Shown: positions 1-64,000, counted from the first letter of the stretch. The stretch: 64,000 nucleotides of DNA from Candidatus Eremiobacteria bacterium (GCA_963758295.1 CAVWUU010000004.1:32001-96000); one strand, 5' to 3'. Translations and numbers: made by a program. Notes: generated from the letters alone by a model not told the origin.

Positions 1-813
1 GCCGCGTGCACGAATCGATGCACGCACGTGGTCTTCAAGCACGAGCGTACTCGCGCGGTCGGCCGCCTCTTGCATAGCGGCGTGCGCCAGCATCATCAGA
101 CGACGTGGAACGCCGTCGCCCGCTTCAATGAGCAGCGCTCGCGCTTCAGGCGAAAACAACTGCGTGCCCGGCGCTAAGCCCGCACGCGTTAGGCGATAAT
201 CGAGCACCGCAAGCGACGTTGCTTCATCCAAAGGTTCCAGGCGAATCCAGGCGTCGACGCGGTCGGCCAAATTGCCCTTCTCGTTGATGCCGGCTTCCAG
301 TTCGTCTTGGCCGAATAGCAGAATATTCAATAGCTTGCGCTGCGGAACGTGATAGTTCAACAGGAGGCGCAACGCTTCGAGATTCTCTTCGCTAAGGTTT
401 TGCGCTTCGTCTAAGATCAACACCAGCGTGCGCTTTTCGAGTACGGCGGTTTCGAAGAAGAAGTTCTTCAGCGCGTTCTTGAGCGCGGCGCTCGAGCGCG
501 GCGGAAGCGCGAGCCCGAATACGCGGCCGATTGCGATGAGAAATTCGCTCTCGGTCGCAAAGGTCGGATCGAGAATCTTCCCGAGAACGACGCGATCGTC
601 GGCAAGCAGTTCTTGTTCCAACGCGGTACTGAGACTTGTTTTGCCGGTGCCCGGCGCGCCGAGAACGACCGTGAGGCCACGAGACGCGTCGACCGAATCC
701 GAAAGGCGTTCTTTCGCCTTTTTCAACGCGCCCAGTTCGCAATAAAAATAAGGATCGGCGGTATCTAGAAACGGGTCACGTTCCAGGCCGAAAAAACCGT
801 AAAACCTTGACAT
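1..813 (-). CDS. ExeA/GspA-family AAA ATPase (runs off window edge)
   Basis: Not in ORF track; read manually from ATG 813: MSRFYGFFGLERDPFLDTADPYFY...GLTVVLGAPGTGKTS (Walker A), LVLILDEAQNL (Walker B), LLFGQDEL, all typical of ExeA. Confidence 0.85.
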   Translation of the reverse strand, partial: MSRFYGFFGLERDPFLDTADPYFYCELGALKKAKERLSDSVDASRGLTVVLGAPGTGKTSLSTALEQELLADDRVVLGKILDPTFATESEFLIAIGRVFGLALPPRSSAALKNALKNFFFETAVLEKRTLVLILDEAQNLSEENLEALRLLLNYHVPQRKLLNILLFGQDELEAGINEKGNLADRVDAWIRLEPLDEATSLAVLDYRLTRAGLAPGTQLFSPEARALLIEAGDGVPRRLMMLAHAAMQEAADRASTLVLEDHVRASIRARG

Positions 814-850
814 TGGCTGGGACGCTACTTTAGACCACGGCAGCCAAAGC

Positions 851-1684
851 TCATTGTGCGGCCCGCTGCGTAATCGCGTCCATCAGGCGTTCGACTTCCG
901 CGAGCGGGAACGGAACGCCGATCGCGCGTCCTTCGACCGGTGCGTGAAAGTCAGTACCGCCGGTAATAAGCAGCCCTCGCTCGCGTGCTTTACGGGTGAG
1001 CGCTTCGACCATTTCCGGCGTAGCGGTTGGATGGACGACTTCGATCCCGTCGGCGCCCAGCTCCAAAAGCTCGTCTAAAGCCTCCGCGGTCCGCAAACGA
1101 GCCGGGTGTGCGACCACGGCGACCCCGCCCGACCGATGGATCAAGTCGATGATCTGTTCCGACGTGAGCCGGACGAGTGCCACGTAGGCGTCGCCCTCGT
1201 CGGCCAGGTAGCGGTCGAACGCCTCTTGGACTGTTGCCACGATGCCCTTTACCATCAGGGCCCGAGCCAGGTGCGGCCGTCCCAAGCTCACCGCGCCCGC
1301 CGCTTGGCGTTCGACGTCGGCGAGGGTAACTGCGGCGCCCCGAGCTTGCATAGCCTCAACCATCGCCGCCATGCGCCCTTTGCGTGCTGCCCGTTGTTCG
1401 TTTAGGGCGCTGAGCAAAGGCGACAAAGCGCTTGTTATGCCGTAGGCTAGCAGATGAACCGTGTGCCCGGCATGGTGTGAATCAACCTCTAGCGCCGGAA
1501 TGCACCGTACGGGAGGCGGCGCGTCTAGCGGGTAAGCATCGGTGCCGTCGTGATCGGAAATCGAGAAGAAATCGAGCTTTCGGTCGCTTATTTCCGATAG
1601 CAAACGTTCCTTGCTCCAAATGCCGTCGGAGAAGGTCGTGTGCATGTGTAAATCAACGAGAACCGTTCCGCTCGACATGCGCAT
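851..1684 (-). CDS. PHP-domain phosphoesterase (TrpH/YciV-like, candidate pAp 3'-phosphatase)
   Basis: DLHMHTTFSDG, SDHD, HLLAY, GRPHLA, AHP, TGGTDFH motifs. Confidence 0.9.
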   Translation of the reverse strand: MRMSSGTVLVDLHMHTTFSDGIWSKERLLSEISDRKLDFFSISDHDGTDAYPLDAPPPVRCIPALEVDSHHAGHTVHLLAYGITSALSPLLSALNEQRAARKGRMAAMVEAMQARGAAVTLADVERQAAGAVSLGRPHLARALMVKGIVATVQEAFDRYLADEGDAYVALVRLTSEQIIDLIHRSGGVAVVAHPARLRTAEALDELLELGADGIEVVHPTATPEMVEALTRKARERGLLITGGTDFHAPVEGRAIGVPFPLAEVERLMDAITQRAAQ

Positions 1685-1735
1685 AGAAGACCTGATTCCT
1701 AAGCTATCGGCGCGCCTTGCCGATTCATTAAACGC

Positions 1736-2545
1736 ATGTCATCCTCGCCGTTCTCCTATTTGGACGAGCTGGAAGCCCGCACGATCTTTATTCTGCGGGA
1801 AGCCTTTTCGTGCGTGACGCCGCTCGCAATGCTTTGGTCGATCGGCAAAGATTCCACGGCGTTGCTGTGGATGGTACGCAAGGCTTTTCTCGGCGAAGTG
1901 CCGTTCCCGGTCGTTCTTCTGGATACCGGAATGGAATTCGACGAAGTATACGCATTCCGCGATCGTCTCGTTCGTGAGTGGCAGCTGCCCGTCGCGAACG
2001 AGCTCTGTCCACCCGAACATACCGTCGATCAGACTTTGCCGCCCGCTTCGCGGCACGCCGCACGCAAAACGGCCGGCTTGCGATCGCTGCTCGCCCGGGA
2101 AAACTATCGCGGCATCATCCTCGGCATTCGTCGGGACGAACAAGCGATTCGCGCGAAAGAGCGGATCTTCAGTCCACGCAATGCCGACGGGTCATGGGAT
2201 CCGCGCTCGCAGCCGCCGGAGCTTTGGGACTACTATCCCTACGATATTCCCGACGGTGCGCACGTGCGCATTCATCCGCTGCTGCATTGGACGGAACTCG
2301 ATATTTGGCGCTACACGCTGCGCGAAAACATTCCATACGTGCCGTTGTATCTCGCTCAAAACGGGAAGCGTTACCGGTCGCTCGGTGAAAGCAACATCAC
2401 GTTCCCTATCGACAGCGCAGCCGACACCGTCGAGAAAATCATCGCCGAGTTAGAAGTAACACGGCAGCCCGAACGCGCCGGACGCGCGATGGACAGCGAA
2501 AGCGAGGACGCCTTCGAGCGTTTGCGTACGTCGGGGTACATGTGA
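1736..2545 (+). CDS. cysD: Sulfate adenylyltransferase subunit 2
   Basis: WSIGKDS PP-loop, GIRRDE...RAKERIFSPR, YRSLG. Confidence 0.95.
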   Translation: MSSSPFSYLDELEARTIFILREAFSCVTPLAMLWSIGKDSTALLWMVRKAFLGEVPFPVVLLDTGMEFDEVYAFRDRLVREWQLPVANELCPPEHTVDQTLPPASRHAARKTAGLRSLLARENYRGIILGIRRDEQAIRAKERIFSPRNADGSWDPRSQPPELWDYYPYDIPDGAHVRIHPLLHWTELDIWRYTLRENIPYVPLYLAQNGKRYRSLGESNITFPIDSAADTVEKIIAELEVTRQPERAGRAMDSESEDAFERLRTSGYM

Positions 2546-4389
2546 AACAACTTCGCATCGTTATGGTCGGCGACGTCGATGCCGGCAAATCCACTATTCT
2601 CGGCCGCCTGCTGGTGGATCTCGAACAAGTCACGCCGGAGAAACTTGCGGAACTGGAATCTTCGAGTTCGAAGCGCGGCGTTCCGATCGAGTACTCGTTC
2701 TTGCTGGATGCTTTTCAGTTGGAACGCGACCAAGCCATCACGCTCGACGTTTCGCGCGTTTGGGTTCGTACTGCGGACGCTGATTTCGTCTTCGTCGATG
2801 CGCCGGGTCATCGGGAGCTCATTCGCAATCTGCTAAGTGGAGCGTCCGAAGTGGACGCGCCGGTTATGGTTGTTGCGGCGGACGAAGGCATCACCTTGCA
2901 AACGCGCCGCCAGGCGCTCTTTCTGCAGTGGCTCGGTTTCCGTGACATCCTCGTAACGATTAATAAGCTCGATCTTGCAGAGAATCCGAAAGCCCAGTTC
3001 GAACGCCGGGCAACGGAAATTCGTGAATTTCTCGCGCAGCTAGACATCGCTCCCTATGAAATCGTGCCGGTTGCCGCTCGCAACGGCGATAACATCGTTC
3101 ACCGTGGCAAGTTGACGGAGTGGTGGAAGGGCCCGACGCTAGTCGAAGCGCTTTCGCGCCTCGATCGCCGGGAGTTCAGCAGCGACGGACCATTGCGTTT
3201 CGTCGTGCAAGACGTGTACCGCCGCGAAAATACGCGCCTCGTGGTTGGCCGCATCGAAAGCGGATCGCTTAGCCGCGGCGAGCACATCACGTTTTGGCCG
3301 CTTCAAACCGGCGCCCGCGTGCAGCGCATCGTGCAGTGGCCCGAGGAAGCAGAAACCGCTTCGTGCGGATCCGCCGTCGCAATTGAATTGGATGCCCGTG
3401 TCTTCGTCGACCGCGGCGCGGTTGCAAGTCGCGCGAGCGATGCGCCGGAGCTCGGCCATGTCGTCCAAACGCGTATCGTCTGGCTAGGCGCCGACCCCAT
3501 TTGCGCGGGCGAAACGCTACGTCTACGTCTGGGCACGCGTGAAATTCCCGTTACGCTTCAACGCATTGACGAAGTCATCGATCCCGACACCGTCGAGCCG
3601 CGGCCCGGAGATACCCTTTCGAGCGGCGACGTCGCGGTCGTAACGCTAGTGTCCCGCGAATTGATCGCGGCCGACGTTAATCTCGAAGGTTCGAGCGTCG
3701 CGCGGTTCGTGCTCGCTCGTAACGGCGCAATTGTTGCCGGCGGCAAGATCGATGCGGTAGTCGGGCGCGCTCGCGGTGAAGGCGCCACGAACGTCGTAGC
3801 CATGACGTCTTCCGTCGATAGCGAGGAGCGCGGCCGTCGCAACGGCCACAGCGGCGGAGTGTTTTGGCTGACCGGTTTGCCGAGCGCCGGAAAATCGACG
3901 CTCGCCATGGCGACGCAGCGCATGCTGTTCGAACGCGGCCGACACGTGTACGTGCTCGACGGCGATACGCTGCGTACGACCCTGAACGTGGACCTTGGCT
4001 TCTCCGACGAAGATCGGGCGGAGAACGTTCGCCGCACGGCCGCCGTTGCAGGCGTCTTCGCGGATGCGGGCTTCATCGTGATTTGCGCGCTGATCTCCCC
4101 GTTCGCTGCGGATCGCGAACTTGCGCGCGCCGCCTATCCGAACGGCTTCTTCGAAATCTACGTGGAGTGCGATCTTGCGACGGCCGAGCGGCGTGACGTA
4201 AAGGGCCACTATCAGCGCGCTCGCCGCGGAGAACTCGCGCACTTCACCGGCATCTCGTCGCCGTACGAAGTGCCCGGAACGCCGGAACTGCGCGTTAACA
4301 CGGCTTCGTCGAGCATCGAGGAATCGGCTGCGCATCTCCTCGAGTTTATCGAGGACCGCGTGATGGAACGGCAAGCCGTTCTGCGGTGA
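2542..4389 (+). CDS. cysNC: Bifunctional sulfate adenylyltransferase subunit 1 / APS kinase
   Basis: GDVDAGKST, DAPGH, NKLD GTPase motifs; C-terminal WLTGLPSAGKST, LDGD, FTGISSPYE APS kinase; GTGA overlap with cysD. Confidence 0.93.
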   Translation: MKQLRIVMVGDVDAGKSTILGRLLVDLEQVTPEKLAELESSSSKRGVPIEYSFLLDAFQLERDQAITLDVSRVWVRTADADFVFVDAPGHRELIRNLLSGASEVDAPVMVVAADEGITLQTRRQALFLQWLGFRDILVTINKLDLAENPKAQFERRATEIREFLAQLDIAPYEIVPVAARNGDNIVHRGKLTEWWKGPTLVEALSRLDRREFSSDGPLRFVVQDVYRRENTRLVVGRIESGSLSRGEHITFWPLQTGARVQRIVQWPEEAETASCGSAVAIELDARVFVDRGAVASRASDAPELGHVVQTRIVWLGADPICAGETLRLRLGTREIPVTLQRIDEVIDPDTVEPRPGDTLSSGDVAVVTLVSRELIAADVNLEGSSVARFVLARNGAIVAGGKIDAVVGRARGEGATNVVAMTSSVDSEERGRRNGHSGGVFWLTGLPSAGKSTLAMATQRMLFERGRHVYVLDGDTLRTTLNVDLGFSDEDRAENVRRTAAVAGVFADAGFIVICALISPFAADRELARAAYPNGFFEIYVECDLATAERRDVKGHYQRARRGELAHFTGISSPYEVPGTPELRVNTASSSIEESAAHLLEFIEDRVMERQAVLR

Positions 4390-5145
4390 AAATCGCGCTT
4401 ATCGGGTTCGTCGTCGGAGTATGCATCTCGTACTCCGGCGTCGGCGCCGGTTCTTTAACCACGCCGCTCATCATGTTGCTGCTCGGCTACAATGCGAGCA
4501 CGGCAATCGGCTCCGACCTGCTCTTCAGCCTCGGCACGAAGATCGTCGCGTTTCTAACGCACGTTCGCGCGCGTACGATCGACTATAGCGCCCTGCTTTG
4601 GCTGTCGCTCGGCGGCGTTCCAGGCGCCGTTCTCGGCGTCGTAATTACGGGTTGGCTGCACGCGCATCTCTCACTGGATGCCGTGGATCACGCGTTGCGC
4701 GTCGCGCTCGGTATCGCGCTGGTCGTTTCGGCCGGCGCCGTCGCGTTCACGCATACGCTTTCGCCCGGCGAACCGGCCGATTCGCGCGCGCTTCCGCGCA
4801 TGCCGCTCGCGACAATCGGGTTTATTGTTGGGACGCTCGTAAGCATCACTTCGATCGGCAGCGGCTCCTTGACGCTCCCGCTGCTTCTCCTCATGCTTTC
4901 CACGGCGCAGCTGCGGCGGCTTGTCGGCACGGACGTGGCCTTTGCCGTGGTGTTGCTCGTGCCGGCGATTCTGGGGCATTGGAAACTCGGCGACGTCAAC
5001 GTTCACTTGGCGACGCTGCTTCTTGCCGGATCCATTCCGGGCGTCCTCATCGGAACGCCGCTTGCCCGGCGTTTGCCCGAACGTGCATTCCGCATAGGTT
5101 TGGCGATAATTCTTTGCACCGTCGGTGCAAAAAATGGCGTTTTAA
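4386..5145 (+). CDS. TauE/SafE-family sulfite exporter
   Basis: GVGAGSLTTP, AIGSDL, SIGSGS, LVGTD repeats, about 8 TM. Removing one A from the run at about 5129-5134 gives ...GAKMAF-stop at 5143-5145, overlapping the convergent gene's stop, so the 5429 ORF end is likely an artefact. Confidence 0.85.
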
Positions 5146-6014
5146 CGTCCGCGTTTGCGCGCCGTAATAGCGAAGCTCGTTGCCCGCGTCAATTGCGGGG
5201 GCAGCGCGTTCGCGGCGGCGGCGGCTTGTATGGTTCTTGCGCTAGCACGAAGTGCTTCGGCGCTCGACGCGTCGAACCAGCGGTACGAAGCAAGATCGAC
5301 GTCCAGATCGAGTCTCGCAATCGTTATATCGCAATTCAGGGCTTGAATGACGGAAGCCACTTGCGGCAATGTAACATAGTTAAATTCGCCGATGCCGCCG
5401 CTAGGCCGGCCGAAAAGTTCAAGCCATAGTTCGGCAACGGGCCGCGACGCAAAAGGGGGCCACGGCATCTCGTAATGCGCTTCAAAAGGACCGCGATAAT
5501 CGGGTGCCCATAGGACGATAGCGCCGCCCGGTTTGGTTACGCGTACCAATTCGTAGAGGACCGACGCCACATCCGACACGTGTTCGATAAACTGGTGGCC
5601 CATCACGATATCAAACGTATTGCTTTCGAATTCCAGAGCCGACGCGTCGCCCTGGCGAATGTGCTGCTGCCATTCGCCGGGATATCCGTACACGGCCGTT
5701 TTCGCATGCGCTACAGCAAGCCTCCGCTCGCTATTGTCGATGCCGTAGGCATCATACCCGCGCTCGAGCATGGAGTAGAGAAACGTGGCAGTGCCGCAAC
5801 CGACTTCGAGAAATCGCAGCGGTAACGAAGGAAGAGCCATTCCGATCGCCGCTTCCAATTCGTTAAAAAGCCTATCGTGCGCGCCTCGGTCCGCAAGGAT
5901 ATGGCGAGCCCTGACAAGCGCAGCTTCGGCAAAGCCGAATTTCGCGTTGTCTTCGTCGATGAGCGCCTCAACGGCGCGCTCCAAGGTCGCTTTAGCTTCT
6001 TTCTCCTCCGGCAT
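5142..6014 (-). CDS. Class I SAM-dependent methyltransferase
   Basis: FLEVGCGTA, GID, GDASALEFESNTFD, RVTKPGG; start at ATG 6014 inferred. Confidence 0.85.
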   Translation of the reverse strand: MPEEKEAKATLERAVEALIDEDNAKFGFAEAALVRARHILADRGAHDRLFNELEAAIGMALPSLPLRFLEVGCGTATFLYSMLERGYDAYGIDNSERRLAVAHAKTAVYGYPGEWQQHIRQGDASALEFESNTFDIVMGHQFIEHVSDVASVLYELVRVTKPGGAIVLWAPDYRGPFEAHYEMPWPPFASRPVAELWLELFGRPSGGIGEFNYVTLPQVASVIQALNCDITIARLDLDVDLASYRWFDASSAEALRASARTIQAAAAANALPPQLTRATSFAITARKRGR

Positions 6015-6090
6015 GCGGGGGAGTTCCGGTGCTCGCCGCCGGGCCCTTCCACGGCTGAAGAGCACCCGGATTTTAACCGATAACTCGTTA

Positions 6091-7056
6091 GTGAATAGGC
6101 CGCAAATTATCGTTGTTTTGGGGATGCATCGCTCCGGCACATCGGTTACGACGAATCTTCTCAATGCGTTCGGTGTTCCGTTGAGCGACGACCTCATGGA
6201 GGCCACTCAAGACAACGCGAAGGGATACTTCGAATCTAGAGAAATTTCGCGAGTACAAGACGCGATCTTGGATTCAATGGGCATGTTGTGGCGGACCAGC
6301 AGCCTAGTCGTCCCGTTTCCGCGAAATTGGTGGCATGCACCCGTGGTTCAACAGCACAAGCGCGAACTGGCCCAAATCGTTCGCCGCGAAATGGATCGGC
6401 ACGGCGGCCTTTGGGGCTTCAAAGATCCTCGAACGGCGCGGCTGCTGCCTGTTTGGATCGAGATCTTTCAGGAGTTCGGAATCGATGCAAAGTACGTCCT
6501 CGTCACACGCCATCCGGTCGATGTGGCGAAGTCGCTATTCGCCCGCGAGCAAATCGATCCGATGCACGCGGAGATCATGTGGTTGGAGCACAATGCCGAC
6601 GCACTGCTCCACTTAAACGGCAACATCCACGCTTTAGTCGACTATCGCGGCTGGATCGAAACGCCGGTCGAACAGGCGCAATACATGATTCGCGAATTGG
6701 GCATTGACGCCAGCTATTCGCAAGATGAGTTGCAGTCGATCGTAAAAAGCGTCGTTTCGTCCGACCTGCGCCATCACTTGACCGCGCAGAATACGTACCA
6801 GCTGCCGTTTACCCACCCCATGTACGAAGCGCTGTTGCGGCGTGACAAAACCAATGCCAAGAGCCTAGCCGAAGTTTTCAACATTTCGCGCGGTTTTACG
6901 CAGGTTATCCTGGCGCAGGCCAAGCGCTCCGCCGAAGCGCAAACGCAACAACTTCACGCTATGCTTCAAGCTTCTCACGGAAAAGTTGCAGAGCTGGAAG
7001 CAAAGCTCGCCGCTGCTTCCTTTAGATCCGGGACCGCCGTTGCCAATGACGCCTGA
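6091..7056 (+). CDS. Sulfotransferase-family protein
   Basis: VVLGMHRSGTS PAPS-binding loop, NAKGYFE, WGFKDPR, RHPVDVAKSL; GTG 6091 start. Confidence 0.88.
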   Translation: MNRPQIIVVLGMHRSGTSVTTNLLNAFGVPLSDDLMEATQDNAKGYFESREISRVQDAILDSMGMLWRTSSLVVPFPRNWWHAPVVQQHKRELAQIVRREMDRHGGLWGFKDPRTARLLPVWIEIFQEFGIDAKYVLVTRHPVDVAKSLFAREQIDPMHAEIMWLEHNADALLHLNGNIHALVDYRGWIETPVEQAQYMIRELGIDASYSQDELQSIVKSVVSSDLRHHLTAQNTYQLPFTHPMYEALLRRDKTNAKSLAEVFNISRGFTQVILAQAKRSAEAQTQQLHAMLQASHGKVAELEAKLAAASFRSGTAVANDA

Positions 7057-8647
7057 AGATTTGCGCCGTGCCCTGCAAGATTGCGCAGATGTCGATGAAT
7101 CGATGGTTGCGGCGCAGTTAAGCGACGGCGCTGCGGATGTGCGCACGCTGGCGCAAGCTGCAATCGCGCGTACGAAGATCCGTCAGGCTTTGGAGAGCTG
7201 CGCACGTTTGGCCGAACTGCAAGGGTACTCGGATCAAGCAACGCTCGGCGCCGTCGAGCGCCTCGCGCAAATATCGGACGTTGACGTGCCGTATCTCGCC
7301 ACGCTAAAGGGCCTGGGGCTCCAAGCTGCTAAGGCCGGCCAGGTCGACCGCGCAATGGATTTGTTGCAAGGAACGGTTTCACGGGCAATTGCCGCCGGGC
7401 AGCGTCGCGATTCGAAATCGCGCCAGGCGATGCGTTTCACCTACGACCCCGAGATCGGTGGGGCGATTCAGTTGCTTGCGCGGCAGTTCAGCGGACCAAA
7501 CACCGAGCCAAAAGCACGAAGCCCGTTGCGGCTCGTCGTCGTTTCGTCGGGATTGCAAGATGAAGATGCGCCGAGCATCGTGACGCTAAAAAGAAGTGTG
7601 GCATTTCGTCAAGCCGGTTTCGAAATCGAAATCGTCTCTACCGAGCTCGGGAACAGCAACGGAACCGCCATGCTTAGCAAGGCTTTGGCGGTGGGAATTC
7701 CGTTCACACCCATCCCGCCCGGAACATGGCGCCAGCGCGTCGCATGGACGACGAATTTCTTTGCCGCCAACGCCGCGGATGCGGTGATGTACGAAGCTTC
7801 GGGGATGGACCTCTTCGCGCAACTCTTGGCCGCCATACGCATGGCGCCCGTGCAGGTGTGGGGCAACAAGGGCTTTGAACCGCAGGCGGGAGCCTACGAG
7901 ATCGTCGCTCAGAATCTAAGCCCGAACCAAGAGCGCGAAACGCGTTGGCCCGGCGTTTCGAAATTCTATGGCGCCGCCATTGCGTTGGCGGACGAAATCG
8001 ACGCGGCGGTTCCGTTCGAGCGGGCCGAACTCAATCTGCCCTCCGACGCGATCGTGCTCGGAACGTTCGGCCGGACGGAGAAATGTATTTCCGACACGTA
8101 CATCCAGGCTCTTTCGGAAATCTTACGTAGCGATCCGCGAACGCAGCTGCTCCTGGCGGGGCCGGACAATCTCAAACAGATCGAGCTTATCCTCGAGCGC
8201 TTTAACGCAGCAGGTGTAAGAGACCGCGTCCATTATCTCGGTCGCCGCCAAAGCGATGCAGCGCGCTTGGTAAAAACGCTGGATATCTACTGTGACACCC
8301 ACCCGTGGCCCGGCGGACAGAGCCTCCAGGACGCGATGCAGGCCGGTGTGCCGATCGTAGCAATGCGAAAACCTTCGGGATCCACTTTGGATGCGAACGG
8401 CGTATCGGTTAGCGAAGTGGCCGATGTGCTGCTCGGCGGCCTTGTCGAACTCGCGGATTCCGGCGACGTTGCATCTTACGTTCGCATAGCGCTTGCATTA
8501 GCGGCGGACGGCGAATTGCGCCGGCACGTTGGAGCACGGGTTCGGGAAAAGGCCGTGACGCAATGCAGTCTCCGCGTTTCGACCGATAAGCTTGCGGCCG
8601 ACATGATGGAGCTGATCGAGCGACGTCGCCCCGCGTTGAATGTCTAG
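7046..8647 (+). CDS. GT-B glycosyltransferase, GT41 (OGT/HMW1C)-like C-terminal domain, helical N-terminus
   Basis: RMAPVQV, FGRTEK, LDIYCDTHPWPGGQSLQDAMQAGVPIV resemble GT41 motifs RxAPVQ and DxxLDTxPxxGxxxxxEALxxGVPV. Confidence 0.7.
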   Translation: MTPEDLRRALQDCADVDESMVAAQLSDGAADVRTLAQAAIARTKIRQALESCARLAELQGYSDQATLGAVERLAQISDVDVPYLATLKGLGLQAAKAGQVDRAMDLLQGTVSRAIAAGQRRDSKSRQAMRFTYDPEIGGAIQLLARQFSGPNTEPKARSPLRLVVVSSGLQDEDAPSIVTLKRSVAFRQAGFEIEIVSTELGNSNGTAMLSKALAVGIPFTPIPPGTWRQRVAWTTNFFAANAADAVMYEASGMDLFAQLLAAIRMAPVQVWGNKGFEPQAGAYEIVAQNLSPNQERETRWPGVSKFYGAAIALADEIDAAVPFERAELNLPSDAIVLGTFGRTEKCISDTYIQALSEILRSDPRTQLLLAGPDNLKQIELILERFNAAGVRDRVHYLGRRQSDAARLVKTLDIYCDTHPWPGGQSLQDAMQAGVPIVAMRKPSGSTLDANGVSVSEVADVLLGGLVELADSGDVASYVRIALALAADGELRRHVGARVREKAVTQCSLRVSTDKLAADMMELIERRRPALNV

Positions 8648-9158
8648 CTGTTCGATTCGGCCCGTTGCGGAGGCCGACTTCGCTCGATGGTTGACGTGGA
8701 TTAACCGCCCGGACGTCATGGATGGCCTGGACCGCGCCATCCTCGCGACGCCGGACGGACACCGGCAGTATATCGAACGTCACTTCGGTCCTGGCGGTTT
8801 TCCATGCTTTGCAATCGAGGCCGGCGATGGTACCTACGTCGGAAATATTTGGTTATGGGATGTCCATCCGCGTCACCGGCGCGCCGAAGTGCGGCTGTTT
8901 ATCGGCGACGCCCGATATCGCGGGCGCGGAATAGGCCGCGACGCGATCGTCCTACTATGCGAGTACGCGTTCGCCGAAGGCAGTCTTCACAAGCTGTACG
9001 CCTACGTTCACGAAGGCAATGAGTCGTCGAGGCGCGCCTTTGAAGCCGCCGGCTTTTCTGTTGAGGCCACGTTGGTCGAAGAAGCCGTGCGCGACGGCCG
9101 CTTCACGAACGTTTTTCGAATGGCTCGGGTAAGCTCGGACCGCTCCGCCGATAGCTAG
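8640..9158 (+). CDS. GNAT N-acetyltransferase (RimJ/PseH-like)
   Basis: YRGRGIG acetyl-CoA motif, LHKLYAYV, N..S.RAFEAAGF. Confidence 0.88.
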   Translation: MSSCSIRPVAEADFARWLTWINRPDVMDGLDRAILATPDGHRQYIERHFGPGGFPCFAIEAGDGTYVGNIWLWDVHPRHRRAEVRLFIGDARYRGRGIGRDAIVLLCEYAFAEGSLHKLYAYVHEGNESSRRAFEAAGFSVEATLVEEAVRDGRFTNVFRMARVSSDRSADS

Positions 9159-10300
9159 AGGGGCACCGCGGGCCGGGCAACTTCGGCGAGCGCTTCACAG
9201 ACGGTTTCGATCATCGCCTCGCCCATCTGGGGAAAGATCGGCAATCGAGCCAGTCTCCCGCTGAGCGAGTCCGTAAAGGTCATCGCTCCGGAAAGACGCC
9301 CGTATCGGCGCCCGGCCGGCGAAGAATGCAGCGGGATGTAGTGAAACAGCGCGTTGATACCACGCGTGCGAAGCTCTTGTAGTGCGCGATCCCTCGCTTC
9401 GTTATCCGCAAAGAGCACGTAGTAAATATGGCCGTTATGTTCGACGCCCCGCGGAATGATGGGGCGCCGGATTAGACCCGCAGCTTCGAGCGTCTCGAGC
9501 CGCTTGTGATACGCGTTCCACGTCGAGAGACGATCGGATATCAATGCGCCGGCGTGTTCGAGCTGTGCCCAAAGAAATGCGGCGACGATGTCGCTTGGCA
9601 AATACGACGAGCCCGCATCCACCCAGGTGTATTTGTCTACTTGGCCGCGGATGAATTTCGAGCGGTCCGTCCCCTTTTCACGGATGATCTCCGCGCGCTC
9701 GATGTACGTGGGATCGTTGACGAGCAGCGCACCGCCCTCGCCGGATATTAGATTTTTCGTCTCGTGAAAGCTCAGCGCTCCGAGCGCGCCGATTGATCCC
9801 AATTCTCGACCGCCGTATCGGGAACCGACTGCTTGTGCGGCGTCCTCAACGAGCGCAATACCGTAACGGGCCGCGATCTCTTGCAGCACCGACATCTCGC
9901 AGGGGACGCCCGCGTAGTGAACGGCAACGATAGCCTTGGTTCGCGGCGTAATGGCGGCCTCGACGAGCCGCTCGTCGAGATTGAGCGTGTCTTCCCGGAT
10001 GTCGACGAATACCGGCGTAGCACCCCGAAGAACGAACGCGTTCGCCGTGGAGACGAAGGTATACGATGGCATGATAACTTCGTCGCCCGGCCCAATATCC
10101 AGCAACAGCGCCATCATCTCGAGCGCCGCGGTGCACGAATGTGTGAGAAGCGCCGCCGAGGCACCGGTACGCTCCACCAGCCACTTATGAATGCGTTTGG
10201 TAAACGGGCCGTCACCGGAAGTATGCGCTTGTGCCACGGCTTCGGCGATGTATTCGAGTTCCTTGCCCGTAGCATACGGACGGTTAAAGGGTACTTGCAT
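9155..10300 (-). CDS. rffA: dTDP-4-amino-4,6-dideoxygalactose transaminase
   Basis: VPFNRP, SCTAALEM, EDAAQ, SFHETKN, GEGG, GQVDKYTW, SSYLPS (WecE signatures). Confidence 0.92.
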   Translation of the reverse strand: MQVPFNRPYATGKELEYIAEAVAQAHTSGDGPFTKRIHKWLVERTGASAALLTHSCTAALEMMALLLDIGPGDEVIMPSYTFVSTANAFVLRGATPVFVDIREDTLNLDERLVEAAITPRTKAIVAVHYAGVPCEMSVLQEIAARYGIALVEDAAQAVGSRYGGRELGSIGALGALSFHETKNLISGEGGALLVNDPTYIERAEIIREKGTDRSKFIRGQVDKYTWVDAGSSYLPSDIVAAFLWAQLEHAGALISDRLSTWNAYHKRLETLEAAGLIRRPIIPRGVEHNGHIYYVLFADNEARDRALQELRTRGINALFHYIPLHSSPAGRRYGRLSGAMTFTDSLSGRLARLPIFPQMGEAMIETVCEALAEVARPAVPL

Positions 10301-11018
10301 GCGCGCTTTCGATCCGAAGGAGATGGTGAGGGGCATCCGGGCCGGTCATCATAAGCAAATCGACGATGGAGACGAACGGAGCGAACTCCCCGTGAAGTTG
10401 CGGATAGGCTGCATACGTATAATCGATGTACTCCAACGCTATGCCGGCGTCCGTAAATTGCTGCGGCTCGATGTAGCTGCGGGCAGAAGGCCCGCTGATG
10501 TAGCGCGTTGCGCCGGCTTGTTGTAACGTTGCGATGAGGCGCTGCGTTTTTGCGCCGGAAATTCGCAGTTCAGATGAACGAACGAAACGAGGCTTGAGGC
10601 CGAGGGCATCGGCAATTCGAATCGTGAGACCAATGGTGAAGTCCGCTAATCGATGTGCCTCGCCGGAAACGGCATCCGTTAAGAGAGAAAATGCCCAATC
10701 GAAATGTGGCGCGCGCCGGTAGGCGTGACGAATTGCTTCAAGATGCTTTCGTTGCCAATTGCTGCGATTGTCTATTTCGACGGCATTTATCGCCACATGC
10801 TCCTGAACGTTTCCTTTCGCATGCGTGGGAATGGTAATCCACTGAAGCCCGGTCGCCGTCTTGATCTGGTTTCGATTGCGCCAACCGTGTTTATCGTATT
10901 GCACGTCGTCGTAAAAGACAAACGTATCCGCGCGCCTGATGAGGTCGAAATATCCGCGCCAAGGAAGATACGACGGCTGCACGACCACGACGGTCTGCTC
11001 AGCCGCTGACGAAGCCAC
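10284..11018 (-). CDS. WbqC-like protein
   Basis: QPSYLPWRGYF, DDVQY, WRNRNQI, YISGPSARSY, Y.Q...F...SIVDLL. Confidence 0.9.
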   Translation of the reverse strand: MASSAAEQTVVVVQPSYLPWRGYFDLIRRADTFVFYDDVQYDKHGWRNRNQIKTATGLQWITIPTHAKGNVQEHVAINAVEIDNRSNWQRKHLEAIRHAYRRAPHFDWAFSLLTDAVSGEAHRLADFTIGLTIRIADALGLKPRFVRSSELRISGAKTQRLIATLQQAGATRYISGPSARSYIEPQQFTDAGIALEYIDYTYAAYPQLHGEFAPFVSIVDLLMMTGPDAPHHLLRIESAHASTL

Positions 11019-11020
11019 GA

Positions 11021-11752
11021 TTACGCCGGCGTGAGCTGATGCTGAGACGCCACCAGCTGTGTGGCGCGGTAGAGCGACTCGAATTGACCCGCGTCGGTCC
11101 ACCAACCGTCAAGGACGTCGTAGTACAAATCGCCTTCTTTGATATAGGCGTTGTTGACGTCGGTGATTTCGAGTTCGCCGCGGTCCGACGGCTTGAGCCG
11201 CTTGCAGAAGTCGAAAACGCGACGGTCGTACATGTAGATGCCGGTAACGGCGTACGAGCTCTTCGGCTGTTTCGGCTTTTCCTCGATACGCACGATGCGG
11301 TCACCGTCGAGTTCGGGACAGCCAAAGCGCTCCGGATCGTTTACTTCCTTAAGTAGAATGCGCGCACCGGAATCTTGTTCTTCAAACTTGCGAACGTACG
11401 GCGTGATGTCATCTTGGATGATGTTGTCGCCCAAAATGACCGCGATGCGCTGGCCTTCCGCGAAGTGTTCGCACAACTTGAGCGCGTCGGCGATGCCGCC
11501 TTCACCCTCTTGGTACGTGTAGTAAATGTCTTTCAGGCCGAATTCTTTGCCGTTGCCCAGAAGCCGCAGAAAGTCGCCGGCAGAGTTGCCGCCGGTAACG
11601 ATCATGATGTCCTTGATGCCGGCACGGACGAGCGTCTCGATCGGATAGTAGATCATCGGCTTGTCGTAAATCGGCAGCAGATGTTTGTTTGTAACCTTCG
11701 TCAGCGGCCGCAAACGCGAACCGAGACCACCGGCAAGAATAACGCCCTTCAT
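11021..11752 (-). CDS. rfbA: Glucose-1-phosphate thymidylyltransferase (short SpsI/RmlA type)
   Basis: MKGVILAGGLGSRLRPLT, KPMIYYP, LGDN, EEKP, RGELEITD, WTDAG. Confidence 0.93.
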   Translation of the reverse strand: MKGVILAGGLGSRLRPLTKVTNKHLLPIYDKPMIYYPIETLVRAGIKDIMIVTGGNSAGDFLRLLGNGKEFGLKDIYYTYQEGEGGIADALKLCEHFAEGQRIAVILGDNIIQDDITPYVRKFEEQDSGARILLKEVNDPERFGCPELDGDRIVRIEEKPKQPKSSYAVTGIYMYDRRVFDFCKRLKPSDRGELEITDVNNAYIKEGDLYYDVLDGWWTDAGQFESLYRATQLVASQHQLTPA

Positions 11753-11760
11753 ATGTTCCT

Positions 11761-12770
11761 TTAGCGATGCGCGTACTGGCGCTTGTAGTAATCCAGAAAT
11801 TCGCCCGACTTCAGCGGTCGCCACCATGCTTCGTTGGTGCGATACCAATCGATGGTGGAGCGTAAGCCTTCATCGAAGTTCATTCGCGGCGGCCCATCCG
11901 AGTGCGCGCGCCTTCGTGGTATCAACCGCATAGCGGCGATCGTGGCCTGCGCGGTCCGTCAACGTGGCGAACGTGCGTGTCCATCGAGCGCCCGCAGCCC
12001 TCGACGAGCAATTGCGTGATCTCCATGTTGGTGCGCGGATTGCCGCCCCCGATGTTGTAAATGTTTCCAAGTTCGCCGTGCTCGAGCACGTGCATGATGC
12101 CGCGCGCGTGATCTTCCACATAGAGCCAATCGCGAATCTGCAGCCCGTCGCCGTACACCGGAACGGTTTGATCGTCGAGCAGGTTCGTGACGAACAGCGG
12201 AATGAGCTTTTCGGGATACTGATACGGACCGTACGTGTTGCTGCCGCGCGTAATGAGTACCGGCGTCTTGAAGGTCGTCCAATAGGCGAGCACTTGCAGA
12301 TCGCCGCCGGCTTTGCTGGCCGAATAGGGGCTGCGCGGATGAAGGCCGTCGGTCTCTACCGACTCGCCTTCCGAAACGTCGCCGTACACTTCGTCGGTCG
12401 AAACTTGCACGTAGCGCGGAATGCCGTGCGCGCGAACCGCTTCGAGCAGCACGTGCGTTCCGAGGATATCGGTGCGCAAGAAATGCTTCGGGATCGAGGA
12501 TCGACCGGTCGACGTGCGTTTCCGCCGCGAAATTCACGATCGCGTCGACGCCGCTCGCCGATCGCGTGCGCGACGGCCGCCGCGATCGCAAATGTCGCCG
12601 CGAACGAACCGGTAGCGCGGGTCGTGCTCGAGGTCGGCACATTCGCCGGGTTGCCGGCATACGTCATCGCGTCGAGATTCGACGATCTCGAGATCTGGGC
12701 GCTCGCGGAGCGCGAGGCGGATGAAGTTCGAGCCGATGAACCCGAGGCCGCCGGTTACTAGCCAGCGCAT
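11761..12770 (-). CDS. rfbB: dTDP-glucose 4,6-dehydratase (several apparent sequencing frameshifts)
   Basis: Fragments LVTGGLGFIGSNF, TYAGN, NFAAETHVDRSI, VSTDEVYG, PYSASKA, GHDRRYA in different frames. Confidence 0.92.
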
Positions 12771-12835
12771 CCGGCATCTTTCGGCGGCATTCGGCCGCCG
12801 TACGGCTGGACCTACGCTCGCTGTGAAGGCGCGTC

Positions 12836-12980
12836 CGGCTATACTTCGCGGACGTTGCTGCGCTTCTGACGCGGCGCTGTAATTTCACTACGCCCGGCAC
12901 GGAGGCCGGGCGAGATGGTCCCACTAGACACGGCCGCACCGCCAGGATGGCACGCGGCCGGGACCAGAAAGGAGTACTCC
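12836..12980 (+). promoter_or_regulatory. rpsB promoter (-10 TATACT at 12840-12845) and structured 5' leader
   Basis: Hairpin CGCCCGGC(12891-98)/GCCGGGCG(12905-12); nested stems TGGTCC/GGACCA and CGGCCGC/GCGGCCG ending just before SD AAAGGAG; position typical of S2 autoregulatory leaders. Confidence 0.55.
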
Positions 12981-13764
12981 ATGTCCGTCGTTACCATGCG
13001 CGAACTGCTCGAAGCCGGCGTCCACTTCGGTCACCAGACCCGCCGCTGGAACCCGAAGATGAAGCCGTACATCTTCCAAGAGCGCAACGGCATCTACATC
13101 ATCGATCTCGCGCTGACCGTGCAGAAGCTGCGCGAGACCTACGAAGTCGTCAAGCAGATGGCGCGCGAGGGCAAAGTCATTCTTTTCGTCGGCACCAAGA
13201 AGCAAGCGCAGGACGTCGTTCGCGAAGAGGCCGAGCGCGCCGGCACGTTACTTCATCAACCAGCGCTGGCTCGGCGGCACGCTGACCAACTTCTCGACGA
13301 TTCAAAAGCGCATCGCGCGCCTGCGCGAACTCGAGAGCATGAAGGCTCAGGGCGATTTCGACCGCCTGCCCAAAAAAGAAGTCGCGAAGCTGCAGGACGA
13401 GATGAACAAGCTCGAGCGCTTCCTCGGCGGCATCAAAGACATGCACCGCCTGCCCGACGCCGTCTTCATCGTCGATCCGAAGAAAGAGCGCATCGCCGTG
13501 CTCGAAGCGCGCAAGCTGAAGATTCCGATCATCGCCGTCATCGACACGAACTGCGATCCCGACGAAATCGACTATCCGATCCCGGGCAACGACGATGCGA
13601 TTCGCGCCGTCAAGCTGATGGTCGGCAAGATCGCCGACGCGATCATCGAGGGCCGGACCGAGAGCGAAAGCGCCGATGGACGCCACGAGAGCCGCGTACG
13701 CGCGAGCCGCTACGAGGAAGCGCCGACCGCGCCACGCTCGCCGAAGCCGAGAGCCGCCGCCTAG
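12981..13764 (+). CDS. rpsB: 30S ribosomal protein S2 (frameshift about 13250)
   Basis: [47 protein letters not shown]. Confidence 0.97.
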
Positions 13765-13800
13765 CTGCAAGCACGTCACTTCGAAACTGGAGAGATACTG

Positions 13801-14411
13801 GTGTCCACGCAACGTCGTATCAACCCAAAGCCGACGAAATCAAAGCGCTGCGCGAAGAGACCAGCGCGCCGATGATGGATTGCCGCAAGGCGCTCATCGA
13901 AGCCGGCGGCGACATCGCGAAGGCCAAGGCGCTGCTGCTCGAACGCGGCGCCGCGCAGGCCGAGAAGAAGGCCGACCGCATCGCCAACGAAGGCCTCGTC
14001 ACCAGCTACATTCACGCCGGCGGCAAGATCGGCGTGCTGGTGGAGGTCAACAGCGAAACCGACTTCGTCGCGCGCAACCCGAAGTTCGCCGAACTGGCGC
14101 GCGACATCGCGATGCACATCGCGGCGATGTCGCCGCAGTACCTCGACCGCGCCAGCGTTCCGGCCGACGTCGTCGACGCAGCGAGGCGGAGTTCCGCAGC
14201 GGCGGTGCCCGCCGGCAAGCCGCCCGACGTCGCCGAGAAGATCGTCGAAGGCAAGCTGAACAAATGGTACGAGGAGCACGTGCTGCTCGACCAGCCGTTC
14301 GTCAAAGACGATTCGCTCTAGCGTGGGCGACCTCATCAACGCCGCGGTCGGAGCGCTCGGCGAGAAGATCAAGGTCCGCCGCTTCACGAAGTTCGCGCTC
14401 GGGAGAACTAG
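13801..14411 (+). CDS. tsf: Elongation factor Ts, short form (frameshifted)
   Basis: [47 protein letters not shown]. Confidence 0.95.
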
Positions 14412-15172
<761 letters not shown>

Positions 15173-15185
15173 GAGGAGCATAACG

Positions 15186-15744
15186 ATGGCAGACGTTTTT
15201 CAAAGACGTCGAAGTCGAAGATGAACAAGTGCGTCGAAGCGACGCGCTCCGAGTTCGCGTCGATTCGCACCGGCCGCGCGACGCCCGCGCTGCTCGACCG
15301 GCTGCACGTCGAAGCCTACGGCCAAGCCGTTCCGCTCAAGCAAGTCGCCGGCGTATCGACGCCCGACGCGCGCACGCTCGTCATTACCGCCTGGGACAAG
15401 GGCGTCGTCGGCGACATCCGAAAGGCGATCGAAAAGAGCGACCTCGGGCTGACGCCCAACATCGACGGCACGGCGATTCGCCTTGATCGTTCCGCCGCTC
15501 AACGAAGAGCGCCGCAAAGACCTCGTCAAAGTCGTCAAAAAGAAGGCCGAAGACGGCAAGATCGCCGTTCGCAACGTGCGCCACAAAGCGCACGACGATC
15601 TCAAGACGCCAGCTAAAGAGCGGCGAGATCACCGAAGACGACAACAAGCGCATGCAAGATCAGCTGCAAAAGCTGACCGACCGCTACGTCAAGGAAATCG
15701 ACGCGCTGGTCGCCGCCAAAGAAAAAGAGATCATGGAAGTCTAG
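15186..15744 (+). CDS. frr: Ribosome recycling factor (frameshifted)
   Basis: [38 protein letters not shown]. Confidence 0.96.
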
Positions 15745-15748
15745 CTGC

Positions 15749-15971
15749 ATGGCGATCGGACGACTCTGATGCTGATGCCGGAAGTCGACGCGCGGCGCGC
15801 CCTTGCGGGCCGCCGCGTGCGTTTTTCGGTGCTCGCGCCGTTCGGCCGCTGGCTCGGCTGCGGGACGCTGCGCGTGCTTCGCGCGTCGCGGATCCGCGCG
15901 ACGAAGAGACGCCGTGGAACTCGATCTGCGGCTACGAATCGTACGAGCGACTGGAACTGCCGACGCGATGA
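15749..15971 (+). CDS. Small hypothetical protein of about 70 aa (frameshifted)
   Basis: Fills the frr-uppS gap; pieces [28 protein letters not shown] and [19 protein letters not shown] with ATGA overlap into uppS. Confidence 0.5.
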
Positions 15972-16714
15972 CGATCGCTCGATGCGCAAGCCGCAGCTGC
16001 CGTCGAACTCGATCCGAGCGCGTTCCCGCGCCACGTCGCGATCATCATGGACGGCAACCGCCGCTGGGCCAAGCGCCGCGGCTGCCGGCGATCGAAGGCC
16101 ATCGCCGCGGCATCGTCGCGCTGCGGCGAAGTCACGCGCGCCGCCAGCGAGCTCGGCATCGAAGTCGTTGACCGTCTACGGATTTTCCACCGAAAACTGG
16201 AATCGCGACGCGCGCGAGATTTCGCTGCTGTTCGACCTGTGCGTGTATTTCGCGCGCAACGAACTCGCCGAACTGCAGCCGCAACAACGTTCGCGTTCGC
16301 GTCATCGGCGATTGGGAGTCGCTGCCGCCGCGTCCGCGCGCCGCGCTGGCGCGACCTGCAGGCGCAGACCGCGCGCAACACCGGCTTGCTGCTGAACCTC
16401 GCCGTGAACTATAGTTCGCGCGCCGAGCTGGAGCGCGCCGATCACGCGCCATCGCCGTCGACGTCGCCGCCGGCAGGCTCGACGCTCGCGGACGATCGAC
16501 GAAGCGCTGATCGGCGCTATCTCTACACCGCCGGACTTGCCCGACCTCGATCTGCTGATCCGCCCGGGCGGCGAGCACCGGCTTTCGAACTTTTTGCTGT
16601 ATCAGGCTGCCTACGCCGAACTCGTGATGACCGACGTCTTTTGGCCCGACTTTTCGGCGGAGATTTCGTCAGCGCGTTGCGCGAATATCGGCAGCGAAGC
16701 GCCGACGGCCGTGA
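15968..16714 (+). CDS. uppS: Undecaprenyl diphosphate synthase (frameshifted; end approximate)
   Basis: [54 protein letters not shown]. Confidence 0.93.
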
Positions 16715-17553
16715 CAGGCGGCTTCGGCGGCAGCGTGACGCTGCGCCGCGTCGTCGTCGGCCTGATCGTTGCGGCGTCATCGGCCTGGGCTGCGTAGCTG
16801 TCCCGTGGGCGTTCTACGTGCTTGCTCCTCGGAATCGGCTTGGCGCGCTTTACGAACTCAACGCGCTGTGCGAGATCAAAGGCCAGCCGCTCGAGTATCC
16901 GGTCGCGGTCGCTGGGCGTGTTCGCCTACGTCGTGCTGGCCGGCTTCGGCGTGCTGCACAAATGGGAAGGCGTGCTGCTGGCCGGCATCGTGATCGCGGC
17001 GTTCTGGATCGGCATGTACGGCGAGCAGAAGGGCTATTTCGCGCGCACCGCCTACACGCTGCTGGCCGTGCTGTACATCGGCAAGCTGCTGACGTACTTC
17101 GTGTTCGTCCGCGCAGATCGCGGGCAACGGACTGTGGTTGACGTTCTACGTCGATCGTGCTGATCGCGCTGACCGACATTTTCGGATGGTCATCGGCACG
17201 ATTGCCGGGCGGCATCCAGCTGACCAAAATTCGCCGAAAAAAACGGTCGAAGGTTCGGTCGGCGCGCTGGTCGTCGTGACGGCTGTCGCGACCGCCGCGA
17301 CGCTGCGTTCCGCAGCTGCATTTGCTGTGGTGGCAAGGCGCGGTGCTCGGGTCTGTTGACGTGCGTCGCCGCGCAAGCCGGCGACCTGGTCGAGTCGGCG
17401 CTCAAACGCGACGCCGGCGTGAAGGATGCCGGGGACGATGATTGTCGGTCACGGCGGCGTGCTGGACCGCTTCGACTCGTATCTTGTTCGGCGGCATGGC
17501 GTTTTTCGGCAACGCTGCACGTCGCTTGGGAGTGTCTGCAGGTGCCATCGTGA
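16711..17553 (+). CDS. cdsA: Phosphatidate cytidylyltransferase (frameshifted)
   Basis: [35 protein letters not shown]. Confidence 0.92.
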
Positions 17554-18724
17554 ACGCGCCGGCGCATCGCGATTCTCGGCTTCGACCGGCTCGATCGGCA
17601 CGCAAGCGCTCGACGTGATCGCCGCGCATCCCGATCGCTTCGAAGTCGTCGGGCTCGCCGCCGGACGCAACGTCGATCGTTGCTGCGCGAGCAAGTCGCA
17701 GCGCTTCGATCCGCGAGATCGCGACGACGGCGCGACGACGGTCCCGACGGGCTGCTGCGCGTCGCGGTCGAGAGCGAACCCGACATCGTGCTGGCCGCGA
17801 CCGACGGCGCGGTCGCGTTCGATGCCGTGTTTGCGGCGGTCGAACGCGGCATCGATATCGCCGTCGCGAACAAAGAACTGATCGTCGCTGCCGGCGAGCT
17901 GTTGATGGCTGCGCGCTGCGCCGCAGCGGATCGTGCATTGCTGCCGGTCGACAGCGAACACAGCGCGATCTTTCAGTGTCTGGTCGGCGAAGACGCGCGA
18001 GTCGTGTGCGCGCGATCGTGTTGACCGCGTCGGGCGGCCCGTTCTGGCGCTGTCCGCCGAGCGAAATCGCGAACGCGCGGCCGTCGACGCGGCGCTTGGC
18101 GCATCCGACGTGGCGCATGGGAACGAAAAACACGATCGATTCGGCGACGATGATGAACAAAGGGCTGGAAGTCATCGAAGCCAGCCGGCTGTTCGGCGTT
18201 GCCGGGCGAGCGGGTGCGTATCGTGGTGCACCCGCAGTCGATCGCCCACGGTTTCGTGGTCTTCACCGACGGCAGCGTGAAGGCGCAGCTGGCTGCGCCC
18301 GGACATGCGCGTGCCGATCGGCTATGCGCTCGCCTATCCCGACCGGCTCGCCTTCGCGCGACGCTGCGGCGGCCCTCAGGTGCCGGCAGGATGACGTCGG
18401 TACTGGCGGCGCTCGGGGGCCCAGCTCGGCGAGGCCGCCGCTGCGCTACGATTTCGAGACCGCCCGATCCGGAGCGTTTCCCGTGCGTGCGCTTGGCCTA
18501 CGAGGCGCTTGCCGCCGGGGGCACGGCGCCGGCGGTGCTTTCGGCCGCAAACGAAGTCGCGGTCAAGGCGTTTGTCGAAGGGAAGATCGCGTTCGGCAGC
18601 GATCGCCGATCGTCATCGAAGCGGCGATGGCCGAAACGGACCGCAGCGCGAACTCGACGCTCGAGGCGGTGCGAGCCGCCGACCGCGAGCGCTCGCAGCG
18701 CCGCCGAACGCGATCGTGCATACG
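17550..18724 (+). CDS. dxr: 1-deoxy-D-xylulose 5-phosphate reductoisomerase (frameshifted; end approximate)
   Basis: [65 protein letters not shown]. Confidence 0.95.
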
Positions 18725-18740
18725 CATCGAAAGGATCATC

Positions 18741-19884
18741 GTGTCTGCTAGCCGTCGTAACTCGCTCGGCATCGAGAAAGTCGTCACGTTTCTGGTCATG
18801 CTTGTCGGTGCTCGTCGTGCTGCACGAATTCGGCCACTTTATCGTCGCGCGCCGCAACGGCGTGCGCGTCAACGAGTTCGCGGTCGGCATGGGCCCAAGC
18901 TCTTCGGCTGGACCAGCCCGCGCAGCGGCACGCTGTATTCGGTGCGCGCGCTGCCGATCGGCGGCTACTGCGCGATGCAAGGTGAGGACGGCAAGACGTC
19001 CGAGGCCGAGCAGCAGCGCGAGTTCCGCGACGCGACCGCAACCGCGCAAAGACGATAATTTCCAGGCGCAAATCGCCTGGCAGCGGCTGGCGATCGTGCT
19101 GGCCGGCCCGGTCGCCAACTTCGTTCTGTGCTTTGCTGATCTTGCTGGTCGGCGCGCTGCGTTCGGCGTTGCCAGCGACAACGGCGCCGCAGCCGGTCGT
19201 CGGAATCTGGTCGCGGGCTCGCCGGCCGCGGCTCGCCGGCCTGCAGCCCGGCGATCGCATCGTCGCACTCGACGGCACGGACGCGACGTCACGAACGGCA
19301 GCGCGCTCGATCGACACGATTCATGCATCGCTCGGCAAGAAGCTCGACCTCGATGTACCAGCGCAACGGCGAGCGCACCGAGGTCGCACGTCGTGCCGCA
19401 ACCGTGTCCGCACGATGCCGCGAAGAAGGGCTGCATCGGCTTTCGCCGGTGCCCGTGTACGAGCGCGTCGGTCGTGCAAGGCGATCAGCACGAGCGCCGA
19501 CGCAGTTCGGCGACATCGCCGATCAAACGGTCGGCAGCATCGGCTGCTCGTGACGCATTCACGACAGTACGCGCCGCAAATTCCGGCGCCGATCGGCATG
19601 GGCCAGGTCGCCGCGACGGTCCAGGATTGGGGCTGGGGACCGTACTTCTGGCTGGCCGCGACGATTTCGTTTGCGCTCGGGCTTGTTCAATCTGCTGCCG
19701 ATTCCCGGCGCTCGACGGCGGCCGCGCCGCGTTCATCGTCGCCGAGATGGTGCGCGGAAAGCCGGTCGATCCGGAAAAAGAAGCGATGGTGCATATCGCC
19801 GGATTCGCCGCGCTGATGGCGTTGATGCTGTTCGTCGCGTTCCACGACATCGCCCGCATCGCTAGCGGAAACGGAGTCATGTAG
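18741..19884 (+). CDS. rseP: RseP/RasP site-2 metalloprotease (frameshifted)
   Basis: [22 protein letters not shown]-like [18 protein letters not shown]. Confidence 0.93.
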
Positions 19885-19888
19885 TCCG

Positions 19889-21034
19889 ATGTTGCGTTTG
19901 CGCCGCAAGAGCAAGCCGATCTTTCTGCAAAACAAGACCGGCAAAGCCGACGCGAAGAGCGTTTGGATCGGCGGCGATCATCCGATCGCCGTTCAGTCGA
20001 TGACGACGACCGATACCGCCGACGCCGACAAGACGCTCGAGCAGATTTACGGGCTCGCGATGGAAGGCTGCGAAGTCGTTCGCGTCACCGTGAAGGATCC
20101 GCCCGATGCCGCCGGACTGCCGGCGATCGTGCATCGCTCGCCGGTTCCGATCGTTGCCGACATTCATTTCGATCACAAGATGGCGCTCGCCGCGATCGAA
20201 GCCGGCGTCGCGAAACTGCGCCTGAATCCGGGCAACATTCGCGATCCGAAGAAGGTCGCCGAAGTCGTCACCGCCGCGAAAGCAGCGCGGCATTCCGATT
20301 CGCGTCGGCGTCAACATGGGTTCGCTCGCGCCGGATCTGGAGAAGACGCTCGGCCACACCGCCGAAGCGATGGTCGCAGTCGGCGCTGCGCCACGTCGAG
20401 ATGCTCGAAGAGCACGGCCACACCGACATCGCGATTTCGCTCAAAGCGCACGACGTCCTGACGACGGTCGCGGCGTACCGTTTGATGGATCGGCGGCTGC
20501 GCGAACGCGAGACGCCGTACGCGCTGCATCTCGGCATCACCGAAGCGGGCATGCTGCGCGACGGCACGATCAAGTCGTCGATCGGTCTGGGCATTTTGCT
20601 GTTCGAAGGCATCGGCGACACGATGCGCGTTTCGCTGGCCGCCGATCCGGTCGAAGAAGTTCCGGTTTGCTGGGGCATTCTGAAATCGCTCGGCTTGCGC
20701 GAAAAGGGCTTCGAAATTACGGCGTGCCCGTCGTGCGGCCGCGCCGAGATTTCGGTGCTCGAACTCGGCCGCGCCGTCGAAGCGATCGCAAAGTCGTATA
20801 GCGCGCCGGTGAAAGTCGCGGTCATGGGCTGCGTCGTCAACGGTCCCGGCGAATCGAAGATGGCCGACGTCGGCGTCGCCGGCGGCAAAGGCAAGGGCGC
20901 GATCTATCGCGCCGGCGAGCTGGTCGGCACGTATCCGGAGAGCGAACTGCTCGGCATGCTGCGCCTCGAAATCGAAAAAGTCATCGCCGAAAAGTATCCC
21001 GACTACGCTGCACGAGATCGGCCGTGCGTCGTGA
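19889..21034 (+). CDS. ispG: HMBPP synthase (frameshifted)
   Basis: IAVQSMT, ADIHF, RLNPGNI, HLGITEAG, GIGDTMRVSL, CPSCGR, VMGCVVNGPGE. Confidence 0.96.
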
Positions 21035-21514
21035 CGTACCGCCGGCCGGCTTGGCAAACGCTGTACGCTGACCGCGGTCGTCGCGCTCGTGGCTTCGGCG
21101 CTGCTGGCGTTCTCGCGTCCGGTCGAGATGATGGTCGACGGCCAGCGCGTCGAAAGCGACGTTCCGCCGGTGACAACCGCGTCCGATAACGTCTTCGTTC
21201 CGCTGCGTTCGATCGCCGAGCGCTCGGCGCCGCACGCGATCAGATGCCAAGGCGGGCGCATCGACGTCATGCGCGGCAACGCAATCGCTGCGCCTGAGAG
21301 TCGGCGACACGCACGCCACGGTCAACGGCGAGCCGATGACGCTGAAGCACGCGCCGTTTCGCGTGCGCGGCCGCGTGATGGTCGGACTCGACGCCGTCGC
21401 GCGCGCGTTCGACGTGCACGTCAACTACGATCCGCGGCACCGCGCGCATCGACGTTCGTCACCCCGGCATCGGTGAAGCCCCCACGCCCGATAACAAACG
21501 CCACCGCCGAGTAA
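21031..21514 (+). CDS. Secreted copper-amine-oxidase N-terminal domain protein (frameshifted)
   Basis: Signal-like N-terminus, VDGQRVESDVPP...VFVPLRSIAE and second repeat APF...GRVMV...ARAF.V.VNYD. Confidence 0.7.
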
Positions 21515-21536
21515 CGCTCGTCAGCGTGACGAGGAG

Positions 21537-23072
21537 TTAAGCTTCGCGCAAAGTCCCTCCGGTTCTTCGACCGGGACGACGTCGTCCGGGTTCGATTTGC
21601 GGAAGCCGTACGCAGAAGAAGAAGATCAGGCCGACGACGAGCGCGATCAGGAACCACGTCCACGTCGTGCGCGAAAGGCCGAAGACCGCGAGAAACAGCG
21701 AAAGCACGATGCCGAGGATCGGAAAGAGCGGTACGAACGGCACGCGGAAACTGCGCGGCAGATCCGGCTTGCGTTTGCGCAAGATACAGCACGCCGGCGC
21801 AGACGACCGTAAACGCGATCAGCGTGCCGATATTGACGAGATTCAGCAGATCGTTCAGCGGGACGATCAGCGCTAGAACGGCGACCGCGACGCCGGTGAT
21901 CATCGTCGTGCGCAGCGGCGTTTTGAAACGCGGATGGATCTCGGCGACGGCCGGCGGCAGCATCTCATCGCGCGCCATCACGTAAAAGATTCGCGACTGG
22001 CCCAGCAGCGAACTCAGCGCGACGCTGGTCGTTCCGGCGAGCACGCCGATCGTGATGACCCAGTTCAGCAACGGCATGTGCAGCGGCGCCAGCGCGTACA
22101 CGAGCGGATTCTTGATCGGCACGTGATTCCACGGCACCGCGCCGACCAGGACGATGGCGGTCGCGCAATAGATGATCGTGCCGATCGCGAGCGCACCGAT
22201 GACGCCGACCGGCACGTCGAACTGCGGATTCTTACATTCTTCGGCCGTCGTCGTCGCGGTGTCGAAGCCGATGTAACTGAAGAAGACGAACGCGCCGATC
22301 GCGATGATGCCGTACGGCTGCGCCGACGACGAGTAGTCCGCCATGCCGCCGAACGGGTCGCAGCGTTCCCCAGCCGATCGGATTGAAATTGTGCAAAGTG
22401 CTCCGGATGAAACAGCGCAACGCCGGCGACGACGAAGACGATGAGCGCCGAAATCTTCAGCACGACGAAGATATTGTTGGTCGTCGCCGATTCGCGAATG
22501 CCGATCGAAAGCAGGACGCTCAGAGCCGATGACGAAGAGCGCGCCGACGAGATCGCATTGCGAATGCAGCAGATCCCAACTTGCCGGGATGCCACCACGG
22601 ACCGTTGAATGATGAGGTTCGACTGTTGCGCCCACGCCGGCAACGCGAAGCCGATCGTCTTGAAAACGTCCTGCAGCGACGCCGAGAATTGCTGCGCGAC
22701 GGGCGCGGCGCTGATGCCGTATTCGAAGATCAGCGCGAAGCCGATGATCCACGCGAAGAGTTTGCCCATCGTCGCGTACGCGTACGTGTACGCACTGCCT
22801 GCAACCGGCACCATCGCGCCGAGCTCGGCATAACAGAGCGCGGCGAAAAACGACGTTAGGCCGGCGAGCAAGATACGAGATGATGACGGCCGGACCCGCA
22901 CCTTTGACGCCCGGTGCCGATCGTCGTGAAAATGCCGCCGCCGATCATCGTCCCGAGGCCGATCGCGACGAGGTCTTTGGCCGTGAGCGCGCGGCGCAGA
23001 ATTGCGGCGCGATGCAAGCTCGCGCAGCTTGTCGACGTTGGTCGTCGCAAACAGTTGGGAGACGAAAGACAT
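21537..23072 (-). CDS. APC-family amino acid permease (frameshifted)
   Basis: LRRALT..DL..IGLGTMIGGGIF, ALCYAEL, GSAYTY, FFSYIGFD, AEECKNPQ, IGTL, RSFRVP. Confidence 0.92.
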
Positions 23073-23124
23073 TCCGCGACGGTTCGCAAGGAAGCGCGCA
23101 GCGTCCCCCCGGAACTCCGGTCAC

Positions 23125-23673
23125 ATGGACCCGTATAAACGCGTTGCCGCCCGCGAGATTTATCGCAATCCCTGGCTCGCGGTCGAAGTGCACGATATGG
23201 TCCATCCGACGGGCGTTCGTGGCGAACACCTTGTCGTCGCGACGCCGCGGGCCGTCGCCGTGCTCGTAGAAGACGGCGAACACTTCATTCTTGCCTCGCA
23301 GCCGCGCTTCGCGGCGGGACGACACGTGCTTGAAGTGGTGAAGGGCGGCGCAGAAGAAGGCGAATCGGCGCTCGAGGCGGCTCAACGCGAACTGATGGAA
23401 GAGTTGGGCTTGGCCGCTTCCGATTGGACGCCGCTTGGCGAAGTCTTCGAGATTCCGTCAATTGTCGCACCCGCCGTAACCATCTTCCTCGCTGCCGGCG
23501 TGTCGCAGTGCGAGACCAATCCTGAAGAAGTGGAGTCGATCTCGCCGGTGCGCGTGCCGATTGAAGAAGTGCTCGGCGGTCCCATGACGGGCGAAATCGA
23601 GGACGCGATCACGATGGCTGCGCTATTCCGTTACCTCATGCGTCCCGGAGCTATAGCCGGCGCTGGTAACTGA
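23125..23673 (+). CDS. NUDIX hydrolase (ADP-ribose pyrophosphatase-like)
   Basis: Nudix box GGAEEGESALEAAQRELMEELGL. Confidence 0.9.
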   Translation: MDPYKRVAAREIYRNPWLAVEVHDMVHPTGVRGEHLVVATPRAVAVLVEDGEHFILASQPRFAAGRHVLEVVKGGAEEGESALEAAQRELMEELGLAASDWTPLGEVFEIPSIVAPAVTIFLAAGVSQCETNPEEVESISPVRVPIEEVLGGPMTGEIEDAITMAALFRYLMRPGAIAGAGN

Positions 23674-26384
23674 AGTAGATGCTGCGGGTACGGGAGCCCG
23701 AAGCGCTCGGTTGCATTTGCGCCGGTATACGGCGCATACGAAGCCGCGGTTGCGTAAGAGTTCAGCGGCAGCGGTACGCCCTCATAGCGCAATCCTCGAA
23801 TGTCCGCCCACTGATTGAAAAGGTTCGAAACCGTTACGGAAACCGTCGCGTCTTTGAGCGGATAACTCAAGCGCAGGTCGCTGTAGTCGTAAGCCGGCAA
23901 TGCTTTGGTATTATTGACGCTCACCGCATGCAACGTGTAGCGGACGTTCAATCCGCCGGAAAACGTTTGATCGATGGCGCCGGTAAAAGTGTGCAGCGGA
24001 AGCCGGGGCAATTGATCGCCGGGAACGAGCGTTTCATTCGCCTGCAACAATGACGCATTGGCGTTTAACAGGACGGTCGAGCTCAGCGCCCAGTCGTAGT
24101 CCACGAAAAGGCGGCGCGTCACACGCATCCGGCCGGAAAGGTCGGCGCCCGTCGCGCGTAGAGTTCCAACGTTGAAATTTCCCGAAACGCCCAGTAGCGC
24201 AGCCGAACTTCCCGCTCCGCACTTCGCGTCAATTTGGGCGCTCACGGACGCTAGATAGGCCGGATCGATAAACGCCGTGCCCGTTTGGGAAAGCGGCACG
24301 ATCGTGCTGTAGAGCTTGTTGAAGACGTTCACGTCGTACACCGAAAGCTGCGTTTCCGAATCGGCGAACCAGCGATGAGCGAAGCCGGCTTCCAAATCTA
24401 CGCCGCGTTCCGGCTGCAAGAGCGATGAAGGTGCCGAGCCGATCGAGTTGAGGCTGCTGCACGCAATGGGCGTTCCACCGCCCGCACCGCCGGGCGGCGC
24501 TTCGATGAACGGCTCTTCCAGCATGTCGGAACTCGGCTGCGTCGTCGTCGCGCCAAACGACGCCCGCACAACGTCGCGCGGCGACGCGCGATAGACGAAC
24601 GCAAGACGCGGATCGACATAAGACGAATTCGTCGCCGACGCGTGTTTCACCCAAAGATTGAGATAAGCAGTGAGCGGCGACCGTTCGGAGTGAAATGCAT
24701 CGCTAACGAAGTACGCCGTTTCGTAGTCGGTCGGCGATCCTTGCGTCACTTTGAACGCGCGGTTCACCGCCCGAATCAAGTAGGCATTGTCCAGATAGCT
24801 GGCGCCCAACGTGAGATCGTTGCCCGAAGAAACGAACGTCGTGGTTGCAATCGCACCGGTAGAAGTGACTTGCGAGCTCTTGGAGTTGCCGTTGTCACCG
24901 AGCGCGTCGTGGAACGGTAGGTTGAACCGGCGATCGGCGTTAGTGCCATAGCGGGAGCTGAAGAGTTGGAAGTCTTGCGCGCTGCGTAGACCTTCGTGGC
25001 GATAGGATAAATCCTCATCGTTAAGTTGCAGCGCCTGCCATGAGGGCCCGGCGCCCTGCCAGCCGGCGTTGAACTGCGCGTATTGCTGCGGCGTCTGGCA
25101 GCGCGTTCCGCCGTCGGGAGTACCGCCCGGCGCCGTGCCGTTGGGAGCACCGTTAGCATTCGTTGCCGTAAACATTCCGGCGCCGCACGGATCGCTCGGT
25201 TTTTTTGAGGCAAGCAGCTGTTGCGCGAACGCGAGTGCGGGGGCATAGTCCAGGTAATCGCCGTCGCCGTTTCCCGTCTTATCGTTCCAATAGGAAGCGA
25301 TCGTCGAGGCAAACGTTAAAGCGTTGGCATCGTTGAACCGGTAGCGCAGCTTCGCGAGACCCGCACGGGAAACGGCGCTCGAATCGTCGCGGTAGACGCC
25401 CAACGAACGCACGGCCGGATCGGTTGCCGATTGATCGTACGCCGCATTCGATTGATAAAGATAGTCGTTGCGTAAGGGACCGTCGAGACCGCTCACCCCA
25501 TACGCAAGCGCGTACCCCAAGCGTCCACTCGTCCCCGTCATCGTTGCATTCGTCGCAAGTTTGTCGAACGTCCCGTAGCCTTGTGTTACCGAAACTTCTT
25601 GGCCGGGAGTCGGATCGATCGTTTGGAAATTTACGACGCCTCCGATTGCGTTCACGCCGAGTAAATCGCTGCCGCCGGACCCGTAGAGCACTTGCGCGTT
25701 CCGAAACGGAAAGACGGGCGAGAGCTGGTAGTTGTATCCGCCTTTGATCCCGTAGCCGATCGGGTGTCCGTCGATCGCGGCCACCGTTTCCAATGTGCCG
25801 ATGCCGCGAACGCTGAGGTTGATGTCGTCGGAAAGGGCGGCGGTGTCGCCGGTAATGCCGTTGTTCACCGCGGGCAATTCCCGAAGCGCATCGCCTGCGC
25901 GCGTTACACCGCGGCGCAGGAGTTCTTCAGTGTTGAGCGTGCGGCTAAACGTGCTCGTTTTTGCAAGCGTATCGGTTGGATGCGCTGCCGTAACGGCGAT
26001 CACGTGCAGTTCTTGCGTTGCACGCTGAAGCGGCACCGTGGTGATCAGCCGTTCGCCGCCGCGCAGACGTAAGACGTCGGAAATTACGGGTTGATATCCC
26101 TCGTGCGTTACCGCGACGCGATGGTCGCCCGGTGCGAGGGCGGGAAATTCGAAGCGGCCCGCGTTGTCGGTCGTCCTCGCAACACCGCCGTCAAGACGTA
26201 CCGTGGCAGACTCAACCGGCACGCCGTCCGTTGCATCGACAACCGTTCCGGCGATAGTGGACGGTGCGCTTTGCGCGCGAGCGAAATTCGGAGATAGCAG
26301 GAGGGCCGCCGCCAACAATCCGGCGGCGACGTTTTGCGCAGGCCGAGCGAACATTACGCGGGCGGCGTCGTGCCGGCGTTCCAT
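23651..26384 (-). CDS. TonB-dependent receptor with N-terminal carboxypeptidase-regulatory-like domain
   Basis: Signal peptide, GTVVD..G.PV..ATV, plug motifs VRG.G..T...IDG and NAIGGVVNFQT, LQPERG, VSNLFN. Deleting one C near 23687 gives a C-terminus GLPYRSIYFSYQRRL-stop (23651), a better barrel terminus than the ORF track end. Confidence 0.85.
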
Positions 26385-26950
26385 AAATATTCGGGTACGC
26401 CGAGTTCCGCGTTAATCCAGCGAGCCCATACGAAAAGCGCATCCGAGAGGCGGTTCAAGTAGCGAACCGTTTCCCCAGAAACGCCTTCGTCTTCGTCGCG
26501 CAACGTGACCAGCAGGCGTTCCGCGCGGCGGCAGATCGTGCGCGCGAGGTGAAGGAAGGCTCCGGCCTGCGAGCCGCCCGGATGAATGAAGTTGTCGAGC
26601 GGAGCCAGGTCGGCTTGAGCCTCGTCGATGGCGCGTTCGAGGGCTTTGGCGTCGTCTTGCGTTGTGAGCGGCATGCCCTCCCAGCGGTTCTGCGGAAGCG
26701 TCGCGAGGTCACTCCCAAGATTGAAGAGAGCATCTTGCGTCCACGCTAGCCAATCGTCGAGGCGTTTCACGCGTGGGCGATCGAGCTGCGGCCGCATTTC
26801 GGCGCGGGCGAGGCCGATCGCGCTTGAAAGCTCATCGACCGTGCCATACGTCTCGATACGGAGCGAGTTTTTCTTCACGCGCTGGCCGCCGACGAGACCG
26901 GTCGTACCGTTATCGCCCGTGCGCGTATAGATTCGGGTCAGCTTGGGCAT
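26354..26950 (-). CDS. pduO: Cob(I)alamin adenosyltransferase, PduO type
   Basis: IYTRTGDNGTT, YGTVDEL, ARTICRRAER, YLNRLSDALF. Confidence 0.93.
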   Translation of the reverse strand: MPKLTRIYTRTGDNGTTGLVGGQRVKKNSLRIETYGTVDELSSAIGLARAEMRPQLDRPRVKRLDDWLAWTQDALFNLGSDLATLPQNRWEGMPLTTQDDAKALERAIDEAQADLAPLDNFIHPGGSQAGAFLHLARTICRRAERLLVTLRDEDEGVSGETVRYLNRLSDALFVWARWINAELGVPEYLWNAGTTPPA

Positions 26951-26989
26951 GCCGCCGATTTCGAGCAGGCGCGGTGGGCGGCCCGCTAG

Positions 26990-28450
<1,461 letters not shown>

Positions 28451-28467
<17 letters not shown>

Positions 28468-28993
28468 AGGCGCGCTGACGCTTGCGCTCGCCGTTTTGCC
28501 GGCGATCGCGTTTGCGAAGGCTCCGACCGTAGCCGACCTCGACGCGGCAAACCGGTCGGCGGGAAATCGCAAGGAGCTAGCGCAGCGCGTGGGCGAAGCG
28601 GTCTTCAAGACCGAGTGGCCCGCGCAAATCTTTCGCGTTTCGGCGAATAGCATTGGTTCGCACGTCGTGATCGGCCTCGGCCTCTACGGCGTGAAGTTTC
28701 ATCGTCCGATGACGAAGGTCGACTTCAGCGCCGAGGTGGCCGACCTCGTGAAGCGTTCGTTTGCGGCGGTGCCCGAAGCGGAAGAAGTAGATGTATGGAC
28801 GGTCGTGCCGGTCAGCGTGGGCAAAGGCGTAGTCGTGTCAGGCGATCTCGCGCAGCCCACGACGCGCACCGTTTTTACCGTGGCCGTGCCCCGCAGCGAC
28901 GCGCCCGACGTGTCGGCAACCTCGCTGCTACGCCGTTCCGGCATTTACTGGGACGAGGAATGGGCGCGCACGGCTTTCGAAAAGGCAGGCTAG
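28451..28993 (+). CDS. Secreted hypothetical protein
   Basis: Signal peptide (RIKGALTLALAVLPAIAFA); sits between proS and the M16 gene; TTG start inferred. Confidence 0.65.
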
Positions 28994-30250
28994 ATGGATA
29001 GAAAAACCACGCTGTCCAGCGGCCTCCGCATTTTGACCGAAACGATGCCTGCTGTCCGCTCCGCCAGCATCGGCATCTGGGCCGACGTCGGTTCTTCCTT
29101 GGAAGTCAAAGATCAGCGAGGCATCTCGCACCTAGTCGAGCATATGCTCTTCAAGGGCACCGATGGCCGTTCGGCACGCGATATCGCCGAAACGATGGAC
29201 GGCGTCGGCGGCAATCTGAATGCGTTCACGGATAAAGAGACGACGTGTTACTACGCGAAAGTGATCGATCGCCACGTGCCTCTCGCGCTGGACGTTCTTT
29301 CCGACATGTTCCTTCACTCGACGTTCGACGCGTCGGAGCTTGCGAAAGAGCAGAAGGTCGTGCTCGAAGAGATCAAGATGTACGAAGACTCGCCCGACGA
29401 GTTGATCCACGATCTCTTTTTGCAAACGATGTGGAGCGGTTCGAATCTCGGCGAACCTACTATCGGCTTCAACGACACCGTCACGCGCATTACACCGGAC
29501 GACCTTCGCGCGCATATGAAGAACCATTACGCGCCGAATTCCGTTGTGGTTGCGGCGGCTGGGAACGTCGACCACGACCAGTTTTGCGAGCTGGTGTCCA
29601 CGTACTTCAAAGATTTCAAAGGCTCGTGCGAACTCCCACCGCCTGACGCGCCTTCTACGACGCCCGCACAACTGGTACGCCAAAAAGATAGCGAACAAGC
29701 CTACGTTGTTGTCGGCTCCCGCGGCCTCTCCGTGCGAGACGATCGCCGCTTCGCGCTCTCGGTGCTGGATACGATTTTAGGCGGCGGCATGTCGAGCCGG
29801 CTCTTTCAGGAGATTCGCGAGAAGCGCGGACTGGTCTATACGGTCTATTCGTTTCAAGCGGCGTATCGCGCCGCGGGCCTCTTCGGGATTTTTGCGGGCA
29901 CGTCGGCCGAAAACGTGCAGCCGTGCATCGACGTGATCGCCGAGCAGCTTGCGGCATTGCGAAAAATAAGCGTCACGCAAGCCGAATTGACGCTCGCAAA
30001 AGAGCATATCAAGGGGAGCCTTACGCTTGCGCTCGAATCGAGTTCGAGCCGCATGATCCGCCTCGGCCGTAACGAGTTCGCGCTCGGACGGCAGATGACA
30101 CCGGAAGAAATCGAAGAGCGCGTCGACGCCGTCGACGTGGAAGACGTTCAGGCGATCGCGTCGGAACTCTTTAGCGAAGAGCAACTAGGGCTTTGCATCC
30201 TCGGACCGGTCGACGAGGCTTCCATCGCTTGGAATCGTGACGCCGCCTAG
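28994..30250 (+). CDS. M16 (pitrilysin) family peptidase
   Basis: HLVEH inverted zinc motif, NAFT, GGGMSSRLFQEIREKRGL. Confidence 0.95.
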   Translation: MDRKTTLSSGLRILTETMPAVRSASIGIWADVGSSLEVKDQRGISHLVEHMLFKGTDGRSARDIAETMDGVGGNLNAFTDKETTCYYAKVIDRHVPLALDVLSDMFLHSTFDASELAKEQKVVLEEIKMYEDSPDELIHDLFLQTMWSGSNLGEPTIGFNDTVTRITPDDLRAHMKNHYAPNSVVVAAAGNVDHDQFCELVSTYFKDFKGSCELPPPDAPSTTPAQLVRQKDSEQAYVVVGSRGLSVRDDRRFALSVLDTILGGGMSSRLFQEIREKRGLVYTVYSFQAAYRAAGLFGIFAGTSAENVQPCIDVIAEQLAALRKISVTQAELTLAKEHIKGSLTLALESSSSRMIRLGRNEFALGRQMTPEEIEERVDAVDVEDVQAIASELFSEEQLGLCILGPVDEASIAWNRDAA

Positions 30251-31130
30251 CGCCGCCCTTCCGCTCGAGCCGGCTCTGTGGAGCGGCAAAGTCATCGGTG
30301 CAATGCTCATCACGTTTATCGTGCAGGGCATTACCATTGGCGCTTACGCTGCGCGGCTTGCGGGCGTCCAAACCCGTCGCATCGCGACCTCAATTTCGCT
30401 TTTCAATCTTTTCGTTACGCTCGGGCGGCTCGCGACGCTATTCTCGGTGTTCTTCGTTGCGCCGCTGGCGGACGACGCCGGAAACGCAATAGCGAAATAC
30501 GGCAACAATCCGGTGTCGGTCGCCGCATGGCAGCATACCTATGAGTGGCAATTGCGCCTCATCATTGCGGCGGGAACGCTCGGGATGGTAGTCTTCGCGC
30601 TGTTCCTACCGATGTTCACGTATCTGTTCCGGCGCGGCGTCCATTCGTTTGAAATGCGCGGTTCGGTCCCACATTCACTCGCGCAGCTGCTGAAGCCGAA
30701 AAACCTCATGGAAGTTTTGCGGTCGGAGCGGTTGCCCAGCTGGAGCGAGATCCGCGCCTTCGACGTGCGAGCCATTCCTAAGCGCCTGCTGATTTTCAAC
30801 GTGCTCGTGACGGGCGTTTACGCCATCGGCGTTCCGGCCGCATTCCTCGCCTCGGTCTACGCCGGCAGCGCGGCCCGCACGGCCACGAGCCTTTCCGGCG
30901 TTATCAACGGCGTCGGAACCATCGCGTTCACCCTGTTTGTCGACCCGACGTCCTCGATGATCACCGATCAAGCCGTCCATGGACGGCGCACCATCGAGGA
31001 AGTTCGTGCGATGGTGTTCTATCTCTCGTTAACGGCTATCTTGGGAACCCTGCTCTCGCAGGTGTTCTTTTATCCGGCGGCCGTCGTTATCGAATATGTG
31101 GCCCGATTTGCAGTTCACTTTCATTTTTAA
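30237..31130 (+). CDS. amj: Amj-family lipid II flippase (DUF2837)
   Basis: AYAARLAGVQTRRIA.S.SLFN, TATSLSGVINGVGT..FTLFVDP, GTLLSQ match the Amj family. Confidence 0.78.
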   Translation: MTPPSAALPLEPALWSGKVIGAMLITFIVQGITIGAYAARLAGVQTRRIATSISLFNLFVTLGRLATLFSVFFVAPLADDAGNAIAKYGNNPVSVAAWQHTYEWQLRLIIAAGTLGMVVFALFLPMFTYLFRRGVHSFEMRGSVPHSLAQLLKPKNLMEVLRSERLPSWSEIRAFDVRAIPKRLLIFNVLVTGVYAIGVPAAFLASVYAGSAARTATSLSGVINGVGTIAFTLFVDPTSSMITDQAVHGRRTIEEVRAMVFYLSLTAILGTLLSQVFFYPAAVVIEYVARFAVHFHF

Positions 31131-31774
31131 GCGTTTTGCCGCACTTGCGCTCGCGGCCGTGTCCCTGAGCGGCTGCGCGGGATCGGTTCAAAACTGGATC
31201 GTCGATACGCGCGTCCATCAGGGCGACGTAGCGCTGGATCACGGCAACGTCCGCGATGCGGAGCTATCGTATCAACTCGCGCTGCGCGTCGATCCGACGA
31301 ACCAGCGTGCCCGTGCCGGGTACATTCAGGCCGCTGCCGATCTCGCGCAGGCCGAATATGCGCAAGGACAATTCGACGAAGCATTGGCGACGATCGATAA
31401 CGCGCTGAAATTCGACGCTTCGAACGTGCGGCTTTCGGGCGAAAAGACGTCGATCGAACAGGCAAAGCTAAAGCGCGAAATCGTCATTTCCAACTATCCG
31501 ACGTACCGACGAAGCCGGCGTGCAAATCCAGCGGGCTTACGAGCAGCTCGACCTGACGAACAAAGCGATTCTGGCAAACCTAAAGCGCTTCGGCTATACG
31601 TACGACGCAGCGGATCTAACGACCGCGATCAAACGCAGCTACGAGCTTGAAATCGAACTTGCCAAGAACACGAATCGGCTGATTACCTATCGCCAGGTCG
31701 TCGATTCCGGCGTGCCCGAGAGCACGCATGAGTCGACGACGTCCAACGCAGCGTCGCTGCTGCCGCTGCCGTAA
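31096..31774 (+). CDS. TPR-containing lipoprotein (frameshift about 31510)
   Basis: Lipobox LSGC; TPR-like A...YQLALRVDP.N and FDEAL..IDNALKFD. Confidence 0.65.
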
Positions 31775-32571
31775 TGATTCGCATCTGGGTGGAGCACTTA
31801 CCGCTTATCCCAGGTGCGATATTAACCGTTGGGGCCTTCGTGGCTGTTTCGATCGGCTTTGCGGCGCTCGCACAGCGATTTGCAAATCGCGAAGTTTTCC
31901 GCGAGCACAACGACTTAGCGGGATTTATTTTTGCGGTGATCGGGGTCATCTACGCGGTGCTCCTCGCCTTCACGGCCGTCGGCGTCTGGGAACGCTTTTC
32001 GGGGGCAGAAGCGCGAACCTACGATGAAGCGGGACAACTGCTGATCGTCTATCGCGATTCCGAAGACTTTGCCGGTGGAATCGATTTGCGCCACGATTTG
32101 CGCGATTACGTCGAATCTATCATTCACCAAGAATGGCCGGCGCTCCACGACGGACGCGAAGCGGCGACAATAGCAACCGGCAAGGTTACGCACATTGCAC
32201 GCGCCCTTCGCGCCATTAACCCGCGCAACGACGGCCAACAAGAAGTCTATGCGAATATGCTGGGCGCATTTAGCGCCTCGTTAATCGACCGCGACGCGCG
32301 ATTATCCGAAGACGTCACCGGCTTGAACGACGTGATGTGGTGGATCGTCATGGCGGGAGCCATCATAACGATCGGCTTTACGTACCTGTTCGGCTTCAAG
32401 AACAACAAAATGCAGTCGGCTATGATAGGAACGCTCGCGACGCTCATCGGCCTCGTGATATTTCTGACGATAAGCATGGACTATCCGTTCGCCGGCGACA
32501 TCCAAGTGCGCCCGGAAGCGTTCCACCATCTGTTGATGGACTTCAACAACGTCGACCAGTACGAGCGCTAG
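31774..32571 (+). CDS. DUF4239-family membrane protein
   Basis: IGVIYAVLLAF...VWE, YVESII..EWP, MDYPFAGDIQVRPEAF. Confidence 0.75.
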   Translation: MIRIWVEHLPLIPGAILTVGAFVAVSIGFAALAQRFANREVFREHNDLAGFIFAVIGVIYAVLLAFTAVGVWERFSGAEARTYDEAGQLLIVYRDSEDFAGGIDLRHDLRDYVESIIHQEWPALHDGREAATIATGKVTHIARALRAINPRNDGQQEVYANMLGAFSASLIDRDARLSEDVTGLNDVMWWIVMAGAIITIGFTYLFGFKNNKMQSAMIGTLATLIGLVIFLTISMDYPFAGDIQVRPEAFHHLLMDFNNVDQYER

Positions 32572-33579
32572 CGCTGGTTGAATTCGGCTTCGGCCCGCCG
32601 GCCGAGGGTCGTAATGGGCGAACGCGTAACGCTCGTTTCGCTCATTGCTCCGCGAATCGGCAACTTCTGATTGTCGCCGGCCTTCGGGAGCAGCCATGCT
32701 GCGATTTCCATCCCGCGGGAGAACAAACCCGGTGCGAGACCGTGAAGGCGGGATCCGATTTTCGCCGGCACGCCGACATCGACGCTCGCGTCTCGCCGGG
32801 CACAGGCATCGACGATGCGGCTCGCTGCGGCTTTCGCGGAGATCGATAAGATCGGAAGCGTGTCCGAGACCATGAACCAGGCGTACTCGGCTTCGTTATT
32901 GCCTTTGAACCAGGCGTTGCGCGGACTTCCCGTACGCATCAGGCCGGGAGCTACCGTGGTCACGGAAACGCCGAAGCGCGACGCTTCCGCGCGCAGACCT
33001 TCGGAGAATCCCACGGCAGCAAATTTACTGACGCTGTAAGGAAGCAGGTGCGGCACCGAGATGCGCCCGCCGATGGACGTGATGTTCACGATACGTCCGT
33101 GGGTTTCGCACAAAGTCTTCCACGCCGATTCGATCGTGTTATACGCACCCCAGAAGTGCGTTGCGAGCGCGTCTTCGTAATCCGTGCGGGTCATCGTTTC
33201 CATTGGGCCGACAGCGATAATGCCCGCGTTATTCACGACGACGTCGATTTTGCCGTATTGCAAAATAACGGCGGCCATCGTTCGGCTCACGTCGGCGGCA
33301 TCGCGAACATCGCAGCTTTTCGCCACAACCGGGCGGCCAAAGCGTTCTTCGAGCAGCTTCCGTGCATTCTCCAGGTGCGGTTTGATCGCGAGAAAGGATA
33401 GCAAGCGATGCGCCGCGCGCCGCAAACTCCTCCGCCATAGCGAGCCCTAGCCCGCGCGATCCCCCGGTTACGACGACAACCTTTCCGTCGAATGTCTGCG
33501 TTCGTTTCCCACGCGTGAGCCGGAATGCTGCAAACGCCAGCGCGCTGACGCCAAGGCCGTACCAGTATTGCTTGCGCAT
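32568..33579 (-). CDS. Short-chain dehydrogenase/reductase (frameshift about 33420)
   Basis: VVTGGSRGLG, NNAG, YSVSK, PGLMRTGS; ATG 33579. Confidence 0.9.
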
Positions 33580-33699
33580 GCACGCAGTATTCCCGGATGG
33601 CCTCTTGCATCGACACTGCGCTTGCTGTGTTGCCCTCCGAGCGGACTTGTTTGGTATAGCGCGTGAGGGCGGAACACCAACGACGATGAGGACCAGCTT

Positions 33700-34122
33700 A
33701 TGAAACCGGCTTACAGAAACGCCGCCTTGGCGGCGAGCGGCATTATCGTTGCAGCGATCGCGGCTAACGCCGTGCGAAACCGCCCACGGACGCATCGCAA
33801 GATCGCACAGACGCTTACCGTCCTGTTGGACCAGGATGCTGTTGTGGAAGCTCTTAGCGACGGTACGTATATTGCCCGCGCTGCCGATTGTGATTCCGTG
33901 GACGTTCGGCACGACGAACAGATGCACGTGTACGAGTGGGGCTGCGCTTCCCACGGCGACCAGCACGCGGCCCGGCTCGCGTTGATCAAAGCGCCGTCAG
34001 ATCGCGGCACCGAGCTGCACTTAGTGATGAACGATCGCAAGTACAACGTGAAAGAGGTCGTTCGCCGGCTCAAATATCTGCTCGAGGCGGGCGAGATTCC
34101 CACGGGAGCGAGAACCGCATGA
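33700..34122 (+). CDS. Small SRPBCC/cyclase-like protein
   Basis: APSDRGTEL and [14 protein letters not shown] resemble cyclase-family proteins found before this ADH type; ATGA overlap. Confidence 0.55.
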
Positions 34123-35345
34123 AGGCCGTAGTATGGCACGGCGTCCACGACGTCCGCGTTGAAAACGTTCCCGATCCGCAAATTTTGAATCCGCGCGATG
34201 CAATCATTCGCGTCACCGCAACGGCAATTTGCGGTTCCGACATGCACTTGTACAACGGCTTCGTGCTGATGATGGAACCCGGCGATATCTTGGGTCACGA
34301 ATTCATGGGCATCGTCGAAGAAGTCGGCCCGGGCGTCCGGAATCTCAAGCCCGGCGACCGCGTCGTAGTTCCTTTTACGATTTCGTGCGGAAACTGCGAA
34401 CCGTGTCACCGCGGCCGCTGGTCGCTGTGCGACAATTCCAATCCGAACGCGCATATCGTGGAACGCCTCTACGGCTACACCGGTGCGGGATTATACGGCT
34501 ATTCGCACCTGTACGGAGGCTATTCCGGCGGTCAAGCCGAGTACGTGCGCGTACCCTACGCCGATGTCGGGCCGGTGAAAGTTCCTGATTCGCTCAGCGA
34601 CGAGCAGGTGCTGTATCTTTCCGATATCTTCCCGACGGGTTACATGGCAGCGGAGAATGCCGACATCAAGCAAGGCGACGTCGTCGCCATTTGGGGCTGC
34701 GGCCCCGTGGGCCAGTTCGCCATTCGCAGCGCCATGCTGCTCGGCGCGGAGAAAGTCATCGCCATCGATCGCTTCGACGAACGTTTGAATCTGGCACGAG
34801 ACGCGGGCGCTGAAACGATCAATCACGACGCGGTGAACGTCTTGGACGCGTTATATCAAGTCACCGGAGGCCGCGGTCCGGATTCGTGCATCGATTGCGT
34901 TGGAATGGAAGCGCACGGCGTAACACCCGATGCGGTGCTCGATAAAGTCCAGCAATCGATGCGGTTGGAATTGGATCGTCCGCACGTGTTGCGCGAAGCC
35001 ATCACGGCTTGCGGAAAAGGCGGCACGATCTCCATCCCCGGCGTGTACACCGGATTCATCAACATGATGCCCATGGGCACTGTATTCGGCAAAGGGTTGC
35101 AACTGCGCACCGGCCAGACGCATATGCAGCGGTACCTAAAGCCGCTCTTGGGACTCATCGAACGCGGTGAGATCGATCCGTCGTTCGTGATCACTCATCG
35201 CGGTACACTCGACGACGCGCCGCTGTACTATAAAGACATGGCGCGCCACCGCGACGCATTCGTGAAGAGTTTCCTAAGACCAAATGCGATTCCGGAACCA
35301 ACAGCGCTGCACGAAGAAATCGAACTATTGGACGCGCGACTTTAA
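34119..35345 (+). CDS. Zn-dependent alcohol/formaldehyde dehydrogenase-like
   Basis: ICGSDMH, GHEFMG, CGNCEPC...[16 protein letters not shown]. Confidence 0.92.
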
Positions 35346-35945
35346 CTACACCAGCGCGGTCCCGATGAGGCCGTTGCGCGTAACAAGCGCAGCAAGCTGG
35401 GACTCATCAAGGGTATCGGTTCCGGGTGGACGTTGCGGAAGCACCATATAGCGTGCTTCCGCGGTGCTGTCCCAGACCGCGATGGAAACGTCAGCGGAAA
35501 GCCGTACGCCGAATTCTTCCAAAACGCCGCGCGGGTCTCGAACGGTTCGGGCGCGATACGCGTCGCTCTTGTACCACGCCGGCGATGGGCCCAACACCGC
35601 AATCGGATAGCACGAGCAGAGCGTGCAGACGATGACGTTATGACGTTCCGTCGTGTTTTCAACCACGTTAAGCCGAACCGGTGCCCAATGCGAAAGATCG
35701 ACGCCCACTTCCGTTACGGCGGAATTTGCATTCTGAAGCAACCGTTGTTTGAATTCCGGGTCGGTCCATGCGCGCGCGACGATGCGATATCCGTTCTCCG
35801 GGCGCGCATGAAGCAGAAATCGCTCGACGATTTCATCCAGGTGCGTTTCCGTAGTGATTCCGCTGCGCTCCAGCTGCGCGACCAGCCGTTTGACGCGTTG
35901 CGAAACCTGGGCACTGCCTTCGTGGTCGTGAAGATGCTCGCTCAT
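35346..35945 (-). CDS. nthA: Cobalt-type nitrile hydratase alpha subunit (or SCNase gamma-like)
   Basis: VCTLCSCYP metal motif (Thr/Tyr = Co type), VARAWTDP, WYKS..YRAR, DSTAE.RYMVLPQRP. Confidence 0.92.
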   Translation of the reverse strand: MSEHLHDHEGSAQVSQRVKRLVAQLERSGITTETHLDEIVERFLLHARPENGYRIVARAWTDPEFKQRLLQNANSAVTEVGVDLSHWAPVRLNVVENTTERHNVIVCTLCSCYPIAVLGPSPAWYKSDAYRARTVRDPRGVLEEFGVRLSADVSIAVWDSTAEARYMVLPQRPPGTDTLDESQLAALVTRNGLIGTALV

Positions 35946-36217
35946 GGTGCCGGCTCCAAATACACTTCAAAAAGGTCGGCGTAAATAACGTCGCCGGCGG
36001 CAGCGTCGGCCCACACGTCTTTTGCATCGAACGCACAGGTATAGAGGGTGCTTCTCTGCGCGTTACGCGGATCGACCGACGCTTCATCGGGAAGCGGGAA
36101 CGATCCGAGCGAACCCAAGACGACTGCCGGCTTTCGTTCGAGATATGCTGGGAGCCGCGTGTGTCCCGCGGTATGCCGGTGGAGAGTGCGGACGCGCGCG
36201 CCGGATTCAAACGGCAT
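35942..36217 (-). CDS. NHase beta C-terminal (SH3-like) domain as a separate 91-aa protein
   Basis: F..G.RV, GHTRLPAY, Y...F...DVW, DLFEVYLEP. Confidence 0.85.
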   Translation of the reverse strand: MPFESGARVRTLHRHTAGHTRLPAYLERKPAVVLGSLGSFPLPDEASVDPRNAQRSTLYTCAFDAKDVWADAAAGDVIYADLFEVYLEPAP

Positions 36218-36476
36218 CGCGGAGCATTCCCTTTTCCCCGAGGAGCGTTTCGATTGCGTGAAGCCAGCGCTCGTAGTACGACGCCGAATGGTACGCTTGC
36301 GGACTCATCCGCTCTATCGCATCACGGAATTCGTCCAGCGTGTACGCGCCCTTGGCTAGCAGCGTTCTATTGATGGCGAAGACGCGCGCTTCCCATTCGT
36401 GGTGGAAGGGAGCGCCGTCATCGTTCGTGTCGATCGGCCCGAATCCCGAAGAGCCGCCGAGATCGTGCGGTCGCAT
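36207..36476 (-). CDS. NHase beta N-terminal domain as a separate 89-aa protein
   Basis: HDLGG..GFGP, FHHEWEAR, DEFRDAIERM, YYERWL; SD AAGGAGG 5 nt upstream. Confidence 0.85.
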   Translation of the reverse strand: MRPHDLGGSSGFGPIDTNDDGAPFHHEWEARVFAINRTLLAKGAYTLDEFRDAIERMSPQAYHSASYYERWLHAIETLLGEKGMLRDAV

Positions 36477-36507
36477 TCATGCCTCCTTCGGTTTGCGTTC
36501 GTTCAGC

Positions 36508-38151
36508 CTAAATCGCCGGTTTAGCTTCTTTTACGAACGGCAGTTCGCAGGCGTGACGCGCGTCGAGGAACGCGCGGCCTTTGCCGGCACGTTCCGCCGA
36601 GCGGAACGCGGTCCAAAACGCCTGTGAGCCGGGAAGCTCCCGCGCCGGGTCCGTTACGTAAACCGGCCATTGGGCGCCGGCGTTCATTAGCGGAAAACGC
36701 TGGAGCCATGCGCACAATTCCAGGTTGCGCCGCAGACGGTTGTCCTCGATTGAAATAAAGTACCGCGCCCCTTTGCGAATCGCACTCTCTTCGTCGAACG
36801 GCGTCCAGAGATACGGGTCCTCTTCCCAGCCGTAACGGTTGATGTAGTAGAGCACGTCCGGGCCGTAGTGACCCACCACGACGGTTGCGCCCGGCGCAAG
36901 CACATGATTGAGCGTCGTGGCGCCCTTGTACGTTTGTTTGCTGTACTCGTAATAGGGCCGGATTGCGGCGCGGCCTTGCGCGAACGAGGCGAGTGCCAGC
37001 AGCGGCACCAGCGCCGCGATCGCATAGCGCGCTGCAGGCGCCGCATCGACCGTCAAAACGTAGTCAATGAATCGAGCCATCGCGCCGCCGAGGACCAGCG
37101 CGCACAGCGGCAGCAGCAGATACATGTAGTAGTCAACGCGCTCCACCGTTACGACGGCGTACGTGTACGCCAGGCCGCCGATGAGCCAGCCCCACAGGAC
37201 CGCTTTGCTGCGCGTCTGTACCCATGGCAGTGCGATGAACGCCGCGACGGTAAGGATCGTTGCGAGCGTTCCGAGCATCGTTGCCCGAAGCATGCCGAGG
37301 ACTTCACGGAACTGCGAAAACTTCAGAGCGAATCCGGAACCGCTCGTAAACGCTTCTTTCAACGCCGGAACGACGTGCAGCGACGTGATGCCGCTTGCCC
37401 AATGCCATTCGGCATGCGCGCTTACGCGTTGATCGTAGACGCCGAGAATCAGCAACGGAATGACGAGCAGCACGGCGAGCGCCGTCACGCGCATCGTCCG
37501 GCCCGCGCGTGCGCGTTCCCAAATAACGCCAAGCACCGGAATGATTCCGGCGACGGCGACCGGCTTCGCGAGATACGCAAATGTGAGCAACGCCGTAACG
37601 CGAGCGAGGCCTCGTTGCGTCAGCGCTTCGTCTTCGACGATGAATCTCGTAACCGCGTAGAGCGCCGCGGTGAGAAAGAAAACCATCGTCGTGTCCGGCG
37701 TGAAGGTACGGCCGTAGTAAACCGAACCGGGAAACGTCGCGAAGAAGAAGGCGGCGATAAGGCCCGCGGTCGCGCTGAAGAAAAGCCAGCGCGCGAATAA
37801 TCCGATGATGACCACCGTCCCGACCGAGAAGACAAGGGAGATCAGCCGGCCGAAGATTTCGTGAACGCCGAAAATCTTGTAGAGCGTAGCCGCGAGAAAC
37901 GGAACGATCTGCAGTTCGAGCTCGACGTAGTTCGGCGGTGGACCGTTATAGTTCGTTTGCGGATAGAGAATGTTGTATTGCAGCGTCGCAAAATTTCTCG
38001 CGATGCTTGCCGTATCGCCCTGGCGCCACGCCGGATGATCCAGAATCGGATCGTGGATGCCTTTGAGCCGGAGGACGATCGCCAGCAGGGCGATCAGCAC
38101 CATGCCGATCGCCCACCAGCGGCCGCCTAGCCGGCGTGTTTGAACGTCCAA
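36508..38151 (-). CDS. ArnT/PMT-family (GT-C) membrane glycosyltransferase
   Basis: WRQGDTASIARNF, ELELQIVP, GRLISL, YGRTFTPD, multiple TM helices. Confidence 0.82.
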   Translation of the reverse strand: MDVQTRRLGGRWWAIGMVLIALLAIVLRLKGIHDPILDHPAWRQGDTASIARNFATLQYNILYPQTNYNGPPPNYVELELQIVPFLAATLYKIFGVHEIFGRLISLVFSVGTVVIIGLFARWLFFSATAGLIAAFFFATFPGSVYYGRTFTPDTTMVFFLTAALYAVTRFIVEDEALTQRGLARVTALLTFAYLAKPVAVAGIIPVLGVIWERARAGRTMRVTALAVLLVIPLLILGVYDQRVSAHAEWHWASGITSLHVVPALKEAFTSGSGFALKFSQFREVLGMLRATMLGTLATILTVAAFIALPWVQTRSKAVLWGWLIGGLAYTYAVVTVERVDYYMYLLLPLCALVLGGAMARFIDYVLTVDAAPAARYAIAALVPLLALASFAQGRAAIRPYYEYSKQTYKGATTLNHVLAPGATVVVGHYGPDVLYYINRYGWEEDPYLWTPFDEESAIRKGARYFISIEDNRLRRNLELCAWLQRFPLMNAGAQWPVYVTDPARELPGSQAFWTAFRSAERAGKGRAFLDARHACELPFVKEAKPAI

Positions 38152-38552
38152 TATTTGTTAATGAAGAAGTTGACGAAAATACCGGCTACGGTGGCGACAA
38201 ACCACGTCTTATGACCGTGACCGAGGTACGGTGCCACAAGGGCGGAGACCATCAGGCCTACGATCAAAGCGATTATCGAGACGGTAAGGAATTGCGCGCC
38301 TTCCCGGAAGGCGTGACCCGTAGAGCGGAATGTCCAAACGCGGTTCAGCCAATAATTCGACACGCCGCCCGCGAGAAAAGCAATCGAATATAAAGCGTAA
38401 TACGGACCGGGTTCGGCGTGATTCGGAACGACGCGCTGGAGAAGCGTGAAGACCAAAAAATTGACGATGAAACCGGAGAAGCCGACGACGCCGAACTTGA
38501 AGAATTGCCGCACTCCGCGGCGCGAGGCGAACGTGGAGATGCTGTTATGCAA
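38127..38552 (-). CDS. GtrA-family flippase-like protein
   Basis: QFFKFGVVG, NYWLNRVWTF, NFFINKYWTF. Confidence 0.9.
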   Translation of the reverse strand: MHNSISTFASRRGVRQFFKFGVVGFSGFIVNFLVFTLLQRVVPNHAEPGPYYALYSIAFLAGGVSNYWLNRVWTFRSTGHAFREGAQFLTVSIIALIVGLMVSALVAPYLGHGHKTWFVATVAGIFVNFFINKYWTFKHAG

Positions 38553-40065
38553 CCCAATACCAATCTGCGAAGAGGACGGTGAAAAGCCCGAGCAGCGGCA
38601 GGGAGAACGCGAGGATGAGATTGTTCACCGACGAGCGTTCGCCCCAGCGCGCGAGAATGCCATACATCGGGAAGAGCACAAGCGCAAAGCGCGGCATGCT
38701 CATCAAGCTCGACGTGGACATCGGCACGAGAATCGAGAGCGCCATATAAGCGATGTATGACGGACGCAGTTGACGCCAACCGCCAATAAGCACGCCGATC
38801 ATTAGGAAGGTGAAAGCGATTTCGAGCGACTGATTCGCAACCGTTTGATCTTGCGTGGCGTGCGCGATCTTGCTGAAGGCGTTGATCAGGCTAACCCACG
38901 GCGGCGCAAAGTGGCGGTTCCAGTGGATCTGCACGTGCGAGAAGTAGAGCGGGTCGGCGCGCAGCACCCAGAGATACGCCATGTAGATCGCGAGCCCGGC
39001 CGGGATAAATGCGGCCGGAATCAAGTTCGGAAGGCCTTCTTTGAGCGAGTTCTTGTTCTGCGCGAACCACTCTATGAGGAACGGGACCACCAGCAAGATG
39101 CCTTCGACGCGCGTCATGGCGGCGAAGAAGCCGATGATCCCGGCAAGCCACCACCGGTGCGAGCGCATGTAGTAAAACGACCCGACGGTCAGCATGAAGA
39201 AGAGCGACTCGGTATAAACTGCCGAGAAGAATACTGCCGAGGGGAAAATCGAAACATAGAAGATCGCGCGGCGGGCGGTGCTGCGGTCGTATTCGTGCTC
39301 CAGCAGCTTGTACAAAAATAAGAGCCCGAAGAAAAACGACGCGTTCGAGATCAACAGGCCGGCGATCAGGTGATTGCCCGAAAGATTTCCCAACACGCGG
39401 ATGAGGAACGGATATAGCGGAAAGAACGCCATGTCGGTTCCCTGATAGCCTTGCGTTGCAATATCCAGGTAGTGCACCGCGTCCCAGCGACCCCACACGT
39501 TGAGCAGCAAGTTGGTCGATTCTTGAACGTGCGTGCCCGCGCGTTGGCCGATGATGATCGCTGCGAGTTCTGCGATAACGATAACTGCCAGCCGCGTCGC
39601 AACGAAATCCAGCAATACTTCGCGGACGGTTTGGTTGAATCGCGCCGCGATCAGCAATTTCCCGACGCAGAACAGGCCGGCGCAGACGACGAAGAGCCGC
39701 GTGCCGTGACCCCACGAGGGCGAGAGCACGAACGCGAGCCAGAGCAATAAGAACGGCGCCCACGTAATGGCGTCGTACTGCAGCGACCGGGCGAACGTGA
39801 TGCCGGTGCGGCGACAGAAGTAAAGGCTGTACCAACGCCATCCTGCCAGAACCGCGACGAAGCCGATTGCGACGAAAAGCAGCAGCGCGAGTTCCGTGAG
39901 CGACGGCTCGTGGCGCGGAATGATGAACCCAAACCACGCAAAGAATCCGAGCGTAATGCCGGACAACGCAACGGCGGCAAACGCACCCGGACCTGCCGCA
40001 AGCGCGTCGCCAAGGAATGCCATGCGCTGTTGCGCCGGACGTGGAACATTGACTTGCGCGGACAC
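38545..40065 (-). CDS. PIG-V/Mannosyl_trans2-like GT-C glycosyltransferase (start uncertain)
   Basis: RWDAVHYLDIA..GY, AFFPLYP, YTESLF, TR..G, SMPRF. Confidence 0.85.
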   Translation of the reverse strand: MSAQVNVPRPAQQRMAFLGDALAAGPGAFAAVALSGITLGFFAWFGFIIPRHEPSLTELALLLFVAIGFVAVLAGWRWYSLYFCRRTGITFARSLQYDAITWAPFLLLWLAFVLSPSWGHGTRLFVVCAGLFCVGKLLIAARFNQTVREVLLDFVATRLAVIVIAELAAIIIGQRAGTHVQESTNLLLNVWGRWDAVHYLDIATQGYQGTDMAFFPLYPFLIRVLGNLSGNHLIAGLLISNASFFFGLLFLYKLLEHEYDRSTARRAIFYVSIFPSAVFFSAVYTESLFFMLTVGSFYYMRSHRWWLAGIIGFFAAMTRVEGILLVVPFLIEWFAQNKNSLKEGLPNLIPAAFIPAGLAIYMAYLWVLRADPLYFSHVQIHWNRHFAPPWVSLINAFSKIAHATQDQTVANQSLEIAFTFLMIGVLIGGWRQLRPSYIAYMALSILVPMSTSSLMSMPRFALVLFPMYGILARWGERSSVNNLILAFSLPLLGLFTVLFADWYWVA

Positions 40066-40222
40066 GGCGCTTCTTCTTAAACGCAAGTTACCCCACCCCT
40101 TGCAAAACCGAAGAAGGGCTTACGGCAATTGGGGGCCGACGCCAATTGGCGGCCCAGGGTACGCAACGTGCAGCGTTCTTTTCGACAGGATTTGGTCGGT
40201 TAGCAGTGTAGCCAAGGCCACC

Positions 40223-41170
40223 ATGGTCAACTCCCTCGATTTCATCAAAGTAACCGAGACCGCAGCTCTTGCTGCATCCCGCTGGATGGGACGCGGAGAG
40301 CGCGATGCTGCCGATGGCGCAGCAGTGGAGAAGATGCGCGAGGCGCTCGGCGAGATGGAAATCTCGGGTCGTATCGTCATCGGCGAGGGTGAGCGCGACG
40401 AAGCGCCCATGCTCTATATCGGTGAGGAACTTGGCCGCGGGGGCGTGGAGATCGATATCGCGGTCGACCCGGTCGAAGGCACCAATCTGGTCGCCAATGG
40501 TCTGCCCAACTCGATCGCGGTCATGGCCATCGCGGAACGCGGCGGATTGCTGCACGCGCCGGACTCTTATATGAAGAAGCTTGCCGTCGGGCCGAAGGCC
40601 GCGCCTTTCGTGCACATCGACGCTCCGGTCCGCGAAAACATCGAGGCGGTCGCCAACGCGCTCGAAAAGCCGATCAACGACATCTGCGTCGTCATCCTGG
40701 ACCGGCCGCGTCATGCCAATCTCATCGAAGACGTCCGGGCCGCCGGGGCACGGATCAAGCTCATTTCCGACGGCGACGTGGACGCTTGCATCGCTACCTC
40801 GATCGAGTCTACCGGAATCCATATCGCAATGGGAACCGGGGGAGCGCCCGAAGGCGTGCTCGCGGCGGCAGCCATCAAATGCTTGGGCGGCAACTTCATG
40901 GGCCGGCTCGAGCCGCGAAATCCGCAAGAAGCCGAACGGGCGGTCGCTATGGGATTTGGAAAACTCGACCGCGTGCTGGAAATCGACGACCTCGTGAAGA
41001 GCGACCATGTGATCTTCTGCGCCACGGGCATTACGGACGGAGACCTGATGCGCGGAGTGCGGTTCTTTGGAAACCACGCGCGGACGCATTCGATCCTCGT
41101 CCACGCGAATGGAACCGTCCGCTTCATCGAGTCGGTCCACCGGCTCGGAGCGCGCCCGGCCGGTCGCTGA
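40223..41170 (+). CDS. glpX: Class II fructose-1,6-bisphosphatase
   Basis: [41 protein letters not shown]. Confidence 0.95.
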
Positions 41171-41207
41171 CAACTTTCGGCGCCTCACGGCGTTGTAAGG
41201 ACTGGTT

Positions 41208-42641
41208 ATGAAGAAAGAACGGTTCGATCTCGTCGTCATCGGCGCGGGCTCCGGCGGCTACGCGGCCGCCCGCACCGCACGGGATCTCGGCGCCACGGTT
41301 GCGCTTATCGATGAAGGACCACTTGGCGGCCTATGCATTCTGCGCGGCTGCATGCCCAGCAAAGCTTTATTGGCATCAAGCGATGCAGCGCACGATGCGC
41401 GCGAAGCTTCCGCGCTCGGAGTAAACGTCTCCGGAGTTTCCGTCGACATGGCGTTCATTGCCGCGCGTAAGCGCCGGCTCGTGAATGAGTTCGCGGACTA
41501 CCGGGTCGAGGGGATCGAAACGTTTCCGCTCTTCATGGGGCGCGCCAAATTCCTTTCGCCGCACGAAGTGCAAGTCGGTGAAGACACCGTCGTCGAAGCG
41601 TCGAAATTCATCATCGCAACGGGCAGTTCGGTGTCGCCTGCGGTCCTGCCGGGATTGAGCGAAGCCGGGTTCATCGACAGCGACTCGGCTCTCGAACTCG
41701 AAAGCGTCCCGGAGTCGGTCATCGTGCTCGGCGGCGGATATACCGCTTGCGAACTCGGACAATTTCTTGCACGGATGGGCTCGCGCGTGACGATGCTGAT
41801 TCGCAGCGGGCATTTGCTCACCGAACAGGACGACGACATCGGCGATACGCTGACGCAAGCCTACCGAGAAGAAGGCATCGACGTCATTACGGGAACGTCG
41901 CTGCTTCGTATCGAGGTCCGTGACGGGAAAAAGGTCGTCGTTGCAAAGGTCGCGGACGTGGAGCGCGAGTTCATTGCCCATGAAATTTTCTACGCGCTCG
42001 GCCGGACGCCGAACGTCGGCAGCATGGGGCTGGAAGAAGCCGGCGTCGCGCATCATTCGATTACCGGCATCGACGTCGATCTTACGCTGCGCACGAGCAA
42101 TGAAAACATCTTCGCGGTCGGAGACGTGACGGGCGATTTCCCACTCGTTCACGTTGCGATCTATCAAGGTGAAATTGCCGGACGCAATGCGATTACCGGT
42201 TCGAACGAAGAAGCCGACTACCGGATCGTTACTGCACATACCATTTTCAGCGATCCGCAAGTTGCCGTGGTCGGAGCAACCGAAAAGCGCCTGCAACGCG
42301 AAGGCAGGCCATACGTAGTGGGCAAGTACGAGTTTGCGGAACACGGCAAAGCCATGTGTTTGAACAAGACCGTAGGTTTCGTGAAGATGCTGGCCCATCC
42401 CGAGAGCGGCGAAATTCTCGGCGCATCAATCGTAGGCCCGCAAGCCTCCGAGTTGATCCACGAAGTGATCGTGGCGATGAACTTCCATTCAACAGTCGAG
42501 CAGTTCATGCGTATCCCGCATCTCCATCCAACGCTTGCGGAAATTTGGACGTATCCGGCCGAAGAGTGCGCGGCTCAGCTTGGTTTGAAGGCGCCGGTCG
42601 ATCAGCAAATCGAAGTGGCAACGAGTGGAACCGCCGGTTAA
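41208..42641 (+). CDS. Pyridine nucleotide-disulfide oxidoreductase (dihydrolipoamide dehydrogenase/MerA-like)
   Basis: GAGSGG, GGLCILRGCMPSK redox disulfide, GD motif, HPTLAE; no C-terminal Cys pair. Confidence 0.88.
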   Translation: MKKERFDLVVIGAGSGGYAAARTARDLGATVALIDEGPLGGLCILRGCMPSKALLASSDAAHDAREASALGVNVSGVSVDMAFIAARKRRLVNEFADYRVEGIETFPLFMGRAKFLSPHEVQVGEDTVVEASKFIIATGSSVSPAVLPGLSEAGFIDSDSALELESVPESVIVLGGGYTACELGQFLARMGSRVTMLIRSGHLLTEQDDDIGDTLTQAYREEGIDVITGTSLLRIEVRDGKKVVVAKVADVEREFIAHEIFYALGRTPNVGSMGLEEAGVAHHSITGIDVDLTLRTSNENIFAVGDVTGDFPLVHVAIYQGEIAGRNAITGSNEEADYRIVTAHTIFSDPQVAVVGATEKRLQREGRPYVVGKYEFAEHGKAMCLNKTVGFVKMLAHPESGEILGASIVGPQASELIHEVIVAMNFHSTVEQFMRIPHLHPTLAEIWTYPAEECAAQLGLKAPVDQQIEVATSGTAG

Positions 42642-43533
42642 CCTTACGCCGGAGACGTCGCTCGTCGACGTCGCAATCGTGCAAAACGCCCCGCGCAAGG
42701 GACGGTATGCCGAAAACCTCGAGCGTTTGACGGAAGCCTTTTCGCAATTGCGCGAGCGGCCGCCGTCGCTAGTGGCCTTGCCCGAGGCGACCACAACGGG
42801 CTATTTTCTAGAGGGCGCCGTCTACGATTTGGCGCTCCCCGCCCAACGCTTTGCCGCCGATCTCACGGCTGCATGGCGCAAGGCTTGTGGTGATGCACCC
42901 GTCGATCTTACGGCCGGGTTCTTCGAAAACAGCGAAGGCACGTATTACAACAGCTCGGTCTACCTGCACGTCGACGGCAAGAACCACCGCATTTTGCACG
43001 TGCACCGGAAGATGTTCTTGCCGACGTACGGCGTCTTCGACGAAGAACGGTTCCTCTCGCGCGGCCGGCGCTTGCAGACCTTCGATACGCGTTTCGGCAA
43101 AGCGGCGATGCTGATTTGCGAAGACATTTGGCATGCCATCATGCCGACGATTGCCGCGATTAAAGGCGCGCGCATCGTGATCGTCCCAAGCGCGTCGCCG
43201 GGACGCGGCATCGAAGGCGAAACCGAACTCACGTCCGTCGCGCGTTGGCGCGAAATTCTTCGCGCGACCGCTGCGGAACACGGAATCTACATCGTTTATG
43301 CCGGCCTCAGTGGATTCGAAGGCGGAAAAGGGATGACGGGATCATCGTGCGTCATCGACCCACGGGGCGATGTGCTGGTGCAGGCGGCGGCACTGGGCGA
43401 GTGTATTCTGCGCGCCACGCTCGACCTGCGAGAAATCGATTTGGCGCGCGCGGGCATCCCGCTGCTCGGCGATTTGGAAGCCGTTCTACCCGATTTGCTC
43501 TCCGACGAGGAGCTTTATGTTCCCCGTTCTTGA
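42625..43533 (+). CDS. Carbon-nitrogen hydrolase (glutaminase partner of NadE)
   Basis: LPE, HRKMFLPTYGVFDEERF, ICEDIW catalytic triad. Confidence 0.88.
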   Translation: MEPPVNLTPETSLVDVAIVQNAPRKGRYAENLERLTEAFSQLRERPPSLVALPEATTTGYFLEGAVYDLALPAQRFAADLTAAWRKACGDAPVDLTAGFFENSEGTYYNSSVYLHVDGKNHRILHVHRKMFLPTYGVFDEERFLSRGRRLQTFDTRFGKAAMLICEDIWHAIMPTIAAIKGARIVIVPSASPGRGIEGETELTSVARWREILRATAAEHGIYIVYAGLSGFEGGKGMTGSSCVIDPRGDVLVQAAALGECILRATLDLREIDLARAGIPLLGDLEAVLPDLLSDEELYVPRS

Positions 43534-44365
43534 AGCGCCGCGCGAGCGTGTCGAGCTACCCGGCATCAATCCGGCCGTAACCGCGGAGTGGCTCGAAGCG
43601 TTTCTTCGTGAAGAATTGATCGTGCGAAGAAACATGCGCCGCGTGGTGATCGGTCTCTCAGGCGGCGTGGATTCCGCCGTTACGACCTACCTTTGCGCGC
43701 GCGCATTGGGCGCCGAAAACGTTCACACGTTTCGCATGCCGTATAAGACTTCAAGTGCGGCGAGTCTCGAAGACGCGCAGGTCGTCGTAGATGCCCTTAG
43801 CGTGCATTGCCGCACGATCGACATAAGCGGTGCAGTCGACGGCTATCTGCAGCACGAGCCCGATGCCGATGCGCGCCGCCGCGGAAATGTGATGGCCCGC
43901 ACGCGAATGCTGGTGCTTTTCGACCAATCGGCAAAGCTCAACGGGTTGCCGGTCGGTACCGGGAATAAAACCGAACGCCTCCTGGGATATTTCACCTGGC
44001 ACGCGGACGACACGCCGCCGGTTAACCCGCTCGGCGATTTGTTCAAGACGCAAGTGTGGGAACTGGCGCGCTACCTCGGCGTGCCGCCGAAGCTCGTCGA
44101 TAAAGCGCCAAGTGCCGATCTGGAAGCCGATCAGACCGACGAAGGCGACTTGGGCATCACGTACGCGCGCGCCGACGCGATTTTGGCGCAGCTGCTGCTG
44201 GGATACTCCGACGAACAACTGATTGCCCGAGGCTTTGATCCCGGCGATGTGGCGCTCGTGCGCCGGCGCGTTGATTCGACGCATTGGAAGCGGCATTTGC
44301 CGACGACGGCGATGCTCACCAACACCGCGATCAACGAATTCTATTTGCGTCCCGTGGATTTCTGA
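43517..44365 (+). CDS. nadE: NAD+ synthetase (synthetase domain)
   Basis: GLSGGVDS, GNVMARTRM, GTGNKTE, KTQV, PSADL..QTDE. Confidence 0.94.
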   Translation: MFPVLEAPRERVELPGINPAVTAEWLEAFLREELIVRRNMRRVVIGLSGGVDSAVTTYLCARALGAENVHTFRMPYKTSSAASLEDAQVVVDALSVHCRTIDISGAVDGYLQHEPDADARRRGNVMARTRMLVLFDQSAKLNGLPVGTGNKTERLLGYFTWHADDTPPVNPLGDLFKTQVWELARYLGVPPKLVDKAPSADLEADQTDEGDLGITYARADAILAQLLLGYSDEQLIARGFDPGDVALVRRRVDSTHWKRHLPTTAMLTNTAINEFYLRPVDF

Positions 44366-44949
44366 TGCGGCTGTTCTACCCGGTTAGTCTCAATCTCGCC
44401 GGCCGCCCGTGCGTGGTGATCGGTGAGAAGAACGATCGGGAGGCGATCGAAAAAACGGCGGCACTGCAAGAAGCCGGCGCCAACGTGCGATGGATTCAGG
44501 ACGTCGCCTCGCTCAACGACGGCGATGTGGTGGACGCGTTCTTCGTGATCTCTACCCCGCAAGACACTGCGCTTTCCGCGCGTTTGCGCAAACTGGCCGA
44601 CGAGCACCGTTTTCTGCTGTGTTGCATCGATCAGCCGAAATACGGATTCGTCGCCATGGCGGCGATCGCAAAAGCGGGGCCCGTGCGCATCGCCATTTCG
44701 ACGGCGGGCTTGGCGCCGCGTGTAGGCAAAGTGTTGAAAGAAGCCTTGCAGGGCGCGATGGATTCGCGCTTTACGCGGTTCATCGAACGACTCGCGAGCG
44801 ATCGTGAACGCGTGCAGCAAAAGCATCCGAGTCCCGAGGAGTCGCCGATCCGGCGCCGTGCGATGCTCGAATTGGCGAAGGGCTTCACCGCCGATGTGCG
44901 CTTTGAATATCCGGCTTGGCTTGCGGAAGAAGACCGTGCCGAGCCTTAA
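44365..44949 (+). CDS. Precorrin-2 dehydrogenase/ferrochelatase (SirC/CysG N-terminal-like)
   Basis: YPVSLNL.GR.CVVIG, IAISTAG.AP. Confidence 0.8.
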   Translation: MRLFYPVSLNLAGRPCVVIGEKNDREAIEKTAALQEAGANVRWIQDVASLNDGDVVDAFFVISTPQDTALSARLRKLADEHRFLLCCIDQPKYGFVAMAAIAKAGPVRIAISTAGLAPRVGKVLKEALQGAMDSRFTRFIERLASDRERVQQKHPSPEESPIRRRAMLELAKGFTADVRFEYPAWLAEEDRAEP

Positions 44950-46182
44950 CGTCGCGTTGCTCGCTGTGGGAACGGAGCTGCTGCTTGGGCAGTTGGCCGA
45001 TACGAATTCATCGTTCGTCGCGGCGCATTTGGCGCAAAACGGCATCGACGTATTTGGGATGGCAGCCGTCGGCGACAATTTGAAGCGAATCTCCGGTGGC
45101 ATGGCGGCGGCGCTGGAACGAGCCGACGGCGTCATTACGACCGGCGGCCTCGGACCCACGGTTGACGACCTTACGAAGGAAGCCGTTTGCGACTTGTTCG
45201 GTGTAGATACGGAACTGCATCGACCGTCGTACGATGCGATGGAACGATTCTTCGCGCAGCTCGGGCGCACGATGCGCGAGAACAACCGCAAACAAGCCGA
45301 AGTACCTTGCGGCAGTCATGTTTTGGAGAACGACGTCGGGACGGCACCGGGGTTTGTTGCGTTTCGGAGCGACGGCAAATTCGTCGCCTGCATGCCGGGC
45401 GTCCCCGTGAAATGCGCCCGATGCTCACCGAACGTCTGATTCCGTTTTTGAGAGACCGTTATCATCTCGAAGATCGGATCGTGACGCGCGTTCTTCACAC
45501 CGTGAATATTGCGGAATCCGAAATCGATCACCGCATTCAAGATTTATTCCGTACCTCGGAGAATCCGAAGATCGCCGTTCTGGCGCACGAGGGGTTGTGC
45601 GACGTGAAGATCATGGCGAAGGCGCGCTCGTCGCATGACGCGGACCCGCTAATTGCGCCTTTGCAGGCGGAAATCGAGGAGCGCTTGCAAGGGCATATCT
45701 TCGGCACGGACGCAGCGTCACTCGAGAGCGCGATTCACAAGCTCTTACAAAATCGCGGAGCTACGATCGGGCTTGCGGAATCGTGTACGGGCGGCCGCCT
45801 CGCTGCGGCATTAACTGCGACACCGGGATCGTCGAAAAGCTTTCTCGGCGCGATCGTCGCGTATGACAACCGCGTGAAGATCGAATCGCTCGGCGTGAGC
45901 GAAGCGACCCTCGCACGCTTCGGAGCCGTAAGTGAAGAGACTGCACTCGAGATGGCGCGGGGCGCGCGTCGCGTGCTCGGAACGACGTGGGCAGTTGCAA
46001 CGACCGGGATCGCCGGGCCGGACGGCGGCTCCGAAGAGAAGCCCGTTGGTCTGGTATGGTTTGCTTTAGACGACGGAGCGCAGGTCATTACGAAAAAATT
46101 CATCTTTCCGGGAGATCGTGGTGCGGTGCAGCGCCGCGCGACGACGGCGGCTCTTGGGTTGATGTGGAAAACGTTGAGCTGA
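44936..46182 (+). CDS. cinA: CinA/PncC (NMN deamidase) protein (frameshift about 45410)
   Basis: VGTELLLG..DTN, TGGLGPT.DDLT, PGVP.EM, AESCTGG, TGIAGPDGGS.EKPVG. Confidence 0.93.
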
Positions 46183-46250
46183 ACGCCTGGAGCGAACGCC
46201 GGGAGGCCGGCCTGCGTTTCCTGGGTACGAATTCCTTTCAGGAGGTCTGA

Positions 46251-47996
46251 ATGCGACGTAATCTTTCCGGGCCGAGCGCCCTGCTTGCCCTGACGCTACT
46301 GCTTTCCGCGTGCGGTGGCGGCGGTGGCGGCGGAACGCCCGCCACGTCGCCCCCTTCGCCCACCGTTACGGCGACACCGGGCGGCGGCACCGGCGGAAGC
46401 GGCGGCACGGGCGCGGCATTCACCTGCCCTAACTCAGCGACTGACGCGTCGGTTGGTACGGCGCCGGGCGGCGAGGCGACGACGACGGCGTTCCGCAGAA
46501 CCGCGAAGATTACGCCGGCAATGTTGCAGGCGCGTAGCTCGCTACTCGCCGTTACCTACGCCGCTTCCAATTCCCAGGCGGCGAGCGCCATCGAAGGAAA
46601 GGCCCGAGGACTTGGGGCCCAACCGCTGCGCACGTTGACGTTCGACCGAACCAATCTCGCGACGCGCGCGATTGCGGTTAACGCGACGAATCGCGATAGC
46701 ATCGCCGCATCATTGCGGTCGACGCCCGGCGTTATCGGCGTTGCGCCGGTGCAGCGTCGCTTTGCGATGAAGACGAACGCGTACATCACGAGCGACCCAT
46801 TTTTCAAGGGCAACAACACTCCGCCGCTTTACGAGCAAGACGGCGTGACGCCGGGACAATGGGACATGCACGTCGAGCAGTTGGAACACGCTTTTGCGTA
46901 TAGTCAGAGCAGTAACGGCAGCACTTTAGGCGCCAACCCCAACGCGCTTGGTTCTACGACCGTGAAGCTTGCCGTGATCGATACGGGAATGGACGTCACG
47001 CAGAAGGATCTTGCCGACGCGCACGTCGTTCGCACGCAGTGCTTCCTCACCGACACAACCGGGAATCAAAGCACCTCGTCTTTCGTTGCGGATCCCGACG
47101 GTCATGGGACGGACGTCACCGGCATTGCGGCCGCAAAGGTGGGTAACTCGTACGGATTCGCCGGCGACGGCGGCAACGTTTCGCTTCTGCTTTACCGCGT
47201 ATTTCCTAAGCCCGATGCGAGTTGCGGCACGACGACCGCGAATCCGCCCGCGGAATGCACGGCGGACTCATTCGACATTGCGACCGCGATTAACGATGCG
47301 GTCACCAACGGCGCCAACGTCATCAATTTGAGTCTCGGCGGCAACGCTTGCGTCAGCGGCCAAGACCCTGATTCGACGGAAGGTGCCGCAATCGCGAACG
47401 CGATCGCGCACAACGTTATCGTTGTCGCGGCCTCGGGTAACGGTGCGCCGGGGACGACGCCTGTCGGCGCGCCCGCGTGCGATCCCGGCGTCATTGCTGC
47501 CGGCGCGAGCGCGTATAACGACGGTCAACCGAATGCAAGCGGCTTTACATCGGCGACGCGCAAGGAGTACGTGACAAGCTATACCGAGTATGGCAGCGTG
47601 AATTCGCTGCATAGCGCTTCGTCATGGGGCATCGTTGCGCCGGGCGGAGACGGAATCGGCGACTCCGATGCAAACGATAATTTGCACTGGATCGAGAACA
47701 TCTGGACATCAACGCCTTGGGGCACCGCCGATGCCGGCAACTGCGGCACCGATCCATTCGGCGGCGCCGCTGACTGCCGGATAGAGATTGCCGGCACGTC
47801 GATGTCGACGCCGCACGTCGCAGGCGCGGCGGCGCTGATTCTTTCGGTTAATGCTGCGTCGTATGGAACGCCGGCAAAGATGAAAGCGCTGCTGTGCAGC
47901 ACCGCCGACGACATCGGCGATGCGCATCAAGGCTGCGGGCGGTTAAATATCTATCGGGCGATCGCTACCGCGCTGCACGATCCGACGTTGCCGTAG
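46251..47996 (+). CDS. Subtilisin-family (S8) lipoprotein protease
   Basis: Lipobox LSAC, poly-Gly/PT linker, VIDTG, HGTDVTG, AASGN, GTSMSTPHVAG; SD GGAGG. Confidence 0.92.
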   Translation: MRRNLSGPSALLALTLLLSACGGGGGGGTPATSPPSPTVTATPGGGTGGSGGTGAAFTCPNSATDASVGTAPGGEATTTAFRRTAKITPAMLQARSSLLAVTYAASNSQAASAIEGKARGLGAQPLRTLTFDRTNLATRAIAVNATNRDSIAASLRSTPGVIGVAPVQRRFAMKTNAYITSDPFFKGNNTPPLYEQDGVTPGQWDMHVEQLEHAFAYSQSSNGSTLGANPNALGSTTVKLAVIDTGMDVTQKDLADAHVVRTQCFLTDTTGNQSTSSFVADPDGHGTDVTGIAAAKVGNSYGFAGDGGNVSLLLYRVFPKPDASCGTTTANPPAECTADSFDIATAINDAVTNGANVINLSLGGNACVSGQDPDSTEGAAIANAIAHNVIVVAASGNGAPGTTPVGAPACDPGVIAAGASAYNDGQPNASGFTSATRKEYVTSYTEYGSVNSLHSASSWGIVAPGGDGIGDSDANDNLHWIENIWTSTPWGTADAGNCGTDPFGGAADCRIEIAGTSMSTPHVAGAAALILSVNAASYGTPAKMKALLCSTADDIGDAHQGCGRLNIYRAIATALHDPTLP

Positions 47997-49019
47997 TGTA
48001 GCCGATCGCCTCGAGCACGCGTTGGGTTTCGAGCGCCTCCTGAAATGTCGGGAGGTCGCTCGATCCCGTTTCAATCTGCTTCACAAATTCGTCGTAGAGT
48101 TCCATAAGCAGCGGCACGTTGGGGCTGATGCTTTCGAATTTTGAGTAAGGCGACGGCTTGCAGTCGAGCTCGTTTGTTTCTTCGTCGTCGATCGAGAAGA
48201 GCGTCATATCGGCAATCGTCGTGCCGCTCGCAACTGCGGTACGGTCTTCGCCATGGACGGCGAACGTAAATGACTCGATTGCGGCGGTGGCATCGCACGT
48301 GAGCCGGGCGACCAGACCGTCGCCGTAGTCCACCAGCGCAAATGCGCCGTCATCCACCGTGCTTTCGAACGCGCCGTGTTTATCGTGGCGTGTTCGGTTC
48401 GCCGTGCGAAGCAGGCCGATCGTTCGCTGCGGGGTTGCGTCCCACAGTCCAGGTGGCGCTGTCGATGATGTGGGACAATAACGCACCGGCCAGTCCGCCG
48501 CCCTTGTCTTTTTCGAACCACCAGCCGCGCGCGCGCGTGCCTTCGGCCCGAAGAAATTGCGAGAGGTGTGTTATTTCGATGTCCCGCAAAGGATCGAGAT
48601 GATGGTTCTCCACGAGCTGCTTCAAGGCGGCGCGTTGCGGGACGAACCGGAATTCGTGCGCCACGCCGCACGCCGTGCCGGCGCGCTCCGCCGCCGCGAC
48701 CATCTCTTGCGCTTGAGCGACGTTCAGCGCAAAAGGCTTCTCGCAGATGACGTGCTTCTTCACCTCGAGCGCTGCTAGGACGTCGTCGATGATGCGTGAA
48801 AGGCGGGGACGCGATTACTACCGCATCGAGCTCGCATCCGGCGAGCATTTCTTCGCACGATGTGAACGCGTGCGGAATCTTACGCTCGCGAGCTACTTCG
48901 GCGGCTGAGTTCGGCGAGGCAAGCGCCACCACGTCGAAACGCGGATGGGCGAGCAGTGCCGGCAGATGCGCTTTGACGCCGAAGCCGGCGCCGCTGATGC
49001 CGATGCGAAAAACGTTCAC
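47965..49019 (-). CDS. Gfo/Idh/MocA oxidoreductase (frameshifts about 48790 and 48430)
   Basis: IGISGAGFG...HLP, IASPP..H, HVICEKP, HEFRF, GGG.....SHIID. Confidence 0.88.
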
Positions 49020-50299
49020 AAAACCTCTTCCAGAATATCAAGCGCGCGATGGAGTTGCCGTTTGCTCACGACGAGCGGCGGAGTGATCGAAAGGACGTCG
49101 CCGGCCGGTCCGGCCTGCAACATGATGACGCCTTTGAGCAGCGCCCTCTTGACGGTGCGTTCCGCATGTTCGGCGTTGCGCAGTTGAAGGCCCCACATGA
49201 GTCCGCGCCCGCGTGCAGCCACGGCGTCCTTTCGCTGTTGCATCGACGCGAGGCGGCCGCCAAGCTCCTCGCCAAGCTCCCGGGCTCGTTGATAAGCTCC
49301 CGACTGTTGAAGTTCATCGATCGTGGCGAGGGCTGCGGCGCATCCCATCGGATTCCCGAGGTACGTGGACGTGTGGAGTGCTTCGCCGGCGGAGAGCGGC
49401 CACGCGTTCATGACCTCTTCACGAGCGACCGCCGCGCTAATCGGAAATCCCGCGCCCATCGCTTTGCCGATGCAAATGATGTCGGGCGTAACGCCTTCGT
49501 GCTCGCACGCAAACCAGTCACCGGTGCGTCCGAAGCCGGTATAGATCTCGTCGAAAATCAAAAGAATGCCGCGCTCGTCGCAAAACCGTCGCAAGCCCTC
49601 TAAGTAGCCGCGCGGCGGAACGACGCAGCCGCCCCGGCCCTGGATCGGCTCGATGATGACCGCCGCGATAGCTCGTCCGTCACCCACGCGCATGCGCAGC
49701 GTCGCAAGTGCCTGCTCTGCGTCGTCAACGCCGTCGCGCGGATAGTCCAAGAGCAAGGCCGCATCGGAAACCAACGGCGCGAACGGTTCGCTGAACTTTG
49801 GAATGCCGGAAACCGTGAGCGCGCCGAGCGAAAGGCCGTGATAGGCGCCGTTGTATGCGACGAACTTATGTTTCCCGTTGCAAGCACGGCCGTCTTGATC
49901 GCCGCTTCAACGGCTTCGGAGCCGGTCGTCGCGAGAAACGTCTTCGTCAAGCCGGCCGGCAGAATACCCGTGAGGCGTTGCAACAGTCGCGTTCGCACCT
50001 CGCTCGGATGAACGTCGCCCATGCCGTGCATTAACCGGCCGGCTTGTTCGGCGATGGCGGCGACGACGCGTTCGATTCGCGTGGCCTACGTTTGCGACCC
50101 CGAATGCCGACGTGAGATCGATATAGCGGTTCCCGTCTACGTCCACAATCGTAGAACCGGAAGCGGATTCCCAAAAGACCGGGAAATCTTCTGCGACGTA
50201 CGTGACGTTCCGCGATTCATATTGACGCAAAGGAGAGCGAAGCGCTGCGGTGCGCGCGCCCGGCACGTCGCCGTTAATTGACTCCAGTTCGTCGCTCAT
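49016..50299 (-). CDS. Class III PLP aminotransferase (GabT/ArgD-like; frameshifted)
   Basis: DVDGNRYID...FGV.NVGH, TGSEAVE, YHG, EPIQG.GG, DEIYTGFGRTG, GKAMG.G.P. Confidence 0.9.
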
Positions 50300-51516
50300 G
50301 ATTCTTTCGTGATCCATCGCACGAATTCGGCGATGCGCGGACGTCCGCCGTGCGTTTCACCAAGCGGCGGCCGCTGGAGCTCGCCGAAGCGCGTCAGGCG
50401 AGCGGCACCCATGTCGATCGCCATATTTACAATGTCCTCGCGCTCTGCGGCAATGGCTACCGCTTCGATTGGAAGACGATGCTGGCGCACATACGCGAGC
50501 GCATCGGCTGGACCATCGACTGCATGGATGACGAGCGTCCGCGGAAGAAAGGGCGGCGCTTCTTGGAGCGGTGCATCAAGCACCGCGAGATACGAGGCGC
50601 TTTCGTCGGAAAAGACGGCACCGGTTCCGGAGGCGGAGCGAAACGCCGCAAGGTTTCGGGTGCTCGCGATGCGCGCCGCCATGCCGGCCGTTCTCGCGCC
50701 GGCGGGAAATTCTACCGAAATGCGTTCGACTGCAGAGGCAACGGCTTCTGCGACGGCAGCCGGCTCGAGCGCGCCGCCGCGTTCAACGAACAACGCATGG
50801 AGCGAAAGACAGCCTTCGGTTTCGTAAAGCACGAGATCCCGCGCTGCACCGGCGGTTAAATCCTTTAGGTGGGCCGGGTTCAACGCCTCGCGACCCGCAT
50901 ACCCAATACTCGCCTTTGAACCGAACGGAATGAAACGTGTGGCGGGCCGGAGCGAGCTTTGCACTGCCGTCATGGTCTCGTCAGTGCCGAAAGCGACTAC
51001 GGCGTCGTAGTTGGAAAGGTCGACAGTGGGATCTCCGTGTGCCCAGACCGACGCGCGTGCCGCGTCACGAAACTCGTCCAACTCCTCGCCAAGAGACTCG
51101 AAGAAGGTTCGCACGAGATCGTCCTCACGATCTTTCACGACGACGTCGCACTTTGCGCAAAGCGCAAAAACGGCCGGAACGATCGCAACACCGATCGTAG
51201 TGCGGCTGGAAATTATGCACGCGCGCCCTAGCGGCGCCGCATGTGCGCGCAGCGTATCACCGCGCTCTACGAACCGGTCGAGCGCTTCGATCGTCCCAAG
51301 CTCGCTCTCGATCGTTTGAACCAGCGACGGCCGTGTGATGGAGAAGAAAAGTTGATCCAGCGCATACTCGACTACAGGCAGTGCGTACCCGGTGCGTTCG
51401 ACGATGCGGTCCAGCAAACGCACGCGCGGCGGAAAGTCCGCATCGCTCCAGCGCTCGGCGGCGTCGGCAATCGCCGCAACGATGCGCCGGGCCGGAACTC
51501 CGGCAAGAGCCGTCAT
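50296..51516 (-). CDS. luxC: LuxC-like acyl-thioester (acyl-CoA/acyl-protein) reductase
   Basis: ALDH-like; VVAFGTDET, FGSKAS, ARDLVLYETEGCLS with Cys at the LuxC catalytic position (cf. DQ.AC.S). Confidence 0.78.
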   Translation of the reverse strand: MTALAGVPARRIVAAIADAAERWSDADFPPRVRLLDRIVERTGYALPVVEYALDQLFFSITRPSLVQTIESELGTIEALDRFVERGDTLRAHAAPLGRACIISSRTTIGVAIVPAVFALCAKCDVVVKDREDDLVRTFFESLGEELDEFRDAARASVWAHGDPTVDLSNYDAVVAFGTDETMTAVQSSLRPATRFIPFGSKASIGYAGREALNPAHLKDLTAGAARDLVLYETEGCLSLHALFVERGGALEPAAVAEAVASAVERISVEFPAGARTAGMAARIASTRNLAAFRSASGTGAVFSDESASYLAVLDAPLQEAPPFLPRTLVIHAVDGPADALAYVRQHRLPIEAVAIAAEREDIVNMAIDMGAARLTRFGELQRPPLGETHGGRPRIAEFVRWITKES

Positions 51517-52609
51517 CGTCGCAATAACTCTTCGGCGTCGAGCGAGCAGCCTCGTAAAGACGCGCCTTGCTCCCGCCCGATGAGCACCAGACCATCGTCG
51601 AACTGTACGCCAAGGTCTTCGGTTTGGATGGCAACGCACGAGGAGCGGTTCGCAAGATCGACATGAACCAGCGCGCCGACCGTTCCGTTCGGAAGGCTTC
51701 GTCCATCCGCGCCGACGACGCGCGGACGCAGCCACGGTGGCGAGCCCTTATACCGGATTGCGCCATTGCGTTGCTGCGTGTCGTAATACTGTGACGTAAG
51801 TTCCGTCATGCCGTATTCGGCGGCGATGATGTCCTGCGGACAGGCAAAGCGTTCGCACAGCTCCGTGTAAAGGGCCGTTCGTTCTACGATGCGAGCCCGG
51901 CCCTTGAACCCGCCGGTTTCCATGATGCGCGAACCGGTGGGGAGCGCAATCGCCAAGTTCCGTTCGCGCAGCGCGTCCAACAGGTGGACGAGCGCAAACG
52001 CCGTCGATGCAATGCAGACCGGCTCATTTCGCGAGGCGGCATCTTGCGCGTCGGCGATGAACGCGTTACTGAAGATCTCGTCGTCTTGCACGAACCAGCC
52101 GGTATTGCCGTCGCCGCGCTTCGCCGAGACCATTGCCATCATGTACCCAAGCGATGACTGCGGGCGGTTCGCCGGATTTGGGACGAGATTCAAATAGCGA
52201 AGGCGCAAACCGTCGGAAAGCATGAAACGATCGAATCCCGCAAGCAATGCCGCATCGTATAATGCCGTCGTCTCCATGTAGTGCCGGCCCCCGACCCCCT
52301 GCGTCGTGCCGCTCGTTTCAAAGGAAAGTGCCGCATGCGAAACGTCGAACGTTGCGAGCTGCGCCTCCTTGTACGCGTCGGTGGGGACGGCCGGAATATC
52401 GTGCCAACTCTTGGGCAGCGACACCGCGGAATAGCCGAAGCTCCCGCGTAGCGCGAGTACGGTTCGTTGTACCGGATCTGATAGGCAAAGACTCGCAGCG
52501 CAAGATCTTCGAACTCGGCTTCTTCGAGCGCGCGGCCCGTGCGGTGCCATCGTTCGATGATTTGCAGGATCTCCGCGTCGAGCGCGCGCGACTCGGATGC
52601 GTAGGTCAC
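51513..52609 (-). CDS. luxE: LuxE-like acyl-protein synthetase (frameshift about 52445)
   Basis: F.YQ...N.PY..Y, IP.VP...K, FETSGTT, ETGGFKG, EYGMTELTSQ, DLAN..S...IQTEDLG, GR.....RGCSL. Confidence 0.88.
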
Positions 52610-53081
52610 CGGCGCCGGCTCGTGATGATTCCGGAGTTCAGCCCCGTCGTAGCAAGACCGCCGTTGAAGCGAGCGCTTTCGACTTTCATGCAACGGTCGA
52701 CGACCACGTCGAGCCCGGCCGCGTCGGCAAGGCGAATCGCCTCTTCGTTGATGACGCCGTACTGAAACCAGATGGCTTTAGCGCCGACGGCAATGGACTC
52801 TTGAACGAGCGGCACCACTTCGCTCGGCTTGCGGAACACGTCAACGATGTCCGGTGCTCCGCGTTCGGCCGCATAAGCCGTGAGTGACGGATACGCTGGG
52901 ATTGCCGTCGATAGCTGGAGATCGTCGGATTGATCGCCGCGATTTCGAAATGTCCTTGCGTTCGCAGATAAGAGAAAACCGTGTAACTCGGACGCAATGG
53001 ATTGTTCGAAGCGCCGACGATGGCGACAGCGTGCGATCGATCGAGCAGCGCGCGGCGTTGCGACGGCGTTTCAAGGATCAT
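52606..53081 (-). CDS. CoA-binding protein (YccU-like; frameshifted)
   Basis: VAIVGASNNP.RPS..V..YL, DIVDVFRKP, IWFQ.G, VVDRCMKVE. Confidence 0.88.
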
Positions 53082-54346
53082 GACGCACTCCCGACGGGCT
53101 CGCGCGGCTTGGGAGCGTTGCAGCGCGCTATCGAGATCCCACAGCAAATCGTCTACGTCTTCCAGCCCGACCGAAAGACGAACCGCTTCGGGCGCGACGC
53201 CGGCTTTGGTCATTTCATCGTCGTTCAAGCTGCGAATGCGTCGTGGAGGCGGGATGAATCACGAGCGACTTCGTGTCGCCGACGTTGGCGAGATGCGTCC
53301 ATAATTCGAGTGCGTCGATGAACCGGCGTCCGGCTTCGCGGCCGCCGCGAATGCCGAAGGTGAAAATCGAGCCAAGTTCCGGCGCACGAACCCAGGCGAC
53401 TTCGGGCCGCTGTTCGAGGTGTTCGGCGACGAGCGCGCGCGTTGCGCACGTGCGCGTCCATTCGTACCGGCAATGTTTCGAGACCCGAGCAATAGAAGCC
53501 AGGCGTCCATCGGCGACATCTGCGCGCCGACGTCGCGCAGCACTTCCGCGCGCGCACGCATCAGGAACGCGTACTCGCCGAAGGTTTCGGTGAAGATTTT
53601 CTGGTGATATCCGGGGCTGGGTTGGAGAGCAACGGAAACTTGCCGCTTCCCACATGGAAACTTGCCCGAGTCGATCAGCACGCCGCCGATCGTGGTGCCG
53701 TGGCCGCTGATGAATTTCGTAGCGGAATGTAAGACCAAGTCGGCGCCGCATTCGATCGGCCGGCAGAGAGTACGGTGATGCGAACGTGTTATCGACGACG
53801 AGCGGAATGTCGGCGTCGTGCGCGATCTCGCGCCAGTTCGGCGAGATCGGCAATGCGCGCCGGACGGATTGCCGATCGTCTCGGCAAAAAGCAACTTCGT
53901 ATTCGGCGTAATCGCTGGGGCGCAGCGCTTCGTGGTCGTCGACCGGCGCGAACGTCGTGCCGATCCCCATGCGCTTCATCGTGACCGTGAACTGCGTGAC
54001 CGTTCCGCCGTAGACGTTCTGCGAGCTGACAATATGATCGCCGGTTCTGCGCGAGCGCGAGTACCGCGCAGAGCTGCGCGGCGAGACCGCTCGAGAACGC
54101 TATCGCGCCGAGCCCGCCTTCCAAGCTCGCCATCCGCTCTTCGAAGGCCGCCACCGTCGGATTGCTGATGCGGCTGTAGATGTGGCCGTAGCTGCGCAAT
54201 TGGAACAGTTCCGCAGCCTGCTCGGTTGACCCAAAGACATAGGCAGCGGTTTGGTGGATCGGCATGACGCGCGAACCCGTCGTCGGGTCCGGCGGCGTCC
54301 CTGCATGTATTGCTCGCGTGGAAAATCCAAATGCTCGGTCCTGCAT
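53078..54346 (-). CDS. metY: O-acetylhomoserine sulfhydrylase (frameshifted)
   Basis: PIHQT..YVF, YSRISNPT, ETIGNP, VVDNTF, HSATKFI.GHG, HLANVGDTKSLVIHPASTTH, RLSVGLE. Confidence 0.92.
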
Positions 54347-54381
54347 GACTACGAGGGTTCTCCGCGATAAAGGTCCGCTTC

Positions 54382-55667
54382 ATGGGGATGACACTCACCG
54401 AGAAGATTCTTGCTCGCCACGCCGGCCTCGACCGCGTGGAACCGGGCCAGATCATTAACGCCAACGTCGATCTCGTTCTTGCCAACGAGCTTTCCGCTGC
54501 GGTCGCCATCGGCGTGATGCGCGGCATGAAAGGCGCGAGCAAAGTCTTCGACAAGGAGAAAATCGCGCTCGTCGAAGACCATTTCGTTCCTGCGAAGGAC
54601 GCGCAGTCGGCGAAGCTTGCGAAGTTGATGAAAGACTTCGCTGCCGAGCAGCAGATCAAACATTTCTTTGACGTCGGCCGCGGCGGCATCGAGCACGTCG
54701 TGCTTCCTGAAGAAGGGCTCGTCGCGCCGGGCGAAGTGATCGTCGGCGGCGACTCGCACACGTGCACGTACGGCGCGTTCGGCGCGTTTGCAACCGGAAT
54801 GGGATCCACCGACATCGCGGCAGCCTTCGTGCTTGGCGAAGTGTGGCTCAAGGTCCGCGGCACGATCAAAATCGTCTACACCGGCACGCTGGGCAACATG
54901 GTTTACGCCAAGGACGTGATGCTTCGCACCGTCGGCGAGCTGGGTATCGACGGCGCGACGTATCGCGCGATCGAGTATCACGGATCTACCGTGGACAATC
55001 TTTCGATTACGGGCCGCATCACGATGGCGAACATGGCCATCGAAGCGGGCGCGAAGAACGGCATTTTCCATGCCGACGAAAAGGCGATCGCGTTCGTAAA
55101 AGAACGCACCGACCGTCCGTTCATTCTCGAACGCGCCGATGCCGACGCGGTCGTACGAGCGGGTTCTGAAGATCGACGTCGATTCGCTGGAACCGCAAGT
55201 CGCTTGTCCCCATACGCCGGACAACGTCCATCCGATCTCGCAGGTCACGCGCGACGATATCGCGGTCGACCAAGTCTTCATCGGGTCGTGCACTAACGGC
55301 TACATCGAAGACCTTCGCGTCGTAGCGAAGATTCTCGAGGGAAAGAAGATCTCGTCGAACCTGCGGGTCATCGTCAATCCCGGCTCTCAGAAAGTCTGGA
55401 TGCAGGCGGCGCAAGAAGGCATTCTCACGACGCTCGCGGCCGCGGGCTGCGCCGTGAACACGCCCGGGTGCGGCGCGTGTTTCGGCGGACACATGGGCAC
55501 GCTCGGCGACGGCGAACGCGCGATCTCGACGACGAATCGCAACTACGTCGGGCCGCATGGGTTCCCCGAAATCCGAAGTGTATCTGGCTTCGCCGGCAAC
55601 GTGCGCCGCGTCGGCGCTCACCGGAAAAATCACCGATCCCCGCGTCATGGAGTTGGCAGGCGTCTAG
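54382..55667 (+). CDS. leuC: 3-isopropylmalate dehydratase/homoaconitase-family large subunit, short type (frameshifted)
   Basis: [50 protein letters not shown]. Confidence 0.88.
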
Positions 55668-55668
55668 C

Positions 55669-56179
55669 ATGGAATCGAAACTGCACGGATACGTGCACAA
55701 ATATGGAAAGAACGTCGACACCGACGTCATCATTCCGGGCAAATATTGCAACATCATCGATCCCGCCGAGCTCGGAAAACACGCGCTCGAAGGCATCGAC
55801 CCCGAATACACGGCGCGAATGAAAGCCGGCGACATCATCGTCGCCGACACGAATTTCGGTTGCGGTTCGAGCCGCGAAGTCGCGCCGATTGCGATCAAGG
55901 GCTCCGGCACTTCGGCCGTTATCGCTAAAAGCTTCGCGCGTATTTTCTATCGCAATGCGCTGAACATCGGGCTGCCGATCTTCGAATCCGCTGAAGCCGT
56001 CGACGGCATCGAATCGGGCGACGAAATTGAACTCGAACCCGAAACCGGCGTCATTCGCAACCTCACCAAAGGGACGCAATATCAAAGCGGCGGAGTTTCC
56101 GCCGTTCATGCGCCAGCTCATCGATGCCGGCGGCCTCGTGCCTTACGTTGAACGCCGCTTAGCAGAAGCCAACCCATAA
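55669..56179 (+). CDS. leuD: Dehydratase small subunit (frameshift about 56090)
   Basis: NVDTDVIIPGKY, NFGCGSSRE.AP, SFARIFYRN..NIGLP, GGL. Confidence 0.88.
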
Positions 56180-56191
56180 GTACGCCTTGGC

Positions 56192-56231
56192 AAAAAAAGA
56201 AAGAGGCGCGCAGATTGCGCGCCTCTTTTCT
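56192..56231. terminator. Bidirectional intrinsic terminator
   Basis: AAGAGGCGCGCA-GAT-TGCGCGCCTCTT flanked by A- and T-tracts, between convergent genes. Confidence 0.88.
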
Positions 56232-56251
56232 ATAAAGCGTTAGCCGATCTG

Positions 56252-56896
56252 TTAGCGCGGTGGGCCGTAGCCGCCGCCGCCCATACCACCCGGTTGCGGG
56301 TTGACGTTGTCGAACCACTTTTCTTTGGGCCTGTAAGCAGCGGTAAACGGTACGCGCTCTTTCGTATCGGTCAACATGCCGAGCATGTCGGTGGTGCCGT
56401 CGATTTTGCCCTCGAGAAGAATCGTCGATCCGTCGGGCATAGAAACCACCATGCGAACATCCGTGCCGTCGAGCGATCCCGCGAGTGGATATTTCTTCCC
56501 CGAACCGTCGAGATAGGTTCCCGTTAGCGCGCTGCCGCTTTGCTTAAGCTGGAAGTGTTCGTACGCGGTATTGGCGCCGCGTTGAATCTGCAGTTCCCAC
56601 ACTCCCTCGATGCCTTTGCGGTCGTCGGGCGGCGGGCTCGGCGTTCCCGAACCTTTGGGTGCCGGAGTAGATTTGGCGCCGTTGCTTTTCATTAAATCGT
56701 CAAGCGCGGCGTTCGGCGTCGGTGTGGCCGCGGCAGGCCCGGTATTACTCACGGGCTGATTCGTGGGGGCTTGCACCGGCGCGGCAGGCGCGTTGAGCGG
56801 AGGCGGCGTGGGAAGCGGCGTCGGGCTCGGGGACGGGCTGGGCGTCGCCGCCAGCAGCGCGGCTGCTCCGGCGAGAACGAGGATCGGCTTATTCAC
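56252..56896 (-). CDS. Secreted Pro-rich protein with small beta-rich C-terminal domain
   Basis: Signal-like N-terminus, PSPSPTP linker, GVW..., LKQSGSALTG. Confidence 0.7.
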   Translation of the reverse strand: MNKPILVLAGAAALLAATPSPSPSPTPLPTPPPLNAPAAPVQAPTNQPVSNTGPAAATPTPNAALDDLMKSNGAKSTPAPKGSGTPSPPPDDRKGIEGVWELQIQRGANTAYEHFQLKQSGSALTGTYLDGSGKKYPLAGSLDGTDVRMVVSMPDGSTILLEGKIDGTTDMLGMLTDTKERVPFTAAYRPKEKWFDNVNPQPGGMGGGGYGPPR

Positions 56897-56913
56897 GGTC
56901 GATGGCTTTCGCT

Positions 56914-57456
56914 TTAGGGACTTGGGCTCATGCTAGGTTCGGGACTCTCGGCGGCCGCCCCCGCGGACGGCGTCTCTACCGGGACGCGGTGCGGCTCGAT
57001 CGGCAAGCGAATTCTATTCGGCGCAGCTCCAACGGCCGCAGCTTGCTGGATCCGTTGCACGTCGTGGGCAAGCATTGCAACCGAGCTCGAGAGCGGCGGG
57101 CACTGCAGATCGGTAGACGTGTAGTTGTGCCACGTCACGGTCGTCGTCGTTCCGAACGATGCGCTTTTCATACAATGCTGCAACGTGCCGGGATCTTCGC
57201 GCGCCGCTTTCGCGTCGCTCATAAATTTCTCGGCAAGCGCGGCATCGACGGTAAACGCTTTTTCCGGGCGGCCCGTCACGGCTACGGCGCCGCTGCCGTC
57301 GGAGTGCAGCTTGATCGTGTACCCTGCCGTATTCGTCGATCCCGACGTCGTGATGGAGGCCCCGTCGAGGGCGGCCGCCGATGCCGGCGACGACGACGCC
57401 GCGAATATGAGGACTGCGGTCACCGGCGCGAGTACCGAGCGGTTGTATTGCTTCAT
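56914..57456 (-). CDS. Secreted hypothetical protein
   Basis: SD GGAG, signal peptide, SGSTNTAGY, CMKSASFGT..DLQC. Confidence 0.7.
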   Translation of the reverse strand: MKQYNRSVLAPVTAVLIFAASSSPASAAALDGASITTSGSTNTAGYTIKLHSDGSGAVAVTGRPEKAFTVDAALAEKFMSDAKAAREDPGTLQHCMKSASFGTTTTVTWHNYTSTDLQCPPLSSSVAMLAHDVQRIQQAAAVGAAPNRIRLPIEPHRVPVETPSAGAAAESPEPSMSPSP

Positions 57457-57600
57457 AGTCACTCCGTAAACGTATGGAGAACCTCTAACGTTCGCGACGA
57501 TTGTCGCAGGGATGCGAGTTGTCTGAGGGAATTGTGAGAGCCTTTTCATCCAGGGTGTCAGGCCGGGATGCGATTCGCATATGCCCGGGCTAGGAGTGCA

Positions 57601-58986
57601 GTGAACGCGCGCTTTGGTTTTGTACTCGCGGTAATATCCGCGAGTTTATTAGCAGCATGCGGCGGCGGTGGTGGCGGAGGCGGTGGAACCCCGCCGACGA
57701 CCACACCGTCGGCCACACCCGTGCACACGCCGACGCCGGTGCCGTCGCCGACGTATCCCGCGAATTCGCAGGGATGCGTTTCGACTTCGGCCGTGCGTCG
57801 TGCCGACACCGTGGGCGTGCATCCGATTACGAGCGGCAATTCGTACGCTTATAGCGGCACGCTGACGGAGACGGTCGCGCGTTCTTCGCCGTGTCCGATC
57901 CCGACCTCGACGTCGCAGGCAACCGTGTTCGTTAACGTCAGCGAAGGAACGCCGGGACCAACCGCCGCGCCGGGCACACAGTCGGAAGAGCATAGCTCCG
58001 AAACCGACAACTTCTCGACGCGAACGACGACGGTAGCCACCGATGCAGCCGTCATGACCAACGGCACCGCGTTCTACGAACTGGCCGAAAACTCGACGGA
58101 TCAAGGCGGCAACACCGTTACGACGACGTTCACGTCGCCGGGCCTGAAGTTCGCGTTGATTCCGGAAGCGAGCGGTAATTCGTGGACCAATGCCGTTCCG
58201 CATACGGTCGTCTCGAAAATCGCCGACGGATCGAATTACTCCCGCGCGTATAACGCTAACGGTACCTACACCGAAACGGATTCTCTGCCCGGAAGCGTTA
58301 CGAGCACGATTACTGAGAGTGCCGACGGATCCGGTGCATACGATATCGGCGCCGGTGCGAGCGGCACGTTCGCCGTAACCCTAAGCGCGCCGGCGAGTAA
58401 CTCCATCACAATGAAGTACAACGCGGTAAATCATACGGTGCCGTTGTGGTACACGTTGCCGCTCGTGCCGTATGCCGATCGCACGCAAGACCTCGGCATG
58501 CAAAACATCGATGCCGCATGCGGAACGTTGAGCTCGCTCAGAAGCCCGGCCCAGGCCGAGAAACTGGTCCGCACGACGACGACCGTGGACACGATCCTCG
58601 GCTATATCGACACGCGCACGACGACGTCTTGGGATCTGCCGAACTACAGCGGGTTGAGCGGACCGACGACGATGGGCCCCATCTGCGTCGAAATCAGCGA
58701 CGTCGAGAAAATCTATTACGATTACTCGCTCGACACGATGTACTACGTAGCGCGCACGTCCGACGGCAAACCGATTCAGACCAATACGATTTCCGAAGCG
58801 TATTCCCTGAACGCCGCGCCGGTCGTGAATCTGCTCGGCCGCTCGCAACCCGATGCGAAGACGTTCGATGCGCAAATCGTCGCGCGTCAAGCCGGCATCA
58901 CGTTCACGCGCAATGTCGAACGCGCTAACCGCATTTCGGCGTTCGCACAAGCCGTACGCAATGGATCCCTGGGAGGCCGTCAATGA
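57601..58986 (+). CDS. Thr/Ser-rich lipoprotein of unknown function
   Basis: SD AGGAG, GTG start, lipobox LAAC, poly-Gly and PT linker; ATGA overlap with S53 gene. Confidence 0.78.
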   Translation: MNARFGFVLAVISASLLAACGGGGGGGGGTPPTTTPSATPVHTPTPVPSPTYPANSQGCVSTSAVRRADTVGVHPITSGNSYAYSGTLTETVARSSPCPIPTSTSQATVFVNVSEGTPGPTAAPGTQSEEHSSETDNFSTRTTTVATDAAVMTNGTAFYELAENSTDQGGNTVTTTFTSPGLKFALIPEASGNSWTNAVPHTVVSKIADGSNYSRAYNANGTYTETDSLPGSVTSTITESADGSGAYDIGAGASGTFAVTLSAPASNSITMKYNAVNHTVPLWYTLPLVPYADRTQDLGMQNIDAACGTLSSLRSPAQAEKLVRTTTTVDTILGYIDTRTTTSWDLPNYSGLSGPTTMGPICVEISDVEKIYYDYSLDTMYYVARTSDGKPIQTNTISEAYSLNAAPVVNLLGRSQPDAKTFDAQIVARQAGITFTRNVERANRISAFAQAVRNGSLGGRQ

Positions 58987-61112
58987 ACCGCTTTAAATCG
59001 ATAGCCGCGCTTGCAGCGCTTTCCTTGGCCGTCTCCGCATGTGGTGGCCACGGCAGTTCCGGACCCACGCTTCCGGCAAACCCCGGGACAACGTTTACCG
59101 GCAGCATTCCAGCGGCGCTGATGGTCCCGAATTGGAATAAGGATGCTCTGACCGGCGCAACCTACGTCGGTCCTGCGACGGGCTCGCACCTCAATGCCAT
59201 GGTTCTCGTGCATCAGCAAAACTCCAACGGGCTGCTGCAGTACGCGCGTGAAGTCAGCGATCCGTCCTCGCCGAATTTCCGGCATTTTCTGACGCCGCAG
59301 CAAATCGGCGAGCGTTACGGCGCATCGCAAAGCGACTACCAAAAAGCCGCGCAGTATTTTCTTTCCAACGGCTTGGCCGTCGGCGGCTGGCCGCAGCACA
59401 TGCTGCTCTCCGTTGCGGGCGATCAAAGCCAATTCGAGCGCGCCATGGGCACGAAGTTCGCGGTGTACTCGAAGAATGGCCAGCAATTCATCGCCCCAAC
59501 CGGCACGCCGCATTTTACGACGAAGGTTCCGGTTGACGGCGTTGGCCGAATTGTGACGTACAACCCGATGCACTCGTATCTCGTGCCGGCTCCGCCGCGC
59601 GCCGGCGCGGGCTTCGCGACCGGGTTTTCGCCTTCGCAAGTGGCGAACGCGTTCGACTTCACCGGTGCTTATGGCGCCGGGTTCGACGGAACGGGCATCA
59701 CCATCGGCATCATCGGGACCGGTCCCATCGACGTAGGCGGGACGTCCGGCGATAAAGACCTCGACGCCTTCGCCGCCGCAACGCACGCTCGCGTTGCGCA
59801 TGTGACGCAAGTTGCCGTCACCGCGAATGGCGTTGCCGCCGGCTTGAACGTCAGCGGCATCCCGACCGCGCCGCCGGCTACGCCGAATCCGAACGGCACG
59901 CCGGCGCCCGTACCGGGCGGTCCGGGGTTTCCCTATTCGAACGATTTCCAGACGCCGCCGCCGGTAACGACTCCCACCTGCACGGGAAATTTGCCCGCGT
60001 GCAATCCGGAAGACGGTGAAGCGCAGCTTGACGTGCAACAAACTGCATCGCTCGCAACCGGCGCAAACGTGAAATTCTATCTGGCGTATAACGCTTCGGA
60101 CTGCTACACGTTCTTCCCGAACTCATGCGGAGCGACCCCGGCGCCAAGCGCATCGCCTGGTGCGAACGCAGGCGCGGCGGAAATCGGCATCGTCGAAGCC
60201 GACGCGGAGATTCAACAGGCAATCGGCGACAATACGGCCGACGTACTTTCATTGAGCTACGGTGGCGGCGAAACGCAGCAGTTTGCTAATTACAACGACT
60301 ACCAAACGTCGTTCCAACAACTGCAATTCGCAGCACTTACGGCCGAAGGTATCGCCGCGTTCGCGTCTTCCGGCGACTACGGTTCAGCCGAGTGCCTCGG
60401 TCCGAACAACACCTATCTCTCGCAAGTCTGCGTGAGCTATCCCTCGGGCGATGACAACGTGACATCCGTCGGCGGCGTAACGGCGCCGTTGGATGGATTC
60501 GGCAACCTTCAAGGCCCGATGATCGCGTGGGGCATTTCGACGCAAGAAAGCGGTTACGGCGCGTATTCGGGATCCGGCGGCGGAAAGTCGACCCTCATGC
60601 CGGCGCCGTCCTGGCAATCGGCCGCGGTGAGCGGAGCCACCATGCGGGAACAGCCCGACGTCTCGATGATCGGCGATCCGAACACCGGCGTTGCAACTAT
60701 CATGAACGCGCGCTTCAGCGGGGCGCTTTCCGGAGTGGGCGGCACGTCGGTCGCGGCTCCGCAGATGGCCGCTATGTGGGCGCTCGTGCTCGAGGCCTGT
60801 AAAGCGAACCCCGGCCATGGCATGTGTCCGCCTACGGGTTCCGGACCGTATTGGCGCCTGGGGAATGCGTCGCCGTATCTCTATGCCATCTATAAGGGCA
60901 CGCCGGTCAACTCGGTCACGCCGGCATTGGCGTACGCGAACGTGTTCTTCGACGTGCTTTACGGCGACAACGAGATGCAGAATCCGGACAAGCCGAACTC
61001 GGCTCCGATCCCCGGTGCAAAAGCCATGACGGGCTTCGATCAAGTGACCGGTGTCGGCGTTCCGTACGCCGGACACCTCATCACGGCAATCACCGGGCAA
61101 AGCGTCCCCTAG
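58983..61112 (+). CDS. Sedolisin/kumamolisin (S53) lipoprotein peptidase with prodomain
   Basis: Lipobox VSAC, pro-domain DP.SP.FRHFLT, EAQLD (Glu/Asp), SSGD, PDVS, GGTSVAAP, GFD.VTG.G.P. Confidence 0.93.
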   Translation: MNRFKSIAALAALSLAVSACGGHGSSGPTLPANPGTTFTGSIPAALMVPNWNKDALTGATYVGPATGSHLNAMVLVHQQNSNGLLQYAREVSDPSSPNFRHFLTPQQIGERYGASQSDYQKAAQYFLSNGLAVGGWPQHMLLSVAGDQSQFERAMGTKFAVYSKNGQQFIAPTGTPHFTTKVPVDGVGRIVTYNPMHSYLVPAPPRAGAGFATGFSPSQVANAFDFTGAYGAGFDGTGITIGIIGTGPIDVGGTSGDKDLDAFAAATHARVAHVTQVAVTANGVAAGLNVSGIPTAPPATPNPNGTPAPVPGGPGFPYSNDFQTPPPVTTPTCTGNLPACNPEDGEAQLDVQQTASLATGANVKFYLAYNASDCYTFFPNSCGATPAPSASPGANAGAAEIGIVEADAEIQQAIGDNTADVLSLSYGGGETQQFANYNDYQTSFQQLQFAALTAEGIAAFASSGDYGSAECLGPNNTYLSQVCVSYPSGDDNVTSVGGVTAPLDGFGNLQGPMIAWGISTQESGYGAYSGSGGGKSTLMPAPSWQSAAVSGATMREQPDVSMIGDPNTGVATIMNARFSGALSGVGGTSVAAPQMAAMWALVLEACKANPGHGMCPPTGSGPYWRLGNASPYLYAIYKGTPVNSVTPALAYANVFFDVLYGDNEMQNPDKPNSAPIPGAKAMTGFDQVTGVGVPYAGHLITAITGQSVP

Positions 61113-61143
61113 CGCTTTCAAAGGGCGTCATGTAAGGAGCTTG

Positions 61144-61180
61144 AAAGAAATCCGGGACGCTTGGTCTCGGATTTCTTTTT
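61144..61180 (+). terminator. Intrinsic terminator after S53 gene
   Basis: AAAGAAATCCGGGAC ... GTCTCGGATTTCTTT hairpin with T-tract. Confidence 0.85.
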
Positions 61181-61219
61181 GCCGTTACTTTTGCTAGCTT
61201 TAAAGCCTAAGGAGTCGCC

Positions 61220-61540
61220 ATGAACCAAGAGCAATCGCTGGCAGAGCACCTGACGGCGCTTCACGACGAGTTAAATGAGGCGGCGAAAACCAACGACGAT
61301 GAAGCAAGGAAGCGTATCAACGAAGCGCTGCAACACCTGGATGCCGCGCAAGAGCAACTGAAAACCAGGACGGGAACTCGCACCGAGCAGATCGGCCAGC
61401 ATCTCGACTCGCTTCAAGAGCATGCGTCGAATGCCGCGAACGAGCACGGCGATTCCCTGCGCGTACGCCTTCATAAGATGATGACGGCGTGCAACAACGC
61501 GATCGAACATTGCATCGAAGAACAAACAATGACTCCTTGA
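61220..61540 (+). CDS. Small helical hypothetical protein
   Basis: SD AAGGAG, 106 aa, amphipathic His/Glu-rich helices. Confidence 0.7.
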
Positions 61541-61620
61541 CCTTGGGAAGGCGGCCATGCGTCTTGCAGGCATACCCTCTTGGTGCAGCGCGAGGCACTC
61601 CGGACCCCCCTTTACAGCCC

Positions 61621-61629
61621 TGCTATAAT
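61621..61629 (+). promoter_or_regulatory. Extended -10 promoter for rpmE
   Basis: TGcTATAAT, 9 nt before the GTG start. Confidence 0.7.
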
Positions 61630-61638
61630 CGAGGGGCT

Positions 61639-61911
61639 GTGAAAGAGAAGATCCACCCCAATTGGTACCCCGAAGCGCGCGTTCACTGTGCGTGCGGGAG
61701 CACGTTTACGACCGGTTCCACGATGAAAGACATTTCCGTCGAGATTTGCTCGGCGTGTCATCCGCTCTTTACCGGTCAGCAGAAGCTCATCGACACCGCC
61801 GGCCGCGTTGACAAGTTCAACCAGCGCGCCGCTGCCGCCGAGCAAAAGAAGAAAGAAGCCGAAGCCCGCAAGGCCGCCCGCGAGTCCAAAAAGGCCGCTG
61901 CGGAAGCTTAG
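61639..61911 (+). CDS. rpmE: 50S ribosomal protein L31 (Zn-binding type)
   Basis: [28 protein letters not shown]. Confidence 0.96.
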
Positions 61912-61930
61912 CTGCGTTCAGAATGACTGG

Positions 61931-61962
61931 AGACGAGCCGCTTGCGGCTCGTCTTTTCTTTT
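61931..61962 (+). terminator. Intrinsic terminator after rpmE
   Basis: AGACGAGCCG-CTTG-CGGCTCGTCT followed by TTTCTTTT. Confidence 0.88.
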
Positions 61963-61985
61963 GCCTGGCGTATCGCTTGGCGGTG

Positions 61986-62012
61986 CTACATGAATGTATT
62001 ACAATGATGTAG
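61986..62012. promoter_or_regulatory. Palindromic operator overlapping the TA promoter
   Basis: CTACATGAATGTATTACAATGATGTAG, 27-bp imperfect palindrome containing -10 TACAAT. Confidence 0.7.
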
Positions 62013-62014
62013 TT

Positions 62015-62254
62015 GTGAGTTCGCCAATTTCATTACGCTTGGATCCCGACGTGCGGACGCTCTTGGAGCGCGATGCCGCTGAACATGGAATCGGCCTGGC
62101 GACATACCTTCGAGAGCTTGCGACAAAGCGTGCTAGGGAACTTCGAAAAGCGACGATTCGCGCTCAGAGCCGCGAGCTGGGAACGCGGGCCAAGTCATCT
62201 TCCGAAGTAGCCGGGTTCTACGATGAGACCGGCTCCTCGGCGCCCGACCTGTGA
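62015..62254 (+). CDS. Ribbon-helix-helix antitoxin
   Basis: PISLRLD...LL...A...G....YLREL; GTGA overlap with toxin; GTG 62015 chosen from promoter position. Confidence 0.78.
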   Translation: MSSPISLRLDPDVRTLLERDAAEHGIGLATYLRELATKRARELRKATIRAQSRELGTRAKSSSEVAGFYDETGSSAPDL

Positions 62255-62610
62255 CTGCGTTCGCTGCCGGCGAAATCGTACTGGCCGATTGGCGTGGCGA
62301 CGCGGTTCCGAAGGAAGCGAATAAGCTTAGGCCGTGCGTGGTCGTGGAAGATGTCGAACTGTTCGACGTTTCTCACCCTACGGTTATCCTCGTGCCGTTG
62401 ACGACGGACGCCTCAATGGCGATCGCCGAGCTGGCAACCACGATCGAGCCCGATGAATCGAACGGCTGTGCGGAACGCTCCTATGCCATCTCGCACGCGC
62501 CGGTTACCGCGTCGAAAAACAGGGTCCGGGCAAGATCCGGCACGCGTATCTCTGAACAACAACTCGCCTTGATCCGCCGGCAAATCGCGGAAAGTATTGG
62601 ACTCTCGTAG
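62251..62610 (+). CDS. mazF: PemK/MazF-family toxin
   Basis: GEIVLAD, EANKLRPCVVV, VILVPLTT, NG, I..QI...IGL. Confidence 0.85.
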   Translation: MTAFAAGEIVLADWRGDAVPKEANKLRPCVVVEDVELFDVSHPTVILVPLTTDASMAIAELATTIEPDESNGCAERSYAISHAPVTASKNRVRARSGTRISEQQLALIRRQIAESIGLS

Positions 62611-62613
62611 CAA

Positions 62614-63714
62614 ATGGCTGAACTAACGACAAGCGTTCTCGCAAGACTGGATACAACGGTCCGCCGATTCGACGAAATCGAGCGAGAATTGGCCAATCCG
62701 GCCGGCGGTTTCGATCAAGCGCGTTTCACGTCGCTCGTCAAAGAGCGCGCGCAAATGGAAGAGACCGTCGCCGCGTACCGGCGGTACCGCAAGGCGCTCG
62801 AAGAGCTTGAGGCGAGCCAGCAGCTACAGAACGAGACGACCGATCCCGACATGCGCGAGCTCGCGCAAGAAGAAATCAAAGAACTTCGTGCCCAGCGCGA
62901 GCAGCTCGAGGACGAGCTGCAAGTCCTGATGATCCCCAAAGACCCGAACGACGAGAAGGACATCTTCATCGAAATCCGCGCGGGTGCGGGCGGCGACGAG
63001 GCCGCGATTTTTGGCGGCGATTTGGCGCGCATGTACATGCGTTATGCCGAAACGCATGCAATGAAAGTGGAGCTGGTTTCGGAGAACGAAAGCGATGCCG
63101 GCGGTTATAAGGAAATCGTTTTCGCGGTCAAAGGGAATCAGGCATACCGCCACTTCAAGCATGAGTCGGGCGTTCATCGCGTACAGCGCGTGCCGGCCAC
63201 CGAAGCGCAGGGCCGCATTCATACCTCGACGGCGACCGTAGCGGTCCTTCCGCAGGTAGACGAGGACGTCGACATCGAGATCAAGGCTGCCGATCTGCAA
63301 ATCGACACGTATAAAGCGAGCGGCGCCGGCGGCCAGTACGTCAATAAAACGGAATCGGCGATTCGCATCACGCACGTTCCGTCGGGGATCATCGTGGCGT
63401 CGCAGCAAGAACGTTCGCAGATGCAGAACCGCGAAAAGGCGATGACAATGTTGCGTTCGATGCTCTACGAGCAGCAGCAGCGGGAAAGAGACGAAGCGAT
63501 GGGGACGCTGCGCCGCAGCCAAGTCGGCACGGGGGATCGTTCCGAGAAGATTCGCACGTATAATTTCCCGCAAGACCGCGTGACCGATCACCGGATCAAC
63601 GAGAGCTACGGCAACATTCGCGGCATTATGGACGGCGACGTCGGCGTAATCATCGACGACTTGCTCAAAGACGAGCAAGCGCGCCTGCTCGCAGGCGAAG
63701 CTACCCCGGCTTAG
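62614..63714 (+). CDS. prfA: Peptide chain release factor 1
   Basis: EIRAGAGGDEA, PATE (PxT), GGQ, RSEKIRTYNFPQ.RVTDHRI. Confidence 0.97.
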   Translation: MAELTTSVLARLDTTVRRFDEIERELANPAGGFDQARFTSLVKERAQMEETVAAYRRYRKALEELEASQQLQNETTDPDMRELAQEEIKELRAQREQLEDELQVLMIPKDPNDEKDIFIEIRAGAGGDEAAIFGGDLARMYMRYAETHAMKVELVSENESDAGGYKEIVFAVKGNQAYRHFKHESGVHRVQRVPATEAQGRIHTSTATVAVLPQVDEDVDIEIKAADLQIDTYKASGAGGQYVNKTESAIRITHVPSGIIVASQQERSQMQNREKAMTMLRSMLYEQQQRERDEAMGTLRRSQVGTGDRSEKIRTYNFPQDRVTDHRINESYGNIRGIMDGDVGVIIDDLLKDEQARLLAGEATPA

Positions 63715-63726
63715 ATCGCCGCGATC

Positions 63727-64000
63727 GTGACCGTCAGAGAACTTCTGGCGCGCGCTCGCCGAGCGCGGCGACGACCGCGAATCCAGATTTGAGATTGCAA
63801 CGCTGCTTGCGCTTGCGCTAGGGCAATCGCGCGAGTGGCTCGTTGCAAACGACGATCAAGTCGTTCCCGGGGACGCACGCGGCCGGTTCAAAGCGACGTT
63901 GGAGCGCCGCCGCGCGGGCGAGCCGCTAGCCTACATTACGGGTGTCGCCGGTTTCTACGGCCGCGACTTCGAGGTGAATTCGCACGTGCTTGTTCCGCGT
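63727..64000 (+). CDS. prmC: Release factor glutamine methyltransferase (partial, frameshifted)
   Basis: RRRAGEPLAYITG...FYG..F.V...VLVPR directly after prfA. Confidence 0.9.

Follow-up and report, generated by a model that had tools for sequence, protein, structure and literature searches.

A luciferase-free LuxE-LuxC-aminotransferase module in Eremiobacterota and its possible acid-to-aldehyde-to-amine chemistry

The closest described systems for the locus analyzed here include the LuxC and LuxE proteins of Photobacterium. The structural report describes Lys238 in a GGxK loop, Arg355 and an acylated C-terminal Cys364 in LuxE, a catalytic Cys296 in LuxC, and a C-terminal LuxC segment that covers a hydrophobic cleft of more than 40 Å (PMC9157457). 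A LuxC-like reductase has also been placed on a route to an amine: TabE, together with the omega-transaminase TabA, is described as making dodecylamine, the tail of tambjamine BE-18591, and the same source presents TamH as a reductase-transaminase fusion and groups TabE-type reductases with LuxC in a similarity network (10.1101/2025.08.11.669332). LuxE and LuxC homologues are further reported from flagellin glycosylation islands of Aeromonas (PMC7874193), Enterobacteriaceae (PMC4875605) and Dickeya (PMC7575072).

The locus lies in a 64,000-nucleotide stretch of DNA (the window; GCA_963758295.1, CAVWUU010000004.1:32001-96000) from a soil bacterium of the Eremiobacterota, a little-known group. 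A preliminary description of the window had named six co-oriented gene families forming one operon, and a Pfam search recovered all six on the minus strand between positions 47965 and 54346. The metY gene (53078..54346) encodes a protein of the O-acetylhomoserine/O-acetylserine sulfhydrylase family, with Cys_Met_Meta_PP matched on three fragments; its intact orthologue in genome G002 reaches 564.6 bits against TIGR01326, for which the cut-off is 495.1. Adjacent to it are genes for a small CoA_binding_2 (PF13380) protein (52606..53081; intact orthologue 123.4 bits), a LuxE-like acyl-protein synthetase, that is, an adenylating enzyme (51513..52609, starting at the GTG inside the GTGA at 52606-09), and a LuxC-like acyl-thioester reductase of 406 amino acids (50296..51516). 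A class III (PLP) aminotransferase (49016..50299; Aminotran_3, largest fragment 242.9 bits) and a Gfo/Idh/MocA-family oxidoreductase (47965..49019; N- and C-terminal GFO_IDH_MocA domains on three fragments) complete the set. The four overlaps described as clean (GTGA at 52606-09, ATGA at 51513-16, ATGA at 50296-99 and GTGA at 49016-19) and the ATGA at the fifth junction (53078-81) were each found in place. Relatives show this gene order again, so the co-orientation with 4-bp overlaps is not due to chance. Promoter and terminator scans of the locus gave signal at chance level.

The single indel that the preliminary description had proposed to correct proved to be a large underestimate. Frameshift-aware alignment to intact same-genus orthologues (references G002 and L027) revealed 17-18 single-base errors within 6.4 kb, which break the frame of five of the six genes and leave the LuxC-like gene as the only whole ORF; an intact six-gene operon is therefore not readable from the assembled DNA. 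Against G002, metY has 11 breaks, LuxE has 1 and LuxC 0, and the CoA-binding gene, the aminotransferase and Gfo have 2 each; L027 places them identically and gives the same counts apart from 10 in metY. The metY breaks are packed into about 950 bp, the LuxE error lies near 52445, those of the aminotransferase near 50074 and 49878, and those of Gfo near 48788 and 48436. Assembly noise is the likely cause, since the same-genus orthologues are intact and the adjoining leuC, a gene of an essential pathway, also carries 2 breaks. The number of breaks and their density in metY, together with a convergent protease gene alongside that has 0 breaks in 1.4 kb, could instead indicate a cluster of pseudogenes truly decaying in the source organism. 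However, 16 of the 18 breaks are one extra base, LuxC has none, and after frame correction metY (83% identity, reference L027) and the CoA-binding protein (85%) show the highest conservation within the set. The assembly itself consists of 6 contigs and is near contig-complete, yet its marker-gene completeness is only 82%; the genus has two further genomes in few contigs, which reach 61-63%. Genuine decay thus appears highly improbable.

We examined the genomic neighborhoods of related loci. The order LuxE-LuxC-aminotransferase-Gfo-like is kept in all 12 fetched relatives. Among the best 80 of 577 LuxE loci, LuxC lies directly downstream of LuxE in 54, an opposite-strand gene is inserted between the two in 4 more, and LuxE is detached from the other three genes in 21; all four genes are present in each of the 42 loci of this set that have at least 3.6 kb downstream. 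Where LuxE lies apart, at a distance that can be about 200 kb, LuxC, aminotransferase and Gfo remain together (5/5 genomes). Behind LuxE-LuxC-aminotransferase, the sister order has an MFS_3 transporter at the Gfo position (6/6 loci). The expected conservation of the luxE-luxC-aminotransferase trio thus holds as synteny across the whole class, and PF05893 was present in each of the 81 further genomes sampled from the class (71/71 in f1, 1/1 in f2 and 9/9 in f3). Upstream, metY and the CoA-binding gene are missing in 3 of the 12 fetched relatives. Of 45 loci with upstream room, metY adjoins the module in 34, 5 lack both genes and 6 keep the CoA-binding gene only; the latter also stays beside metY where LuxC-aminotransferase-Gfo lies elsewhere. 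This pattern suggests that metY and the CoA-binding gene are a separable pair of neighbors rather than part of the module core, and that the functional unit is the LuxE-like protein, the LuxC-like protein, the class III aminotransferase and the Gfo/Idh/MocA oxidoreductase. The preliminary account of the locus is partly confirmed: the six genes share a strand and overlap at five junctions, as they would in an operon, but five of them are frame-broken in this assembly. Their treatment as one functional unit does not survive the separability of the metY pair and the frequent detachment of LuxE.

The LuxE-like protein matches Pfam LuxE (PF04443, cut-off 24.9) at 36.7 bits in the window fragment and at 41.7 bits in the intact G002 orthologue. 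A profile of 12 orthologues matches the LuxE chain 7xc6_E at 6e-26, aligning GGFK with GGWK, Arg351 with Arg, and the C-terminal RGCSLD (Cys360) with KGCSLS. K236, R351 and C360 are invariant in 12/12 sequences and correspond in this alignment to Lys238, Arg355 and Cys364 of the Photobacterium protein; the C-terminal cysteine of RGCS noted earlier is indeed retained, in a protein ending LRGCSLD. The LuxC-like protein matches PF05893 at 145.1 bits (cut-off 21), and a profile of 18 sequences matches 7xc6_A at 1.9e-28. The cysteine in ETEGCLS, likewise noted earlier, aligns at its EGC with the catalytic cysteine of QQAC in 7xc6_A, and this Cys236 is invariant (18/18). The match stops at residue 445 of 477 in 7xc6_A, and the protein itself ends 3 positions further; it thus lacks the cleft-closing C-terminal segment, as well as about 45 N-terminal residues. 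Both proteins fall far below the equivalog cut-offs of the luminescence enzymes: for the long-chain-fatty-acid--protein ligase (NF052244) the cut-off is 550 bits and the LuxE-like protein reaches 36, and for the long-chain-fatty-acyl-CoA reductase (NF052251) it is 750 and the LuxC-like protein reaches 41.8.

The absence of a link to light, also proposed earlier, agrees with a search of the genome, which at 82% completeness contains no luxA, luxB or luxD; no member of the LuxD family (PF02273) was found. The single gene of the Bac_luciferase family (PF00296) lies on another contig and encodes an MsnO8/YhbW-type oxidoreductase, with 444.7 bits against its own model; it reaches 27.9 bits on the luciferase alpha model (cut-off 600) and 26.1 on the beta model (cut-off 500).

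The aminotransferase is a class III enzyme (PF00202; intact orthologue 355.2 bits) in which the PLP lysine and the pyridine-nitrogen aspartate (columns of GabT K268 and D239) are invariant in 16/16 sequences. Its best solved relatives, at 1e-73 to 1e-68, are putrescine aminotransferase, which is the nearest, and GABA and acetylornithine/acetyl-lysine aminotransferases; class III racemases, epimerases and one lyase are also clear relatives, and no NCBIfam model was matched above its cut-off. We take Arg141 of GabT to bind the substrate carboxylate, and Glu211 and Arg398 to form the donor carboxylate switch. None of these three residues of GABA/acetylornithine-type, 2-oxoglutarate-dependent transaminases is present: in 13/13 module enzymes position 141 is Leu, where GabT and ArgD have Arg, and position 211 is Arg, while position 398, an Arg in GabT, PatA and ArgD, is never Arg (0/13) and holds Ser, Ala, Thr or Gln. 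With Arg398 missing and Arg at 211 instead, the protein may not be an ordinary transaminase. Additionally, we identified six natural LuxC-aminotransferase fusions of 818-892 amino acids (PF05893 + PF00202), three of which have differing linkers; one is a single open frame of 922 codons in genome G064 of the same family. Of the computational indications that the aldehyde goes to the PLP enzyme, these fusions are the strongest.

The intact Gfo orthologue matches both Pfam domains, and its closest solved structure is 1,5-anhydro-D-fructose reductase (2glx, 1.8e-31). Signature features of the Gfo/Idh/MocA family are a GxGxxG Rossmann motif, the lysine of EKP and an Asp-x3-His pair. EKP and His184 are kept in 8/8 f1 sequences, Ala replaces the Asp of 2glx in 10/10, and in the two Gfo-like sequences from f2 the EKP motif is replaced by RVP or EVP. 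The redox role of this protein is uncertain because of that Ala and because the EKP lysine is missing in f2.

On balance we favor, with somewhat better than even confidence, a four-gene module that lies downstream of a separate metY/CoA-binding pair in an error-rich assembly and encodes an acid-to-aldehyde-to-amine route. The LuxE-like enzyme would adenylate a carboxylic acid and load it as a thioester onto its own C-terminal cysteine (RGCSLD), the acyl group would move to Cys236 of the LuxC-like reductase, and reduction with NAD(P)H would release a free aldehyde. The PLP enzyme, fused to LuxC in some relatives, would turn this aldehyde into a primary amine; Gfo/Idh/MocA could then act on this molecule in another redox step, and in the sister order export of the product may fall to the MFS_3 transporter. 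Because the cleft-closing segment of LuxC is missing and Leu occupies the substrate-carboxylate position of the aminotransferase, the substrate is probably an uncharged, neutral or hydrophobic acid; the same two features argue against a C14 fatty acid bound in the manner of lux and against an amino or dicarboxylic acid. Since the module occurs in every class genome sampled and sits among housekeeping genes, its product probably belongs to core metabolism or to the cell envelope and is less likely to be a natural product made only on occasion. Several observations count against this reading: a search for a metabolic gap that the module could fill found none, the LuxE and LuxC scores lie far below the equivalog cut-offs, the aminotransferase lacks Arg398, the redox role of Gfo is uncertain, LuxE does not always adjoin LuxC, and five of the six genes need frame correction to be read here. 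The interpretation in the preliminary description is thus partly supported: its acid-to-amine chemistry, which we likewise infer, agrees with the synteny, the fusions and the aligned catalytic residues, but its six-gene scope and its substrate options fare less well, and the omega-amine of an amino acid such as Glu or 2-aminoadipate is disfavored by the Leu that replaces the GabT/ArgD arginine.

Other assignments of the chemistry were weighed against this route. It is unlikely, although the missing carboxylate arginines (Leu at 141 in 13/13, Arg at 398 in 0/13) would suit it, that the PLP enzyme acts on the LuxC-made aldehyde as an aminomutase, racemase or lyase, for instance by converting an alpha-amino aldehyde into an aminoketone that Gfo then reduces. 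Glutamate-1-semialdehyde aminomutase likewise is not known to have an arginine at position 398, and the racemases, epimerases and lyase among the clear relatives point the same way. However, the best solved relatives are true transaminases, the invariant Arg211 lies beside the Arg398 site and could take over donor binding, and HemL is absent among the best 25 NCBIfam matches. Replacement of a standard semialdehyde amino-acid route by the module seems quite unlikely. Such a route would follow the logic of ArgB/C/D and LysZ/Y/J, and could lead from Asp through aspartate semialdehyde to homoserine or diaminobutyrate, from Glu to ornithine, proline or 5-aminolevulinate, from malonate to beta-alanine, or from GABA to putrescine. 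The frequent metY neighbor (34/45 loci), the putrescine aminotransferase as nearest solved relative, and homoserine dehydrogenase not being found in G011 and G020 would fit this, as would the occurrence of PanD in 0/90 class genomes against PanC in 30/30 plus 5/5. Yet PanD is missing in 150/151 genomes of the phylum, including classes that lack the module, so there is no complementarity between the two, and PLP decarboxylases able to make beta-alanine are present in 5/5 genomes. HemA, semialdehyde dehydrogenases, and spermidine synthase with the agmatinase/arginase family are each present in 5/5 genomes as well, G011 keeps the module without Hom, the PF02784 decarboxylase or a metY neighbor, and Leu at the carboxylate-binding position speaks against amino-acid and dicarboxylate semialdehydes.

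The third assignment, which we consider very unlikely, gives the aldehyde to Gfo for reduction to an alcohol and lets the aminotransferase aminate a ketone or other intermediate, as in amino-sugar or cyclitol pathways. Sugar or cyclitol hydroxyls are the usual targets of Gfo/Idh/MocA enzymes, and on plasmids of Pantoea, Azospirillum and Lactiplantibacillus the LuxE-LuxC pair is followed by an SDR (3/3 regions). Nevertheless, the fusion partner of LuxC is the aminotransferase and not Gfo, the sister order retains LuxE-LuxC-aminotransferase without Gfo, and the f2 Gfo-like protein has no EKP lysine.

The acid-to-aldehyde-to-amine route can now be set against the known systems. The module shares with LuxC-LuxE of Photobacterium phosphoreum (PDB 7XC6), as presented in PMC9157457, the adjacent genes, an adenylating LuxE and the active-site cysteine of LuxC, and its LuxE has the same Lys/Arg pair and a C-terminal acyl-Cys motif, which reads KGCxLS in Photobacterium and RGCSLD in the module. 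Unlike lux, it is devoid of luxA, luxB and luxD, scores 36 and 41.8 bits against the 550 and 750 cut-offs, has a LuxC of about 406 residues that is shorter at both ends, and places an aminotransferase next to LuxC or fused with it. TabE/TabA, compared by their published description, share the sequence from thioester to aldehyde to primary amine and have a fused form in TamH, but there the acyl group arrives on ACP or CoA without an ATP-dependent LuxE, the genes belong to a Streptomyces secondary-metabolite cluster and the product is dodecylamine. The plasmid cassettes resemble the module in joining a luciferase-free pair to one putative aldehyde-processing enzyme, which however is an SDR oxidoreductase rather than an aminotransferase; their LuxC proteins are full length (482-493 amino acids) and 23-30% identical to that of the module. 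The cassette genes are annotated as 'long-chain fatty acid--CoA ligase' or 'acyl-CoA synthetase' and as 'acyl-CoA reductase'. The flagellin islands, as far as their descriptions go, also hold LuxE and LuxC without light inside a biosynthetic cluster, but in the company of ACP, FabG, CoA ligase, glycosyltransferases and sugar-type aminotransferases (VioA), none of which was found in the neighborhoods of the module. ArgB/ArgC/ArgD and LysZ/LysY/LysJ share the three-step chemistry and an aminotransferase clearly related to that of the module; they activate by a kinase, reduce by a Semialdhyde_dh enzyme and keep the substrate-carboxylate arginine that is Leu here. A literature search returned no characterized LuxE-LuxC-aminotransferase pathway, in agreement with the earlier statement that the layout has no described counterpart, although the logic itself is known from TabE with TabA and from TamH. 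The locus would thus represent a known acid-to-aldehyde-to-amine logic that is new here as a LuxE-LuxC-aminotransferase set wired without luciferase.

We examined the region at 47965-54346 (minus strand), in which Pfam assignments give the gene order metY, CoA-binding protein (CoA_binding_2), LuxE-like, LuxC-like, class III aminotransferase and Gfo/Idh/MocA oxidoreductase. The preliminary description had read these six genes as one operon for the conversion of an acid via an aldehyde to an amine, carrying a single indel. The six families are present, as are the quoted junction motifs (GTGA at 52606-09, ATGA at 51513-16, ATGA at 50296-99, GTGA at 49016-19 and ATGA at 53078-81) and the RGCS and ETEGCLS motifs of the LuxE-like and LuxC-like proteins, respectively; the observation is real, but it was read too cleanly. 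In the list of open reading frames every gene except LuxC is spread over two or three frames, and a single indel is a large understatement: a dynamic-programming alignment that allows for frameshifts, run between the window DNA and the intact proteins of locus L018 in a genome from the same genus (G002), revealed 18 frame breaks. metY carries 11 breaks relative to G002 and 10 relative to a second reference locus (L027), while either reference gives two each for the CoA-binding, aminotransferase and Gfo genes, one for LuxE and none for LuxC. Break positions agree between the two references (17-18 in total), and 16/18 consist of one additional base.

Such breaks could arise through sequencing or assembly error or through real pseudogenisation of the cluster in this organism, and the absence of breaks from the convergent protease gene next to Gfo counts towards pseudogenisation. 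However, leuC (aconitase-family large subunit, 54382-55822, plus strand), which is divergent from metY, is split as well, by one single-base error of frame near 55153 and another near 55550. Once the frames are corrected, identity to L027 is 83% for metY and 85% for the CoA-binding protein, compared with 63% for the unbroken LuxC. Marker completeness is only 82% despite an assembly of 6 contigs, and a further two genomes of the genus that have few contigs reach 61-63%. We therefore infer that sequencing or assembly error is favored over decay, and we consider pseudogenisation very improbable. One public soil read run shares 8% of sampled words with the region; its pieces are short, derive from relatives and do not extend across any break, and they yielded no listed indels.

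The start codons of the divergent leuC and metY genes lie 35 bp apart. The protease gene (46251-47996, plus strand) encodes an intact subtilisin-like protease of 581 amino acids whose signal is of the lipoprotein type (LSAC and then a Gly run), and its 3' end overlaps that of Gfo by ~30 bp, leaving no room for a terminator. A scan for promoters and terminators performed at chance level, and a search for riboswitches or other RNAs gave no Rfam match within the window.

In order to determine which of these genes belong together, we compared their neighborhoods across relatives. LuxE, LuxC, aminotransferase and a Gfo-like gene occur in the same order in 12/12 fetched genomes, which were picked for long contigs among 34 matching ones, and metY with the CoA-binding gene lies upstream in 9/12. 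A scan of species-representative genomes produced 577 LuxE relatives, the best 80 of which were analysed. LuxC is directly downstream of LuxE in 54 of these 80 loci, and all four genes are present in each of the 42 among those 54 whose downstream DNA extends for 3.6 kb or more. Where there is room upstream (45 loci), we found metY plus CoA-binding in 34, CoA-binding only in 6 and neither in 5. Another 22 of the best 80 lack a downstream LuxC, with LuxE convergent with CoA-binding and metY in 21 of them; the last 4 do not extend far enough to tell. In 5/5 genomes with this convergent layout, LuxC, aminotransferase and Gfo are encoded together elsewhere, at 190-214 kb from LuxE in the four cases that share one contig. 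Because the trio stays intact where LuxE is apart, we conclude that LuxC-aminotransferase-Gfo is the tightest unit and that LuxE co-occurs but is separable. The proposed six-gene unit is thus not supported, as metY and the CoA-binding gene form a neighbor pair outside the module. In the sister order (family group f3) the layout is LuxE-LuxC-aminotransferase followed by an MFS_3 transporter, without Gfo, in 6/6 loci examined.

An insert of 1.35-1.45 kb separates LuxE from LuxC in 4/54 loci. A gene for a secreted protein of the DUF1565 type, with a tail rich in Ser, Pro and Thr (L029:8144-9382 and L113:6993-8321, minus strand), is found on the opposite strand, either between LuxE and LuxC, as in L029, or, where LuxE is located apart, immediately upstream of LuxC, and it marks a recurrent breakpoint between the two.

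Close homologues and loci bear names within Candidatus Eremiobacterota/Vulcanimicrobiota (Baltobacteraceae, Lustribacter, Cybelea and others). With the window LuxC as a protein query, a match was obtained in 34/41 relatives, a tally that takes in the unpublished genomes G004, G024 and G036. The Pfam LuxC model matches 71/71 genomes of family group f1, 1/1 of f2 and 9/9 of f3, G036 among them, so the apparent gaps in f3 with the protein query (5/11) are an artefact of sensitivity. In other classes of the phylum a LuxC family match (PF05893) is present in 38/69 genomes. Within what was searched, namely the best 80 of 577 LuxE loci and one phylum, the aminotransferase partner occurs in this class only. 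The module appears to be a core trait of the class, whose members are nearly all uncultured and are plentiful in peat, permafrost and Antarctic soils, and since the set is kept in every class genome sampled, its product is probably important to these organisms. Six metagenome-assembled genomes (L028, L030, L031, L067, L079 and L088) are labelled Acidoferrum, Acidiferrales or Verrucomicrobiia; their gene order is that of Eremiobacterota and their LuxE identity is 53-68%, so that they may be mislabelled.

A search among longer proteins identified six of 818-892 amino acids that carry both LuxC and Aminotran_3 domains. Three of these fusions have differing linkers between ...FV.LIDLE.. and ..PG.RS.., which argues against simple read-through of the 4-bp overlap, and one (P0131) is a single stop-free open frame in G064, a genome of the window's own family. 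By the Rosetta-stone principle, the fusions are the best computational support for the LuxC product being the likely substrate of the aminotransferase.

LuxE and LuxC are a textbook pair, and both proteins could be placed on the Photobacterium LuxC-LuxE structure (PDB 7xc6). A profile of 12 LuxE-like sequences matches chain 7xc6_E at 6e-26, aligning GGFK on GGWK and RGCSLD on KGCSLS; ESM Atlas yielded generic LuxE clusters only. According to excerpts of the cryo-EM study, the adenylation pair of LuxE consists of Lys238 and Arg355, and Cys364 carries the acyl group (PMC9157457). A PDB search with a single LuxC sequence gave no match, unlike the search with a profile of 18 sequences, which matches 7xc6_A at 1.9e-28 and places the invariant Cys236 on the Cys of QQAC. 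The latter has index 285 in the 477-residue chain, and we infer that it corresponds to Cys296 in the numbering of the same excerpts (PMC9157457) through an 11-residue offset. The match spans residues 50-445 of 7xc6_A and the Eremiobacterial protein stops three positions later, so that ~45 N-terminal residues and a C-terminal segment are absent from it. In the portion of the structural report consulted, the C-terminal segment of a neighboring subunit completes the hydrophobic L-shaped myristoyl cleft of >40 A (PMC9157457); its absence hints that the substrate may not be a long fatty acyl chain.

The nearest solved relatives of the aminotransferase are putrescine, GABA and acetylornithine/acetyl-lysine aminotransferases, and none of the NCBIfam models reaches its cut-off. 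E. coli GabT, PatA and ArgD served as references in an alignment of 13 aminotransferases of the module (9 sequences of f1/f2 and 4 of f3). The PLP lysine (GabT Lys268) and Asp239, conserved in the E. coli enzymes, are invariant. Position 141, Arg in GabT and ArgD and Lys in PatA, is Leu in 13/13 module sequences; position 211, Glu in all three E. coli enzymes, is Arg in 13/13; and position 398, Arg in all three, is Ser, Ala, Thr or Gln and never Arg (0/13). The fusion proteins have the same pattern at 141, 211 and 398. We take GabT Arg141 to hold the substrate carboxylate and Glu211/Arg398 to act as the donor-carboxylate switch. With Leu at 141 a GABA- or ornithine-like carboxylate should then not be recognised, which makes the previously suggested amino acid substrates, aminated at the omega position, less likely, and the arginine that binds the donor seems to have shifted to an adjacent site (398 to 211). 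This unusual active-site pattern could define a new specificity group, and the enzyme may not be a plain transaminase.

Of all parts of the model, we are least sure of the role of Gfo. The structure nearest to this protein is that of 1,5-anhydro-D-fructose reductase (1.8e-31). The EKP lysine and His184 are retained in 8/8 f1 sequences, and the Asp position of that reductase is Ala in 10/10 sequences (8 f1, 2 f2); L017 (mis-set coordinates) and L013 (truncated protein) were left out of the alignment. The fourth gene of f2 encodes a Gfo/Idh/MocA-like protein of 305 amino acids (L022:11328-12245 and L023:10652-11569) with RVP or EVP instead of EKP and without a 21-residue segment, and this protein may have ceased to act as a dehydrogenase.

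Among the families tested, no metabolic hole tracks the module. The heme route from Glu via GSA to ALA is ruled out, as HemA is present in 5/5 genomes; semialdehyde dehydrogenase and PLP decarboxylases are likewise found in 5/5. There is no polyamine gap, with spermidine synthase and the agmatinase family in 5/5 genomes each. A homoserine/methionine route shows no consistent pattern: homoserine dehydrogenase occurs in 3/5 genomes (G000, the window's own, G009 and G014), PF00742 has no match in either of the single-contig genomes G011 (97% complete) and G020 (92% complete), and G011 keeps the module with metY not nearby. The PF02784 decarboxylase, whose family includes LysA, is present in 25/31 genomes with one or no copy each and is not found in G011; these absences in G011 and G020 may reflect amino acid auxotrophies within the family. 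For a beta-alanine route the PanD pattern (0/31, 0/91 and 1/151 genomes) does not discriminate, since PanD is lacking throughout the phylum, also in classes that do not have the module. PanC was found in 30/30 high-quality genomes and 5/5 f3 genomes, that is, in 35/35 high-quality class genomes tested, and not in G000 (82% complete). With PanD in 1/151 genomes of the phylum sample (G001-G183), the source of beta-alanine is not explained by this enzyme.

The earlier reading of the module as unrelated to light is supported: the genome, at 82% completeness, has no LuxD family match, and its single Bac_luciferase-family gene lies on another contig and is an oxidoreductase of the MsnO8/YhbW type. 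Conservation, fusion and conserved catalytic residues make a light-independent acid-aldehyde-amine route a well supported reading of these sequences, and the current labels "acyl-CoA reductase (bioluminescence)" and "GABA aminotransferase-like" are misleading for these genes. It is possible, although on balance we think it unlikely, that the module constitutes an Eremiobacteria-only, class-wide and essential primary route, in which an ATP/NADPH-driven LuxE/LuxC carboxylate reductase yields an aldehyde and passes it directly to a new PLP-enzyme subclass (Arg 398 to 211), which converts it to a core amine. Its product could then be, for example, an envelope lipid head group, a cofactor part or an exported amine, and the LuxC-aminotransferase fusions would be self-contained acid-to-amine enzymes; we know of no pathway for such a core amine.

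Industry converts carboxylic acids to amines with large carboxylic acid reductases and omega-transaminases, and nature has apparently arrived at this cascade with the small LuxE/LuxC pair, even fusing the reductase to the transaminase. LuxE and LuxC also occur without light in the rfb cluster of Vibrio cholerae O1. Flagellin glycosylation islands likewise contain the pair without light in the passages available (PMC7874193, PMC4875605, PMC7575072). Plasmids of Pantoea, Azospirillum and Lactiplantibacillus carry LuxE-LuxC with an SDR oxidoreductase gene next in order (3/3 regions read, of 27 matches), and the LuxC homologues encoded there have the full length (482-493 amino acids), unlike the Eremiobacterial LuxC. 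In other classes of the phylum, LuxC is fused to a PaaK-like AMP-binding ligase in 3/3 annotated loci (L136:6309-8993, L138:6126-8765 and L139:6108-8792; 879-894 amino acids); its LuxC domain scores as canonical (~300-330 bits), a LuxE gene precedes it in 2/3 loci and an aminotransferase is present in 0/3. This fusion represents a further LuxC system that operates without a luciferase. Luciferase-free LuxE-LuxC pairs are therefore common and are combined with differing aldehyde-processing partners. Our literature search found nothing linking Eremiobacterota with acyl-CoA reductase, and a galactosyrin preprint that mentions lux as a reporter only was irrelevant. The sole find uniting acyl-protein synthetase, acyl-CoA reductase, transaminase and amine is a tambjamine preprint, in the sections of which that we consulted TabE, a LuxC-like stand-alone reductase, and TabA, an omega-transaminase, lead to dodecylamine, and TamH is a fusion of reductase and transaminase functions (10.1101/2025.08.11.669332). 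The logic is already known, and the module described here is a new version of it.
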